DNA from: Oikopleura dioica | Taxonomy: Eukaryota > Animalia > Chordata | Assembly (NCBI GenBank): GCA_907165135.1 | Contig: OU015566.1 | Coordinates: 8,246,001-8,310,000 of the forward strand | DNA: 64,000 nt | Direction of reading: 5' to 3' | Part shown: positions 1 to 64,000 of the stretch, piece after piece | Numbering within the stretch: the first letter of the stretch is position 1 | How the letters are laid out: each line of letters opens with the position of its first letter | Made by a program: the position numbers and the translations under genes | The notes under the pieces: model-generated | What the model was told of the DNA's origin: nothing | The model's database searches: none | What the model saw: only the letters and a program-made list of their open reading frames with translations

Positions 1-360
1 ATTTAAAAAAGCAGAAAATAAAAATTTTAAATTTCGAATTCTTCCATCATCCAGATGTCTTCCACCAGACAAAGTCCTCCAAAAGTCCTCCAGGTGATCA
101 CATGATATTTATCAATTTATTTTAGATAAAATTTAGGATTTAATTTACTAAATTACAAAAATCATTATTCTTCCAGCATTTTATTGGTCTTCCAGCAAGA
201 AGCAAAAGGTCCTCCGGGTGATTCCTGATCGATCAGAGACATTGTCACTAAATTTTTTTATCTTAAATTGATCAGAATTTCGAGGCGCATCGAACTAGAC
301 TATTCACGACTTGATAAATGATGACATCTCGTCGATAAATGAGTTCGTTTTATTTGCAGT

Positions 361-403
361 GGCTTAACGTTTTCGGAACAGCAAAAGTTCCATCATCAGA
401 GCC
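361..403 (-). ncRNA. Hammerhead ribozyme copy in the inverted pLTR (minus strand)
   Basis: Exact reverse complement of 710-752. Confidence 0.8.
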
Positions 404-709
404 GAAGTCTTGGAGTTACTTGTAAACCTTCCAAAAACAGACAAACGTACCTTTTGGTGAAAACTGCAGAACTGATCAAGCTCCCAAAAACAACCATCCC
501 TCCAGATAGTGTTCTAGAGAATTTAACCCATTAAAAACTCGAAAATTTGTCAGAGGCTCCTACTCAAATTTTCGAGTTTTTAATGGGTTAAATTCTCTAG
601 AACACTATCTGGAGGGATGGTTGTTTTTGGGAGCTTGATCAGTTCTGCAGTTTTCACCAAAAGGTACGTTTGTCTGTTTTGGAAGGTTTACAAGTAACTC
701 CAAGACTTC

Positions 710-752
710 GGCTCTGATGATGGAACTTTTGCTGTTCCGAAAACGTTAAGCC
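710..752 (+). ncRNA. Minimal type I hammerhead ribozyme in 5' pLTR
   Basis: GGCT-CTGATGA-T-GGAAC(TTTTGCT)GTTCC-GAA-AACGTT-A^-AGCC. Stem I GGCT/AGCC, stem II GGAAC/GTTCC, palindromic stem III AACGTT, predicted cleavage after 748. Confidence 0.85.
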
Positions 753-785
753 ACTGCAAATAAAACGAACTCATTTATCGACGAG

Positions 786-3281
786 ATGTCATCATTTATC
801 AATTCTTATGGCAAGCGACATCAAGATTTCAAGTCCTTGGATACTCTTGCAAGTAAATTGCACAGGACCAGGCAAACGCTGCATTTCTTAGACAACTGCG
901 TTTCTGATCAAGTACTTCCAATTTTTACCAAAATCCCAATTCAGGTGGTAAAATTTTGTAAATGGGGTCGAAATAAAATTAAGCGGGAACGATTAAAAAT
1001 TTTAATTAATGAACAAAAAATCTGTAGTTACAAACTCGAGGAAATTCGAATATTATTCAATGAAAGTCTATCCAAATTTTTTGAGAAAGAAGGTATTGGT
1101 TGTGAAAAAGAAAAAATGATAATAATTTTAGATTTAGAAAATCGTGCGAGAATCCGAGATGAGGAACGCGACAGAAAAAGACAATTAAAATTCGGCAAAT
1201 TGAAAATTCAACAATCATTTCGGAAACCACTTAAATATGAAGTAAAAAATTTTTCAAAAAAACAAATTCCTACTAATATAATAAACATTCTAGAAAGAGG
1301 TTGGAAGGCCCCTCTTGGGGGGCGACCGCACTCGATAAATTTGCTCCAACAATTTGATAGCCTGATGGGCCATATAAAAAAATATGATCAATTTCAACAA
1401 CTCACACCAATGACTCAATTTCATTTAAAAGGCAGATTGACTTCGATTCACGAAAAATTAACTACTTGTTTCGGTAATGACAATAGTAACAGGATGATAA
1501 GACAGTATTTACGGGAAAACAGGGAAACTGTGTTTGTTTTATCGGACAAAGACTCAGTTATTTTAATTTTGGACCGTTCTCAATACGAGAATTCTATGCA
1601 TCGAGAATTTTCAGATGAGACAAAATTTATTCAATTAAATTCCGATCCAACTGAGGAGGACACTTTGGAAATGAGGCAAAATTTACGCAAAATGGAAAAA
1701 TTTGCGGACAAGAATTTTTTCAATAGAAATAAACCGGTTTCGAGGATAAAAGACGCATATGGACTTGGCAAATGCCATAAAGAAACTTTCGAGCAGGAGC
1801 TTAATATGAGAACTATAGTTTCAGCAAGAAATTCTGTTTGTGAAAATTTTCATAAAAATTTTTTGGCAAAATTATTAAATAATCTCAAAAGCAAATTCTC
1901 ACTTCGTGGGTCTAAAGAATTCGGCTTATGGTTTAAAGAGCAAAAATTCAATTTTGATGAAGTTGATTTTGCAAGTTTTGATATAGTAAAACTCTACCCA
2001 AGCTGCGATACAACTCACCTGATTCATCTCCTCTTGAAAACAATTTATGACGATAATTCGCCATCCAAAATGTTACCTCGATACCGGGATGAGAATAAAA
2101 GACTGCTAAGACCAATTCCAAAAAATGTTCTCCGACCAGTTTTGGATTCAGTTTTGAAAAAACTAACTGCATTTCGGTTTGCAGACAGAACTTATCGTCA
2201 GATATCGGGTCTATCAATGGGCGACAGTAGTTCTCCAAAATTAGCGGATTTCTATCTGTTTATGCTTGAGAAAGATAAGATCGAAAAACTTATTTCGGAA
2301 AAAGTGATTTTAGGCTATAAAAGATTTCTGGACGACACGATTGTCTTTTTTCGACGCGGTTCGTTCGAAAAAGTCAACGAAGTTTTTCAAAATTTGCATG
2401 AGTCTCTTAAAGTAACTGTTGAAAGGTCAAGTCCTGAAGGGATAAAATTTCTCGACTTTGTGGTCTATCCCTCGGAAACAAACACCCTGCAAATTCGTAA
2501 TCATCGAAAACACACTGTTCCAATGAATTTTGTAAATGACATTGCTCCTTTGTCATTGAAAAAGGGTATTCTAACGTCAGAATGTAAAAGGGCTTTATAT
2601 AAACACTCAGATCCGAAAACCCTGGGGGATGAGTTTATAGAGATAGAGGAGAAATATCTCGCCCAAGAATATCCCTTAGAAATGATCCGTGATGTAGAAA
2701 AGGTGGTGAAAGAGGGAAGGGTTGACAAGAAAGATTGGGAAGAGGAAAAAAGTTTGCATCCAGAGAGGAATTTTACAGTTTCTATCCCCTTTACGTCCCA
2801 AAGGGTGTCCCGGATAACGAGGGAAATGCGTAAGATTATCTCAACCTTTCTTCCCGAATTCAGCCTACATACGGCGTTGAGAACAGTATCGATGAGAAAC
2901 ACGATTATCTCCAATCTCTTACCTAAGCCGGAAGAGGAAAAGGCCATTAATGTGGTGTATTCCTTTGTCTGTAGTTGTGGGGAGGAGTATATTGGGGAAT
3001 CCGAAAATTTACTGATGAGAATTCGCGACCACGGGCAAAAATCAAAAGATACAGCTGTATACGCACACACTCAGTCATGTGAGGTTTTTCAGACAGGATT
3101 TAATGAAAAGTATCAGCAAAATAACCCGAAGTCCCGGTTTGAATATCTCAAATCGAAATTTACCCTGCTGCATAAGAATCTATCGTATGACAAACGAAAA
3201 CAAGTAGAGGGACTTGAAATTTCGTTGAAAAATCCCAGTTTAAACAAACAGATACAGCATAGGAAAATCTTTATTTTGTAA
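786..3281 (+). CDS. Penelope-type reverse transcriptase with C-terminal GIY-YIG endonuclease
   Basis: RT motifs FASFDIVKLYPS, YRQISGLSMGDSSSP, YKRFLDDT and FLD. GIY-YIG motifs VVYSFVCSCGEEYIGES...RIRDH...E..I....PSLN. Uninterrupted and intronless. Confidence 0.95.
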   Translation: MSSFINSYGKRHQDFKSLDTLASKLHRTRQTLHFLDNCVSDQVLPIFTKIPIQVVKFCKWGRNKIKRERLKILINEQKICSYKLEEIRILFNESLSKFFEKEGIGCEKEKMIIILDLENRARIRDEERDRKRQLKFGKLKIQQSFRKPLKYEVKNFSKKQIPTNIINILERGWKAPLGGRPHSINLLQQFDSLMGHIKKYDQFQQLTPMTQFHLKGRLTSIHEKLTTCFGNDNSNRMIRQYLRENRETVFVLSDKDSVILILDRSQYENSMHREFSDETKFIQLNSDPTEEDTLEMRQNLRKMEKFADKNFFNRNKPVSRIKDAYGLGKCHKETFEQELNMRTIVSARNSVCENFHKNFLAKLLNNLKSKFSLRGSKEFGLWFKEQKFNFDEVDFASFDIVKLYPSCDTTHLIHLLLKTIYDDNSPSKMLPRYRDENKRLLRPIPKNVLRPVLDSVLKKLTAFRFADRTYRQISGLSMGDSSSPKLADFYLFMLEKDKIEKLISEKVILGYKRFLDDTIVFFRRGSFEKVNEVFQNLHESLKVTVERSSPEGIKFLDFVVYPSETNTLQIRNHRKHTVPMNFVNDIAPLSLKKGILTSECKRALYKHSDPKTLGDEFIEIEEKYLAQEYPLEMIRDVEKVVKEGRVDKKDWEEEKSLHPERNFTVSIPFTSQRVSRITREMRKIISTFLPEFSLHTALRTVSMRNTIISNLLPKPEEEKAINVVYSFVCSCGEEYIGESENLLMRIRDHGQKSKDTAVYAHTQSCEVFQTGFNEKYQQNNPKSRFEYLKSKFTLLHKNLSYDKRKQVEGLEISLKNPSLNKQIQHRKIFIL

Positions 3282-3468
3282 TACCAGTCAGAGGCATTGT
3301 AAAATTGAGTAGGAGCCTCTGACAAATTTTCGAGTTTTTAATGGGTTAAATTCTCTAGAACACTATCTGGAGGGATGGTTGTTTTTGGGAGCTTGATCAG
3401 TTCTGCAGTTTTCACCAAAAGGTACGTTTGTCTGTTTTTGGAAGGTTTACAAGTAACTCCAAGACTTC

Positions 3469-3511
3469 GGCTCTGATGATGGAACTTTTGCTGTTCCGAA
3501 AACGTTAAGCC
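3469..3511 (+). ncRNA. Minimal type I hammerhead ribozyme in 3' pLTR
   Basis: Identical to 710-752. Predicted cleavage after 3507; AATAAA follows at 3518-3523. Confidence 0.85.
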
Positions 3512-3725
3512 ACTGCAAATAAAACGAACTTATTCACGACTTCTCAACTTTATCCACTCGAAAAATAGTTTTTTTGAGCTCTTTAGAGGGCGCTAGAATG
3601 ATGTCAGGTGGTTTTTTCAAAAAATTTTTTTCGGAAATATCATTTTTTCATGTTGAGCAATCACGTCACCAAAAATTAAGTTTCTACGACCCCTAGAAAA
3701 AAAGCTGATTTTTTGTGCGTTTACC

Positions 3726-6700
3726 CTAGATATTCGCATACCATCCCTTTTCCAGAACGGGGACGAACATTTCCGGGCGCTTTCGGATCTCCTCTTCGAA
3801 GTATTCGGACATTTCCAGGCACTTGTCGACCGACTGGGCAAATCCAGAGATGCCCTTTGCTCGCCAGCCAAGCCAGAGCTTGAAGGCGTCTGGTCTCCGG
3901 CCGCACTGAATTTTGCGAATTTGACATTTTAAATTTATGGAAAAGGATGAAAAACGTGATTTCACGATTTTCTTTTGAAACCAAAATCTTTGTTATTTTT
4001 TTGAAAGTCTTAAAACAGTATCCGATTTTATTAATTATCCATCATTGATAGACCTTATCGTTGTTGATTGATTTAGGAAGTGCGGGTAAAAGTACAAGAT
4101 TGATCAAAAAATCACGTGTTCGCTGAAATGTTCGCGAAAGAATTTTAGATTTTAAAATTTTAGAGGGATGATTTTTTGATTACCTGAATAGTCTTGTCGC
4201 CAGTGTCGTAACGGACATCGTAGTGCTTGTCAGGCTGGAATAGGTATTCGGCGGACATGTTGTTGCACGCACTCAGGAGACCCTTGATCAAGTTTATAGT
4301 TTAGAAATAACGATTTCCCAGCCTCTGGATCTCAAGAATCCATCGAGGAAGTCACAAGAATCCCAAAACGCCAAACACTCAGACATTCGGAAATATCTGG
4401 GGCGAAATTTCAGCATTGCCCGAACACGAAAATGATTATTCTAGCCCTTTTAACTTTCGCGGTCACCTACTAACCGGGGATATAGTTCGTGTACTTTCAA
4501 GTATTCAGTAAAAATGCACGAGATTGGCGTCGAGAACAGTTTAAATCACGTAAGAACCGATTTCTTACCTTGTGCCTCACTAGAAGTGCCGAGCATTGAA
4601 GAATAACACCCATCAGTTTATGCGGATTCCACGTGACCGAATCTGCAAGATGAACGCCTTGAGAAAAGGTTCGGAGGGAGAAATTCGATCACCGAGGGAA
4701 ATTATTTTTTGTCAATTTAATAATCCAGAAAATTGAAAATTGGGTGGCAAATCGTATCAATTCGCGATTGTCTTTTTTCGCGAACCCTTTTCCTTCAATG
4801 AGATTACGGTGAGTTTCGCTGACCATTACTGCGCCTCCCCAAGCTGCCTGAAAGAAGAAAAATATTTCTTGTTTTGGAACGCTTTGAGAAAATATATTCA
4901 GTTCCAGGTGTTATCCACTGCTTGTCGATTTCTAACTAAGTTATCCATTATTGATAATGGATGAAAATACTCTGTCTATTTACTCCAAAACGCGTCTTAT
5001 TCATGTTCGATCATTTCCACTACTAAGTGCGAGTATTATCAAAATAGAAGGTACATAAAAGTTGTCATTGTTTTGGGAATGTAGAATTCGCCATTGCACG
5101 TTTTTACGATCACGTTGGGTTCTCGAGTGGGGGATTCATAACCAGCTTGTTACGTAGTGTTTTGAACCGTGTAATAACACCTGTTGTGAATTTTCGCGAC
5201 AGCGGCTTAGTTTAAACATTTTTCGCAATAAAGACTTATATGAAATGATGCACCGGGCCTAATTGGCAATTTCTTACTAAGACAAGGTCACTGTTTGAGA
5301 TTTTATCGGCTGAAAAGCCACTTTCGAAGATAAGTGCATTTCTAAACTTACGTCAACGTGAAGCCAAATGTCGTGTTCTTGAGCTACTTTAGAAATCTCG
5401 GCGATTGGGTCGAAAGCACCCAGAACTGTTGTTCCAGCAGTAGCTTCATGTGGGATTCAGAAAAAGCGACGAAGTAATTCAATTAAAGTTTTAAAAGCAA
5501 AAAAATCCTACCTTCAAATTAAGAAAAAATAATGTTTAGCTTTCATGTTCTAGTTAAACTTTTATCAACCAAAATTGCGAAAAGGTCGCTCGCAGAATTG
5601 ACCGTTCGCTAATTACTTTTGCTTTAATTGATTTCTGATCCCGTCCCGATAACGAGGAATGGCTTCCATCCTTTGCCCTTGGCTTCTTCGATTCGGGCCC
5701 GCAAGTCATCCACACACATTGCGCCTCTAGAATTGTATGTAAATACAGGAAGCGATTGCTAGTCAGAATTTAGAAGATGCTGTAATTGCCCTCAATCTAA
5801 CCGTCTTGCTGATGAAGGTACTTTTTTTATGTTCAAATAAATAATTACATTGAAACCCGGCCATAAATTATCTTTGATGAATAGAAGCCCCCTTTTTTCT
5901 TTCTATACGTTCCCATAAAGAAAAACGCGCACTGCAAAAACAGTTGCTGGTTTTTAGAGTGAGCGCGTTTCGTGTTTTTCCAGTGAGTTATCTAACTGCA
6001 AATTTCCTTGGCGCGGGACTTCCGAGCTGCTAAAGGTAGCTATTTTTGTGAAACATTGTCGGAAAATTGACGGCCAAAGCGAGAAGAGTGTATCTTATCA
6101 GAGAAGAGCGTGATAAGTTTTAGTTCTCATCGGAACCATGGGTTCATAGCTACAAGTTATATTTGCGAAGCTTTTTCTCGGTGATAAGATATTTCATAAG
6201 CAGTGTTTTCAGTTTTGCTTACAATTTTTTCTCTTTTATGCAAGAGTTTCTAAATTGAATCTGGATCGGACACTCTGGACAACCAAAAAATTTATAAATG
6301 CTAATGGAATTTTTACTCAAGCAATTTTCGCAGTAGTGTTAATCAAGTGAAATTTCGCTATTTTGCGTTACCTTTTATCGACCTTCACGGCGACGACGTT
6401 ATTGAGTCCGATGCCGAGGATGATCCCGGGCCGCATGTTGGAATAGTGAGCGTCTGAAACAACCGTTACTGTTGGATTAGCGAGGCAGTAATAATATGGG
6501 GCGCAAATCACCGTGTGGTTAGAACACGTGAAAGCTCTCGATAAGGCACTCTAAGCTTGATTCACTTAGAAAAGGTTAGTTAGGCGAGAAGAAATGCACC
6601 GTGAAGAATCGAAAATCTAAACAGCTGATCTGAAATGGACCGAATTGGCAGTTTTTAGAATTTACTTTCACTACTTATTTCTTGAAGAAAATGCTTAGTT

Positions 6701-9700
6701 TCAGTATCTTTGCCCAGTACATACTGAGTAGACATTGTGTAACATACCGTTCTTCCTGAGTTATGAAAGTTAAAAGCTGCCGAATTCAAGACAAGGCAGA
6801 TGCCGCCTACTAGATCTATTGGAAAATCCGCGCAAAGATCAAAACGTGAAGAAAACTTGAAACTCAAGAGGAGTTTCGGAGGGTTAGATGATCTTCGAAA
6901 CGAGAGCCCTCCTTCGAGATGACCCGGAAAGGGAAAATAATTTGATAATCAAGGGCCGCGTTTCTTTTTCAATCCAATTTCAGCCACGCTTGACGAGATG
7001 ATGATTTTTCCTTTCGAGTTTTTAAGGGTCCAGTTTTCCGAATTCCGAAACTGTTTTGCTTCTTCTTCTTACCTTCAGAAACAAACATGACGAGTCGTTG
7101 TTGCCCAAAGAGTCCCAGCTCCTTTGCGCCTGAAATCAAAGCTGATTATTTCAATCAAAATATTTTTGCTCGTTTCGCAAAAAAAAACACAGATATCTTC
7201 CGCCCGGAAATATAAAAAGCTCGCGGAAGGATCAGAATTCAAAGTCTATTCAATAATCAATCAGCAGACACGTTTTCCGATTATTTCTTCTACTGTAGTT
7301 CTCTCTAGCATCATACATGAGAGATTCTAAACTTACATGGCATTGAGCGCTGCCGGGCGATCATGCAAGCGTAGAGATTGTTAATGCTCCCGCCCGGCGA
7401 AAGAATTCCGTCGAAGGAGTGCCACCCTACTTGGATCGCCAATTTGTTCAGTACTTCTTCTTCCATCTTTTCCCCGGGTTCACAAATATCAACATTTTTT
7501 GCGTGTTCATCTAATCGTCATTTCGACGGTTGTTGAATAAATTGACATAGTTGTGCTATTAAAACTCACGTTTCTACAAAACGAATATTCAGGTTGCGAT
7601 ATTCTCGCGAATTTCCGTATGCAGAGCCGCAGTCAAACATGATGTGAACCCTTGGCAGTACGAAGACCGGAGCTATCTCGTAGGTAAACCTGAAAAAGAG
7701 TGAGCTGAATATCGAAGGCGGCAGTACTCGAACACGCCGGAAGTTATGTCTTACATGTTCGTGTTGCAAGTGGCGATGATCCAGTCGGCAGCCAAGGTCA
7801 CAATGTCCACGCCGCTCGAGAGCTGGTTCAGGTAGTGCGGATGTCCTTAATTTTCGATAAAGAAGAACAAAACATCTGACATCCGAAGAATGCAATTTGA
7901 TTTCCTATCAGTCTTTTATTGTCCCTAGAAAAAAATCCTTTCCACTAATTATTGCTCAAGAGCATTCTTAACTGAGAGCCTCCTGTAACATGTCATTTTT
8001 AAATGTCACATTTACACGTGTCTTGACCGAACGAAGGAGGTTCAAAAAATGTCGAGATTACGTGTTTTATCTCAGTTTCTTCTATGATATTTCAAGAGCT
8101 TCGCATTCTTGTGTCCAGTTTTTTTTTGAAATACAAAATGTGTCTTTGTTACTTTTGGTCATTTTCAAGGTGTAATAATTGGAAAACGATCGTCATAATA
8201 TTATGAATCATAATTCTATTTTCTCTAATTTAATCGCTACAAGTGTAAATTCAAATCTGCTGAGCTATAACGAGGCGCGACGTAATTTTCAGCAGTTCAT
8301 CTTTCTTTCATCACCTTTGAACTCTAGGGCCAATGGATTTTGTCGAATAAATTCCATCTATTTTGCATCTTTAAAAACTGATCTTTTTAAAAGGCTTATT
8401 TATGCAAGAGCAATGCAAGACAAAAAGGGGAGGAAACTGAAGAAGCGCTGAAGAACCTGATCAAGTTCGAGGTTGATTTACGGCGTTAAAAGAACTGTAA
8501 CGAGCTGCACTTCCGTCTTACTTTCGCCGCTAAATCTGAAAAAAGAGAGAGGCAGAGAAAGAAACATTTACAAAATAAGAGATGAGCTCGACTGAAGATT
8601 CAGAAGAAAATGTTCTTATGCTCCAGCCACCTTTAGAAAACAGCGAATCTGTCTCGGAAGTTAATGAATATCACTCAGAAAGAAAACGATCCGTTTATGG
8701 ACCGAAAGGGTTGGGAAAACTCATCCGCTTGAATTTGTCAGGTATCGTCATAAAGGGATGTTTGTTCCAGTGTCAACTACTTTCAGGAATGGAGTACAAG
8801 ACATGGAGTTCAACGCTAGAGCACTATCCCGATACGTTGTTGGGAAATGCCAAAACACGGAAGTATTTCTTTCATGACGAGTAAGCACCTCAAGCAGCAG
8901 AATCTGCATTTACGAATTTCAGGACTAACGAATACTACTTTGAGCGGAACCGAGAGTCCTTCCCAGCCATCTTGTATTTCTACCAGTCGCAAGGAATCGA
9001 GTTAGATGTCTACTAGTCAATATGAAATGAATTGTGAGAAATTTTTATAGTAAGAAAGAGCCCCCTTTTCTCTATCTCGGGTAGCAGTGACGTCTAACTT
9101 GTACCTCAGGATACTTAGAGCGGCCGCCAAGCGTAAGCTTGGAAACTTTCGTCGACGATATTATCTTCTTTCAACTTGACCATTATGTTAACCGGGTTTC
9201 AATTGCACTGACATATTGTCCGTTGTTTTTGCAAAATTGGGAAAGAGGGTGCGTTTCGACAAAGAGGCAATAAGTGAAACCTCGCAAGCGCTGAATACAC
9301 GTCGTCATGGGCGGAGGGACATGTTTCAGTACCGCTTTCTGGGCAAATTCAGAAAGAATTTATGGAAAATAATGGGCAAGGGTTCACTCAAAATTATTAA
9401 CTAATGCTTTGAACATGAGCAACGACAACTCGGACGACAGCATTACATTGCCTTGTTCCTAGCTCTCGAATGATGCCAGTATCAACAGTAATCATCTACA
9501 TCTGCAAAAATTTGAACCCTCAAGATAATGAAGATCAAAGTTGCTGTGGGCGTTTCATGTCCCTTCTTTCCGTCATTTTTATCCTCATTTCAACCGTGTC
9601 CTTTTGCCTGGAAACACTGCCAGAATACGATGACAACTATGTCAACAAGGGCACAGATGACGAGCCCATTTGGGTCTTCGACGAGTCGCTAGAATCAAAA

Positions 9701-12700
9701 AATTTCAAGCCCTGGAATAGCGAGCTCAAAGGATTCCCGTTCTTTATCGTCGAGTCGATATGCATAGCGTTCTTTACGCTAGAACTGATTCTACGACTGT
9801 TCTCGTGTCCCTCGATAAGGACTTTTTGCATGACGCCGCTGAACATTGTGGATATCGTAGCGATCTTGCCATTTTATACTTCCTTACTGAGAAAGGGTAT
9901 TGAATCGCTCTGAGATATAAAAAGCTTTTTCTTTCTTGCTTCTCTCCTTATTCTCGCTACTTTCCGCCCTTACGTATTCTCCACCCACTTTAGCGTCCGG
10001 TATACGATAGATGTCTACCGTCAACCAGCGCATACATATAATCATCCTGTCTAACAAGTGGCTGAATCCCCTAGTCCTTATTATGCAAATTGCGCACTAC
10101 AAATAATTATCAAAGAAGGACGCTACTCGTAATAACAACATGTTTTCTCCCGTGTCGTCGGAAATCTTAACGAGTGAGATCCCCCGTAATGTTTCCTCAT
10201 CCTATTTCCGATACTAAGGTTCTACTTCAGGGATCGCACACGTTTTGCATCCGAATGACATCCACTTAATTTTTTTTGAACTGATATTTTGAAAATATAA
10301 AAAGGAAGAATTACTCTTCAATTTTTTAAATAAGATCGGGACGAAGAAACTTTTCATTCAAAAAATTGAGCAATTTGTTTTTATTTAATTTCAAGAAATT
10401 TTACTACCAGATACATTAATTTCCACCACGTTTTATTTCTTTCATAATTTTCCGGTTAGCAATTATTTTTTGAATAAGAAACTCGACTGAACACATTGTC
10501 GTATTGTTTATTTCGAGTTGGTTAGTTTAATTCTGCCCGGTGTTTGATGATAACAAGATTGAGCTTTCAATTCAATATCCCTCGCCAGATTGATATAAAA
10601 TATGTTGTGGACGAAAACTCGGAGAAGAGATACAGTACGAATCACGTTGCTTTCTTGGTTGTCTTAAGGAACCCGGTGCAAAACGTGGCCATAACTACTA
10701 GTAATAAATAGAATTTATCGAGTTATGGACGCCCATAACTTCAAGTTGCCATGGTTGGACTTTTTGAACACACTTCTTTATCTATCGATCAATCGAGCTC
10801 GCGGAAACCATGAAATTCAGCATTACATTATCTTGCGTTTTAGAGAAGTGCTGCACCCAAGACAAGGATTATTCGTATACTACGAGTTGTTCGCCTCGCC
10901 AAGCTCAGGACTGGTTCGAAAAAAGTAGCTTAGCTTCAATTTGAATCGATCAAAGTTCGAACTCAAACAAAAGCCGTCATTCCCGTAATTTAAACGCGCT
11001 CATCAAGGCATGGCTTCACTGATCTTGGGAAGAGAGCTCTTCCTTTAGTTCAACAGCCGGCGCGTAAAATAGCTCAAGCTTATTATAGATCAATTAGATA
11101 CGGTAAAGTGACAGATCGAGTGTTTGATTTACCGGTGAGAGTTAAATAAACTCAAGCCGCCGTAAATCCAAACATCGAATCAGCGGAATTCAAACGAAAA
11201 CTAGGTTTGAGAAGCCCAAAAATAAGACCATCACAACATCAGTCAAGGAGTTTTCTTTCCTCATCCTATTCTTTATCGTCTCTATGGTCATATTCTCCAC
11301 AGTCATGTATTTCATCGAAAGGGACTTCAACGAGGGTTTCTCATCAATTCCTGCAGCCTGTTGGTGGTGCGTTGTAACGATGACTACAGTAATTGAGCTC
11401 GAAATAATATGAGGCGATCAGTCTTTTTGAAAATGTTTTTAACAAAGAAAAAACTTAACAAATGAACCTATACGAGGGGCAAAACTTTGCTCAAATCGAT
11501 GTTGACACCCATAAGGGAGAGTAAACCTTCACGAAATTATACTGAGCTCATTTATCAGTAGGCTACGGTGACGTAGTGCCAATATCTGCGCTTGGTAAAT
11601 GTGTCGACAGGGATCTTTCATCAAATAATGACCACATTATTGAAACCATATTATTTCATCAATACTAATTTCTATTTTGAGCCATGTTTTCACCACTCTA
11701 ATCTAAGCATGAAACGATTGAAAGATCCCGTGACAAGGCTTCGTTTGCGCAATGACAGGAGTAATATGTGTGGCCCTTCCTGTTCCTAGGCCCGGTTCTA
11801 AATTATTGAGTTTCTCTTATCTAACCATAGCTTTGCATTTAATCTTGGTTCATGGAAATTTTCAAAGTACATGTCTGTCAGTTAGACTATCTTACTGAAT
11901 GAGAGATAGTTTAATATTTCTGCAACGTAAACTTTTAGGACCAAATTTGAACCGTTTTACTAAGCATCGTTCAAAACTTCCACCGCATCTATCAAGAAGA
12001 CAGGATAAAGGTACCGGTGACCTCATGACTGAACACTAAGCATTCAATAAACCCCCGATATTGTTTTTTAAAAGCTAAAAACGAGGGACACCGCGTCGTA
12101 GAATCCGATTGAGGTGGCCGATCTGCTCAAAGATGATCCGGATCTTGTTCAGCGGCTCAAGCATAGATTCGTGCACTCTTGTATTAACCGGGATTAAACT
12201 GTCAACACACGCCAGGTTTTTCGCGTTTTAGTCACTTTCTTTTAATCGAATATTAGATAAGCGCCTCACTATAGACTACAGCTTTCTCGAATATATTGAA
12301 CCTCAAAAATATTAGAAATATTCAATCAAAGTTCTCCTTATTCGCGAAAATTGCCAAATTGACCAAAATTTCAGCCCTCAAAATTTAAATATTTGGCTTT
12401 TAGACTACCCCAATAATCGTTGACAATTAATTCATAATACGGTATTATTAATACCCCTTAGTGAGGGTGTGGCCAAAACACAAATACGAAAAAATACTGT
12501 GCCTTTTGTGTAAATTATAAAATAAAAGATAAACGAACGCACCTGTTTTGACGGAATACTTGAAAGTATGATGGATTGCTTGAACCAGTTCTTCTAAACT
12601 TGCTGGAGCGTCGCCGGGCGCAAGTCGTATTTTGAAGTCTTAATTTGAGGTTTCGAATTTTCCGGTGTCACTGATTAGAAAGACGGGATTAGGATTGAAC

Positions 12701-13675
12701 TATTCAATTAAATAATCAACCGTTCCTTTAAAATCAAACATATCGCGTGGGTGATGAAAGTCTAATACTTTTTTCGATCGGTCGTTGGAGTCCTAATTCC
12801 TCGTTCTACAACTTGTCAGCTTTTCGAGTATCTTTGGAGCTCCCATAATGCTGTAGTAGAGAATGTGAGGAAATTCACATGAATTTCTAAAATTTTACGG
12901 GAACCGCGGATTAACGACATGGGAGTCTTTTTTCAGGATTCAGGGCATTCGCAGATTATGCTCATTTTTGTTGCGATGTGTGTTTTTTGAGAACGAGGTC
13001 CTTTAGGTAGTTGAGAATCTCGTTCAAGACGCTCTTGAGAAATAAATCGGTAGATTCAGCAGTCGCACAGTAGGGCATCAAGTCTTAAATTGCTTGTTAT
13101 GACAGGAAATACTATAGTCTAATCGGAATTTAATGATCTTTCAATTAATATGGTCTTCCGCTCGAAATGAAAGGGATGAATGCTGGCTTCATTTTAGATC
13201 AATTCCAACGTTTAAAAATCGAATTGTTATTTAACAAGATACAAGCGGCGATAACGATTCTAGCTCCGGAATGGCTCTGCAGCCGATAAAGTTATCCAAG
13301 ATGTTGAGCTCCTTGAATTTATGTAATATTCACATGGATAGCAGACAGTTCAGAAACGTGAAGTCAAAACATCAATGAAGACAAATATTGGGATCGACCT
13401 TTCTTCGACAAATTGCGGTCGACAATTGGCGGTTTATCCCGTTTTGACACATATCCGCATAATATGAATATCTTATAACCTGTTTTTCAAGTCTCATTAT
13501 CTGCGGTTCTCTTGTACTCAGTTACAGAATCGATATCTGTCGTGAGAAATTAAGGGAAACTTATCATGAACGCGAGTGTCTTTGATTAATTATTTGATTA
13601 AAATTCGATCCTTTATAAAATATTTATTACTGTACCTTTGAAAGTTTTCACTTGAAGCTCCTTGGGGTCAGCCAT
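3726..13675 (-). CDS. GAD: Glutamate decarboxylase (PLP-dependent, GAD1/GAD2 family), multi-exon; 3' exons lie left of the window; start codon tentative
   Basis: Exons translate as [20 protein letters not shown] (~13000-13070), [12 protein letters not shown] (~12730-12790), [19 protein letters not shown] (12543-12640), [16 protein letters not shown] (7755-7845), [34 protein letters not shown] (PLP lysine, ~4570-4650), [20 protein letters not shown] and [12 protein letters not shown]. Confidence 0.9.
8582..12112 (+). CDS. Voltage-gated potassium channel alpha subunit, Shaker superfamily (Kv1-like T1 domain); 3' end approximate
   Basis: T1 domain [20 protein letters not shown]; S1-S3 at 9500-9900; S4 [14 protein letters not shown] (~10868-10910); S5 and pore WWCVVTMTT|VGYGD (11230-11600); S6 [15 protein letters not shown]. 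Confidence 0.88.
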
Positions 13676-14284
13676 CTTAGTTTATTCTTCAGATTAGTAG
13701 AAAGTGAATTTACTGATCTGTTTTTCTTACGAAAAAACGGAAGTAATAATTTGCCTAGTAAACACGATATATAATCAGGACTATATAGTTTATATTCTCT
13801 TCTTTGCTCAAAGCGTGTATAACGAGTTCACAACTGTAAGTGATCCGCGTGTCGTCATCGGACAGAAGTCCTCGGACAGTCTGCATATTGTTGCGCCATC
13901 GTGTGGACTCCCCTTAATATTGTTTGACATATTTTGAATGAGGAATATTCTCTTTGTGAGGGGTTACATCAGTATTGAGCGAATTTGGATAATTATCCAG
14001 GCTCAGTCGATGGAGTCGATTATGACTCTTTTCTGAATTTTCAATTGCAGCGAGTATTCCTAATTTCACTATTCTTAATCGATCATTCTTTCCGACGCCA
14101 ATACGGTTTGCAACAAAAAGATATGCATATTTAACAAGTGTTATTTGCAGGATACAGTATGTCACTGTAATCATCTGATCAACTTCTATTGGCTCCCATT
14201 ATTCAGTAATCTTTTTTCGAGCCGGATTTAATCCATCAAAATTTGCGAAAATCATTTGCTCAGTTGAACTGGAAAGAGCGTTGT

Positions 14285-15432
14285 CATAAAACAGACGCGT
14301 TTTCGGAAAATCTCATCATTGGAAAATTGCTTTCCAGTGCTCGCGAATAACAGATTACGCCAAGCTAAAAAGGACGAAATGCCAGAGACGGCGGGAGGCT
14401 CGTACAGAAAGGGAGATAAGATTTGCTTCGGTAAGTGGAACACTCTTTTGAACAACGAACGTCGAATTTTCAAAGAGAGAGAGAGACCAAGTTTGTAATT
14501 TATCTATTCTTCAGACTTTCAACCACGCTCGTCGACTCATACCTTCATAGGAACCGTTATTGTGATGCATTGAGAGCTATTTGTCTTTATTCAACTCTTC
14601 TGAACTCCTTGTTTTTCGCTTTTAGAATATCTACTAATTTATATAGCTAAATGAGCATATCAAAAGATGGCCTAGATAAGGACTTCGGTTAATGATAATG
14701 ATGACTTTTAATTAAATTTCTCAAATATTTACGGTTCTTTAAAACAAAAAAAGATGTCTAGAATCTAAACGATCTTTAGTTTCAAACCGAGGGTAAATTT
14801 GTTTTCGCCTCGTTGAACCAAAACAGTAATAGTTACCTTTAGTTAAAAACCGCTATAATTGCCGCCTATTTATTTAATAACATTGGAAAAAGTGAAGACA
14901 GCGCTGCGGGTTTACAGCAACACGGAGCTGGAAGATATGGCGATCGCTGATGAATGCCACTGCGAGTCATGAGTCGCAGAATCGTTTTGAGAAAACGTTC
15001 CATTTGGCCTTATCAGTTTGGCTAACAACAAGCTGATAGCCTTATAAAATTTTCCTGTTAAACTCTTTAAAAATAGCGATATTAAACGTGGCTATCTTAT
15101 TTAGAATGTCGACACTTTCGCATCAGATACAGAAGAGCAAGGGTTTTGGCTCTGTTTCGCAGAAACCACGAAAGGTTTCTTACGATTATTACTTTTTAAA
15201 ACTTAAAAATAAATTGAGAGCTTCGAAGAAGACCCTTGCATCGAAAACACTCCACTCCGATCTTACCAAGAGTATGATTTATAATCACAATAAAGGCTTA
15301 TACAAGTTCAGTGTTTCCATCATGGCAAAAGTGCGCTCAAAGACTACCGTAGTCCTCCATGATGTCGAAGTCACGGGCACTTGCGTTTGCGACGAGCAAC
15401 CTCAGCATGGAATCAATGTGAAGAAATTATAG
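14285..15432 (+). CDS. Possible spliced gene of unknown function with two C-x-C-ending segments
   Basis: Open segments flanked by splice-like sites read ENCFPV..GDKICF, VKTALRVYSNTELEDMAIADECHC and FSVSIMAK..VVLHDVEVTGTCVC. Exon linkage is uncertain. Confidence 0.3.
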
Positions 15433-15623
15433 ATCATTCTGCTTGAATAAAGCGAAATTCTTTCAGAATATAATTTTCAATTTTCCTTTTTAGAATTAAA
15501 AAAGGAAAATTCCTTGTTTGTTCAAATAGCAAATTCAAATAACGCAAATATAGACTCATCAGGTCAGCAGCTCGCATCTCGTTTTCACAGTATTTTTTCC
15601 TAACGGTTTTTAGTTTTTCAATA

Positions 15624-17366
15624 ATGAGTTCTTGTTTCCTTGAAAATGGGAGGTACAGACTTGTAGAGAAGTTCAAGACAAGAGAAGTCCCAAACATCGG
15701 TCTTTATCCGCAATTCGACAATCCGATCCCTCTCTATGAAACCGTCAAAGCGCAAGCGATTCAGAAGAATAAGTTTGTCATGATCAAGGGGACATTCGAC
15801 AGAGGCCAGGTCGTCAAAGACTTCGCTCTTGAGCAAGCTGCTCAACTTCAAAATGCCAGTAAGCAACCGATAAAAATATTTTTAGTAATTTTACATTTAG
15901 ATCATCCAAATTTGCTGAATTACATCGATCATTTTATCGAAGAACCATCTTGGGGCCCTCATCCTAACTCAAACATGATATTCCTCGTGACCGAATATGC
16001 AGAAGGAGGCACATTACGAGAGTTCCTCGATGACACCAAGCGAGCCAACCGAAAACTCGATCTGAAAACAATCGGTCTGATAGCTGCGCAAATTATCATC
16101 GCGCTAGAATTCTGCCATGGAAGAGGTTTCAGCCACGAAGAACTTGAGCCGGCAAACGTTTTTCTTTGCAAAGATAAGATATGCGTATGCAACCAAATAA
16201 AGATATCTCATTGTCAACGCTACATTATTTTAGGTGAAGCTTGGCAACCTTGGCAGTGCGTCTCATTTGCCGGATAGTATCTACAATCCGGACGAGTTCA
16301 TCAAAGTTCCATATGAAACACCACAAGAGATTCGTGGGGATAAGTTATCGAAGAAGAATTCTAGCTCCGATATTTTCCGGTTTGGGATGATTCTCCAAGA
16401 GATGATCACCCTTCGACACGCTTTTTACACCCCATATGGCGGAAATAATGACTTGAATGAGCTTAGTAAGTGCTCGTTTTCGACAAAATCAATAAAAACT
16501 TAATAAGGAGACAATATTTTAATGGGATCTCGAGACAATGTGCGTGTTGGAAGAGGCGCTGATGTTGATGATTTCAAGGACCTGCTAAAAGTCGCTGAAA
16601 AATGCCTAAATAAGGATCCAATTCTTCGGCCTACTGCAGGAGACCTCGCTAGCGATCCATCCTTTGCCGAGTACATCGACCAGCTCAAACGACGCACAAC
16701 TATCACCGCTGCCGACCTTTTGCGAAACGAAAACATTATTCCTGCTGCGATCCGAAATCGAATTGCCCCTAGAAAACCACCTATCCGCAATTTCGGCCTA
16801 CAAGACAAGCACTTCAAAATCTTTCAAAAGCTGAAAGCGGAGGGCTGGTTCACGGATACTGACGAGTTTGATGGAAGACCGACAATTCATAAGCGAGAAA
16901 AGCTCATTCCGATGGTGTTGGAAGGTGGTTTGCAGAAATTCAATCTCAAGGAAAGTTGCGAAGCAGAACTTTGTTTACAAAAGAGTCTTTTTGGGAGTAA
17001 AAATTAACAACTGAAATAAAGAGCCCTTACGATTTCGATGTGTCTCATGGAAGCTTCAGGGTTGTCGGAGTGGACAATCCAATCGCAAATGAAAGGAAAA
17101 CAAAGAATGACTACTCTCTTACTATCTGTAACAAAGGTAAAGTAAAAAAAGTATATGATGAAAATAATCCTCTATTAGAGGGGAAGCAAAGGTTCAAGGC
17201 AAAACTCGAGTTGGTTGATAGCGAAACTGGTGAAATTCAAAAGAAAACCTCAATTATTGAAAGTAAGGACGACACAAGAGGAGGGCAACAAACCACGTGG
17301 CAATTTAAAGTTCCAGATAGACCATATTTCAAACGAATTTCCGTGGAACTACTTCACGATACTTGA
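15624..17366 (+). CDS. Protein kinase-fold protein (NEK-like), predicted pseudokinase, with unknown C-terminal domain
   Basis: LDHPNLLNY, FLVTEYAEGGTL, HEELEPANVFL, VKLGNLG, SDIFRFGMIL and KCLNKDPILRPTA; several short introns. Confidence 0.8.
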
Positions 17367-17868
17367 GTTGAAATCAGCGAAGACTAATGTAAAAAATGAG
17401 CCCCTGTATTTTGATGATTACTTTTGCCTAATAAATTTCTGAACAATGAATCAATTCTTTTGAGAAATGCTTTTCGAATGCAACTTTTCGAATGATAACT
17501 AGTGTAGCCTCCTATGAAAAGCAACATATCAGCCAATTTTTGAAAGCGTTGAAAAGGTCAATTGTCCAATTTAAAAGGGCAGAAAAGCCGCTTAAAGTGC
17601 CTCCTTATGAAATCGATTCTTTGTTTGTCTGAACAAATGTTTCATTTATTGCTAAATTAATTGGCTATTAATTTATGTTATTAATTAAATTTTTTTCAAA
17701 AAAAGACCAAAACTTGTGAATTTTGCTTAGTTTTCCTCGTTTTTTTTTATTTCGATTGAACTATCAATCTTGCATATTTTGATAGATCAGTTTGATGACC
17801 CAGTTGCAAATTGCGATTCTTCCATTATCAGTGATTTTTTGCTTCGCTGTATGAAGCGGCGCTGTTCG

Positions 17869-17925
17869 ATTGGCCGTTTCGAGACGGAGGCAAGCGAATC
17901 GAGCCGCTCCATTTTTGGTGACGTG
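17869..17925. promoter_or_regulatory. Possible calreticulin promoter elements (inverted CCAAT box; TGACGTG UPRE/CRE-like)
   Basis: ATTGG at 17869-17873 and TGACGTG at 17919-17925, within 170 nt upstream of the CALR ATG. Confidence 0.3.
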
Positions 17926-18038
17926 TTCGAGTGGCGTTTTTGAAAGAAAGCAGCTTCGGAACACACTCGTCGAATCCCCAAGTCGATCGGAGTCAGCTCT
18001 TTCTCGAGCATCCTTTGAAGAGAACAACAACGAAGATC

Positions 18039-20416
18039 ATGAAGATCGCCCCAGCGCTCTTGTCACTGCAGCTTCCGAAGTCCTCTGGAAGGAAGACTTC
18101 TCCCAAGGTAGCTAAACAGCTCTAGAAACACGCATACATGAAATACTACAGCATGCCCCTGGGCGCGCTTTGAACTGTTTTATGCCGGGATAGAATACTT
18201 GAACCTATCAACGGTTATTTGTACATTGGTTTTAAAATTGGTGTTATTGTAGAAATCCAGCATCGAAAGACAAAATTAAATTCATTATTTCTTATCAAAA
18301 ACTAAATTTCGACCAGGAGAAAAGGGGATTAGGTGGATTTTCAAAGATGGATTATTTTTTAATTTTATTTATATCTAAATACGATTAAAGCCTTTCAATT
18401 TTCCTTTTTATCAGATTCGGATGATGATTTTCTTCGCCGAAATACGGAAAATCAAATTTCCTGTAGCTGTAAAAACACTTCATTGAGAATTTCCTTTCAC
18501 AAATTCGAATTTTCGAATTTGAATGGTACAATGCTTTAGTCAATCATTGACCTTTCCGCCGTGAACGCCGGAGAAATTAATTGGGTATTAAAAAAGCGGG
18601 CCAAATTTGCTAAATAAATATTTGAAAGTTTGAAACCAACGTCGACCCATTGCCAAGGCGACTTTCGAAAGCCACAAAATTATCTAATCGCAACTTTAGA
18701 CGGCTGGGAGTCCCGATGGGTCCAGTCGAGCCACAAGGACGATTATGGCAAGTTCGAGCTCGCCACCGGCAAATGGAACGAGATCAAGGGTCTCAAGACT
18801 TCCCAGGACGCCAAGTTCTACGCCCTCTCCGCCAGCCACGAAAGCTTCTCCAACAAGGACAAGACCCTTGTCGTTCAATTCACAGTTCAGCATCAGCAGA
18901 AAATCGACTGCGGAGGTGGTTACGTTAAGGTACGTTCACTTCTTTTATTTATTTTTCTATACACACACATTGCCCCTTTTTTACCTACTCGAGCGTAAAA
19001 TTATTTCAGCAAAGAAATTATAAATTTATTATCCAACCACAGAAGACTTTGATCAATAATAATATTCTCACTCTTGCCAAGAGAATAATTAAAGCCCATA
19101 AAATCGAATAATCACAGCCACAGATGACATTGTCAATTCTTGCTGAACCACTTTTCGTTGACGCTTTTTTTCTTCAAAAGCTTTTTTGGCGCGCTGCCCG
19201 ATAAACCAATTGCATTTGCAATTATCTTGGCTAAACATAATCTCGAGGCGTTTCTAATTTCATCTTGCTTTTTATAGCTCTTCCCCTCTACCGTTACCGG
19301 CGATGACATGCACGGTGACTCTGAGTACAACATTATGTTCGGCCCCGACATTTGCGGATACAGCACCAAGCGCATCCACGTCATCTTCAACTACAAGGGA
19401 AAGAACCATTTGATCAAGAAGGACGTCAAGTGCAAGGATGACGAACTCACCCACATTTACACCCTCGTCGTTACTCCAGACAACAAATACAAGGTAAACT
19501 TCTTTACCAGTTCCCACGGATTGAAATCAAGGAAAAGCATATTGTGCAAAGATTCATCTTTCCAATTTAGGTCCTCGTTGATAACGAAGAAACCGCCTCC
19601 GGAGCTCTCGAAGAGGACTGGGACTTCCTCCCAGCCAAGAAAATCAAGGATCCAGAAGCTTCCAAGCCTTCCCAAGAAGGTAACTTTCATCTATAATTTT
19701 CTCTTTCTGAAATCGCCACTAGAATGGGACGAGCGAGAAGAGATCCCCGACCCAGACGACACCAAGCCCGAGGACTGGGACAAGCCAGAGCACATTGCCG
19801 ACCCCGACGCCGAGATGCCCGATGATTGGGACGAGGAAATGGACGGCGAGTGGGAGCCACCAATGGTTGACAACCCAGACTACAAAGGTACCGCGTACTT
19901 TCATCCTTCTTGTCTAACCCCTCCCAAGGCGAGTGGAAGCCAAAGAACATCAAGAACCCCGCCTACAAAGGAAAGTGGGTGCACCCAGAAATCGACAACC
20001 CAGAATACTCCCCCGATGATTCCATCTACGCTTATGACGATTTCGGTCGAGTCGGTCTCGATCTCTGGCAGGTGAGATAAAAACAGAAGATAACTGAATC
20101 TAACCACTTCCAAGGTCAAAGCCGGAACTGTCTTCTCCAACTTCCTCATGACCGACAGCGAAGAGGAAGCCGCTGCCGAAGCCGCAGAGATTCTTAAACT
20201 TATGGAAGCCGAACAAGCTGCCAAGAAGGCCGAGGAGGATGCCAAGGCCGCCGAGAGCGACGACGATGAAGACGGAGAAGATGACTTCGTAAGGCGCCTC
20301 CTTGAATACAGTCATTAAAACTTTCTTTTCAGGACGAGGACGAACTCGGAGACCTCGATGACTACGACGATGAAGACCTTGACGACATCATGGACGAGAT
20401 CAAGGACGAATTGTAA
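18039..20416 (+). CDS. CALR: Calreticulin (apparent 1-nt frameshift in the signal-peptide exon)
   Basis: [41 protein letters not shown]-domain repeats [10 protein letters not shown] and [13 protein letters not shown], acidic tail ending KDEL-stop. Confidence 0.95.
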
Positions 20417-21292
20417 ATCGCCTCCCTTCCTTCTTCATAAAAAACCTAACTTCTCGAAACAACACCATCGAGGAGCGGCCTTGTTTTCCGAGCTTTGCTG
20501 CCCACTTACTTTTTCTGTTACAATCTTGTTCGTTTCCATCCTTCGAGTCTGTCGGCAGTCAAAGTCTCAACCACTTTTTAGCAAAAAATTTGTACAGTAC
20601 TCTTCGTTCCTCTCAAAAAAACAACCAAAAACGTGCAATCTAAAATCGGTCCCCGACAAAATATGAAAATAAAATATTTAATTCAACTTATCTCATCATT
20701 ATCGACAATTACGTAATATTTAATTATCAATGCCGACTGTAGCAACCCGCTGCATGTTACTTTTAAGCATTTCCTGTCAACTTCCTTCCTTCTGTTCAAC
20801 AACTGTAGGAGATTTCATAACAACACACATGCAGCACATAGAATATGTAGAATAAATTGATATTCAACAAAAACAAAAATCGTCCAATTTCGAATTCAGT
20901 CCTTTCTCAAACCAGAAAAAAGAGGGATTAACAGAGAGCGTCATTTCTAGAATGGAACATCGTTGACTTTATTTTTGCGGCGCGCGTAGCGATTGGATGA
21001 AACGCGCAAAAAGCGCAGCGAGATTGGACTAGCGCGCCAAATAAGAGAAACGAGTGCCTCAAGAAACCATAATTATCCCTCTTTGGGCGGGTTGCTGTTT
21101 TGTTAAAATCGTGAAAAAATCATAACTGAATCAATGATGAACTTATAATTAGATGAACGTAAAAAATGCCTGAACTTGCAACTGAAACATATTTTGTCGA
21201 TTAACTTACCTGTGGTTCATCTTTTTCTGATATTTTACAATAATAACGAACGTATTTTTCCCGGACTCTCAAGTAATTTTATCACTATTTAG

Positions 21293-21894
21293 ATGGGTTT
21301 CTTCCTTCCCTACCTCCAGGTCGCTCGAAGCGCCGGAAAGTCCACTTTCCCCGCTGCCGTCGCTGGTCAGGCCGCTTATGGACTCCCCCTCGGTAAGAAT
21401 TCCTCGATTTTCCATTTTCTAATGCGCCTTTTTAGCCAAGTACCCCGTCCAGTGGGTCGCTCCCAAGGAAGAGCCCTCCATGTACCTCGCCGACTCCCTC
21501 TACCCTAAGCCCGGCTACCAGACGTCCAAGATGCTCATCCCCCGACAGTTCGTAAGTCCAATGCTCGACAAAGCAAAGTAGCTCTATTAAAACGCTCTTT
21601 AGCTTTCTTACCCCACCAACAACGGAACCTTCTACGGCAGCTGGCGATACGCTGAGCTCCGAAAGAACCAGTGGCTCTGGTGGACTACCCTTACCGTCAT
21701 CATGATCACTCTCATCCGAGCCGGTGAAGGTGGATCCCTCAACAAGTCGTGGCGAGGACACAACGACTCCTACTGGTACCAATCCCCCTTTCTTTCCACC
21801 TTTACAATCCCTCTTTTAGGTACGGAGAGAAGCACGAGCTCCTCCACAAGATCGAAGAGCTCCAGCACAACCTCGGTCGAATGGCCCACTAATT
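21293..21894 (+). CDS. Small 4-exon single-pass membrane protein, unidentified (possibly a mitochondrial inner-membrane complex subunit)
   Basis: Clean GT-AG splicing gives MGFFLPYLQ..KYPVQWVAPK..GSWRYAELRKNQWLWWTTLTVIMITLIRAG..YGEKHELLHKIEELQHNLGRMAH*. Strong C-ending codon bias as in CALR and NACA. Confidence 0.75.
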
Positions 21895-22191
21895 CTAATG
21901 TGGAGAGAAACATCTCTGATCGAAAATCGAAACAAAAAAAAACATGTGATCTCTAAAATTATTTATTAGGAACCTCCAAGGTTCCCGACTTTGCCTTTTT
22001 GGTCCCTCTCTAGAGATAGAAAAAATACAATAAACTCCTTCTGTTCAAGAACCAATCCATATCAAAAATAAACTTTCGAACACTTTTCAAAATCGAGCTT
22101 TTATTTTTGACTTGCGTATCCTTTCATTTGTCCCTTTATCGGCTATTTTCAATCTCTTTTGGCGTTAGAAGGTTTCTTTTTCAGATCTATA

Positions 22192-22547
22192 ATGTCCACG
22201 GCTCACACAATCCTTCTAGTCCAGCCTGATAAGAAAGCGGAAGGTCGAACCTACTCCGATTACCAGTCTGTAAATGACTGTATGGAGGGCGTCTGCCGAA
22301 TCTACGAGGAGCACTTGAAAAAGAGCAACCCTACAAGCAACCAGATTACCTACGACATCGCCCAGGTACCGTGTTCATGTTTGTAGCCCCCTAAAGACGG
22401 CTCTAGCTCTTCGACTTCATCGACGAAATCAATGACATTGCCTGCTTCGTTTACAAGTCCGACGGATCCTCGTACAAGCCCTACAATCGCGAGTGGATCA
22501 AGGAGAAGATCTACATCCTGCTCAAGAGACAAGCCAGTGGTATCTGA
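22192..22547 (+). CDS. ERH: Enhancer of rudimentary homolog
   Basis: [37 protein letters not shown]|[23 protein letters not shown]; one intron. Confidence 0.97.
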
Positions 22548-22716
22548 TGATTTCCGATGTAAAAAAAAACTTCCTCCATTTTGAGACGACCCGACCATCC
22601 GATGATTCTCTACTGCCCCTATTGGAATCTGAAACATTATTCGCTGAAAATATAATTCTTTCTGAAGACAAGAGAAATTAAGACACTGGCGTAAACGTTA
22701 GTTTCTTAATAAAAAT

Positions 22717-23274
22717 TTAATCAAAATCGATCTCAACTTGATCAGGCGCAGTTGGGTACGGTGTTTTCGGTGGGGGAGGTCTTGGTGGTGGACCCTGGGA
22801 AACTTCGGACGTCACTGAGGGATAGATTGACGGTAAAGTCAAGGTTGATCTTGTCGGCTGGCTAGATGTGATAGACTCCTTCATCATAAGTTCCGAATTC
22901 GTTTGTTCGTATTGATGGGACATCGATCTGTTGATCCAATCTTCTAAGTTTCCCGTTGAGATGGTCGAATGTTGAATTTTGAGGCTCATTCGTCTCTTTA
23001 GCTTAATTTTGCTAGAAAAAAATAGCATTTTATTTCCATATTACCTCTGATCTATCCTTTCCTTTGCATCTGTACCACAAGGATTTTATCTTCAAGCCAA
23101 TAATCGAAAGGCAGAAGGAACAGCAAAGCCTAAAACTCATAGGGACACATCTTTTGTCATGCAACTTTACTTGTGAACAATCCAAACGAGCTTGCACCAC
23201 TCCCAGCAACCTTCTTTTTCCGAGACTCTTCTTTCACCATGTTTCCTCTTCTTCTTATTTCTTATTAGCCCCAT
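22717..23274 (-). CDS. Hypothetical 3-exon protein with Cys/Trp-rich hydrophobic segment and Pro-rich tail
   Basis: Manual splicing gives MGLIRNKKKRK..CWEWCKLVWIVHKLCCSFCLSIIGL..PPPRPPPPKTPYP..DFD*. Confidence 0.45.
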
Positions 23275-23527
23275 TCAGATAAAACTAACAACCGCCGATC
23301 CAACTAGTTTTGCATAAAAATTGCATTTTGAGTATAACAATTATTCTAGAGACGGCATTAAAGACCGAATAACAATTACCAGTCATAAGGCTTTGACAGC
23401 TAGCCTTGACAGCTATCGTGAAATTCTATGTCGCAATTCGACAAATCATAAGGAAAATATTTACTCTCGGACCTCTTGAATTTGTTTCTGCGGGTGATCG
23501 CGGCGGGACTTAAAATTTAGCTTGAAG

Positions 23528-25114
23528 ATGACGAAGAGAGGACTTTCTGGGATAGAGAATGAGCTCAATGACGCTGGTGCTACAGGAAAGTAAAAAATCC
23601 TTGTAAATATGAGTTCCTTTAGCTCAACAACTATCTTTATTTTCAAAAGTTTGCTTTGCTTCCATTATTGAACTGCATGAGGCACTCGCCCATGATCGAA
23701 TGTCAGATGCATGGAAAAAGACTCGTTCAACCGAGCCATTTTTGCGATCAAGAAGTGAAGACAAATTTGTAACAACTGTCCCGCTTGTATCATGTCAAGG
23801 AAGAGCTCGCAAGTGTGAAAAGTACAAGTTGTGTCGATGATAATTCGAGCTCTTTGGAGGTCCAATTTTCATTGAAAATGAAAATTTCCATCAGTTTTTC
23901 AAGGAAGCGTCAAACTGCTCATATGATGAGATGAATAAATCCGCGGTACCAGCTGATCTCCTTGTTGTATCTGACCCCAAGACAGCTCATTCTGTTGGAT
24001 TAATCATCCGACTGCCCCATTCGGTAGCGGATGGGACCTCGATGTTGATTATTCTTCACCGAATATTGTCTTTCTATGATCATCCTGAACAAAATGTGGA
24101 AGTTAATGAGGTCCTCCCTGAGCCAGCAGAGGAATTACTTCCAGATATAACAGTGTAGGCTTCAAAAATTTTCTGCATTCAAATCATAAAAAAAAATCAT
24201 AAGCCATTGAGAGACGAACAAAAGAAAGCATTTCTTGAGAGATATCATGGTGAAATCATTAACTTCAAGAACGTTGTTCCGCATCATAAGTACGAAGAGA
24301 GACCGGTCAAATTCTTCAAGAGCCAAAGTAAACCAGTCGAGTATGAGGTCACATGCGGAAAAGGCTCTTTATCTGCACCAAAACGGCTTTTGGAATTCTG
24401 TCGGCAACATGGTATTACCATCGGCACTTATTTAATAGCATCAATCGCATTTATCAACTCAAAGATGACAGGAGATGCTTCAAAAGAGCTGAAAATGGAT
24501 GTTGACTACAACCTTCGCGATCGTTTCCCCAAGAAGCTTGGAAAGACAACTGTTGCTTGCTACATCGGCTGGCCTTCCCTCAAACCCGAGGCAGAGCTCA
24601 ATGAAACGCTTCTCCAGACTGCACAAAAGGCAAGTCGAAACATAAAGAGTCAAATTGAGAATCATGAACATCACATGTGGCGAGAGATCGAAGATCTATG
24701 GGAAGAACACGAGGAGGAGTATCAAAAGGTCTCCTACAGAAACAACGGAATAAGTAAAGTCCTCTCTCGTAACCCTGTGGTCTATTTTCAGCATCGTCGA
24801 TAAATTTCTCAAACGTCGGACGATATCCTTTCGGGATTAACTACGACGTCAGTAAAGTGAGAGAGCTGTACTGCACGGGTCACAGCTGGGGCGCCTGGTT
24901 CGAGTATTGCATACTTTTTCAGACGACTGATAGGATCTGCATCACCGTTAGTCATTTATCAACCAAGGAACATAATGAAGCTGGTAAGTAAACGACATCA
25001 ATTGATTTACTAGTAAAAATTCCAGCACAAAATTACGTGGAGAAACTCATCGAATTCACAGAATCGCCACAATCCTTTGCTGAACTAACGCTAGAAAAAT
25101 ATATGAACGAGTAA
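23528..25114 (+). CDS. CoA-dependent acyltransferase of the condensation-domain / alcohol acetyltransferase / PapA5 superfamily
   Basis: N-terminal RGLSGIE, AWKKTRSTEPFLR, catalytic HSVADG (HxxxDG), DVDYNLRDR, VACYIG and SNVGRYPF; spliceosomal introns. Confidence 0.75.
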
Positions 25115-25722
25115 ATTAAATTCTCTGAATGCGAAAAATGCAAGCAGGGGCAGTGCACAATGCAATGATCTGATTCATTCCTTTTATTAGTCTGGCTTAT
25201 TCGCAATGTGGCAGAGGTACTAGAGGGATTACTTTGATCACTCCTCAACTCTGAGTAATTGACACCTGGAGCTCTTCGAGTTCAACTAACTCTCTAAAAT
25301 CCACTTCTCGATTTTCGATCGATTGTTTCTAGAGAGAGAAGCACGCTCACCGCTCACGACTCCTGAGCACGAAGGTTGAGCAGACAGACGGAAACATGGC
25401 GCGCAGAATCAGCACATTTTTGGATGAGCACGGCATCCCCACCTCGGTGCCAATGAAGATCATTGACGCCTGGGAGCAAGTCGACATGCCTGAGCCATGA
25501 GCGGGTTAATTTTCTTGAGCAGAAATGACATTCCAAATATAAACGAGCAATATAAGAACACAATTCCGTAGATAGTATTAATTAAAGAGGTGTGAGGTAG
25601 CAGTTGAACTTTGATCCAACAGGTGGCCAATAAATTGAAAGGAGATTTTTCGACCGATCAATCTTGGCAGGAATCCTTTACGGTAAAGGCTTTACCTATA
25701 AATTCATAACAAACGCCCATAA

Positions 25723-28357
25723 ATGCTTAACCCAGTAAAGAGCCGGGCATCTATCCCAAGAAGAATGTCAGTCGAAGAAATCGCTGGAATCATTGACAAA
25801 TGCTTGGACGAATCCGCCAACAAGCAACGAAGCTCTGTTTTCAGCCGAGAAACAATTTCGCGAGATCAAATCATGAGGTCTGCTGAAGACTTGGCGAAAA
25901 TCATCAATGGAGCACTCGAAAGTGATAATGATATGAAAGCAATGTCTTATGATGATCTCGCTCGATTTTTGATGGCTTCCTGCTCCACCGACAATATTAT
26001 TTTTGATGATGATGAACAGCAGGTCTTGTTTAAAAATTTTAAAGGGAGCTGACGTAAAAAATAACATAGGACCCTCTTCAAGAAGACGATCTTGACATTT
26101 GGCGAGGACTTCCTCAGCAGAAGCTCTCTACTTCTCAAGTTCCCGCTGTTGTTACGGATTTTAAAGAGAAATTGATCAATGACCATTTATGTATCTTACT
26201 TAGTGATGCTTTTGAAACTAAAATCTGGTAGGAAATCCGATTTATAGCTCAGGTCTGTTCTGCTATTTCTGAGCTCTCATCGACTCTTGGAGATCTTGAA
26301 ACTACTTTTACAAAAGTAAGGTCCGATGAGTTAAAATTTGACTACCTGTTTCTCAGAAAATGGAGCAGTTCATCATCGAGCGACCTGAAGTTTCCAACCA
26401 TGTCAGCACCTTGAAGGCGGATCTCTCCGACATGATTCAGGCCCTCTCTGGCACTTTGAGTAACGTCCCCAACCCTGATGAGAAAGAAGTTGAAGCTGCT
26501 ATTGAAAATGAGGTAACTTTATATATTTAAGGACTTCAACTCATGATTAAAGCAAGTCTAGCCTATCTCTTGATCTGGCTGCATAAAAGAGCGTCCTCAA
26601 CATGGGGACGTATCTGTCTCATAAAAAGCCCCTAAATCTACATCTTTCAAAGAGAATGAGTCAAATGAGTCCTAAAAGTCTGTTACAAATTTATCAAGTT
26701 AATTAGGGCCAGGTGATAACAGTAGTGCCCCTAGCAGCAGAAAACTGTCTTCGCCACTCAAGAGTTTTTTTTGTATTCCTTATGAAAGTATCTTGGCATT
26801 AACATTTCTCCTCATAGCTTCACAACTGGGAGACTCGTCGAATCAAGGAGGAGTTTATCAGAGAGGAGCGACACCAAGTGGAGCAGCTCAACAAGCAGAA
26901 GAAGCGCCAAAAAGAGCTTGAAGAAAGCCGAGTAAGTAGTCTCTGGTTATTTTTTCTCTATTTGCATCTGGGTTTGAAGCAAGCACTAGGGGATCTTACG
27001 AGCTCCAGCTGCAAGACCTAACACCAATTGTACAACAGAAAGGAAACGATTCACACAGCGAACTTTTTTATGATCTGAAGACGTGATTTACGCCTTCAGG
27101 CTTCATCCGTAGGCACTATCAACCCGGGTCTATTTTTTCGAGGCCCCAATCAAAGTGGCCATCAGATTTTCAGCCCTTTTTCAGAGCGACGAAATAGAGA
27201 GCATGGACGAGAGACCAAGCGTTGCCCTTCCACCAAGTAATGATTGCACCCTTTTAGTGCCTAGCTAATAGTCTTACTCAGCCGCTGCTGGCCGAAAGTC
27301 CGAAGTCGGCGACAAGAGAAAGTCCGTTCGTCGATCGCGAGCTGAGGGGCGCACTTCTACAACTGAAAGATCTGGCTCAATTATTCGCCGGAGAAAGACC
27401 TCTACTGGTAAGTAAGAGACAAGTTTTTCGGAAAAGAGAACTCATTTTAGGACGACGAGTTGGCTCTTCTATCAGACTCAAGATTCCTGATGACAAAGTC
27501 GATGTAAGTAGCATTCCTCTCTTCAAAAACTATTCCTTACCAAGGCGGAAGAAAAGACTCCAGACGGACCCGTTACTAACGAGCAGTATCTCCTCGCTGC
27601 TGTCGAGAACCGACCAAAGACTATTCAGAAGTTTATTGAGCAAGGCGGCTCTGTTAATACTGTCGATGAGGTAAGGGGAAACTAGGGTTATTTTAAGATA
27701 ATGAGATGATCGTTAATTTTAGTGCAAACGATCAGCACTTCATCGAGCTGCTCTTTATGGAAGCATGGATTGCGTGACTCTCCTTTCCAGAAACAAAGTC
27801 AAAATGAACTTGCAAGACAAGGTGAAGTCCTGCTAGAAACTAGTGTTCACAAACTGTTAAAAGCTCGGAGATACTGCTCTTCACTGGGCTTGCCGCGGAG
27901 GTGACCTGCAAATCGTCAAATACCTTGTCGACAACGGTGCCAAAGTCAACGCAAAAGATAAGGTAAGAACTAGGGCTATCGGAAGTTTAAAAAGCCAATT
28001 AAACTTTTTAGCTTTTTCGACTCCTCTTCACGTCGCTGTCCGAGTAGGTGTTCAGGAAATCATCGAGTTCCTCTGTGAACACGGAGCTGATATCAATGCA
28101 AAGGATAGAGAAGGTATCAACTTTTAAAAAATCATTTCTCAATAAGAATCAAAGGTGACACTCCAATGCACGATGCTGTCCGACTTGGCCGATACCGAAT
28201 CGTCAAATCTTTGATTCTCTACGGTGCGAACCTGCGAGTGAAGAATCAGCAAGGAAAGACCCCTGTCGACATGGTTCAGCTTTGGTACAAAGATACTGCA
28301 CAGGCTCTCTCCGGAAACAACGAAGCCAGAAAGGAATGGTGCAAATTCATTTATTAA
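25723..28357 (+). CDS. Muscle ankyrin repeat protein (ANKRD1/2/23 family) with long N-terminus; 5' boundary uncertain
   Basis: [57 protein letters not shown] match the MARP C-terminus. Confidence 0.8.
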
Positions 28358-29030
28358 TTATAAAGCATTATCTACTGCATTCGCAATGTGCACCTCCGAA
28401 AGAAAAACTCCGTTGCTGTAAAAATGACCGACCTGATCAACGAGCAGCTCGCCGCCGGCCAGTGAAAATTGTTTTATATTATAAACGATTTATATTTCAA
28501 AATTTCTACTGTATAAGTTATCACGTAACCTAAATGTTCTCTCCATGTACAATTATCTATTTTCAGTCTTCATAATAAACAAGAACAGACATTTGTGAGA
28601 ATGGCACGGAATGTGGCAATTTTCAACTAGATGATGATGTAGGTCGATTCTTTATTCTGGTGAATGAAATTCCTACAGTTGAACATGTCGGGAGTATACA
28701 TGTAAATTGAGCTCTAGCGCCGCCTACTTGTTAGAATAGGAGACGATATAACATGAGCACGAGAGGGTGAAAAGCTAGTGTGCAGGAAAAGGAACAGGAA
28801 CGCACGGTAGTGTACGTTTATTCACATGGAAACTGTATGGTTTGTTTTTGGGCTGACACTAGTGGGCAGTTGAAAGGGCACAGTTTGAAAGGGAGCAGAG
28901 TTTTCTTAGAGTGAAAAATCCGGTGCCCAAAAATGATGAGAATACAAATTATTACTTTTTTGAACCTTATAACTTGGACAAAGATTAGTTACTGATAGTG
29001 GTCAGAATTCAAGTTCTAGCGCAGCTCAAG

Positions 29031-30981
29031 TTATTTCTTCTGAGGTGCACCTCCGCGTCCACCACGTCGATACTGACCAGAAACGCCTCTTGGACCGCCG
29101 CCGTTTACTCGCTGACCGCGATTGTGGCCATCGCCTTCGCCTGAAAATGAAATGGTTAGGAAATGGGTTGGAATCTGTTGAATCCACCATTAACACGATT
29201 TCCACCTTGAAAACTTCTCTGGTATCTCTGACTGTTTTTGTAGCTGTAGTTTCCGCCAGATGATCCACCGCGGTAGCTTTTCTGAGCAGGGAGTTGTTGC
29301 TGCCAGGTGAGGTTGTCTTTTTGGTCCTCAGTTGGTGGGGGCGAGTGCTGGGGCTGGTACTGTTGAGGGGGCGCTTGCCTCTGCTGTTGTGGGCGCTGGG
29401 CAGCGGGGTTTGGTGGTGGCTGAGTGAATTCAGACGCACGGTTCGTGTAATTGCTCTCTTGACGGGCTGAGGGCTGTTGTTGTTGATGCTGAAGGTTAGC
29501 AGGAGCTTGGTGGCTTTGCATCTGATGTTGCTGCTGTTGTTGCTGCTGCTGCTGGAGTTGATGCTGAGCCTGGAGTTGTTGAGATGAAGAAGACGGAGCG
29601 ACGGGTTCTGGGGCAGCGGGTTCTTGAGCAAATCCTTGAACGGTGCTATTGTAGTCGAAGCCAAAAGAAATGCCTTGGGGTGCAGGCTCTTCAGGCTCTT
29701 GTTCTTCCACTGGAACATCAGCAGGAGCAAGGAAGTTGAATCCACTCGAAACTTCTACAAGGATCTCCTACAAGATTGTGTAGGTTTACCTTGTTGGTTT
29801 AAGGTGGATTACCTGAATCTGTTGTTCCTCGCCGTAGACTTCTCGGTTGACAAATTCAAGGGGGGTTTGAACTTGTGGCATCGGGATGTTCTCAAGCGAG
29901 GGTTGCTGAAAGTCAAGGGAATCGAGGGTTGGTGGGTCGCGTTGTTCAGTCTCGTTGTTTGCCGCCTCGACGACTTCTTCTTTCGAGACCTCGACGTATT
30001 CATCATCGATTTGCGATACTTCATCTGCTAGAATTTCAATTAATGAAAAGGAGAAAGCTTATTTTACCGTTGACAACAACAGGTGAAGACACCTCTGTAT
30101 CTCCACCGTTTTCGTACGTTTCGTCCTCGGGAAGTTGCTCGTGTCCGTTTTCCTCGCCATCGACGTTTTCGTCGATCGTCTCGTCAGGAGTAGTTTGGTC
30201 GTCGTACTCGGGAACGGGGTTGTACTTTGGTCGGATGGAATCAAGAGTATCTAGTGAAAGTGATAAGTTTGATGACGAGCTGATGATTTTATACCTCGAA
30301 CTTGCTTGTAAGTAACAGGACCATCATCAGTCGAGAACACTTCGGCATCGGCTTTGTCCTCGTCGAAGATATCAACAAGAAGCTTGGCGGTGTCGGCGGA
30401 GCAGTCAGCAAGGTGAACTCCAGGACTGGGACTGAAGAGCGTTTGGTCTCGGAGCGGAGAGACAGATGGCTCCTCATGAGCTTCTGGGAGATGCATCAGC
30501 TAAAAAAAATGATTCAAAGGGAGATTTAATGAGACGTTTACCGTCAAGGTTTCGATTGCTCGTGCCATCAGGTCCATTTTTTCCTGTTGCTGCTTGATTT
30601 GCTCCCGTCGGTTGCGCTTCTTTCGCTCTTTCTTGACTGAATTCTCGAGTCCCGTCAGGTGCCCCGTGATTTCAGTAGCGAAAGTGAGCATGCCAATTAC
30701 TTCTCCGTACTTTGCGACTATAAGAATAGCGATAAAAAAGACTCGAGAATGAAATGACTTACTAGCTTCGTGCTGATCATTGTTGAGTTTATCACCCTTC
30801 GCCAGTTTTGCCTTGTATCCGTCGAGTTTCTCTTTTCGCTTCTCCAAGTTTCGGATTTTTCTTTTCACGTGATCCGAGACGTATTTAAACGGATCTGTCA
30901 TGATCACGTCCATTTCTTGCTCAGTAGCTTTTACTTAAAAGAATAAATTTGATACAATGAAAGAGCAGTATTTCTCACCAT
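29031..30981 (-). CDS. CAPRIN1: Caprin family RNA-granule protein
   Basis: KRKIRNLEKRKEKLDGYK..LNNDQHEA|VAKYGEV (HR1 domain), Q/P-rich middle, RGG tail RRGGRGGAPQKK*. Confidence 0.9.
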
Positions 30982-31367
30982 TATTGCTCTGGCTAGAAGC
31001 AGGGCGAACGACCATATTTCAACTGTTTTTCCTCTTCTCGAAAACCTCTCTAAAACAAAGATGATGAGCGAAATCAACAAAAGATCGAAGAAAGAAAAAG
31101 GGAACAATGCATGTTCTTGGCAGTGGAGTGTTTGTTATAAGTCGGCAAAGGACACGTTTCATAACAAGTTTGTGTCGTTATTTCGAAAGTATGAATAAAT
31201 CTAGAGTACGAGTTTACTCTTTTAGAAATTTTGGAGTTCTAGTTTCAACACGGGTCATTTCTAAAAAGGATTATTTCAATTGACTTTTTTTCTTTAGAAA
31301 ATATAAATTTTGACAACAGAGTAGAAAAATAGCGTAAAAAGGAACAATTGTAATGAAGTTTGTGTAT

Positions 31368-31979
31368 CTAAGCAGCGATTCGTCGTTCGGCACGGTCCTG
31401 GACCTCGGTTTCGACCTTGACACATTTGCGTAAAAACTTGCCGAATTTCGATTTTGTCGTTTCAATATCGCTCAGGACGTCTAATTGTTGTACGTCAGGG
31501 ATGACGGTGTTGGTCACTTTAGGGCCGCCTTCTTTGTTTATCTAATTGACAAAAACATAATTAATTTTGGGTAACAAAGGAACTTACCCAGAGTAGGCTC
31601 TGTTCAGGCTGGATGTGGCTGCTCTCGACAAAATAATCAACAAATGACTCGATACTCGTATCTCGTGAGAAGATGATGACGCCACCGCACGAGTGAAGAA
31701 ATGATGGCCATATCTTTTCTAAAAGAGAATTCAGCTAATCAGAAGTTGAACTCACATCCTACCTTGGTCGGGGTCTCCCGAGCAATCCCACAGTTCAACA
31801 TCGATAGTTGTCTTGCTGTCGACCTCGTGCTCGAATTCAAGCACTCTCAGCGACGCAGTAGGTCTTCTATGTTCTAGTAGCTGCGCAGGATCCGAAAACT
31901 GTCCAGCAATCAAGTTGCAGAAAATCGTCTTGCCGGCATTTCGAGCGCCCAAAACACAGATCTTTATTTTCTCGGTCAT
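31368..31979 (-). CDS. IFT22: Intraflagellar transport 22 / Rab-like 5 GTPase
   Basis: KIKICVLGARNAGKT (P-loop), RPTASLRVLEFE, VELWDCSGD; C-terminal helix KFGKFLRKC..AERRIAA*. Confidence 0.85.
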
Positions 31980-32020
31980 TCTTAAACAGTCAAGGATCAG
32001 AGTCGATTTCTAACTCGAAG

Positions 32021-33754
32021 CTACTCGTCGTCTAAGAGCAGGTCGCTTCCTAACATGTTCGATATTGCACTAATAACGCGTTCGGCATTGGCACGACGTT
32101 GTTCGTCGTTCATCCCTTGACCCGCCGAGCGAGCTTGTTGAACAAGGCCGAGGATTTCGTTGAAATCGTCCTCGGCTTCAAGCATTTCCAAGAGATCATT
32201 TTGGCCACTGAAAGGATCACACAAGTCAGCTAGTTATTTACCAAACTAGGCTCAGGGGTGACCATTTGGGCATTGGGCATTTGGGCAAATCGGGCAATTT
32301 TCGGGCAAAAACGCTTTTGGGCGGGCATTTGGTCGGCTCAACGCCTGAAAATAGGCTGGGCAACATTGGAAAAGTCGGGCATTTGGGCATTTTCTGGGCA
32401 GTTGGGCACCATCGGGCAGTTGGGCAAATGCCCACCGGGGGAAATCATGAACGTGGGCGTTTTCCTGTCCGCTTATTGGTCGTTAAGCTCAGAAACAAGA
32501 AAAAAGATATAAGGAGAAGGTTCTGCAAGGGTGTGTGAAGTGGACCTCTATGGTTAGCTGTCTACCTTTGACCTCTTGATCCTTCTGTGAAATTATCCCT
32601 ACCCTTAACAACCAACCCCTTCTTTGCGGAGATGGTTCTGCAAGGGTGTGTGAAGTGGACCTTCATGGTTAGCTGTCTACCCTTGACCTCCAGATCCTTT
32701 TTATCCCTCATTTTTCCAAGTTGTAAATTCCAACCCCATTTTTGAACCTCTTTTTTTTCGAGACGGTTATGCAAGAGTGTGTGAAGTGGACCTTAATGGT
32801 TAGCTGTCTATTCTTGACAACCTGATCGATCTTTTACAAAATTATTTTTTAACCGCTTTTTAAATATATTTCAAACCTTCCAAATCTTCAACTGTAATAA
32901 ATTATAGAGAGAAATTTAAAAAATTAAAGTTTTACCAAGCCCGAAATGTCGGGAAAATTTTTGCCCGAAAAATTGCCCAATTGCCCGATTGGGCATTCTG
33001 GGCACATTGGACTGGTCGGGCATTTGGTCGGCCCGGGTCTTGATTTTTGGTATTGGGCGGGCAATTGGTCGGCCCGACGATGATTTTTTGCCCAAATGGT
33101 CACCCCTGACTAGGCTTACTTATTTTGTCCATTTTGAGAGTCAGGCTCGTTTAAATCCGTATCAGAAGACGTTTCAATCGGCCTCCCACTTGCAATGTAA
33201 GGATTTCCTGATTTCATAGTCGCCCCGGGCCAGATGGAGCTTTCTAGAGCCTCAAGAACACGCTCGGGTTCTTCCTCGATATCCACGATCTCGATCTGTT
33301 TTTATAGATATTCTTATTTCTCCTTGAAAGAAACAACAGCGTGGCGCTTTGTTTTCTAATAAATAATCCAATTTCCTGATTTGAAATGGCCCACTCATGC
33401 ATTTCTTTGGTTGGGTCGACCTTCGTGCAGAACAGGCGAACATCTGACTCTTGGAATGACTCGCTTTTGTCGGCGATCTCTTTGGCTTGGGAGAAGGAAT
33501 TGTAGAAAATAACACCATTAATCGGTAGCTCAGTTGAAGTTAGGGAAGTATCATTTTTGGACTTTAGAACTTGTACAGAAGCGGAGTAATATTTGGTTTC
33601 TGAATAAACAGCGATTCCTATGAGAAAGAAAGAGAAAGAAATTGATACCTAACGATAAGGTTGAAGAAGTATTGGTGTTGAGAAGGTTGGCGATTTCACC
33701 TTTCTCATCACCGTAAATGACTACTGCAGATGTTGGCGCTTCGATAGCGACCAT
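32021..33754 (-). CDS. AAGAB: Alpha- and gamma-adaptin-binding protein p34
   Basis: ETKYYSASV, EWAISNQ|IEIVD..ERVLEALESSIWP, C-terminal DEQRRANAERV. Confidence 0.8.
32253..33108. mobile_element. Non-autonomous hAT-type DNA transposon (MITE), 856 bp, in an AAGAB intron
   Basis: TIR CAGGGGTGACCATTTGGGCA / TGCCCAAATGGTCACCCCTG. 8-bp TSD ACTAGGCT at 32245-32252 and 33109-33116. Subterminal GGGCA/TGCCC arrays. Confidence 0.93.
32515..32830 (+). repeat. Three imperfect copies of a ~60-bp motif inside the MITE
   Basis: GCAAG(G/A)GTGTGTGAAGTGGACC..ATGGTTAGCTGTCTA near 32525, 32640 and 32771. Confidence 0.85.
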
Positions 33755-33804
33755 ATTTTCACTAAAGCGGATCATAAAACCCTTCGATTGTCTTGAAATT
33801 ACCT

Positions 33805-34125
33805 CTAGTCAGTCTTGAGTCCACGTGATTTCAAGTCTGTTCTCGCTTCCTCGATCTGTTTTTCAGCTCTTCCGCTGCTTCTGGGCAGTCTCGAAAAGTT
33901 CTGACTCTTTGAACAAGCGTAGCCAGCACCAAAACAGCTATAGAATCGATTAATTGGGCCTTACCCTTCATAAATCAGATTACCGATAACACCCACTGCG
34001 ACAAGTGGGGCGATGAGAATCTGCTCCTGCGTGAGACCAAAATTGGGAAGCTTGCCGATGAGAACGTTGTACCAGATTATGACGAGGGAAATTCCGGTCA
34101 GAAGCCACTCGGCCAATTTGGTCAT
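33805..34125 (-). CDS. DPM3: Dolichol-phosphate mannosyltransferase subunit 3 (apparent 1-nt frameshift in an A5 run; absent from the ORF track)
   Basis: MTKLAEWL..|..QRVRTFRDCPEAAEELK, then in the shifted frame QIEEARTDLKSRGLKTD*; one 46-nt intron. Confidence 0.88.
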
Positions 34126-34323
34126 CTGAAGTTGAAGAAACTTGAATCGTGTTTTCAGATATTTTATTTGATAAAACTATAGGAAGAAGCATATTGCACA
34201 GAAGTTGATGGTTTTAGGTAACTGTAAATGATGAATAATGCGAAATATATATCTAAATGTAAGATCAAATGGAACTCATTTGATGAACTTATTTTACAAG
34301 GCAAGAATATCTTTATTTATTAA

Positions 34324-34721
34324 ATATACAAAACTAAAGGGTGTAGAACTAACCCTGAAAAGGCACCGGCTAGATAACTCTAGAATCAGGGCGGGATAAG
34401 GGAAGTCTAGTGTACGGAGACCTAGACGAAGAGTGGATTCGACGGTATTGGGCTATTGACAGAAGTATAATTAATCCGATACAGAAGAAAAAGACGCCGT
34501 TGGATTTGGACTCGACAAAGTGAGAAGAGGGAGTTGTCTAAGAGACTTCCACGATCACCCAGACTGAGGCTTGAGTCTTCCTCTGATCTTCCGATTCTAC
34601 GAGTTATCACCGTCATAAGGTAAAACTGGTCGGAAGTATCATATTTACGATAACAAAAAATGACAAAGTCTAGAACTCTAACAAGGAGGCGCTGTTTTTG
34701 TGGGCCATTTTGGGTTCTTAT
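34324..34721 (-). repeat. Internally deleted duplicate of the ENTPD gene (3' end fused to 5' end); out-of-frame mini-pseudogene
   Basis: 34324-34536 equals 34722-34934, and 34537-34721 equals 36639-36823. Confidence 0.92.
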
Positions 34722-34767
34722 ATATACAAAACTAAAGGGTGTAGAACTAACCCTGAAAAGGCACCGG

Positions 34768-36810
34768 CTAGATAACTCTAGAATCAGGGCGGGATAAGGG
34801 AAGTCTAGTGTACGGAGACCTAGACGAAGAGTGGATTCGACGGTATTGGGCTATTGACAGAAGTATAATTAATCCGATACAGAAGAAAAAGACGCCGTTG
34901 GATTTGGACTCGACAAAGTGAGAAGAGGGAGTTGAAGCTCCAATTGGCTGCGCGTTTCTGAAATTATGTTTTGCTTTTTTTGCAAAAAAAAAAGAAGAAC
35001 AAACCGAAGAGGAAGATAACGAGTGCGATAAATCAAGGCGCCCAATGCCCACTGTACTTCTGCACCATCGATTGTTTGAACATTCGTCAGCTTCTTGCCC
35101 TCCTCGGGAAAGTTGAGACCTTCGTGTAGCACGAGCTAAAATTACGGAGTATGAAGTGTTTTTCATAAGATTCTGAAACTACCGAAACCCAAGCAGACTT
35201 GAAGCATTGATTCTTGAGTCTATTCGCATCTGCCTTGTACATTCCTTCTTTCCAGTTCTCCTCTAACTTTTCCCACTCTGTAGCGCAGTATTCACTAGCT
35301 TTTGTGTAAATTTGGTTTTGTCCCAAACTCCGGCGATCTTGAGAGTGTCTTCACTTGTGTAATAGAACTCGGAGAATCCGAAAAATTCGCCGACGGAGGA
35401 AAGAGATGGCTGGTACGAGCCAGCAAGGGAGCATGTCTCATCGTCTGCTGGACAAGATGATTTTTCAAGGAGAGGCTTGAGGGAGGAATAACAGCTCTGG
35501 TAGTCGCCTGTTCCGCTGATGGATCGGTCATGGACGTCTCCAACGAAATTCGCAGGGAAACAAGGATCTATTCAAAGCTCACTTTCCACAATAAAATGGT
35601 CAATTTTTACCAGAAGTACTCTCATCGGAAGCTGGAAGAGTCTCAATATGTCGTCTCAAAGCTTCATTAGCACCAAATCCCAAGTGGGTTGTAACGAAAA
35701 GATCATAATCAAGTCCAGTCGATCCTAAAGACACGTGTGCGATGTTGTCGTGTTTTTCGATGTTCGCATCTTTTGGAACTTCGAAAGCAATTTGCATTGA
35801 ACCGCCACCCATATCAATAATTCCAGTAGAAGGGATTTTGTTTCCAAATTTTGTGAACTAGACTATTTAAAAACGACATTTCCATTGAGTTCATACCTTC
35901 AGTTTGCCTAGAACATAGTTCGCCGCTATCCAAGCATAAATGCCTTCCTCCTTTCCAGTAATAACTCCGACATTCTGCTCCGCAAAGACAAAACTCGTCA
36001 TAGACGGAACAGATGTTCTCAGCTTATTGAGAATTGCATCCTGAGCTTCTTGAGGAATCATTCTCATTCCAGCAGTGGCTAACATGTACAATACAGTTTC
36101 ATGATGTTGTTCCTTGGGTATATGGGCAGAAGCAAGGTCGATTAATGGACGTAGATAATCTTTCTTTTGGTTTTTATTGTTGCAATTTGACAGGAAACAT
36201 CTGAATCAAGTAACCATTCCTTCAAGGTCTTCAGGATTGTCAGCAAAGGAGCTGAGACCAGGTTCGACTTTCTTTTGAACAGCGTTTCCGTTTTCATCTT
36301 ATCAAATTGAAGCGAATTCAAATTAAAGCAGACTACCTTTGAGAGGCTCAATTTCGAGCAGTTCTTTTTCAGAGCTTGCTCTAGGCCATGTGTACACAAA
36401 CACACGTGTTCCACTCGAGCCGCAGTCCATAACCACACCATAGTCATTAACGATTTGATTGTTTACTTCACTATCTGCTGATGAAAGAACGCGACCTGAC
36501 CAACCATAGTGCGCGTTTTGAAGGTATCCGACGAACAGAAGACCGGAAACGATGACCAGAATTAACAAGACTGTATTCGAGTTCTTTATCCGTTGTTGTA
36601 AGCTTTGGGTGTTCTTGAAAGTTTTGATCAAATAATTATCTAAGAGACTTCCACGATCACCCAGACTGAGGCTTGAGTCTTCCTCTGATCTTCCGATTCT
36701 ACGAGTTATCACCGTCATAAGGTAAAACTGGTCGGAAGTATCATATTTACGATAACAAAAAATGACAAAGTCTAGAACTCTAACAAGGAGGCGCTGTTTT
36801 TGTGGGCCAT
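34768..36810 (-). CDS. ENTPD4: Ectonucleoside triphosphate diphosphohydrolase, ENTPD4/7 (Golgi UDPase/apyrase) type; start codon tentative
   Basis: Apyrase conserved regions DCGSSGTR, LATAGMR, TGKEEGIYAW, MGGGSMQI and WALG; N- and C-terminal TM segments. Confidence 0.9.
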
Positions 36811-37190
36811 TTTGGGTTCTTATGTGCCACGCAGCGGGGCAGCTGATATCGTTAAGATTCATCAGACAAGAGAAGTGTCATCTCAACATTCTATAATTTT
36901 CCCATTTCACAACTTCGTCGACGGCATCATAAACTTCCTGCAATTTTCTGCAACACGAGAAAAGAAACAAAGGATAATTATCAACTGCGAGATAAGACGA
37001 GAACAAAGTCCTTCAATAACATAAAGTTTATTTTTAGACCGCACACTCCCGCCGACTGTTGGGGGAGCGCGTGGCCAGAGGAAAAAGGAGCGAAAGGAAT
37101 TGTTGAACAGGGTGAAAGCAATTTCCTAAGGACATGGGTTGTTGGTTGGCTAGTTCGAAAGGAGAAATTGCGGTATCGAAGCAAGCCCCA

Positions 37191-37829
37191 TTACATCGTC
37201 AGTTCCATGATCGCGTTCACGATGTCGTTGTCGTTCGATTTCAAAGCCTAATTTGTCGTTTTCAAAAACGCTCGAAAAAAGAGGATGAGTTACCTTCGCT
37301 GCTTTCGCCTTGGTGACGCCGGCCTGCTGCATGACGAGCTCGATGTCCTTGTCCTCGAGGCCTTCGGTGTCGACGTCTTCGTCGTTCTCGGCTTCCTCAG
37401 CCTCGTCCTCGATCTTGGGGAGCTGCTCCTTTGGTGCAGCCTGATCTTGCTTGAACTTGTTGACGGCCTCGGATCGGGCTCGGGAGAGGAAATCGTCGGT
37501 TTCGACTTCGCCAAAGACGATGTAAGTGTCGGAGTTGGCGACCTAGAAGGATTTCATGAGATCATGTAAGAAATCGGGGATTATTTTACCTGGTAGACTT
37601 CACCACCTTCGATTCGGAAGTTACCCTTCTTGGAGTTTCGCATAACAACTCGCTGGATACCGGCGACCTTTCGGAGGTTGAGCTTGGCCATGGCTTTCAT
37701 GACCTTCTTCTGGGCGCGGGATCGCTTGGCCTCACCTTGCTCCTCAGCGGGGGCGTTGGCCTCGACCTCGGGGATCTCCTCGATGACGGGCTCGGTGGCG
37801 GCGGCAGCGGCGGCTTCAGTTTCAGTCAT
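37191..37829 (-). CDS. NACA: Nascent polypeptide-associated complex alpha subunit
   Basis: RSRAQKKVMKAMAKLNLRKVAGIQRV, YIVFGEAK, UBA domain EDKDIELVMQQAGVTKAKA..NDNDIVNAIMELTM*. Confidence 0.97.
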
Positions 37830-38100
37830 TTTGGCAACGGGTCTAAAGTCCGGACTGGGTAAGAAGTTAGACGAGAAATTTTGAAAGAGTTTGTCATGGT
37901 TGTGTTTCGAGCGAGAAGAGGAAAGGTCAGTAGAAAGAACACAAACCAGGAAAAATGAAATTTGATCAACACTTGACCAAATCACTGTTTTGACGAACAG
38001 AAATTACAGAAAATAGACGCTTCTAAAAGCTCGCAGCTTGAAGAGAAGAAAATATGATTTCAAGAGAAAAAGGAAAATGACGGGAAAATTGGAAATATGA

Positions 38101-38451
38101 TTAGAATGCTCGTTTGAAATTCAAGTAGAGAACGCATGCGGACACTAGTGAGACGAGACCGGCATGCATGAATTTGAATGTTTTGATGTAGTAGTAGCCC
38201 ATGTAGAGAAACATTGAGAATGCTAGGAGGCCGCACAGCTTATTTGCTCTAGAAAACTTGTTAGGTCGATTATTGGGGGAAAGCAACCACCTTTTAGGAT
38301 AAGAGTTCTCCATTCCCGCGGCAGTGAATCCAACAATAGTGAGTGCAATAGCGGCAAAGAGGGGCGGAAGACTCCTTTTCTTGAAAAAGCCGATGAGGGC
38401 GCCCATGACTAGGAAGGTAGAATACGCCTGGATGATCGTAGCGACTGGCAT
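38101..38451 (-). CDS. TMEM14: TMEM14 family small membrane protein
   Basis: AYSTFLVMGALIGFFKKRSL.. and KFMHAGLVSLVS; length and hydrophobicity fit the family. Confidence 0.75.
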   Translation of the reverse strand: MPVATIIQAYSTFLVMGALIGFFKKRSLPPLFAAIALTIVGFTAAGMENSYPKRWLLSPNNRPNKFSRANKLCGLLAFSMFLYMGYYYIKTFKFMHAGLVSLVSACVLYLNFKRAF

Positions 38452-38660
38452 TGTGTCTGAAAAAGAAGGAAGGTGAATGAAAAGTAATTGAATTTGAAGT
38501 CACATCAGAAATTGAAGAAGTTTAGGTAAAGATAAGGAAAACTGAAGAGAAAGAGGAGAAAAGGTATGAACAGGTAAAATTTGAAGGCAACGAGTAGTCG
38601 TGGGTTTGAAACGGAAATATCTTCAAGGCAGTTACTGTGTCTCGTTCAATCTCTCAGGTC

Positions 38661-39655
38661 TCAGCCATCGGGCTGCGAATTGAGACGATCAAGGCGTTGA
38701 GTGAGTTCTGCAGCCAACTAAATTTTCGCGTTACGAAGGTTGTTACGTAACAGGCTATCGTAAACAAAGGGGAGATTCGTTATTACCTGCTGGCGGTTTT
38801 TGATTCGTTCGTTAATTGGCGTCTGCGTGCGTAAAACGGACACGATTGCGCGCGTCTTGTCAAAGTACACATCGTTAAGACTGTTGCGGATCTAAATTGG
38901 GCCGTTAATTAGCGTTGATTCAAGATGGCCGACCTTGTTTTCGATGTCTTCGACCATCTTGCCAATCTCAAGAATGTGCTCTGGGATCTTTGTGCCAGTG
39001 ACGTGCTTCTCCGTCTGTCTCTGTAGCGATCCTCCGAGACTCAGCAAGCCGCTGCTATCAGATTTAGTCTGCAGCCAGAGCATCACAGTTGTCGTCAATC
39101 GGTAGTGAAAACCATCGGTCTTCTCGATCACCTCAAAGATATGGATTGAGTCCCATGATCCGGGAATATTTTGGCTTCCATCTCCGGCCTTTTTGAAGAG
39201 AATAGCTCCAGCAAAGCCGGATTCTGCCGCTATTTCCCAAAGATAGACGGATGAAATACCGCCGTCGTAGTAGAGCTCGCGGTACTGATTGAAAACGTCG
39301 TTGAACTCGATTTCTATCTTCCTGAAAAGACAGATACAAACACGAACAATCTACTTCACTACTACCTCAACAACTCTGATATCTGTAGCCCGTCTGGAAT
39401 CGCAGGAAAGTACTTATCACTCCACGGTGAGCGATAAGAATCCCCATCGCGGTTGTAGTCACACAAGAGAAAATCCCTGCCAACTTCTTCATCCCTCATT
39501 AGCCTGAGCGGCTGATCTACGCGTTCGAGTAGATCCTCCGTCAAATCTGGGGCAAGATCGATCATATTCGACAAGTTGCGCTCGACCATATCCGGAGGAA
39601 GGCGGCGGTGGAGGTCGAGAGCGGACTCGAGCCGCACGCGAGGGTTTTTCGACAT
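38661..39655 (-). CDS. CAPZB: F-actin capping protein beta subunit
   Basis: [61 protein letters not shown]. Confidence 0.97.
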
Positions 39656-39719
39656 TCTAGAATTGATGCAAATAAAGAGACAGTAACACGAGTGGATATA
39701 GACCGAAAGAGCCTTCCAT

Positions 39720-40370
39720 TTATTCGGTGGCATCAACGTTCATGGTCTGGAGACCCTTGTAGGTGTCAACAGGGACGTAGGAAACAAGAGTGTACAGCTT
39801 GTTGGCGGAGTCTTCGTCCTCGTTTCGCTTTCGGTGAAGTCGGACTCGGATTCGGTACTGGACGTTCTTGACACCGTGCTCCCAGACGGCCTTGTTCAAT
39901 CGAGCGTCGATTCGGACGTCTAAGAAATTTGTCACATCTCGCGATCAGGTGAAGAAGGACTTACCCTTCGTGCCCATGGCGTTTCGGGCGAACTTTCGAA
40001 TGGCGTCGATGGCCTTGGGTGCTCGGTGCTTGTTTCCGACTTTGAAGATTCGCTAGAGGTAAACAAGGTTAGGAAAGAAACGGTGGAACATCAAATTTGA
40101 GCGTCTGCCTAATTTTGAGAGTTGAAAATTTGAAGCCAAGGACGATCCAAGCTCTAGGGGTCCTAAATCCCTGGGCATTGGACATCCGAGGCAGGAGGCA
40201 ATCGGAACGCTCGCGTTTGGGAGTTCAAAGACCAATCAGAAGGGATTGTCAACCTGCAGAATGATTTAGAGCAGATAAAGGGGATGGTAATCTACCTTGT
40301 GGAGGTTGATGGTGTACTCCCGGGCGATGACGTCCTTGATAGCGGATCTAGCCTTCTTTTCGCGAGCCAT
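39720..40370 (-). CDS. RPL31: 60S ribosomal protein L31
   Basis: [15 protein letters not shown]|[15 protein letters not shown]..|[29 protein letters not shown]. Confidence 0.98.
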
Positions 40371-40834
40371 TTCGACTTATTTGGTCCTTACGAGTCTGAA
40401 ATTAGTAACAATGAGTGAGTGTTGTCAGATTGTATTTCGTTCGCAGAATTGGGAATAGCGTCTCTGTTCCAAATATCTCTAAAAACTGGTCTGCTCCATT
40501 TTGTCAAAATTTTACTCCAGTGTGGCTCACGCGTCGTGCGTTAGACCAATCAGAAGCCTCTAGCGCCGAAATGACTCATTCCGCGCGTGCTCGTTTCTTT
40601 CAGAATTTCTTCTGAGTCTAAAAAGCTCTCAATAACAAACAACTAACAGTGACTCTTGACTTATGAACTTGTCTAATCTAAGAAATCAAGTCATGATGAT
40701 TATGGGCAAAAAGGGTTGAAACAAGAATCATCGATTTTATTGGATAATCTTGGGATTGCGCAAAATTTGGTAACGAGGTTTTCGCTCAAGAAACAAAATT
40801 CATATCAAAACTCATTCTTGGTAAAAAAATAATA
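40371..40834. promoter_or_regulatory. Probable bidirectional promoter between RPL31 and MTERF
   Basis: 464-nt head-to-head gap, CCAAT at 40546-40550, CpG-rich patch. Confidence 0.45.
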
Positions 40835-42094
40835 ATGAGAAGAGCAGTAAGAGGAAGCGCCAGAATCAGTCGTCGATGTCAATCTGGTGAGAAAACAGTA
40901 ATAACGGGAGTAAAAGACGACGATTTTTGTTAGTGACGGTGAACAAAGGCTGGTTTCGGCCGAAAGTACAAATTGAACGCGTCGATTTGGAGCGATATTT
41001 CATCATTGTCGAGGATCCTTCTCATTTCGTCTGGCAGAATCTGACCGACATCAAAGACATCGAAGAAAGATTTCAAATCTTCGATCAGAATGAAGTTGAG
41101 AGAAATATTTTCGGCGATATTGTCTCAAGAGTACGGCATTTCTACGGCTTCATTAGTTAATGAGTTGTTTTATTCTAGTTCCCTGAAATTCTCGAGTACA
41201 GTTTGAAAAACCTCGACAGTCATTTGAAATTCTGGCTCGAGATGTTCCAAAACTCTTCAGAATACTCCTTCCATCTCAAATCCTACCCAGCCGCGTGTTT
41301 CCACCTCGACGACGGAGAATATTTACGCCGACGAAACGAAATGCTTGAGTTTCTCTTCTCGAACTTCGGCATCAACAGAAAGATGCTCATCAGACTGATT
41401 TTGGCGTACCCAAAATTTTTCAACAACGAAGTTGAGGAAATTTCAACGAAGCTAGAATTGCTCAAGAATTTGTATGTTTCTATGGGCGGGAAGAATTTCA
41501 AGGTCTTTGGAAGAACTCAGCTAGGAAACGGGTTTTCAATGGAAATTTTTGTTAGTCACAAAGAATTTTTCGATCCATCAAAAATCCACCATCAGCACAG
41601 AATGTCCTTATCCTCGAAAAACCGGAGAAAATGGCTGATTTCATGGATCTTATGACGAAAACCGGTTTATCATCCGAAGAAACGCTGAAAATCATCTCTA
41701 AAATGGCAGGAGTCTTACCGGATTTGGCACTAGAAAACGTAGAAATCACGATGAATCTGCTCCAACGAGAATTAAATCTTGAAGAAAACTCGGGGATCAA
41801 AAAGATTTGTCTTGAAGGTGAATTTTCGTTGGTGGGAAACACAATCAATTATATTGTTCAGCACCAACCGTGATAACCTTATCTCCCGGAACTCTCAGCG
41901 AACGGTTAAAAGGCCTTCGTCAGTCGGGATTCGGCCCTTATGAAATTCTCGACCACCCGGATTGCCTGACCGTTACGGGGCAAATTCTGACACATAGGAT
42001 TCAAAAACTTGCGAGACTTGGAATCAACCCGTTACTGGAAAATCTTGTCGGGAACAAGGACGAATGGGAAGCAAAAGCTGATAAACTAAAGTAA
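40835..42094 (+). CDS. Mitochondrial transcription termination factor (mTERF) family protein
   Basis: Arg-rich N-terminus (MRRAVRGSARISRR) and Leu-rich mTERF-like repeats (PEILEYSL, LILAYPKFF, ILDHPDCL). Confidence 0.7.
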
Positions 42095-42584
42095 GAAGTT
42101 CTTATACTTTGCCTTTTTTATTGCTTAGATGCGTTTTCTGATGGTTTTTATTTGTAGTTCTGAGTCTGGAAATCGCCCAAAGAATGCTCGCCCAATGTCC
42201 CCAGCAGTCATTCGACCAAGATAAATCAACTTTGAAAGCTTTGTGAACTTCTGTATTTACAGCGTAATATATACAAAATAAATTCATCGGGACAATGGTC
42301 CTTTTTCCTTTCAAAAGACGTGTTTGAGTTTTATATTTAGCTTTCTCTGCCGCTTGAATGTGGAAAGAGCAGTGAATAATGATTTTAAAAGGTAGAACGG
42401 AAGCGTCTATTCAGAGCAACATCAAGCTTTTTTATTATCCTTTTGAAAAAAGAATCAGATAAGGGAAAAGATTCCGGAAAAATGAAGAGGATGAATTTCA
42501 AAGCAGGTAATCAATGCCGCTTTTTCATATTTAAAAACCTATGCACAATGAGGTCAAGCTAGTTTTAATATAAAATATGGGGGC

Positions 42585-43411
42585 GGGCGGCCACGGTACA
42601 AAAGTGAAATTTTTACCGCGGGAACAAATTTTGTACCGCCGGTACAAAAAATGATAATTTTTTTCCCAATAAAAACCGATTTTTACCCAAAATAATGATC
42701 ATTTTTGGACAGAACTCCACCTCAGCAATACCAGTAAGGAGTTTCCTTCAATTCTAGCGCGAAGCGCACACTTTTCTCGGATTTTATTTTCGGCTTGTAC
42801 CGCCGGTACAAAAATTTTGTAACGGCGGTACAAATTTGTACCGTGGGGCTGGGCGGGAGAATAATTCTGTGGACAGAACTATTCTGTGGAAACAGAACTA
42901 TTCTGTGAAAAACAGAACTATTCTGTTTGAAACAGAACCATTCTGTTTGAAACAGAACTATTCTGTGTCGAGCTTGGCAAAATTCACTTTGATTATGTCA
43001 TAGATAGCCTATAATACTCTGGAACTCATGTCTAAGAGTGGAAAAGGATTGACTTCAGTCGGTCTTTGAATCTTGCAGCCAAATACAATATAAAACAATG
43101 ATAGTTTGTTAAAAGAAGCTGAACCGAAGAGGCTATGAAGCACGCTACGGGCCTCCGGCCCTTGCGCGCATTTTCTGATAGAGAACTCATTGGGTTGGCA
43201 GGGGCAGTCTTTTTCTACCGCTGGGACTCATTTTTGGCAGCAAACAACTTCTGCATTCGCAGAATATTAGTTATTTCGCCAAAAAAAAAATTTTTTTTCA
43301 CAGAATTATTCTCCCGGAAAGGGGGGGTGTTATCGTGAGAATAATTCTGTTTTTCACAGAATAGTTCTGTGCACAGAATTATTCTCCCGGTTGCCCGTAC
43401 CGTGGCCGCCC
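42585..43411. mobile_element. Composite foldback/MITE-like repeat with terminal inverted repeats and internal palindromic arrays
   Basis: GGGCGGCCACGGTAC at 42585-42599 with its complement at 43397-43411; a third end copy GTACCGTGG at 42838-42846; five ACAGAAC(T/C)ATTCTGT units at 42873-42966. No TSD found. Confidence 0.7.
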
Positions 43412-43649
43412 TACACCCAAAATATGCTATATTATTTTACGTTTAGTGAGTCGTTAATTATCGCAAGTGACATTACCGTAGGGAGTCCTTGTAGGAAATA
43501 TCAAGTAGACCTTCTCAGAGCCAAGCAAAATTTACGATCATTGCCGAAGCAGATTTTCACGAGAGAGAGAGATTAATTATTAATTAATCTTTCAAATGAG
43601 TCTCTGGGTCAGGAAAGTGGCGTTATCGATTTTGCTCCCTGGGCCAGAT

Positions 43650-46600
43650 ATGAATTCATCTGTAGATGAATTTGCTTCATTTGGCTCCCTCGTACTATCC
43701 AATTATAAATCCTTTCGACTTGCTAGATTTTTGCATAATTCATCACCTCGTCAGGCTCTCATGCCATACACGTAGTGTCAGAAGAAAAGAAAGAGAATTC
43801 AGCGCTTCACCGCCTCCAGTGATTTTATCTTTTTTTTCTAAAGACTTTTTAACAAAAGGGTGGATTACTGTTTTTGATTTCGAACGAGAGAGACAGAGCT
43901 TCAAGCACTTCTGAGGTGAGGAGGCTTCAGGATTTGCAGGGTATTCTCCGCCTAACCGCATGGAGTAATTTTACGACCGTCGAAAAAACAACGCGTTGTT
44001 CTAAGCACAAAGTTCTTCAGAATGTTTTTAGAAAAGAGAGTCAATAACAATTTTTTCTCAAGATAATTTTTAATGGGAAAATGTCATCTTTGCCATTGTT
44101 GCTCATGTTTAGGCGCCATGCTGAAGAATGCAGGAAGATTCTTCGAGCGAATGAAGAGCGATGAAGGCTTGGTGAACGAATGTCAGAAGCAGTTCAAGAT
44201 TGATCACAGAGAAGCTATTGAAGAGATTATCAGAAAACTACGTGCTGGGGAACGATCCCCTGAGAAATTAGAATTGAGAGAGTTGTCTGGTGGCTTCTTT
44301 GGCGAAACGAGGAGTCTTGCTCATACTCAGGTAGACTCCATTTCTTGCTTTCTTTCTTCCAAGATTCCAAGAAAGGCGAAGTAGCAGGTTTTACATGGAA
44401 CAAGCGGTACATCACTTTCTATGCAGACTTCTTCGTGTTGATGCAACTCGGAGATTTGGTAGAATGGGACAAAGAAAATGGGCCAAATAAGGATATGCTC
44501 GCAGACTACATCTTTCTCCCGGATGTAAATTTCAGCTGGAAACGCGTTTCGAAAGAAGAAATCATGGTCATAAATAGGTCCAGAGAGTGCACTCTCCGAG
44601 TGAAAGAGGAGGCAGACTACAATGTCATCTTACAGCACTTATGCGCACTTCAGTACATAACGATGAATAAGGATCATTTATCAGATGAGATTAAAGTACC
44701 TATTCATGAAAGGAATGAGGTTATAGAGTTTCTCTCTGTCAACGGAAATGAAGCGCTCGACTGGCATTTCGGTGAAAAGGAGTGCCAGAGATGAACTTTA
44801 AAACCGCTCATAAACGTAAAGTCTAAATATTCACCTAGAATACCATCCCATATAAGAGTAAAAACCGCATCCTTCCGAAAGTTCTTTTCTCGTCCGCCCA
44901 AATACCCCGGCAAAATGGTACGTCTGTGCAGATGTATATATGGCGAATTTAGCTGACTCAATTGAAAATGCCACTGAGCGGGTGTTCATCGCAGATTGGC
45001 AAATTTCACCGATGATCTATCTGAAAAGAGATTACGACGGAGCCCATTCTTGTGGCATGGGCACTGGAACTTATTGGCGCCTGGACCAAGTTTTAAAAAG
45101 AGCAGCAAACCGAGGAGTGCGAATTTATATTCTCGTCTATCAAGATCCAAGCGCTCTTGGACTCCGTAATTACGAAGCGACGAAATATCTACGGAAGTTC
45201 AACCGTCCAGAAGCTCACATTGCCGGCGAACTCCACGGGAAAGACATTTGCCAAGGAAATGACTGCATCTGGAAGAAACATGCCAATTTCTTTACCCTGA
45301 CGCATCCGACTCTGGACGGGCCTAATAAATGGTCGCATCACGAGAAAATAGCCGTTGTTGATGATAAAATTGCTTTTATTGGCGGTTTAGACTTGAGCAT
45401 GGGCAGATGGGATGTTCACGGAAAGTACCCAATGTTTGACCCAGATAGCAGAACTTTCAAGGGATTCGATTATTGGAGCCAATTCAACTCGAAACCAGAT
45501 CAGAATCTGATCGAGTGTCGGCACGAGACCATCGGAGAAAACGGATCCAGAACTCACTGCCTTTTTGACGAGACTGTAAGCTATCTTGATCGACAATCTG
45601 AAGCGCGATCGCCCTGGCATGACATCGCCTGTCGACTTCAAGGAGAAGCAGCGTTCGATGTCTCACTACATTTCATTGAACGATGGAATATGACGACGCA
45701 CACAGCGTATCAATCGGCTGTAAAAATCAACCTGCCTGTTTTCCGAAAGATCCGCGTGTTCAATCCGTTCGATAAAATGCAGAAACAGTACATTGTTCCA
45801 AGAATTAGAAGTAAAGTTGTTAGAAGGTAAATAACACTCGTAATTCTAAATCGACAAATTAAATTTAGTCAACCGGTTGTGGCAGATGGCATACCCATGG
45901 CTGGAGGAGAAGTTGCCCGGCAAATTGAGGAGGTCAATACAAGATGCCAAATCATTCGCTCATCAGCAGCATGGTCTGCTGGCCTGAAGGAAACAGAACG
46001 GACCATCTACGATAATTACAAGGAACTCATTCAAAGCTCACAAAGATTTATCTTCATTGAGAACCAATTCTTTGTGACTACATGCGGAGATTTCAACACT
46101 GATCCCAAACTACCACAAAATCAAATCGCTCTATTTCTTTGTGAAAGGATCATTCGAGCTTTCCGCGAGCGAAAGGAATTCAAAGTCTACATCGTGATTC
46201 CATGCATTCCTGGCTCTGGAGGAAGCTTGGAAGAGAACACAGCAGCTGGCCAGGAAATTCTACTGCACATCACATATGAAAGCATTTCGAGAGGTGGAAA
46301 TTCAATTTATGAATATCTCAAGAGATGCGAGCCAACCATCGAGTAAGTGTTTACTATTTAAATATTTATTACAACTTATTAAGAGTGGAAGACTATATTT
46401 ACTTCGCAAGCTACCGAACTCACGAAATGTACAACGGCGGGCTACACCAAGCAGTTGTATACCCTCACTCTAAACTGATGATTGTTGATGATCGCTTCAC
46501 TATTATTGGTATGAGGGAGAACTATCACTCATTTATAATCAATTTTTTCTAGGCTCGGCAAATATCAACGACCGATCACTCATCGGCGACCGTGACAGCG

Positions 46601-47161
46601 AAATCGGTGCGATAATTGACAACGAATGCTTCGCAAGATCACTGCGTGTTCGAATCTGGTCAGTTGCTCTCGGTGATCCTGAGAATCTAGTGCAGACTGC
46701 ACTCCCGCCCGAATCGGGAGAATTTTTTAAATATTGGAAAGATAGGGCAAAGTTCAACTATCAGGTGAATAATTGAGAGATTAATATTTATGCGTTTCGT
46801 CATAAATAATTTGATTCCCATAAAATTATAATACACTTCACAATTTATCTCTCAGCTTTTCGACGAAGTATTCTGTATCTTGCCAAACAACACGGTTTAC
46901 TCTCTTCCGGGAAAGTTTGAAGCTGCTTCTGAAGACTGGAAAGAATGGAAGCAAAGATACGACAACCGCCCGGCAAAAACTCAAGTCGAAGCAGGTGCAG
47001 CCCGAATGGCTCAAAGAAGAGGATACCTCGTCAGCCATCCGCTCGATTTCCTCAAGAATGAGGATCGCGTCGACGAAATCAGCGATTTCTTCAAGAACCC
47101 TTCAGCCGCTTTCACAAAGGAAGGCATAACGCAATTCCTAGACGGAACCATGTTCCAATGA
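43650..47161 (+). CDS. PLD: Phospholipase D (PLD1/2 family); 5' boundary uncertain
   Basis: PH-like region, RVFIADWQISP, HKD1 WSHHEKIAVVD, PWHD, IENQFF, HKD2 YPHSKLMIVDD..GSANINDRS..RDSE. Confidence 0.93.
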
Positions 47162-47289
47162 AGCTAAAGACATGTATTTATCTGTATATTTGTTGCGAAT
47201 CTTCTTCAATATTCCATGCTTAGCAAAACTATTTTTAAATCATTTTTCAATAAAGCTACAATCTCGGATTTTATTTGAAAAAGAATGAA

Positions 47290-47813
47290 TTACAAATACA
47301 AAATTTCCTTCAATTTAGCAAGAATTTTCGCCCCCAGCTTTACTTCCACTGAAAGCCTTGGACTTCCTCTGTTCAACTGATCAATGCTTGTTGTTGAAGT
47401 AACCTGTCTCTTAGCTTCTTCTAATCCCTTTGAAAATACCAAGAACTGGCTTTCTGCCTCTTCATCATTCTGTGGCGGGTACTCGGAGTCTTGCAGCCAT
47501 TTTCTTACTGTTTTCACAGCAAGTGTCGTGGCTATATTCTCAATATTTAAATATCTTGAGTCTTTGTTTTACCGTTTTCTAAAACAAGTGACCCCTCGGG
47601 TGTTGTATTCCACCACAGAAAAAGTTGAGCGCTTTCTTCAGGTGTCAAGATTGACTTCTCTCCGTCAGTCTGGTCAAAAAGAAGAGGCTCGAACATAATG
47701 TCTGGCTCGTAGTAATAAAAGCCATCGTAGGTTACATTAAAACCGTGCTTGGAAGGTTCTCTATCAGCCGGGCGAAAAGTAACGGGATACCCGCTGGAAG
47801 AGTAAAAGGACAT
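47290..47813 (-). CDS. Hypothetical 2-exon protein (~150 aa)
   Basis: MSFYSSSGYPVTFRP..WWNTTPEGSL|..VKTVRKWLQDSEY..KLKEILYL*; two ORF segments separated by a short intron-sized gap. Confidence 0.5.
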
Positions 47814-48568
47814 GTTTTTTGATCACTGAGGCTTTACTCTCTCAAAGAGCGGAAATAATATCTATGCGGATGCGTATACTTGCAAAGAAATGACGAATTC
47901 TGATTTATCATCGAAAGTTCTTCGCATTTTTATTTTAGCAATTTTATCCTTGTTTATTTGGAAACAGTAAAATTGAAAAGAATGGGGGCAAAGTATTTTT
48001 TTTTTGGTGGACGAAAAAAGGAAATATAAAAATTACTCAGGGCGGCCTTAATTGAAATAAAAGAATGAATGCTATTTTTTAAAATTGAAATATATATTTT
48101 TTGTCTTGGTCAGCAGCATTTTCAGCATGTGTTGTATACCGTTAGAGTACTTATCATGATTATTTAATTAAAATTGAGACAAACAAATAAATAAGTAGTT
48201 CCTTGGTCCGGGCATAGGCAGCATCTCTGGCCCGTTAGAGAGTTAAAATTTCAATAAAAAAAACGATAAAAAGCTTCCACCAAAAATGAAGAGAAAAAGG
48301 TAAAACTCAGAATAAAATACAGTTCAAAAACACAAAAGATAAACATATTAAGATACTATTTGTGAACGATGGGGTGGCCGAAAAGTTTAAAAATTTGTTA
48401 CTCTTGAAATTACTTAAGTAAATAAATTTACTATTTGAAATTGTATAATTTATATGAATTCTTAACTTGGGGGTAAAAGCGAAAATTGGATCGGAGAAAT
48501 AATGTGGCTGGTCTTTGGACAACTTATTTTCAGAGTATGATCAAGTTTAGTTCGATTCAAGTGTATCT

Positions 48569-51133
48569 TTAACCGGCGTCTTCGTCCATTGGGTCGCCAA
48601 AGTCCTCGCCAGGAGGGGCTTGATTGTTGGCCAGTTGGTCTCGGTTGGCTTCTAACTGGCGTTGTAGTGCAGCGAGATCCTTATAATTATAATTCGATAA
48701 TAAGTTCGCTAACACAATAACTTACGGGTAAGTTTTGCATGTTTTGGATTTGCATCTGTTCCAAAATCATGTTGGCATTTGCGATTCGCGGTCGATTGCC
48801 TCGTCCTCTATGATTTCTTCCAACATCATTTCGTCTCAAGCGGAAGCCGTTAGCCTAAATTATTTGTAAGAAAGAGTGGGAGAAAGTGTTGATCACCATT
48901 TCGGGCTCTAAGTTCATAGGAGCTTCGTGTAATTCAACCACCTGTAATTGTTGACCGTCGTCTTCGTCCTCTGCCATGCCATCGTCGTTCGCAACCTAAA
49001 AGATGTTTTATTCTAGCGCTGAAAGGGGCTTTAAGTTTACCTCATTCGTATCGCCATTTTCACCATCCTTTTCAGCGTTAAGGAAGTCCCAGATAAGAAT
49101 TGTGTCGTCATGTGAAGAACTGAAGCGTTCATTAAAAAAGTGGTTTTTGGAAGTTACTACCTGATAATTTGAAACTCGTCGAATTGGAGTCGGAAAACAC
49201 GCCCAGAATGCTTCTCTAGCGTTTGAATGCACAAATTATTTGAAGGAATTCGCGGGTCGAGCGCTTTTTTCAAATCCCAAATTTTTATTTTTCCTAAAAA
49301 ATGAGGTTTTCATCGATATAAAACGAAACTAACTTACCATCATATGCACCAGATACAATTCGCTTATCATCGAAGCGGATGCATCGGACGAGCTCGTCGT
49401 GACCTTCGAGGGTGCGGAGGGATGTACCGTGCTCGATGTCCCAAATTCTAATAGTGTTGTCGGAGGATCCGGAGACGACGATATTCTCGCGGTATTGCAG
49501 GCAAGCTAGATTCAAAAATCGAATCAAGAGTAACGAAAGAAAGGAGACTTACCGATACCACGTCGGTGACCTTGCAAAGTTCGGACGAATTCGCCTGTCT
49601 GTGCCGTCCAAACTTTGATAGTTCGATCTCCAGAAGCCGAGACGATGTATTTCTCGTCAAAGTCGACTACGTTTACTGCTGCTCTGTGTCCAACGAGAAC
49701 TTTTTGGAATTTGATTTCTAGGGAACATGTTAGCCAAGGTTTGTGGTTCGACAACAATTGACTGATACAAGACAAATTACTGCTTGAAGCACTCATATTG
49801 AGTCGATCTCTTTTTTAGTTGATTTGATGAGGGTTAAAAAGTGGGCGATTGATTTAATTGATGATTTTTATATACAACTGTAATAGTAACAGTAAGACAA
49901 AATAACAGTATTTTGCAAGAAAAATCGGTGATTCTTACCTGAACCGAATTTCTTGCCTAGAAAAGAAATTTTATTCACCAGAAATTTATTTAAATATTTA
50001 CCTGCAAGACCGTATGGCTTGGTCATTTCCCAAACAACGATTGTTCGATCTTTGGAGCAGGTGACCATGACGCCATTGTAGTAACGCAAGTGAAGAACAG
50101 CTTCGGAATGATGCATCAGCGTGTTGATTTGCTCGCCCCTTTCCGCGTCCCAAACTCGGACAGTGGAATCGGATGAGCCGGTAATGATGACATTTTCGTT
50201 GTACTGAAAAAATAAGCCGTGTTCTCTTTATCGAAACTTTACCTGTAAGCAAAGAACAGATCCAGTATGTCCAGTGAGTGTTTTTCTACACTCGAGGGTC
50301 TTTCTGTCCCAGATTTTGATGGTGTTGTCTCTCAAGCCCGAGACGATCTTATCGTCGTCGTATTGAAGACAGTACACACCTTTGCTCTGCTCGCTCTCGC
50401 AATTGATTCGGGAAATGGCGCATCGCCCGTTTCGCCAATTGCTCTCGATTTTAGCGATGTCTTGGTGTACGGATGGGCAAAGCCCTCGGAAGAAACTATC
50501 GGGTCGCGGTCCCTCTAAAATAAGAACTTGAGATCTGGAATCAGAATCAATCTGAGATACCTTCTTTACATCCGCGGAATAAGTACTTGAGCCAGCCTCG
50601 TCGCTCTGCAAGCCCTCTCCAGACTGATTTCTTTTTCACCTGGTTTTCGACGTACGCTTTCCAGAGCATTCCATCGTGCACAACGTCGTGCCATCCACGG
50701 CAAACCTAAAGTTACGTGTAAAATGTCGTAAAAGAAGCGGATTTTACCATTTCTGCGTTTCGCAGTGATTTGGAGTCGAGATAGCCTAATATACATTTGG
50801 CGAGGTCTGGTAGACCCTCTTTTGCCAGTTGCGAGATGAAGTCCCGTTGAAGAAGCGGCTGCAGAGTATGGTCGATTGCGCCTAGCTGGAAATGGCTCAT
50901 GTGTTGCATGAGTGTGCGGACCAGGTCGATTTGCTCTGGCCCAGAACACCGGAGGAATTGTTCCACGTACACATGCTTGTTTTGCTTGTATTCATCGGAG
51001 AAAACTTTGCGCTCGAGTTGACTAAAGCGGAAATAATGAGATTGAAAGCGCTACATTTTTACTCTTACTTTTCCTCGCCATGGCTTATTTCCATGCCAAA
51101 GTCGCCCTTGTAAGATTTGCCGTCGTAGTCCAT
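48569..51133 (-). CDS. BTRC: beta-TrCP F-box/WD40 protein (BTRC/FBXW11) with C-terminal extension
   Basis: D domain, F-box [73 protein letters not shown]. Confidence 0.97.
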
Positions 51134-51492
51134 GCGGACTCGGCTTGGATTTTGCCGCTCGCTGGGGGCAAAAGTACTGCGCCTTTTATCTTCTCAAAAT
51201 TCTAGTGCTCACGGGTGATGTTGCACTCGCTCACACTCGTCTTGCTGTTTACCGATTTGCGACCGTCAAAAAGCGATGAACTCACAATCTCTAAAAAGGA
51301 AAAATTCTAGAGACAAGCTTGAAGAAATCAAATGCTTTTTTTCGGAACAGTGGGAGCTCCACTCAACATTAGTTGAATTATCCTTAATTAAATAAATGTA
51401 CAAATAGCTTTCACGCTAATAAATAAAGGTATAAATTGGTTATCTAAGATGTTAATTACAGTAACTTCTTTTCAGAGCAAGAAAAGGTAACT

Positions 51493-54400
51493 CTAAAGTT
51501 TGAGCAAGGTCGATTGGAAGAACGTTCTCAAAATCGCTGGTATCTCATTTGGCTCTTTCACGATGTAAGATCTCCCAGCTGGTAGCTCGCTTTTCATCCT
51601 TTCTGCTTGATCCCCGAGCGACCCAATGCAAATGACGCAAGTGTTGACGGCTTGATCGAGGTCAAGCGCGTCTCGCAAGTATTTGATCGGGATTCCATAC
51701 CTCTCCAAGTTCGCATCCGTCAGTAAGATCAGAAACCTCTCGTCGGCTTCCTCGTCAGCTGCCAATCGTCGGATCTGCTCACGGGTCGCCTCGATTGTGT
51801 TGTCGCCCGGGAAGCAAAACTGGGGATGAGAAGCGCATTCTTGAAGCACCTTGAGTCGCTCTTTATCGGTTTTGGGCATGTTCTCTACGAGTGATAAGGG
51901 AATGTAGCGGTGATCACCAGAATGGCCTACAATGTCCCATTTCACTTTGTTCCTCGCTGCTTCTGAATCAAGCCCTTCCATCACCATGCAGAGTGACTCT
52001 AGCTGCCTAGTAAGTCGCTGATCAGTGCCATTGAATCGGTACATCGAAGCGGAACAATCAGCAAGAATCGTGAGTCGCTTCGGCTTTTGATTATCGAACC
52101 CTTGGTCATTGTTGTCCGGCTCTCGTCGTCGGCGATAAATGAGTTTCTCGCCAACAAGTCCTTCAACTAGCTTATTATCGTCAAGTTCACCATCAGTTTG
52201 ATTATTGAGCCACTCTCGTTCTTTTGTTTTTGCTTGAAGGCCCTCGAAAAGCGCTCTCATATTTGAGATATCATTACGAATCGGTTCTCGAAACTGCTGA
52301 TAAGCTTCGTGGTCATGTTTACTCATGCTAATTTCTTTCAGTCTGTCCCGCAATGCTGCATCGGCTTGTTCTCTTGCTGCTCGACGGACGTGTTCGGGGA
52401 CATCTGCCTTTTCCTCATCCGATAATTGGTGAACATCATGACCTTTGTCAAGTCTGTAAGGACCTCCTTTGCCACCGAGGCCAGCAGTATCTCGACCGCC
52501 AGTGCCTCCAGCCCAAGTGTTGCCTCCAACGTGGGGCTCATTCTTCGGGTCTTCCTTTCCGTGCTTAGGCGATGATGTATCAAGCCCGGAATGACGCTCA
52601 TACTCGAGACGAACATCTCCATCGCCCTGGCCGACCATATTTTTCCACTGCGTCATCGCCGATGCCAAATTTTCGCGGCAGCTGTCAAACTCTCTAACAT
52701 TTCCAATACCATCCACAGTCACGACTGTTCCGTTACTCACACTTGCACCAAGGGCAAAGTCTTCTTTTCTAGCAGCAGCCCACCAGCGATCATGGTCAAC
52801 TTCGGGTACTGGAATGTAAGAGACTTTTTTCTCTTTCAAGTCGGTAACTTCGATGAAGGCTCCAGCGCCAAGAGGACGAGGGTTCGATTCGGTAAAGATG
52901 TAACCAGGAACGCGTTTTGGTGGTACAAGTTGCGCAACCATAGTTGGAGAAATCCAATGAGCCTTTGACATTGTCGCTCCAGCGACATCTTCTGGTCTTG
53001 GATACTGAAATTCCTCGAATTTATCAGCAGTTGGCGCACCAACGAGCCAGCCAGCTGATGACCAGCCGGATACGAACCCGCGTTTTGGAGTTTCAGGAGC
53101 TTCGCCTTCTTTCGGTTCCTTGGAAAATGGACTGATTGAAATCGGTGCTCCGTTTTCCACGAACTGCATGTGACCAGATTCAAGATTCACAAGCCAGTAT
53201 TCACCATCAACAGATTCAACGAGGAGAGTGTTTTTGTCGAAAGCTTGAGCACTCATCGGCAGAATTCCGAGATCGATACGTTTCATCGTTGGCCTCTCAT
53301 CTTCAACAAAAGTGAGTTGGTGAATGAACGGATTGTTGGCGGAGAAAAACCAGACAATTCCATCAGACTCGCTGTACGGCGACAGAATTTGGAAGTTTTT
53401 CATCATTTTATCCGGGCGGGGGTCATTCACGCCGCCAGGCATTGCTTCTCCTCGAGAGTAGCCAAACTTTGTGATGCTTGAGAAGGTCGAGCTCGGACTA
53501 AGGCGATAAGAAGACTCTTCTTCAGGCCGAAGAACCATCATTTGATTGGTAACCGATTCCTGGACCAGAAATTCGTTGTTTGGCAGAGCACAGATATTGA
53601 GCTTCGGCTGGAAACCGTAGCGGCCACTTTGAAAGGCATCCCATAAGTCGAAATAAATAATTCCATCAGGTTTGGTGTGTGAAAAGACGCCGATGGGACC
53701 TTGAACTGCCACGGAGATGATGTTATCCGAAGAAATGGCGACGGAAGCTGGCTTTTGCGACTGACCGTACTCAGGTAGTTGGAATGACCTTCGCTGCTCA
53801 GAAAAGAAGTTACGTCGTTCAGAGTGGTCCTTTGCTTTCGGCCAGCTCTTAAAAGGCACGTTAGCTTCTTCCACATTCAGCGTTTCCTTCTTACTGACAG
53901 GAAATATTAAACAAAAGACAGATTTTTCGCTAGAATTTGCTCTTTTTGTTTCCCACACAAGGTCTCGAAACTAAAGCTACTTTGCCCGAGAGTTATCAAT
54001 ATTTCCGCCCTAGCTGATGATCTTTTCCTTTTGCGAATCTACTAACCAATGGCCCTGAGACTTGGGCGGGTCGGACAGACGCAATTCGGCGGCAAGACGA
54101 ATATCATCGTTCCGAGCGTTTATTGGAATACCATGACGCATAAGAACCTCGAGCACTTGTTTTGACGCCTCCTCGTTGTAAATGTCAAAGTCAAAGACAT
54201 TCTCACACGCAGTCTGAGAAGCGATAATCAATATGATAGAAAGTACGCAGGAGCTTACCTGGAGGCCATCTTCAGGGTACTTTTGGAAATGCTTCACAAT
54301 CGCCACTGCTTCTCGAGTACTGTAAGGATACTGTGTTTGACCGCGATCGGCAAGGCTTCGTAATTCACCGAAAGTAGCTACCAAACGGTCGAGAATATGA

Positions 54401-57362
54401 TCTTCTAGGTCTGGTGCGTAAGACTTGAGCATTTTCTTCTCAGACTCAATACTCGGGTTGTCAATTGCGAAGCTAAATTTAGTTAGATAAGGTTGAAACA
54501 AAGAAAAGGTTCACCAGGAAAAGGAATCGCCACAGGCTCCAAAGAAATCATTTCCGAGGAAGGGGAATCCAGGTCTATTTGCCAGCGCTAGAATCCTGAA
54601 CTTGGGATGTAACTTAATATCGGCATCGTCTTCCTTCGAAATGACTCGTCCGTCTGGAAGCCGAATATGCCCACATTCCAAAAGCGAACGCAAAACTGCC
54701 GTCACATGAGTAGGCGCCTTGTCGGCCTCATCGATGACCAACACGTGACCGTTCAGGCAAGCCTTGACGAGGGGCGAGTCTTCGTAAACAAGCTTTCCGT
54801 CTCTCAGTGCAGGCGATGCCGTTAACTGTTGGATTGTTGTGTCTCTGAAAAGATAATGAGGTAAAATTTTCGTCTTTTGAAAGTCTGTTTACCTGTGGAG
54901 CTGGATATATTCGCGCTCGCGCTGGAGCAATTCCAAAAACCTATCAGCCAACTTATTCTTCCCAACTCCTTGATTGCCGACAAGAAGAATGTGTTCGCCA
55001 AGGATCCAGTCGGATAAAAGAGCTTCCAATACTCTTTCGAAAGGGTTATCAAACTATCATATGATATATCAGCTGAAATATTTAAATTGCCGGCGATAAG
55101 ATCTATCCTACAATTTATCTACTGACAAGATTGTGAGAAAATCGTTTTATATCCCTACTCTATCTTGCGCATCATTATGATAAAAAAGTGGAGATGGAAC
55201 TTTTCTCGGTTCTTCAGCAGGAGAAATCGAACAAGAAACTGAACCAATTGTGAGGCTATCTGGAGTTGAGGTAATTTGGGTTGGTTTTATGGCACTCGAC
55301 GGGGCTGGAAACGAGCTCATTTGTCGATCGAGTGCTTCTTGGGTCGACAGTGGCAAAAAGTTGGTTAGCGCTGCGCGTTGAAGTTCTTCGCGGAGATTCA
55401 AAGATGGGTACTCAGAGATTCGCCGAGCTACTCGGATAAGCTGTTTTGTGGAGAAAGATTGGGCGATGCTTCTGAGAGCAGGGTCGGTGCTGCTTCTCAG
55501 GGAGTGGGCAAAACGAGTCATATCAGCAGCAACGGATTGTTCCACGCCGAGGGATTGAACGAGTAAACTGGTCTCATCATTTTGTGGAAAAGGAGCAACC
55601 TTTATAGAGATAAAAAAAATCGTTATAGAATACAGACTAAGGCAATAAATAAATAAAGTTTTTCTTTAACTCTTTCCTGGTGCCATAAAAATCCAGGGAC
55701 AATTTCCGGCGTGAGCCATTGAGTTTTTGACGTAGGAGGTTCCGCCAGTGCAATTATTTTGAAGGCAGGGTGGATCTCGTTAATACCTTTTTCGTTGAGC
55801 TCGGCAGGTGAGATTTTCTGCTCGGAAAGCATTTCCGCGAATGTTTCTGCGGAGACAAGTCGTGTCCCGTCGTGAAGCGAAATTTCGCGATCTTGCGTGA
55901 GCCGGTTGAGCAATGCCAGTGTTCCTGGGAAGAGTCGATCTAATCCATCGATGATTGCGATGCGGCCTTCGATAGCTGCATTCACTAGAGGGCTGTATCG
56001 CCAGATTGTATCACCTTTGTCGTCTGTCACACGCTGTTGAAGAAGGTCACGGGCGGACATATCCTGGTAAAGAAGCACCGGCTCTACTTTTTGTCCGAGA
56101 AGTCGGGCAGCCTCGTTCGCTAGAGTTTGCTTCCCCACACCTCGGTTTCCAATCAAAGCCACGTCTCCAACGGACAGCGATGCAAGAATATCGACGAGCT
56201 GGTGTTGTCGACCGCCAGTTGGATAGAACAAGCGATCTTGATTCACCTCACTGCTTTTACTCGCTGCAGAGGGCATTGAAAAACTCTGTTCTGCTTTGCT
56301 CATGAGTCCAGTTTTTCCAGAGACGTTTATTTCGGCTTTTTCATTGTCGAAATTGATACTTTGAACGGACAAATGATGCCGTTCTCGTGGAAGATCAAGT
56401 TTGTCAGACGCTAGAAGGCCGTTGACGCTCTTTACGGAGCTATCGGTAAGCATTCCACTTTCATAAGGATACAATCTGTCAAACAGAGCGAAGGGTGTGT
56501 GACATTCATTCATCAAAGGCGACAACCGGGGGACCATGTCGACAGGAAAGACTCCGGCGCCGAGTTTTCTGGCTTCAGGGGAGTTGATAGCATATCCAAC
56601 ATCTAGAAGTTTGCTGAGCGACTCTTTTTGTGACGCTTCTGTGATGTTTTTGATATCGTGGTATTTTGAATGTTCGATTTGTCTGGCTTGAAATCGCGAG
56701 CGAAGTGGAGGATCGAGCGGTGCACCCTTGAACATCGGTACTGGCAAGCCAAGAGCAATCACTCTAAAATACTCGTCCACACGAATCAATCCAGCTTCTA
56801 CCATTTGTTCCGGGCTTCCTGTCTTTACAAGGTGATCCCATCGACTCGGCGCCATCAAAAATCGACCATCTTCAAGTTGGACCTCACGGTTTTCAAGCAA
56901 GTTGTTCAGAACAGGGAGAACATTTCGCTCACAGCGCTCGATTCCGTCCAAAACAAGAATTCTTCCGTTCACAGCAGCGCGAATGGCCGCTGCGTCTTTG
57001 TATACTGCGTTTCCATCGATGATTTCTCTTCTTTGTTTGATATCAGTTTCTGTTGTGTCTCGTGATAGAGAGAGATATTCAACTTCTCTGTTGCTTAATT
57101 CAGCGGAGGCAAGCGCAAGCCATCTCTTTCTCGGTCCAGGTGGTCCGATAAGAAATGAATCCTGGCCGAGGATGTCTTTCTTCCAAAGCCACTGTATGTG
57201 TCTGAGACTGTCCTGTGAATGATCGAGGAGACGCGCAAAGCCTCGAGGGATTAATTCCGGGTTCTTGGCATCACTTTTGACAAGAGGACTGACTTCGCCA
57301 ATCCGCTTTGCTTTCACAAGTGACCTCTTCCAATTTCGACCGTTTCGCGAGAGCCGTAACAT
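51493..57362 (-). CDS. VWA8: von Willebrand factor A domain-containing protein 8 (dynein-related AAA ATPase + VWA)
   Basis: GPPGPRKR, LVLDGIERCERNVLPVLNNLLENRE, GNRGVGK, LVIDEADKAP, GGNTWAGGTGGRDTAGLGGKGGPYRLD, VWA motif DCSASM. Confidence 0.97.
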
Positions 57363-57478
57363 GAATCTACGATAAGAAGATGAGTAATATATGAATGCGT
57401 AAATTTAATCTACGTAAACGAAAGAGAAATAAAAATGAATGAAAATTCATGAAAAAAAATACAGAAATATGAAGAAAG

Positions 57479-58314
57479 TCACGAGTTTTTGCTGCAAGAT
57501 GAAGGGAAAAGTGGGTCCGTTTTACTTTTCCACTTGACGAAATCAATATGTTCGACTTCTGATAGGAGCTTTTCAGATGGTTTTGCGTCACTGAAGTTTC
57601 AAATGTCAGTTTTGATGCTGAGTCGAATCAATTTTACCTGTCAAGAGAACTGAGAAGAGATCTCAAAAAAGGCCTGCTTGATAATTTCGCTCTCTTAGAA
57701 ATCAAGCTGTAACTCAACTCCTCCTTGCTCGCGAAAATCTTGCTCAGATCGACATTTCCTGCCTTGCAGCAAAGATGAAACTCGCGGACGGCCCGGAGAG
57801 CTTGATGTGACTCGCAAAGAGCTGAACTTTGAGAAATTCGATACGGAAGAACTGCACAAAGAAGGCCCATTATCTCAGTCTGAAGACGGCAGGAATGCGC
57901 TATTCTAGCGCCCAGCGCTTCACAGATTGGAAACGATGGACAGTCCGTGTTCTCAAGCCGATGTTCGAGGTGGACACAGTCCCAGGGAAGTTTTTCGATG
58001 TCTTCAATTGCTTGGCAGAGCTAAAAATATACCATGAGGATAAAAAAGATTTACAAAATGTACTCGCTTACTTTTAGAAAATCCTCTCTAGTCAATCTTT
58101 GCTTCGCAAATTTTAAGATTTTCACAATCAGAATTCCTGCTTTCTCCCCCTCAACAGGTCCCAAAAGTCGATGACAGTTTTCCCGGAAGCACTCTCTAGT
58201 AGCAACATCATTAGATCTCTTTTTGATGACGATTTTTCACTCACACGATTTCACAATTTCATCACGCTCCTCGGCAACACGATCCAGCTTCGACCCTGAT
58301 TTTCGCTTTCTCAT
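57479..58314 (-). CDS. Hypothetical 4-exon protein (~230 aa) between AASDH and VWA8
   Basis: GT-AG splicing gives MRKRKSGSKL..|ECFRENCHRLL..|LCQAIEDIEKLPWDC..|DAKPSEKLL..SCSKNS*. Confidence 0.65.
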
Positions 58315-58354
58315 TCTATAAAAAGGAATCTCGGTTAGTTTTCTGTTTGGCTCA

Positions 58355-61300
58355 CTACTGAGGTGAGGTTTTCGTAAAAAGTCTCAGACAAGTTAATTTA
58401 TCGTCTCGACTCCCAACAAAGACGTAAAAATCATCATCTATCCAGAGAGCTCCAATCGATGACCAGCTTTCCGCGCCAAAATTCCAGGAAGCAACACATT
58501 TTCCCTCTTCATTTAAAATCTCTAAGACTCCAACTGTACTCAATAAAACGAAAAAGGGAGGAATGGCAAGCAGCTCTTTGACGATCTTCTTTTCTCGCTT
58601 TGAAAAATGTTTTGAAGTGTTGTGATGAATCCTTTGTTAGAGGCTTTAAAATCAGACTTTCATGAAGTAATTTGCTCTTTGATCAATTTATCGTTATTAT
58701 TTTAGCTTTTTATGAGTTCAAAGGTCGATAAAAATAAGTTAACCTAGTTATGAATCAAAGCCAATCCTGAATATTTCACCTTTTTCATTCGCAACAAGAG
58801 AATGTTTTATCGGAGCAAAGACTGTCTTTTCGGTGATTTTCGTAGCACTTTTTACAGTTCCTTCTTTGTTAATTCTCGTCAAAAGTCCCTTCACATTCAT
58901 CACCAAAAGCTCTCCATTTTCTTCGACCGGTGTGTTGAAAATAGGCCCTCCAATTCTTAACTGAAAGACGGGTCTACTTTCTGAGATTTTGATGATTTTT
59001 CCCTTTGCTGTGGCGACTATCAGATCGTTATTTTGCGTGAGTAAGGGCTTTGCCATCATTGTTTCGCCAATATTTATCTTTTCTTTCAGAATCAGCTTAC
59101 AAAGGGACACGTCCCAGTCATAAAGGAGAATGTTTTCGTTGTAAACTAGACGGTAAAGAGTTACTTCAAAATAAAAAATGAATATAAGTTATATTATCTA
59201 ACTCAAAAAAGGTCGAGTTCGAAATATTTTTTCTACCTAAAACCGATTCGCCGTAAATCATCGGCGGTCCTCTAGCTCCCCCTTGATTGTCTTCAGTGAG
59301 CAGAACATCGCCTGTTCTCGGATCGAGCAAGTGTAAATATTTTCCACTTTCCGCCACGAAGAGCATCGAGTGCCACAGTAAATATCCAGCAGCTTTGGAC
59401 GTAAAATTCTGAGACTAAATAAACATCTTTGTCACTTTCATTTTTCTCTTTTGCTTTTCTAACCCATAAAAGCGTTCCAGTTCTGGCATTAGCAGCGTGT
59501 AAACCGCCATCGTGTGTTCCAATAATGACCAGATGTTCTTCCCCGTCTTCATGGCTCAATAATAATGGGTCACAGTCGGCGCATGATCCAACATCCACCG
59601 CCCAAAATTTCCGCATGTCGAGCTTGAACGATCGCGGCAATTTGTCATCATCAAAGAAATACGGTGACAATGAGGGATCAGCACAGAAATTTTCAATGCT
59701 CGAATACTTGATCGAAGTTTGAGTGGAGTTTCTGACAACTTCGTCGACTTTTTCAAGGTTTCTTCTGACAGTTGAAAGATTCTCGTTCTTTAGCGAGTTT
59801 AAAAACTGTGCGTGATATTCGGGAGGAGGTCTAAGCTCGTTGAGCAGGATCATGGCATCGATCGACGTTCCCCCCGCTTCAAAGAAATTCATCTTCCAAC
59901 TAAAATCGCGTAGACAGATGAGATGTTCAATTAACATTTGGAATGTTTTCGCTAGCTCTACATTGACACCAGTCTGCTCCTCGCGCCGCAGAGTATTGAT
60001 TTCCTCTTCGAGCAGTTTTGTATTCAATTTGAGGGATTTTGACAACGGAATATCTTGTTTTGAGTAGTTGAAGATTCTGTCTGGGACGTTTTCGCTTCTC
60101 GCTGCAGCTTGGATTTCGTAACCGCTTTTGTTAGTTCCGTCGACGACTGCAAGAATTTCATTTTCTTGATTCACGAAAAGATGCAAAACTCTCATCCCTT
60201 CTATTGCCCTCTCGAGGTCGCTTTTCATCTTCATCAAGCTTATTTTCTTGCCATTTCTCTTCACGATAGGACCATTTCTTCTCTCAAAAAGACCACTTCC
60301 TTTTCTTTAGTTTTCTCAATTCTGACTACATCATTTGTCTTCACGATGTCCATCGGTAATGAATCCACGAGACAAGTCCTTGATTCTTCGACGTAAATTT
60401 GAAGACAGTTGTCTGAAGTTCCAACTGAGCATTTCGAGATGCCATCGACGAGGCAAGCGGCGCTTCCATCAATTATCGGATAGTAATCTTCCGCTGTAAT
60501 TTTAACGATCGAAGTCCAAATTGACGCTTCAGTGACTCCATAGATGTTCCAGAAGTCGACTCCTGATCCTCCGAAAATGCACCGCAGAAGTTTTAACGCA
60601 GGGAATTCTTCTCCACCAAGAAGGACATCTTTCAGATAGGGAGAGTTTATCCTAAAACATAGAAATAAAGCATCTTGGAAACATTTCGAAAGATTCTCTT
60701 ACTTGCCCAGTCGAAGCGCTAGAGAAGGCGTAATAAAGACCCTTTTGATCGCATTCTCCCGAAGAGCAGACTCAACTTGGCTCTGTGACGCAAGAATCGC
60801 CCGTCGCGAGATTAAAATTAAATCGCCACAGCTGAAAACTCCCTCGAATATTGTCAGTATCGCTGAATTATTCAGTAAACAAGCGACCTCTCTAGACAAC
60901 AAAAACTTACGTCACAACTGACCGATATTAAAGTCAACTAAATTCTACCTGGGTCAAATGAAAACGGCGACAAAACAAGAGCGGGATCGCCATCTTCATC
61001 CCCAAATTTCCGAAGAAAGGTGTTGACATTTGAGAAAAGAGCTTGTTTAGGACTTTTTCCATCAGAGCGAAAAGGGGGTTTATTCTCGTGCGCAAGCCAT
61101 TCCTTCGGTTGGAACAGAAACAACAGAAGGTTTAGCAGATTGCGTTCCGCTTGTTTGAGCATGTTAGAGAATTCTTGATGTTTCTAGCTTCGCTCGTTTC
61201 GTTTTTGGTTCTTTGTTGCTGGTTTTTGTATTGGAGGAAACAAAAATGATTTGCCGAAGATCTTCAAATCGCCTTTTGGATGATTTTGAATCGTGTAGTC

Positions 61301-61642
61301 AAAGGATGATTGAAGACTTGAATCATTGGAAAAAATAAACGAGTGGCTTGATTTCTGTAATAATTTTCAAAACAGAGCGTTAAAAATACGGACTTACAGC
61401 AATAAACAAGGCAAAAACCAGCCAAGAAGGATGGTTATCCGACGATTTGAGACGAAAAGAAGATCCACTCGGGATCGCGTCAAATTTACTGGCGATTAGA
61501 TCAAATGCTTCGATAATATCCGAGGATGAATGGGTAAATTTGCAGTCGAAATCATAGAAGACTATTTTTCGTCGACGGCTTTTCGTTGGGATAATAATTT
61601 ATTATTTTTATTGTGATTTCTTTTCTACTAGTAAAAAATCAT
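58355..61642 (-). CDS. AASDH: AASDH/ACSF4 (beta-alanine-activating, NRPS-like adenylation-thiolation-PQQ protein); start tentative
   Basis: A-domain motifs SFDP, TPSL, LGGEEFP and NIYGVTE; carrier-site FFEAGGTS; PQQ-type beta-propeller repeats (WAVDVGSCADCDPL, GGPIFNTP). Confidence 0.88.
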
Positions 61643-62430
61643 TTACAGTCCGTTTTGGGCACAACGACTTATTGAATTGATAAATGAGTAATATTTTTAG
61701 CAAAAATAATCATTAATTTAATAAATATTTTTAACGAGCATAACAGAGCCTCCCATGAAAGCAAATTGAATAAAAAAGTTGTCCCGTTTCCTCCAATTTT
61801 CTATCTTCTTCTTTAGAATTTCTCTACTGTTCATGCTTCTTTCAGAATCTTCTTCCCAAATTCGATTTCTCTCAGATTTCTGGCAGCTCGAGCGTTCGAT
61901 CGGGGGGCTTTTCCTGGACCAGGACGAACCTGCGTGGAGGCGTCAGACGCCCTCGGGCGCAACTTCGACGAAAATCATTTCGTTTTCCGCGAAAAAATCA
62001 TCAGTTTATAATTTTTATCCTTTCTCGTGAACGTGATGGCCAGCCTGGCGGATTAGCTCGAGCGTGGGAAAATAAAACAACGCGCCCACGAGATTTGATT
62101 CTGAAAGAAGCACAGAGTCGCATTGATTTTTTTTTCATTTTTGCTTCAAAGATTGTTATAAAATGTTACTGTAGCTTCATTTACTGCGATCTAGCCCGGA
62201 GCAGCTAGTTCATAAATAGAGATTTTTCTGCTCTCATCTGAATAATATGATTATCTGAATAAAATGAATACTATGATTAACTTTGTTGTTTTTTATGTTA
62301 AAAATCTTGATAAAAACTTATGGCAAGCACAGAATGCAACTGCAGTAAGCCTTTGAAATTCCAAGTCTGAAAAGAACCAGCCCCAATATATATTATGAGA
62401 GCTTCCGCTTTCACACCAAAGCATTAAATA

Positions 62431-64000
62431 ATGGCGACGAGAGAAAATTATCGCCACTTGAAAAATTTCTGCGGCGACAATTGCGAGATTTCGAACATTC
62501 TTCTTCAGAAGAACTCTGCTACATTTTTTGACATTCAGGGAAAGCAGAATGTTATCACCATCACTCCAGTCGGCGAGGATTTCACTGGAGATCTTGAACT
62601 TTTCACGGCTTTTTATCACATTGAAAGTGTGATTCTTTGTGGAAGGCTTGATGATTCGACTAGGTGTTATCGTATTAATAAAGCCCTTGATCCTGATTCA
62701 TTGGAACGTTTTGAAGGACTTGAACCGCTGATCTTTCCTTTCTCAGACTTCGTCATCAAGTCTGATGATGGAAAAGTGCTCCTACTGGAAAAGGACATTT
62801 ACGGCTTCAACATGTTTCTAGCGGAGAACAACTCGATATTGTGGAAAAACTCATTTTCCGTAGGAGATCAGGTCCTGGCAACGTATGAGTCAGCGCGTAA
62901 TCACGCTAGCTACATAATTTCATCAGACAAGAACGAAGGGATGATCACGAACTATTGTCAAAACGACGCAGGAATCAACAAGACGCCTCCCGAAGAAAAT
63001 CTCATGTGCTCGTCCTGCGTTTCGTATAAGCTTTCCTGCTGCAGCAAACACTCTGGCCTTTGTTCTTCTGAAATTCTCTCGACAACGAAACACGAAGATG
63101 CGATCTACTCAGTTTTCAAGTTTGGCAAGAACTCGAGGTTGTGCAAGACTTCTCTGGAGAAAATCGACGAAGAGTTTCTTTCACAAAATCAACGATATTG
63201 CTATTCCACCTCTTGTGATACCATGTCTCCCTCCCCGAAAGAAATGGGCAAGACCATCAAAATAGCTGAAAGTATTTGTGAAGATTCTGACATTGTTTTT
63301 GCTGACTGCAGCGCTCCACAAGTCAGACTGTTTAGTCGAGAGTACATGACTCTTGTTAACTCTGGACTCAAAACTGACAAGACCCTTTTCATGGAAGAAG
63401 TTGGTGCTCTTGTTGGAACTCCCAGCTCTTTGGTCATTTCAACAGATGATGCAGGCGCTAAGATCGTTTCTTTGTTGGAAAATAATGTTGTTCGACGGGG
63501 ATATTTGCGATCTGATGGATTGACCATGGTCGACGATAAATCTTTTGATGAAAATATCGTCCTCATCGAAGAAGTTGCATCTGGTCTGGCTTTCAATGTT
63601 GAAGAACAGGAGCTTATTTCTCTTGAAGAATGCCATCTTCCAAAAGAAACTTCATGTTTGAAGTGCCAAGAAGGAATCGGCTGTCAGTGGAGCGATGGCG
63701 AATGCAGAACAGTATCTTCTATCGTCGAAAATCAGACCTGTCCGGCTCTAGGGCTCTTAGATTTTCTGGAATCTAAGAATTTCTACAAAGGAGAGAGGCC
63801 GAGACCTTCATCACTTATGAAATAATCATCTTAGAATTAGCCTCAAAAAAGTAAGAATCCTGAAAAATGAAGTTGGAAATTTGTCGACGCTTACTTGCAA
63901 AAACTCGAAAATGCGTAAGTTTCTAAGAACATTTTTGCCTCTATTATTTATGTTTCAGAAACAAGCTTTGAAATCGAAGAGATGCCTGAATATTTCGAGA
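62431..64000 (+). CDS. Cys-rich extracellular protein with Sema/PSI-like region (plexin/MET/semaphorin-like), partial
   Basis: 1.4-kb exon with Cys clusters and a PSI-like CLKCQEGIGCQWSDGEC motif; continues past the window end. Confidence 0.45.

Follow-up and report, generated by a model that had tools for sequence, protein, structure and literature searches.

The element and its protein

The window analysed here, the whole 64,000-nt stretch of Oikopleura dioica contig OU015566.1 (positions 8,246,001 to 8,310,000), carries, at 311/313-3530, an intact and solitary insertion of a Penelope-like element (PLE; Table 1) of the canonical, endonuclease-bearing kind. Within a 12-bp TSD lie, in order, an inverted stub with a tail, a hairpin-centred junction, a pseudo-LTR (pLTR), an ORF for a reverse transcriptase (RT) and a GIY-YIG endonuclease (EN), a hairpin and a second pLTR. 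This is the layout of a PLE, with partial-tandem pLTRs, the optional inverted 5' copy, a one-sided tail of 30-40 bp and a variable TSD, and it shows no difference in kind from the typical element in the Figure 2 legend of Craig et al. (2021, PMC8557442), which has partial-tandem pLTRs with a hammerhead inside, an inverted 5'-truncated copy beside the upstream pLTR and, at a single end, a tail of 30-40 bp. What we add to the layout in that legend is that in full-length copies the tail is always on the stub and the junction always at a conserved hairpin.

Table 1. Features of the PLE insertion and its hammerhead motifs (positions within the window)
Feature	Position	Strand	Remarks
Left TSD copy	301-312	.	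TATTCACGACTT; last 2 nt possibly the element's own
'Tail', outer end of inverted stub	311-341	-	reverse complement of 772-802; putative second RT start site
Inverted 5' stub	342-564	-	reverse-complement pLTR plus 15-22 nt of the 3' UTR hairpin
Third hammerhead motif, within stub	361-403	-	pattern match 365-399, and covariance model
5' pLTR, direct copy	565-771	+	direct repeats
5' hammerhead	710-752	+	predicted cut 748/749, 37 nt upstream of ATG
Helix I, 5' strand	710-713		GGCT
Core C3-A9	714-720		CTGATGA; conserved C3 U4 G5 A6 N7 G8 A9 present
Extra T	721		U after A9
Helix II	722-726 / 734-738		GGAAC/GTTCC; 7-nt loop
Core G12-A14	739-741		GAA; G12 A13 A14 present
Helix III palindrome	742-747		AACGTT (A15.1...U16.1); A15.1-U16.1 pair present
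Cleavage-site residue A17	748		triplet UUA; H17 is any base but G
Helix I, 3' strand	749-752		AGCC
AATAAA	759-764	+	11-16 nt 3' of cut, 7 nt before short end; repeated at 3518-3523
ORF, RT + GIY-YIG	786-3281	+	831 aa, uninterrupted by stops
Conserved hairpin	3287-3323	+	6 nt past stop codon; stem 3287-3295 / 3315-3323
3' pLTR	3323-3530	+	ends at short end (equivalent to 771)
3' hammerhead	3469-3511	+	predicted cut 3507/3508
Right TSD copy	3531-3542	.	identical 12 nt to 301-312

The pLTRs are matched by direct repeats (565-689 / 3323-3447 and 677-775 / 3436-3534) and the stub by an inverted repeat of 99% complementarity (338-571 / 3301-3534), within which 550-571 pairs with 3301-3322. The tail is supported by a further inverted repeat (308-436 / 677-805), and its 31 nt are missing from the 3' pLTR. 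Strong but sub-threshold miRNA-like Rfam matches at 454-659 reflect merely the ~240-bp inverted repeat of stub and pLTR. No tandem repeats were found in positions 1-4500. The hairpin past the stop codon (MFE -17.9 kcal/mol, z -4.3) marks both boundaries, in that the pLTR starts at its 3' base and the junction between stub and direct copy falls inside it. Its closing pair covaries in families A-D (G-C, C-G, A-T), and other families have unrelated 11- and 16-bp stems at the same position. AATAAA or a close variant occurs at the equivalent place, 7-12 nt before the short end, in most families examined.

The single ORF encodes the RT followed by the GIY-YIG endonuclease, and the absence of a Cys-rich linker between the two suggests the Penelope/Poseidon type. 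In this copy the GIY-YIG match (residues 723-786, E 0.0037) falls short of the Pfam cut-off; among five family members Pfam recognised GIY-YIG in four (best 2.7e-6) and RVT_1 in three (best 5.3e-5). A profile of the family matches retron-type reverse transcriptase chains (PDB 5hhj, E 1e-4), and a PDB search with the single ORF sequence gave no match. A word-based protein search returned one relative (P0001, 53% identity), and the neighbours in a protein atlas, useful as a lead only, carry RVT_1, GIY-YIG and HTH_animal. The dN/dS ratio between families is ~0.11-0.13.

A second copy (L002), 99.5% identical, lies at another locus with other flanks and its own AT-rich duplication. This and the intact TSD make the element look young, in keeping with the first-pass annotation, which had described it as intact and apparently active.

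Hammerhead motifs and their conservation

Both pLTRs carry the same 43-nt motif, letter for letter, and on sequence grounds each pLTR copy is the bearer of a minimal type-I hammerhead in which helix III is only a palindrome. The first-pass annotation had reported two identical minimal hammerheads with a palindromic helix III, a UUA triplet and an extra U, bracketing the whole RT ORF, and the sequence comparison, a pattern search with shuffled controls and covariation all bear this out; our recalculation of the predicted cut sites, and of the 2759-nt unit between them (749-3507, with the entire ORF inside), gave the same figures. A pattern of core, helix II and GAAAACGTTA matched three times in the window versus 0 times in 100 shuffles. 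The third match, on the minus strand within the inverted stub, is absent from the earlier description and was also placed there (contig 8246356-8246407) by our covariance model R1.

Searching with the Rfam hammerhead models, a check that the first-pass annotation had proposed, gave no hammerhead family, whether at the gathering score or with the cut-off relaxed to E<=10 on stretches of 3.4 kb and of 86 nt. Such a miss is expected because the motif has no helix III hairpin and contains an inserted base; a relaxed descriptor was likewise required in the 2014 study of PLE hammerheads (PMC4209133). Since helix III is just a palindrome, an active site would be possible only by the pairing of two copies. 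Nearest-neighbour energies favour an inactive fold over the active hammerhead: a rod-like hairpin that would sequester U4-G8 is predicted at -14.3 versus -10.2 kcal/mol for helices I and II, and for two copies a plain duplex (-30.6) would be preferred to the double hammerhead (-26.1).

A covariance model built from 11 hammerhead variants of this genome recovered at least 120 copies. Across the 11 variants 89% of paired cells are indeed paired, against 13-51% in slid controls, and double changes occur in 6 of the 11 pairs, values that 0 of 500 shuffles reached; changes on both sides affect three of the four pairs of helix I and two of the five pairs of helix II. Further stems among the parsed hammerheads are GTTT/AAAC, GGGA/TCCC, GGAG/CTCC and GGCAC/GTGCC. 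The catalytic core is invariant in 11/11 aligned variants and in 19/21 parsed sequences, the other two being degenerate copies without GAAA, and the extra base is U or A in every parsed hammerhead. Helix III exists as four palindromes, AACGTT in this element and AGATCT, AGCT or ACGCGT elsewhere, all of them self-complementary. Position 17 is A, C or U across families and G in one 3' copy alone (L065). At least six diverged families of this genome thus retain the same architecture, with helices I, II and III varying by compensation. The motif is thus under selection, for these six or more families have all kept the core, the extra unpaired base, a helix III that is palindromic and, at position 17, a base other than G.

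The arrangement of the motifs is conserved as well. Among the best 120 matches we counted nine triplets, 24 head-to-head pairs and no tail-to-tail pairs, and tandem arrays appeared neither among these 120 matches nor among DNA matches in the genome. A minus-plus-plus triplet, with stubs of 237-241 nt and pLTRs of 204-208 nt, is common to families A-D, and the triplet layout recurs at another three loci that represent two additional hammerhead types.

Insertion ends and the making of the template

All 16 of the 16 insertions have a short end, a tail end and a TSD, with the tail on one side only; in full-length copies it is the inverted stub that bears the tail, in nine cases of nine, and the 3' pLTR never does. 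Short ends lie 23-25 nt, and tail ends ~44-56 nt, 3' of the cleavage site, and the RT start sites that we infer for this element lie 23 and ~54 nt 3' of the cut. Because the start sites are 3' of the cut, as is every insertion's end, cDNA synthesis would begin downstream and cross the cut, and for the same reason the linear unit 749-3507 would be unable to template a full copy. The interpretation given by the first-pass annotation is borne out as to genuine hammerheads of the PLE-pLTR type in an intact, young-looking element, but not, in the form given, as to excision of the unit and its circularisation.

No young copy shows a difference between its 5' and 3' pLTRs, while families diverge by 9-39%. 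C and D, for example, have pLTRs that differ at 9% of positions, yet within any one insertion of these families the three copies match each other at 100%, and a C/T difference at 698 between L001 and L002 is common to all three pLTR copies. Within each insertion, the stub and both pLTRs thus appear to have been copied from one source. Junctions differ within two pairs of sister copies (L001/L002 and L004/L005), which indicates that they are rebuilt at each insertion. We rejected inheritance of the whole composite via a read-through transcript, given these sister junctions and the lineage-specific changes common to three pLTR copies. We also discarded a snap-back model with extension on the direct arm, which predicts a loop orientation opposite to that of this copy. 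In L064 and L065 the junction is a complete hairpin in direct orientation, so a transcript starting left of the hairpin would hold hairpin, pLTR and tail contiguously; the 15-22 nt of 3' UTR in the stub are therefore no proof of a tandem or circular template. Insertion anatomy alone would not tell copying of a circle from copying of a linear RNA with strand transfer.

From what RNA, then, is the element copied? If stub and pLTRs have a single source, the template RNA should hold most of the pLTR once, and its 5' end should lie inside the pLTR. The template RNA thus probably begins within the pLTR, and the hammerhead cut is possibly the origin of that end. The account that we tentatively prefer, holding it to be somewhat short of an even prospect, is of a linear RNA with a pLTR-internal 5' end, most likely made by hammerhead cleavage, that undergoes strand transfer. 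Under this account both target strands would prime cDNA synthesis, one cDNA starting from the short site (the equivalent of 771, at 3530) and the other from the tail site (~802); both would cross a hammerhead cleavage site and stop at the 3' UTR hairpin, whose self-complementary stem would join the two same-sense cDNAs head to head. The likeliest origin of the template's 5' end would be the cut at 748/749, with the 5' hammerhead pairing either with its 3' counterpart or with one on another RNA, probably aided by the element's protein. The product would be an RNA that starts at 749, stops at the short end and is terminally redundant over 23 nt, and a cDNA reaching 749 could transfer to the 3' pLTR, much as in retroviral strong-stop transfer, and so restore the upstream pLTR. 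Ligation into a circle would be a less likely route to the same continuity, and the asymmetry of the tail and the conserved AATAAA favour the linear RNA with strand transfer over the circle. An RNA 5' end placed at 749 is nevertheless our deduction, and a transcription start nearby would explain single-source pLTRs equally well, without cleavage.

Several observations count against the linear, strand-transferring RNA. Some come from the Poseidon element PAc of Anolis carolinensis, which alone among PLEs has been reconstituted in vitro (Frangieh et al. 2024, PMC11167929). There, mutating the hammerhead leaves insertion in vitro normal, the RNA that is used is mainly unprocessed, and RNA-seq gave no ends at the cut. 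PAc also needs the first 172 nt of its ORF, with which a start at the short site of the 3' pLTR, where no ORF lies downstream, clashes. Symmetric dimer cleavage would remove the short site with the 3' cut, PLE hammerheads are poor cleavers in vitro and the predicted energies are unfavourable. These same PAc results also support a rival that we regard as somewhat unlikely, namely that the template is an uncleaved RNA of more than unit length and that the hammerhead has no part in making it, acting elsewhere instead, for example in trimming read-through transcripts for translation, in limiting element RNA or late in the cycle. Every arm of every insertion does contain an uncut hammerhead and 23-56 nt beyond it, and the active fold is not the predicted minimum. 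However, it is tandem arrays that give PAc its multi-unit mRNAs, and arrays of that kind are what the best 120 matches and the DNA matches here lack. A linear transcript of a solitary copy would, moreover, carry two separately inherited pLTRs, yet the 5' and 3' pLTRs of young copies are the same, and conservation of the catalytic core and palindrome would be left unexplained.

A template that is cleaved could also be a circle. If two copies on one transcript paired and both were cut, the 2759-nt unit 749-3507 might be ligated into an RT-encoding circle on which more than one round of reverse transcription would yield pLTR-ORF-pLTR. Such a circle would give single-source pLTRs. It would also bring both start sites (771 and 802), and the 5' part of the ORF that RT binding requires in PAc, downstream of the whole ORF, so that a solitary copy could regenerate itself. 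Circles of 170-400 nt do accumulate in the case of the related retrozymes, which are non-coding (PMC7229834). We nonetheless judge the circle distinctly improbable. Both start sites would be equally open to the long cDNA, yet the long arm begins at the short site in 9/9 full-length copies, and the conserved AATAAA, 7-12 nt upstream of the short end, suggests that a linear RNA ends there. With rolling reverse transcription one would expect pLTRs of varying length and multi-unit tandems, whereas full-length copies all stop at the hairpin, at ~1.07 units, and no circle is reported for a coding PLE in the literature cited here. The broader proposition, that for solitary PLEs the 2759-nt unit joined end to end, whether as an RT-encoding circle or by template jumping, is the obligatory template for rebuilding two pLTRs and a stub from a single copy, seems to us improbable. 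Least credible of all, and in our view very improbable, is a motif that resembles a hammerhead but is non-catalytic in this lineage, kept in the pLTR as a signal for protein binding or at the DNA level. The missing Rfam match, the extra core base, a helix I of only 3-4 bp and the predicted competing hairpin would fit this, but the positions essential for catalysis are invariant across families that are ~40% different elsewhere, position 17 is not G in intact copies, the helices covary and the palindrome switches sequence while staying a palindrome. In addition, an extra base and a minimal helix III are documented in PLE hammerheads that cleave as dimers or with protein (PMC4209133, PMC11167929).

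Known systems and the role of the hammerhead

The solitary tunicate PLE with its dimer-type hammerheads belongs to a known class of transposon and ribozyme. Action as a dimer, excision of a unit and its circularisation into a template were already proposed by Cervera & de la Peña in 2014 (PMC4209133, Discussion), and the proposal is repeated in a 2019 review (PMC6765202); reading the locus as excision to a circular RNA is a restatement of that hypothesis and not new. In the hammerheads of the 2014 study one base 5' of helix II is left unpaired; direct pairs are spaced by ~3 kb and opposite-strand pairs by 100-700 bp, and cleavage in vitro is poor, even as dimers; dimer cleavage of minimal PLE hammerheads is attributed to Lunse, Weinberg & Breaker, as cited in PMC6765202. 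Ours are alike in being type-I, in both pLTRs ~3 kb apart, with a palindromic helix III, a short helix I, the base unpaired 5' of helix II and extra opposite-strand pairs, as well as in the proposed dimer mode and self-cleaved, possibly circular template. They differ in a helix II of 3-5 bp, against 7-8 bp in the Schistosoma families, and in that copies are solitary here and tandem there; the main text of that study does not name a larvacean tunicate host.

PAc shares with this element the ORF for an RT with a C-terminal GIY-YIG, the hammerhead at the pLTR-ORF junction and the AT-rich target. In PAc there are two RT start sites, the distance between them being the tail, both target strands are extended and the hammerhead is protein-assisted (PMC11167929); two start sites one tail apart and use of both target strands are likewise what the insertions suggest here. 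However, the cut is 26 nt inside the ORF in PAc and 37 nt upstream of the ATG here, the start sites are 111-118 nt into the PAc ORF and putatively at -15 and +17 relative to the A of the ATG here, and PAc occurs in tandem arrays, none of which were seen in this genome. Retrozymes in general are non-autonomous and non-coding, ~170-1000 nt long, bounded by hammerheads and usually tandem; the metazoan non-LTR retrozymes (Cervera & de la Pena 2020, PMC7229834) measure 170-400 nt and are tandem repeats with mostly canonical hammerheads and demonstrated circles, whereas the unit here is 2759 nt, encodes RT/EN, is solitary, without tandem arrays, and has no known circle. The HDV-like ribozymes with which R2 and other non-LTR elements begin at their 5' end (PMC6765202) are similar in placing a self-cleaving RNA just upstream of the ORF, where it could set the RNA 5' end, but they are of another class, act as monomers and occur once per element, with no repeat 3'.

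The role of PLE hammerheads in vivo has been a question since 2014. In PAc the hammerhead was dispensable in vitro, on junction-spanning templates of tandem type (PMC11167929). O. dioica, of which laboratory strains are maintained, has a 64-Mb genome in which we found only about nine full-length copies, with one intact ORF in this family. As no tandem arrays were seen and copies are few, an RNA or cDNA joining the ORF 3' end, the pLTR and the ORF 5' end could not be genomic read-through, and O. dioica would offer a cleaner natural test of the hammerhead's role than PAc. In the annotation of the assembly PLEs are almost absent and 44% of repeats are unclassified (PMC8008620); despite that annotation, PLEs are present and appear to have been recently active in this O. 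dioica assembly.

Layout and copies of the element

The insertion in the window is a new example of an already known type of Penelope-like retrotransposon (PLE), and its layout, obtained from repeat analysis and alignment of the repeat copies, is that drawn as typical in the available portion of Craig et al. (2021, PMC8557442). Searched singly, the ORF gave a weak GIY-YIG match (E 0.0037) and no match in the PDB; a profile of the ORF and four relatives (alignment A1) matched reverse-transcriptase chains (5hhj, E 1e-4), with RVT_1 in three of the five members, GIY-YIG in four of the five, and the catalytic Asp residues D399 and D516-D517 invariant. Its Atlas neighbours are animal proteins in which RVT_1, GIY-YIG and HTH_animal domains occur; they serve as a lead only. 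Between families dN/dS is ~0.11-0.13. Because a Pyridoxal_deC exon (Pfam PF00282, E 1e-12, covering positions 311-363 of the 375-position profile) is adjacent on the minus strand, the retrotransposon lies antisense to a PLP-decarboxylase gene, either inside an intron or just past its 3' end.

Coordinates of the element, its motifs and related loci (window positions unless a locus is named)
Feature	Location	Strand	Comment
Left TSD	301-312
Inverted stub	311/313-564	-	reverse complement of pLTR, outer 31-nt tail, inner 15-22 nt of 3' UTR
Stub + 5' pLTR inverted repeat	311-802		~240 bp
Third hammerhead, core	365-399	-
Direct 5' pLTR	565-771	+
5' hammerhead	710-752		cut 748/749
AATAAA	759-764; 3518-3523		between cut and short end
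Sequence of stub tail	772-802		31 nt, at stub outer end
ORF	786-3281	+	831 codons
3' UTR (post-stop) hairpin	3287-3323
Second pLTR	3323-3530	+
3' hammerhead	3469-3511		cut 3507/3508
Right TSD	3531-3542
Pyridoxal_deC exon	3729-3923	-
Post-stop hairpin, other loci	L005:4067-4104; L010:4245-4282; L064:3536-3584; L065:3541-3596
826-aa ORF locus	L064:1041-3521		G000:C4:4738240-4740720; palindrome AGATCT
819-aa ORF locus	L065:1094-3553		G000:C5:622193-624652; palindrome AGCT
Family C stub-pLTR gap	L012:3854-4427		G000:C4:5196986-5197559

The genome searched (G000, a 64.28-Mb assembly in 19 pieces, in which the window is C4:8246001-8310000) yielded nine full-length PLE layouts. Another copy, at C4:3.13 Mb, shares 99.5% identity across the whole composite; its flanks are unrelated, it has its own AT-rich duplication, and its ORF is interrupted by a frameshift. 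Among the family-A copies fetched, only that in the window has an open ORF. Two further families have open ORFs, of 826 aa (C4:4.738 Mb) and 819 aa (C5:0.622 Mb), and both loci carry a complete hammerhead triplet; in the latter the cleavage-site base is G in the 3' copy and C in the other two. At a family C locus the gap between stub and 5' pLTR is 574 nt rather than the usual 15-28 nt, and a 46-nt inverted repeat inside it makes a secondary insertion at this junction possible.

Hammerhead motifs

Reading of positions 1-4500 bore out, base for base, the claim of the first-pass annotation that two identical hammerhead motifs bracket the whole RT ORF. Each 43-nt motif runs GGCT, CTGATGA, an extra T, GGAAC-loop-GTTCC, GAA, the palindrome AACGTT, A and AGCC, and the predicted cuts delimit a 2759-nt unit enclosing the entire ORF. 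A pattern search recovered a third identical copy in the stub and no match in 100 shuffles. The Rfam comparison that the annotation had suggested, on the other hand, listed no hammerhead family at any stringency, even with an 86-nt query at E<=10, because canonical models are set against a motif without a helix III hairpin and with an inserted base; according to the accessible text of Cervera and de la Pena (2014, PMC4209133), discovery of the minimal PLE hammerheads likewise required a relaxed descriptor.

Comparative evidence is positive for hammerheads beyond mere look-alikes. The segment surrounding the ribozyme is 86-89% identical between families, against 65-70% for the rest of the sequence. 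When eleven variants were aligned to the hammerhead fold, 89% of cells were paired (slid controls, 13-51%) and 6 of 11 pairs had changes on both sides, a covariation score matched by none of 500 shuffles; a model built from these variants finds at least 120 genomic copies. Parsing of 20 more copies yielded helix II as GGAAC/GTTCC, GGTC/GACC, GGAG/CTCC, GGAAT/ATTCC, GGAC/GTCC, GGTT/AACC, GGC/GCC, GGCC/GGCC or GGCAC/GTGCC, and helix I as GGCT/AGCC, GCT/AGC, TGA/TCA, GTTT/AAAC, GTTA/TAAC, GGGA/TCCC or GGGG/CCCC; one unpaired U or A follows A9 in every case, and position H17 holds A, C or U. Helix III changes in sequence yet is always palindromic (AACGTT, AGATCT, AGCT, ACGCGT), as predicted for a dimer-dependent ribozyme. 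Among the 120 best matches genome-wide there were nine minus-plus-plus triplets, 24 head-to-head pairs, and neither tail-to-tail pairs nor tandem arrays.

Insertion ends and the template RNA

In all 16 insertions with both ends read, the short end lies 23-25 nt past the cut, the tail end 18-33 nt beyond that, and a 9-12 bp TSD flanks both. They are consistent with findings on the Anolis Poseidon element PAc, in which both target strands are cut and extended and reverse transcription begins at two sites within the RNA, a tail length apart (Frangieh et al., 2024, PMC11167929, as far as available). Since the ends are 3' of the cut, cDNA synthesis would start there and run across it, and a linear excised unit cannot, on this sequence evidence, template a full copy. 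The first-pass interpretation is partly supported: the hammerheads and the element hold up, whereas the linear unit 749-3507 would not suffice as a template. Its excision and circularisation proposal is a restatement of a published hypothesis: the Discussion of Cervera and de la Pena (2014), in the portion available, proposes precursor self-cleavage and ligation to circles templating reverse transcription beyond unit length, a proposal repeated in a 2019 review (PMC6765202). The same portion reports minimal hammerheads in both pLTRs ~3 kb apart, opposite-strand pairs 100-700 bp apart, an unpaired base 5' of helix II, and action as dimers.

What RNA, then, is copied? Within each insertion the three pLTR copies either match exactly or differ by single-copy changes only, while families diverge by 9-39%, and a C/T change at 698 occurs in all three copies of one of the two near-identical insertions and in none of the other's. 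The pLTR would therefore be copied from one source each generation, so that the template has most of it once and its 5' end inside it. Three models satisfy this and the ends 3' of the cut: a circular RNA, template jumping that joins RNAs of unit length, and a linear RNA. The last would run from ~749 to the short end, its 23-nt terminal redundancy permitting retrovirus-like strand transfer, and it is favoured by the AATAAA position, the fixed ~1.07-unit length and the tail always being on the stub (9/9 full-length copies, with the long arm from the short site). The AATAAA, 7-12 nt before the short end and kept or closely varied in most families examined, may be the element's polyadenylation signal, in which case the mRNA would have its 3' end where reverse transcription is inferred to begin.

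A linear RNA trimmed by the ribozyme, followed by strand transfer, is accordingly our leading reading, held with rather less than even confidence. A transcription start near 749 would serve as well as a cut, and the sole argument for the latter is that the ribozyme is conserved. That the template is uncleaved and the ribozyme acts elsewhere is somewhat less likely, although in PAc, within the available text, hammerhead mutants insert normally in vitro and RNA-seq ends at the cut are absent. A circular template, compatible with single-source pLTRs, is much more doubtful; the small retrozyme circles on record all come from non-coding units of 170-400 nt (PMC7229834). Most improbable is a non-catalytic hammerhead-like motif, set against the covariation. 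The predicted single-copy minimum is a rod pairing U4-G8 with C15.3-A17 (-14.3 vs -10.2 kcal/mol), and a plain duplex wins over the double hammerhead (-30.6 vs -26.1 kcal/mol); these modelled energies fit reports that PLE hammerheads are weakly active in vitro and depend on protein, the PAc ribozyme needing protein (PMC11167929, available part).

The hairpin junction and the O. dioica repeats

In every family examined, stub and direct copy meet at the hairpin after the stop codon, which marks the pLTR 5' edge and the centre of their inverted repeat; we found no description of it in the available portions of PLE papers. Its stem is constant in families A-D with a covarying closing pair, whereas the site is occupied in other families by stems of 11 and 16 bp unrelated to this one; z-scores are -2.7 to -6.7. 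Sister copies differ at the junction, which indicates that the junction is rebuilt at each insertion. A self-complementary stem would allow head-to-head annealing of two same-sense cDNAs, and the hairpin may be what joins them. The inverted repeat (97-99% complementary) gives strong, though sub-threshold, Rfam matches resembling miRNA precursors (MIR447, 94.6 bits; gathering score, 200). Any transcript reading through this region would fold into a long hairpin in which the 5' hammerhead is buried, and might enter small-RNA pathways.

The O. dioica assembly paper describes Penelope-like elements as almost absent and 44% of repeats as unclassified (PMC8008620). Given at least 120 minimal hammerheads and the full-length PLEs in this genome, some of those unclassified repeats are probably PLEs.
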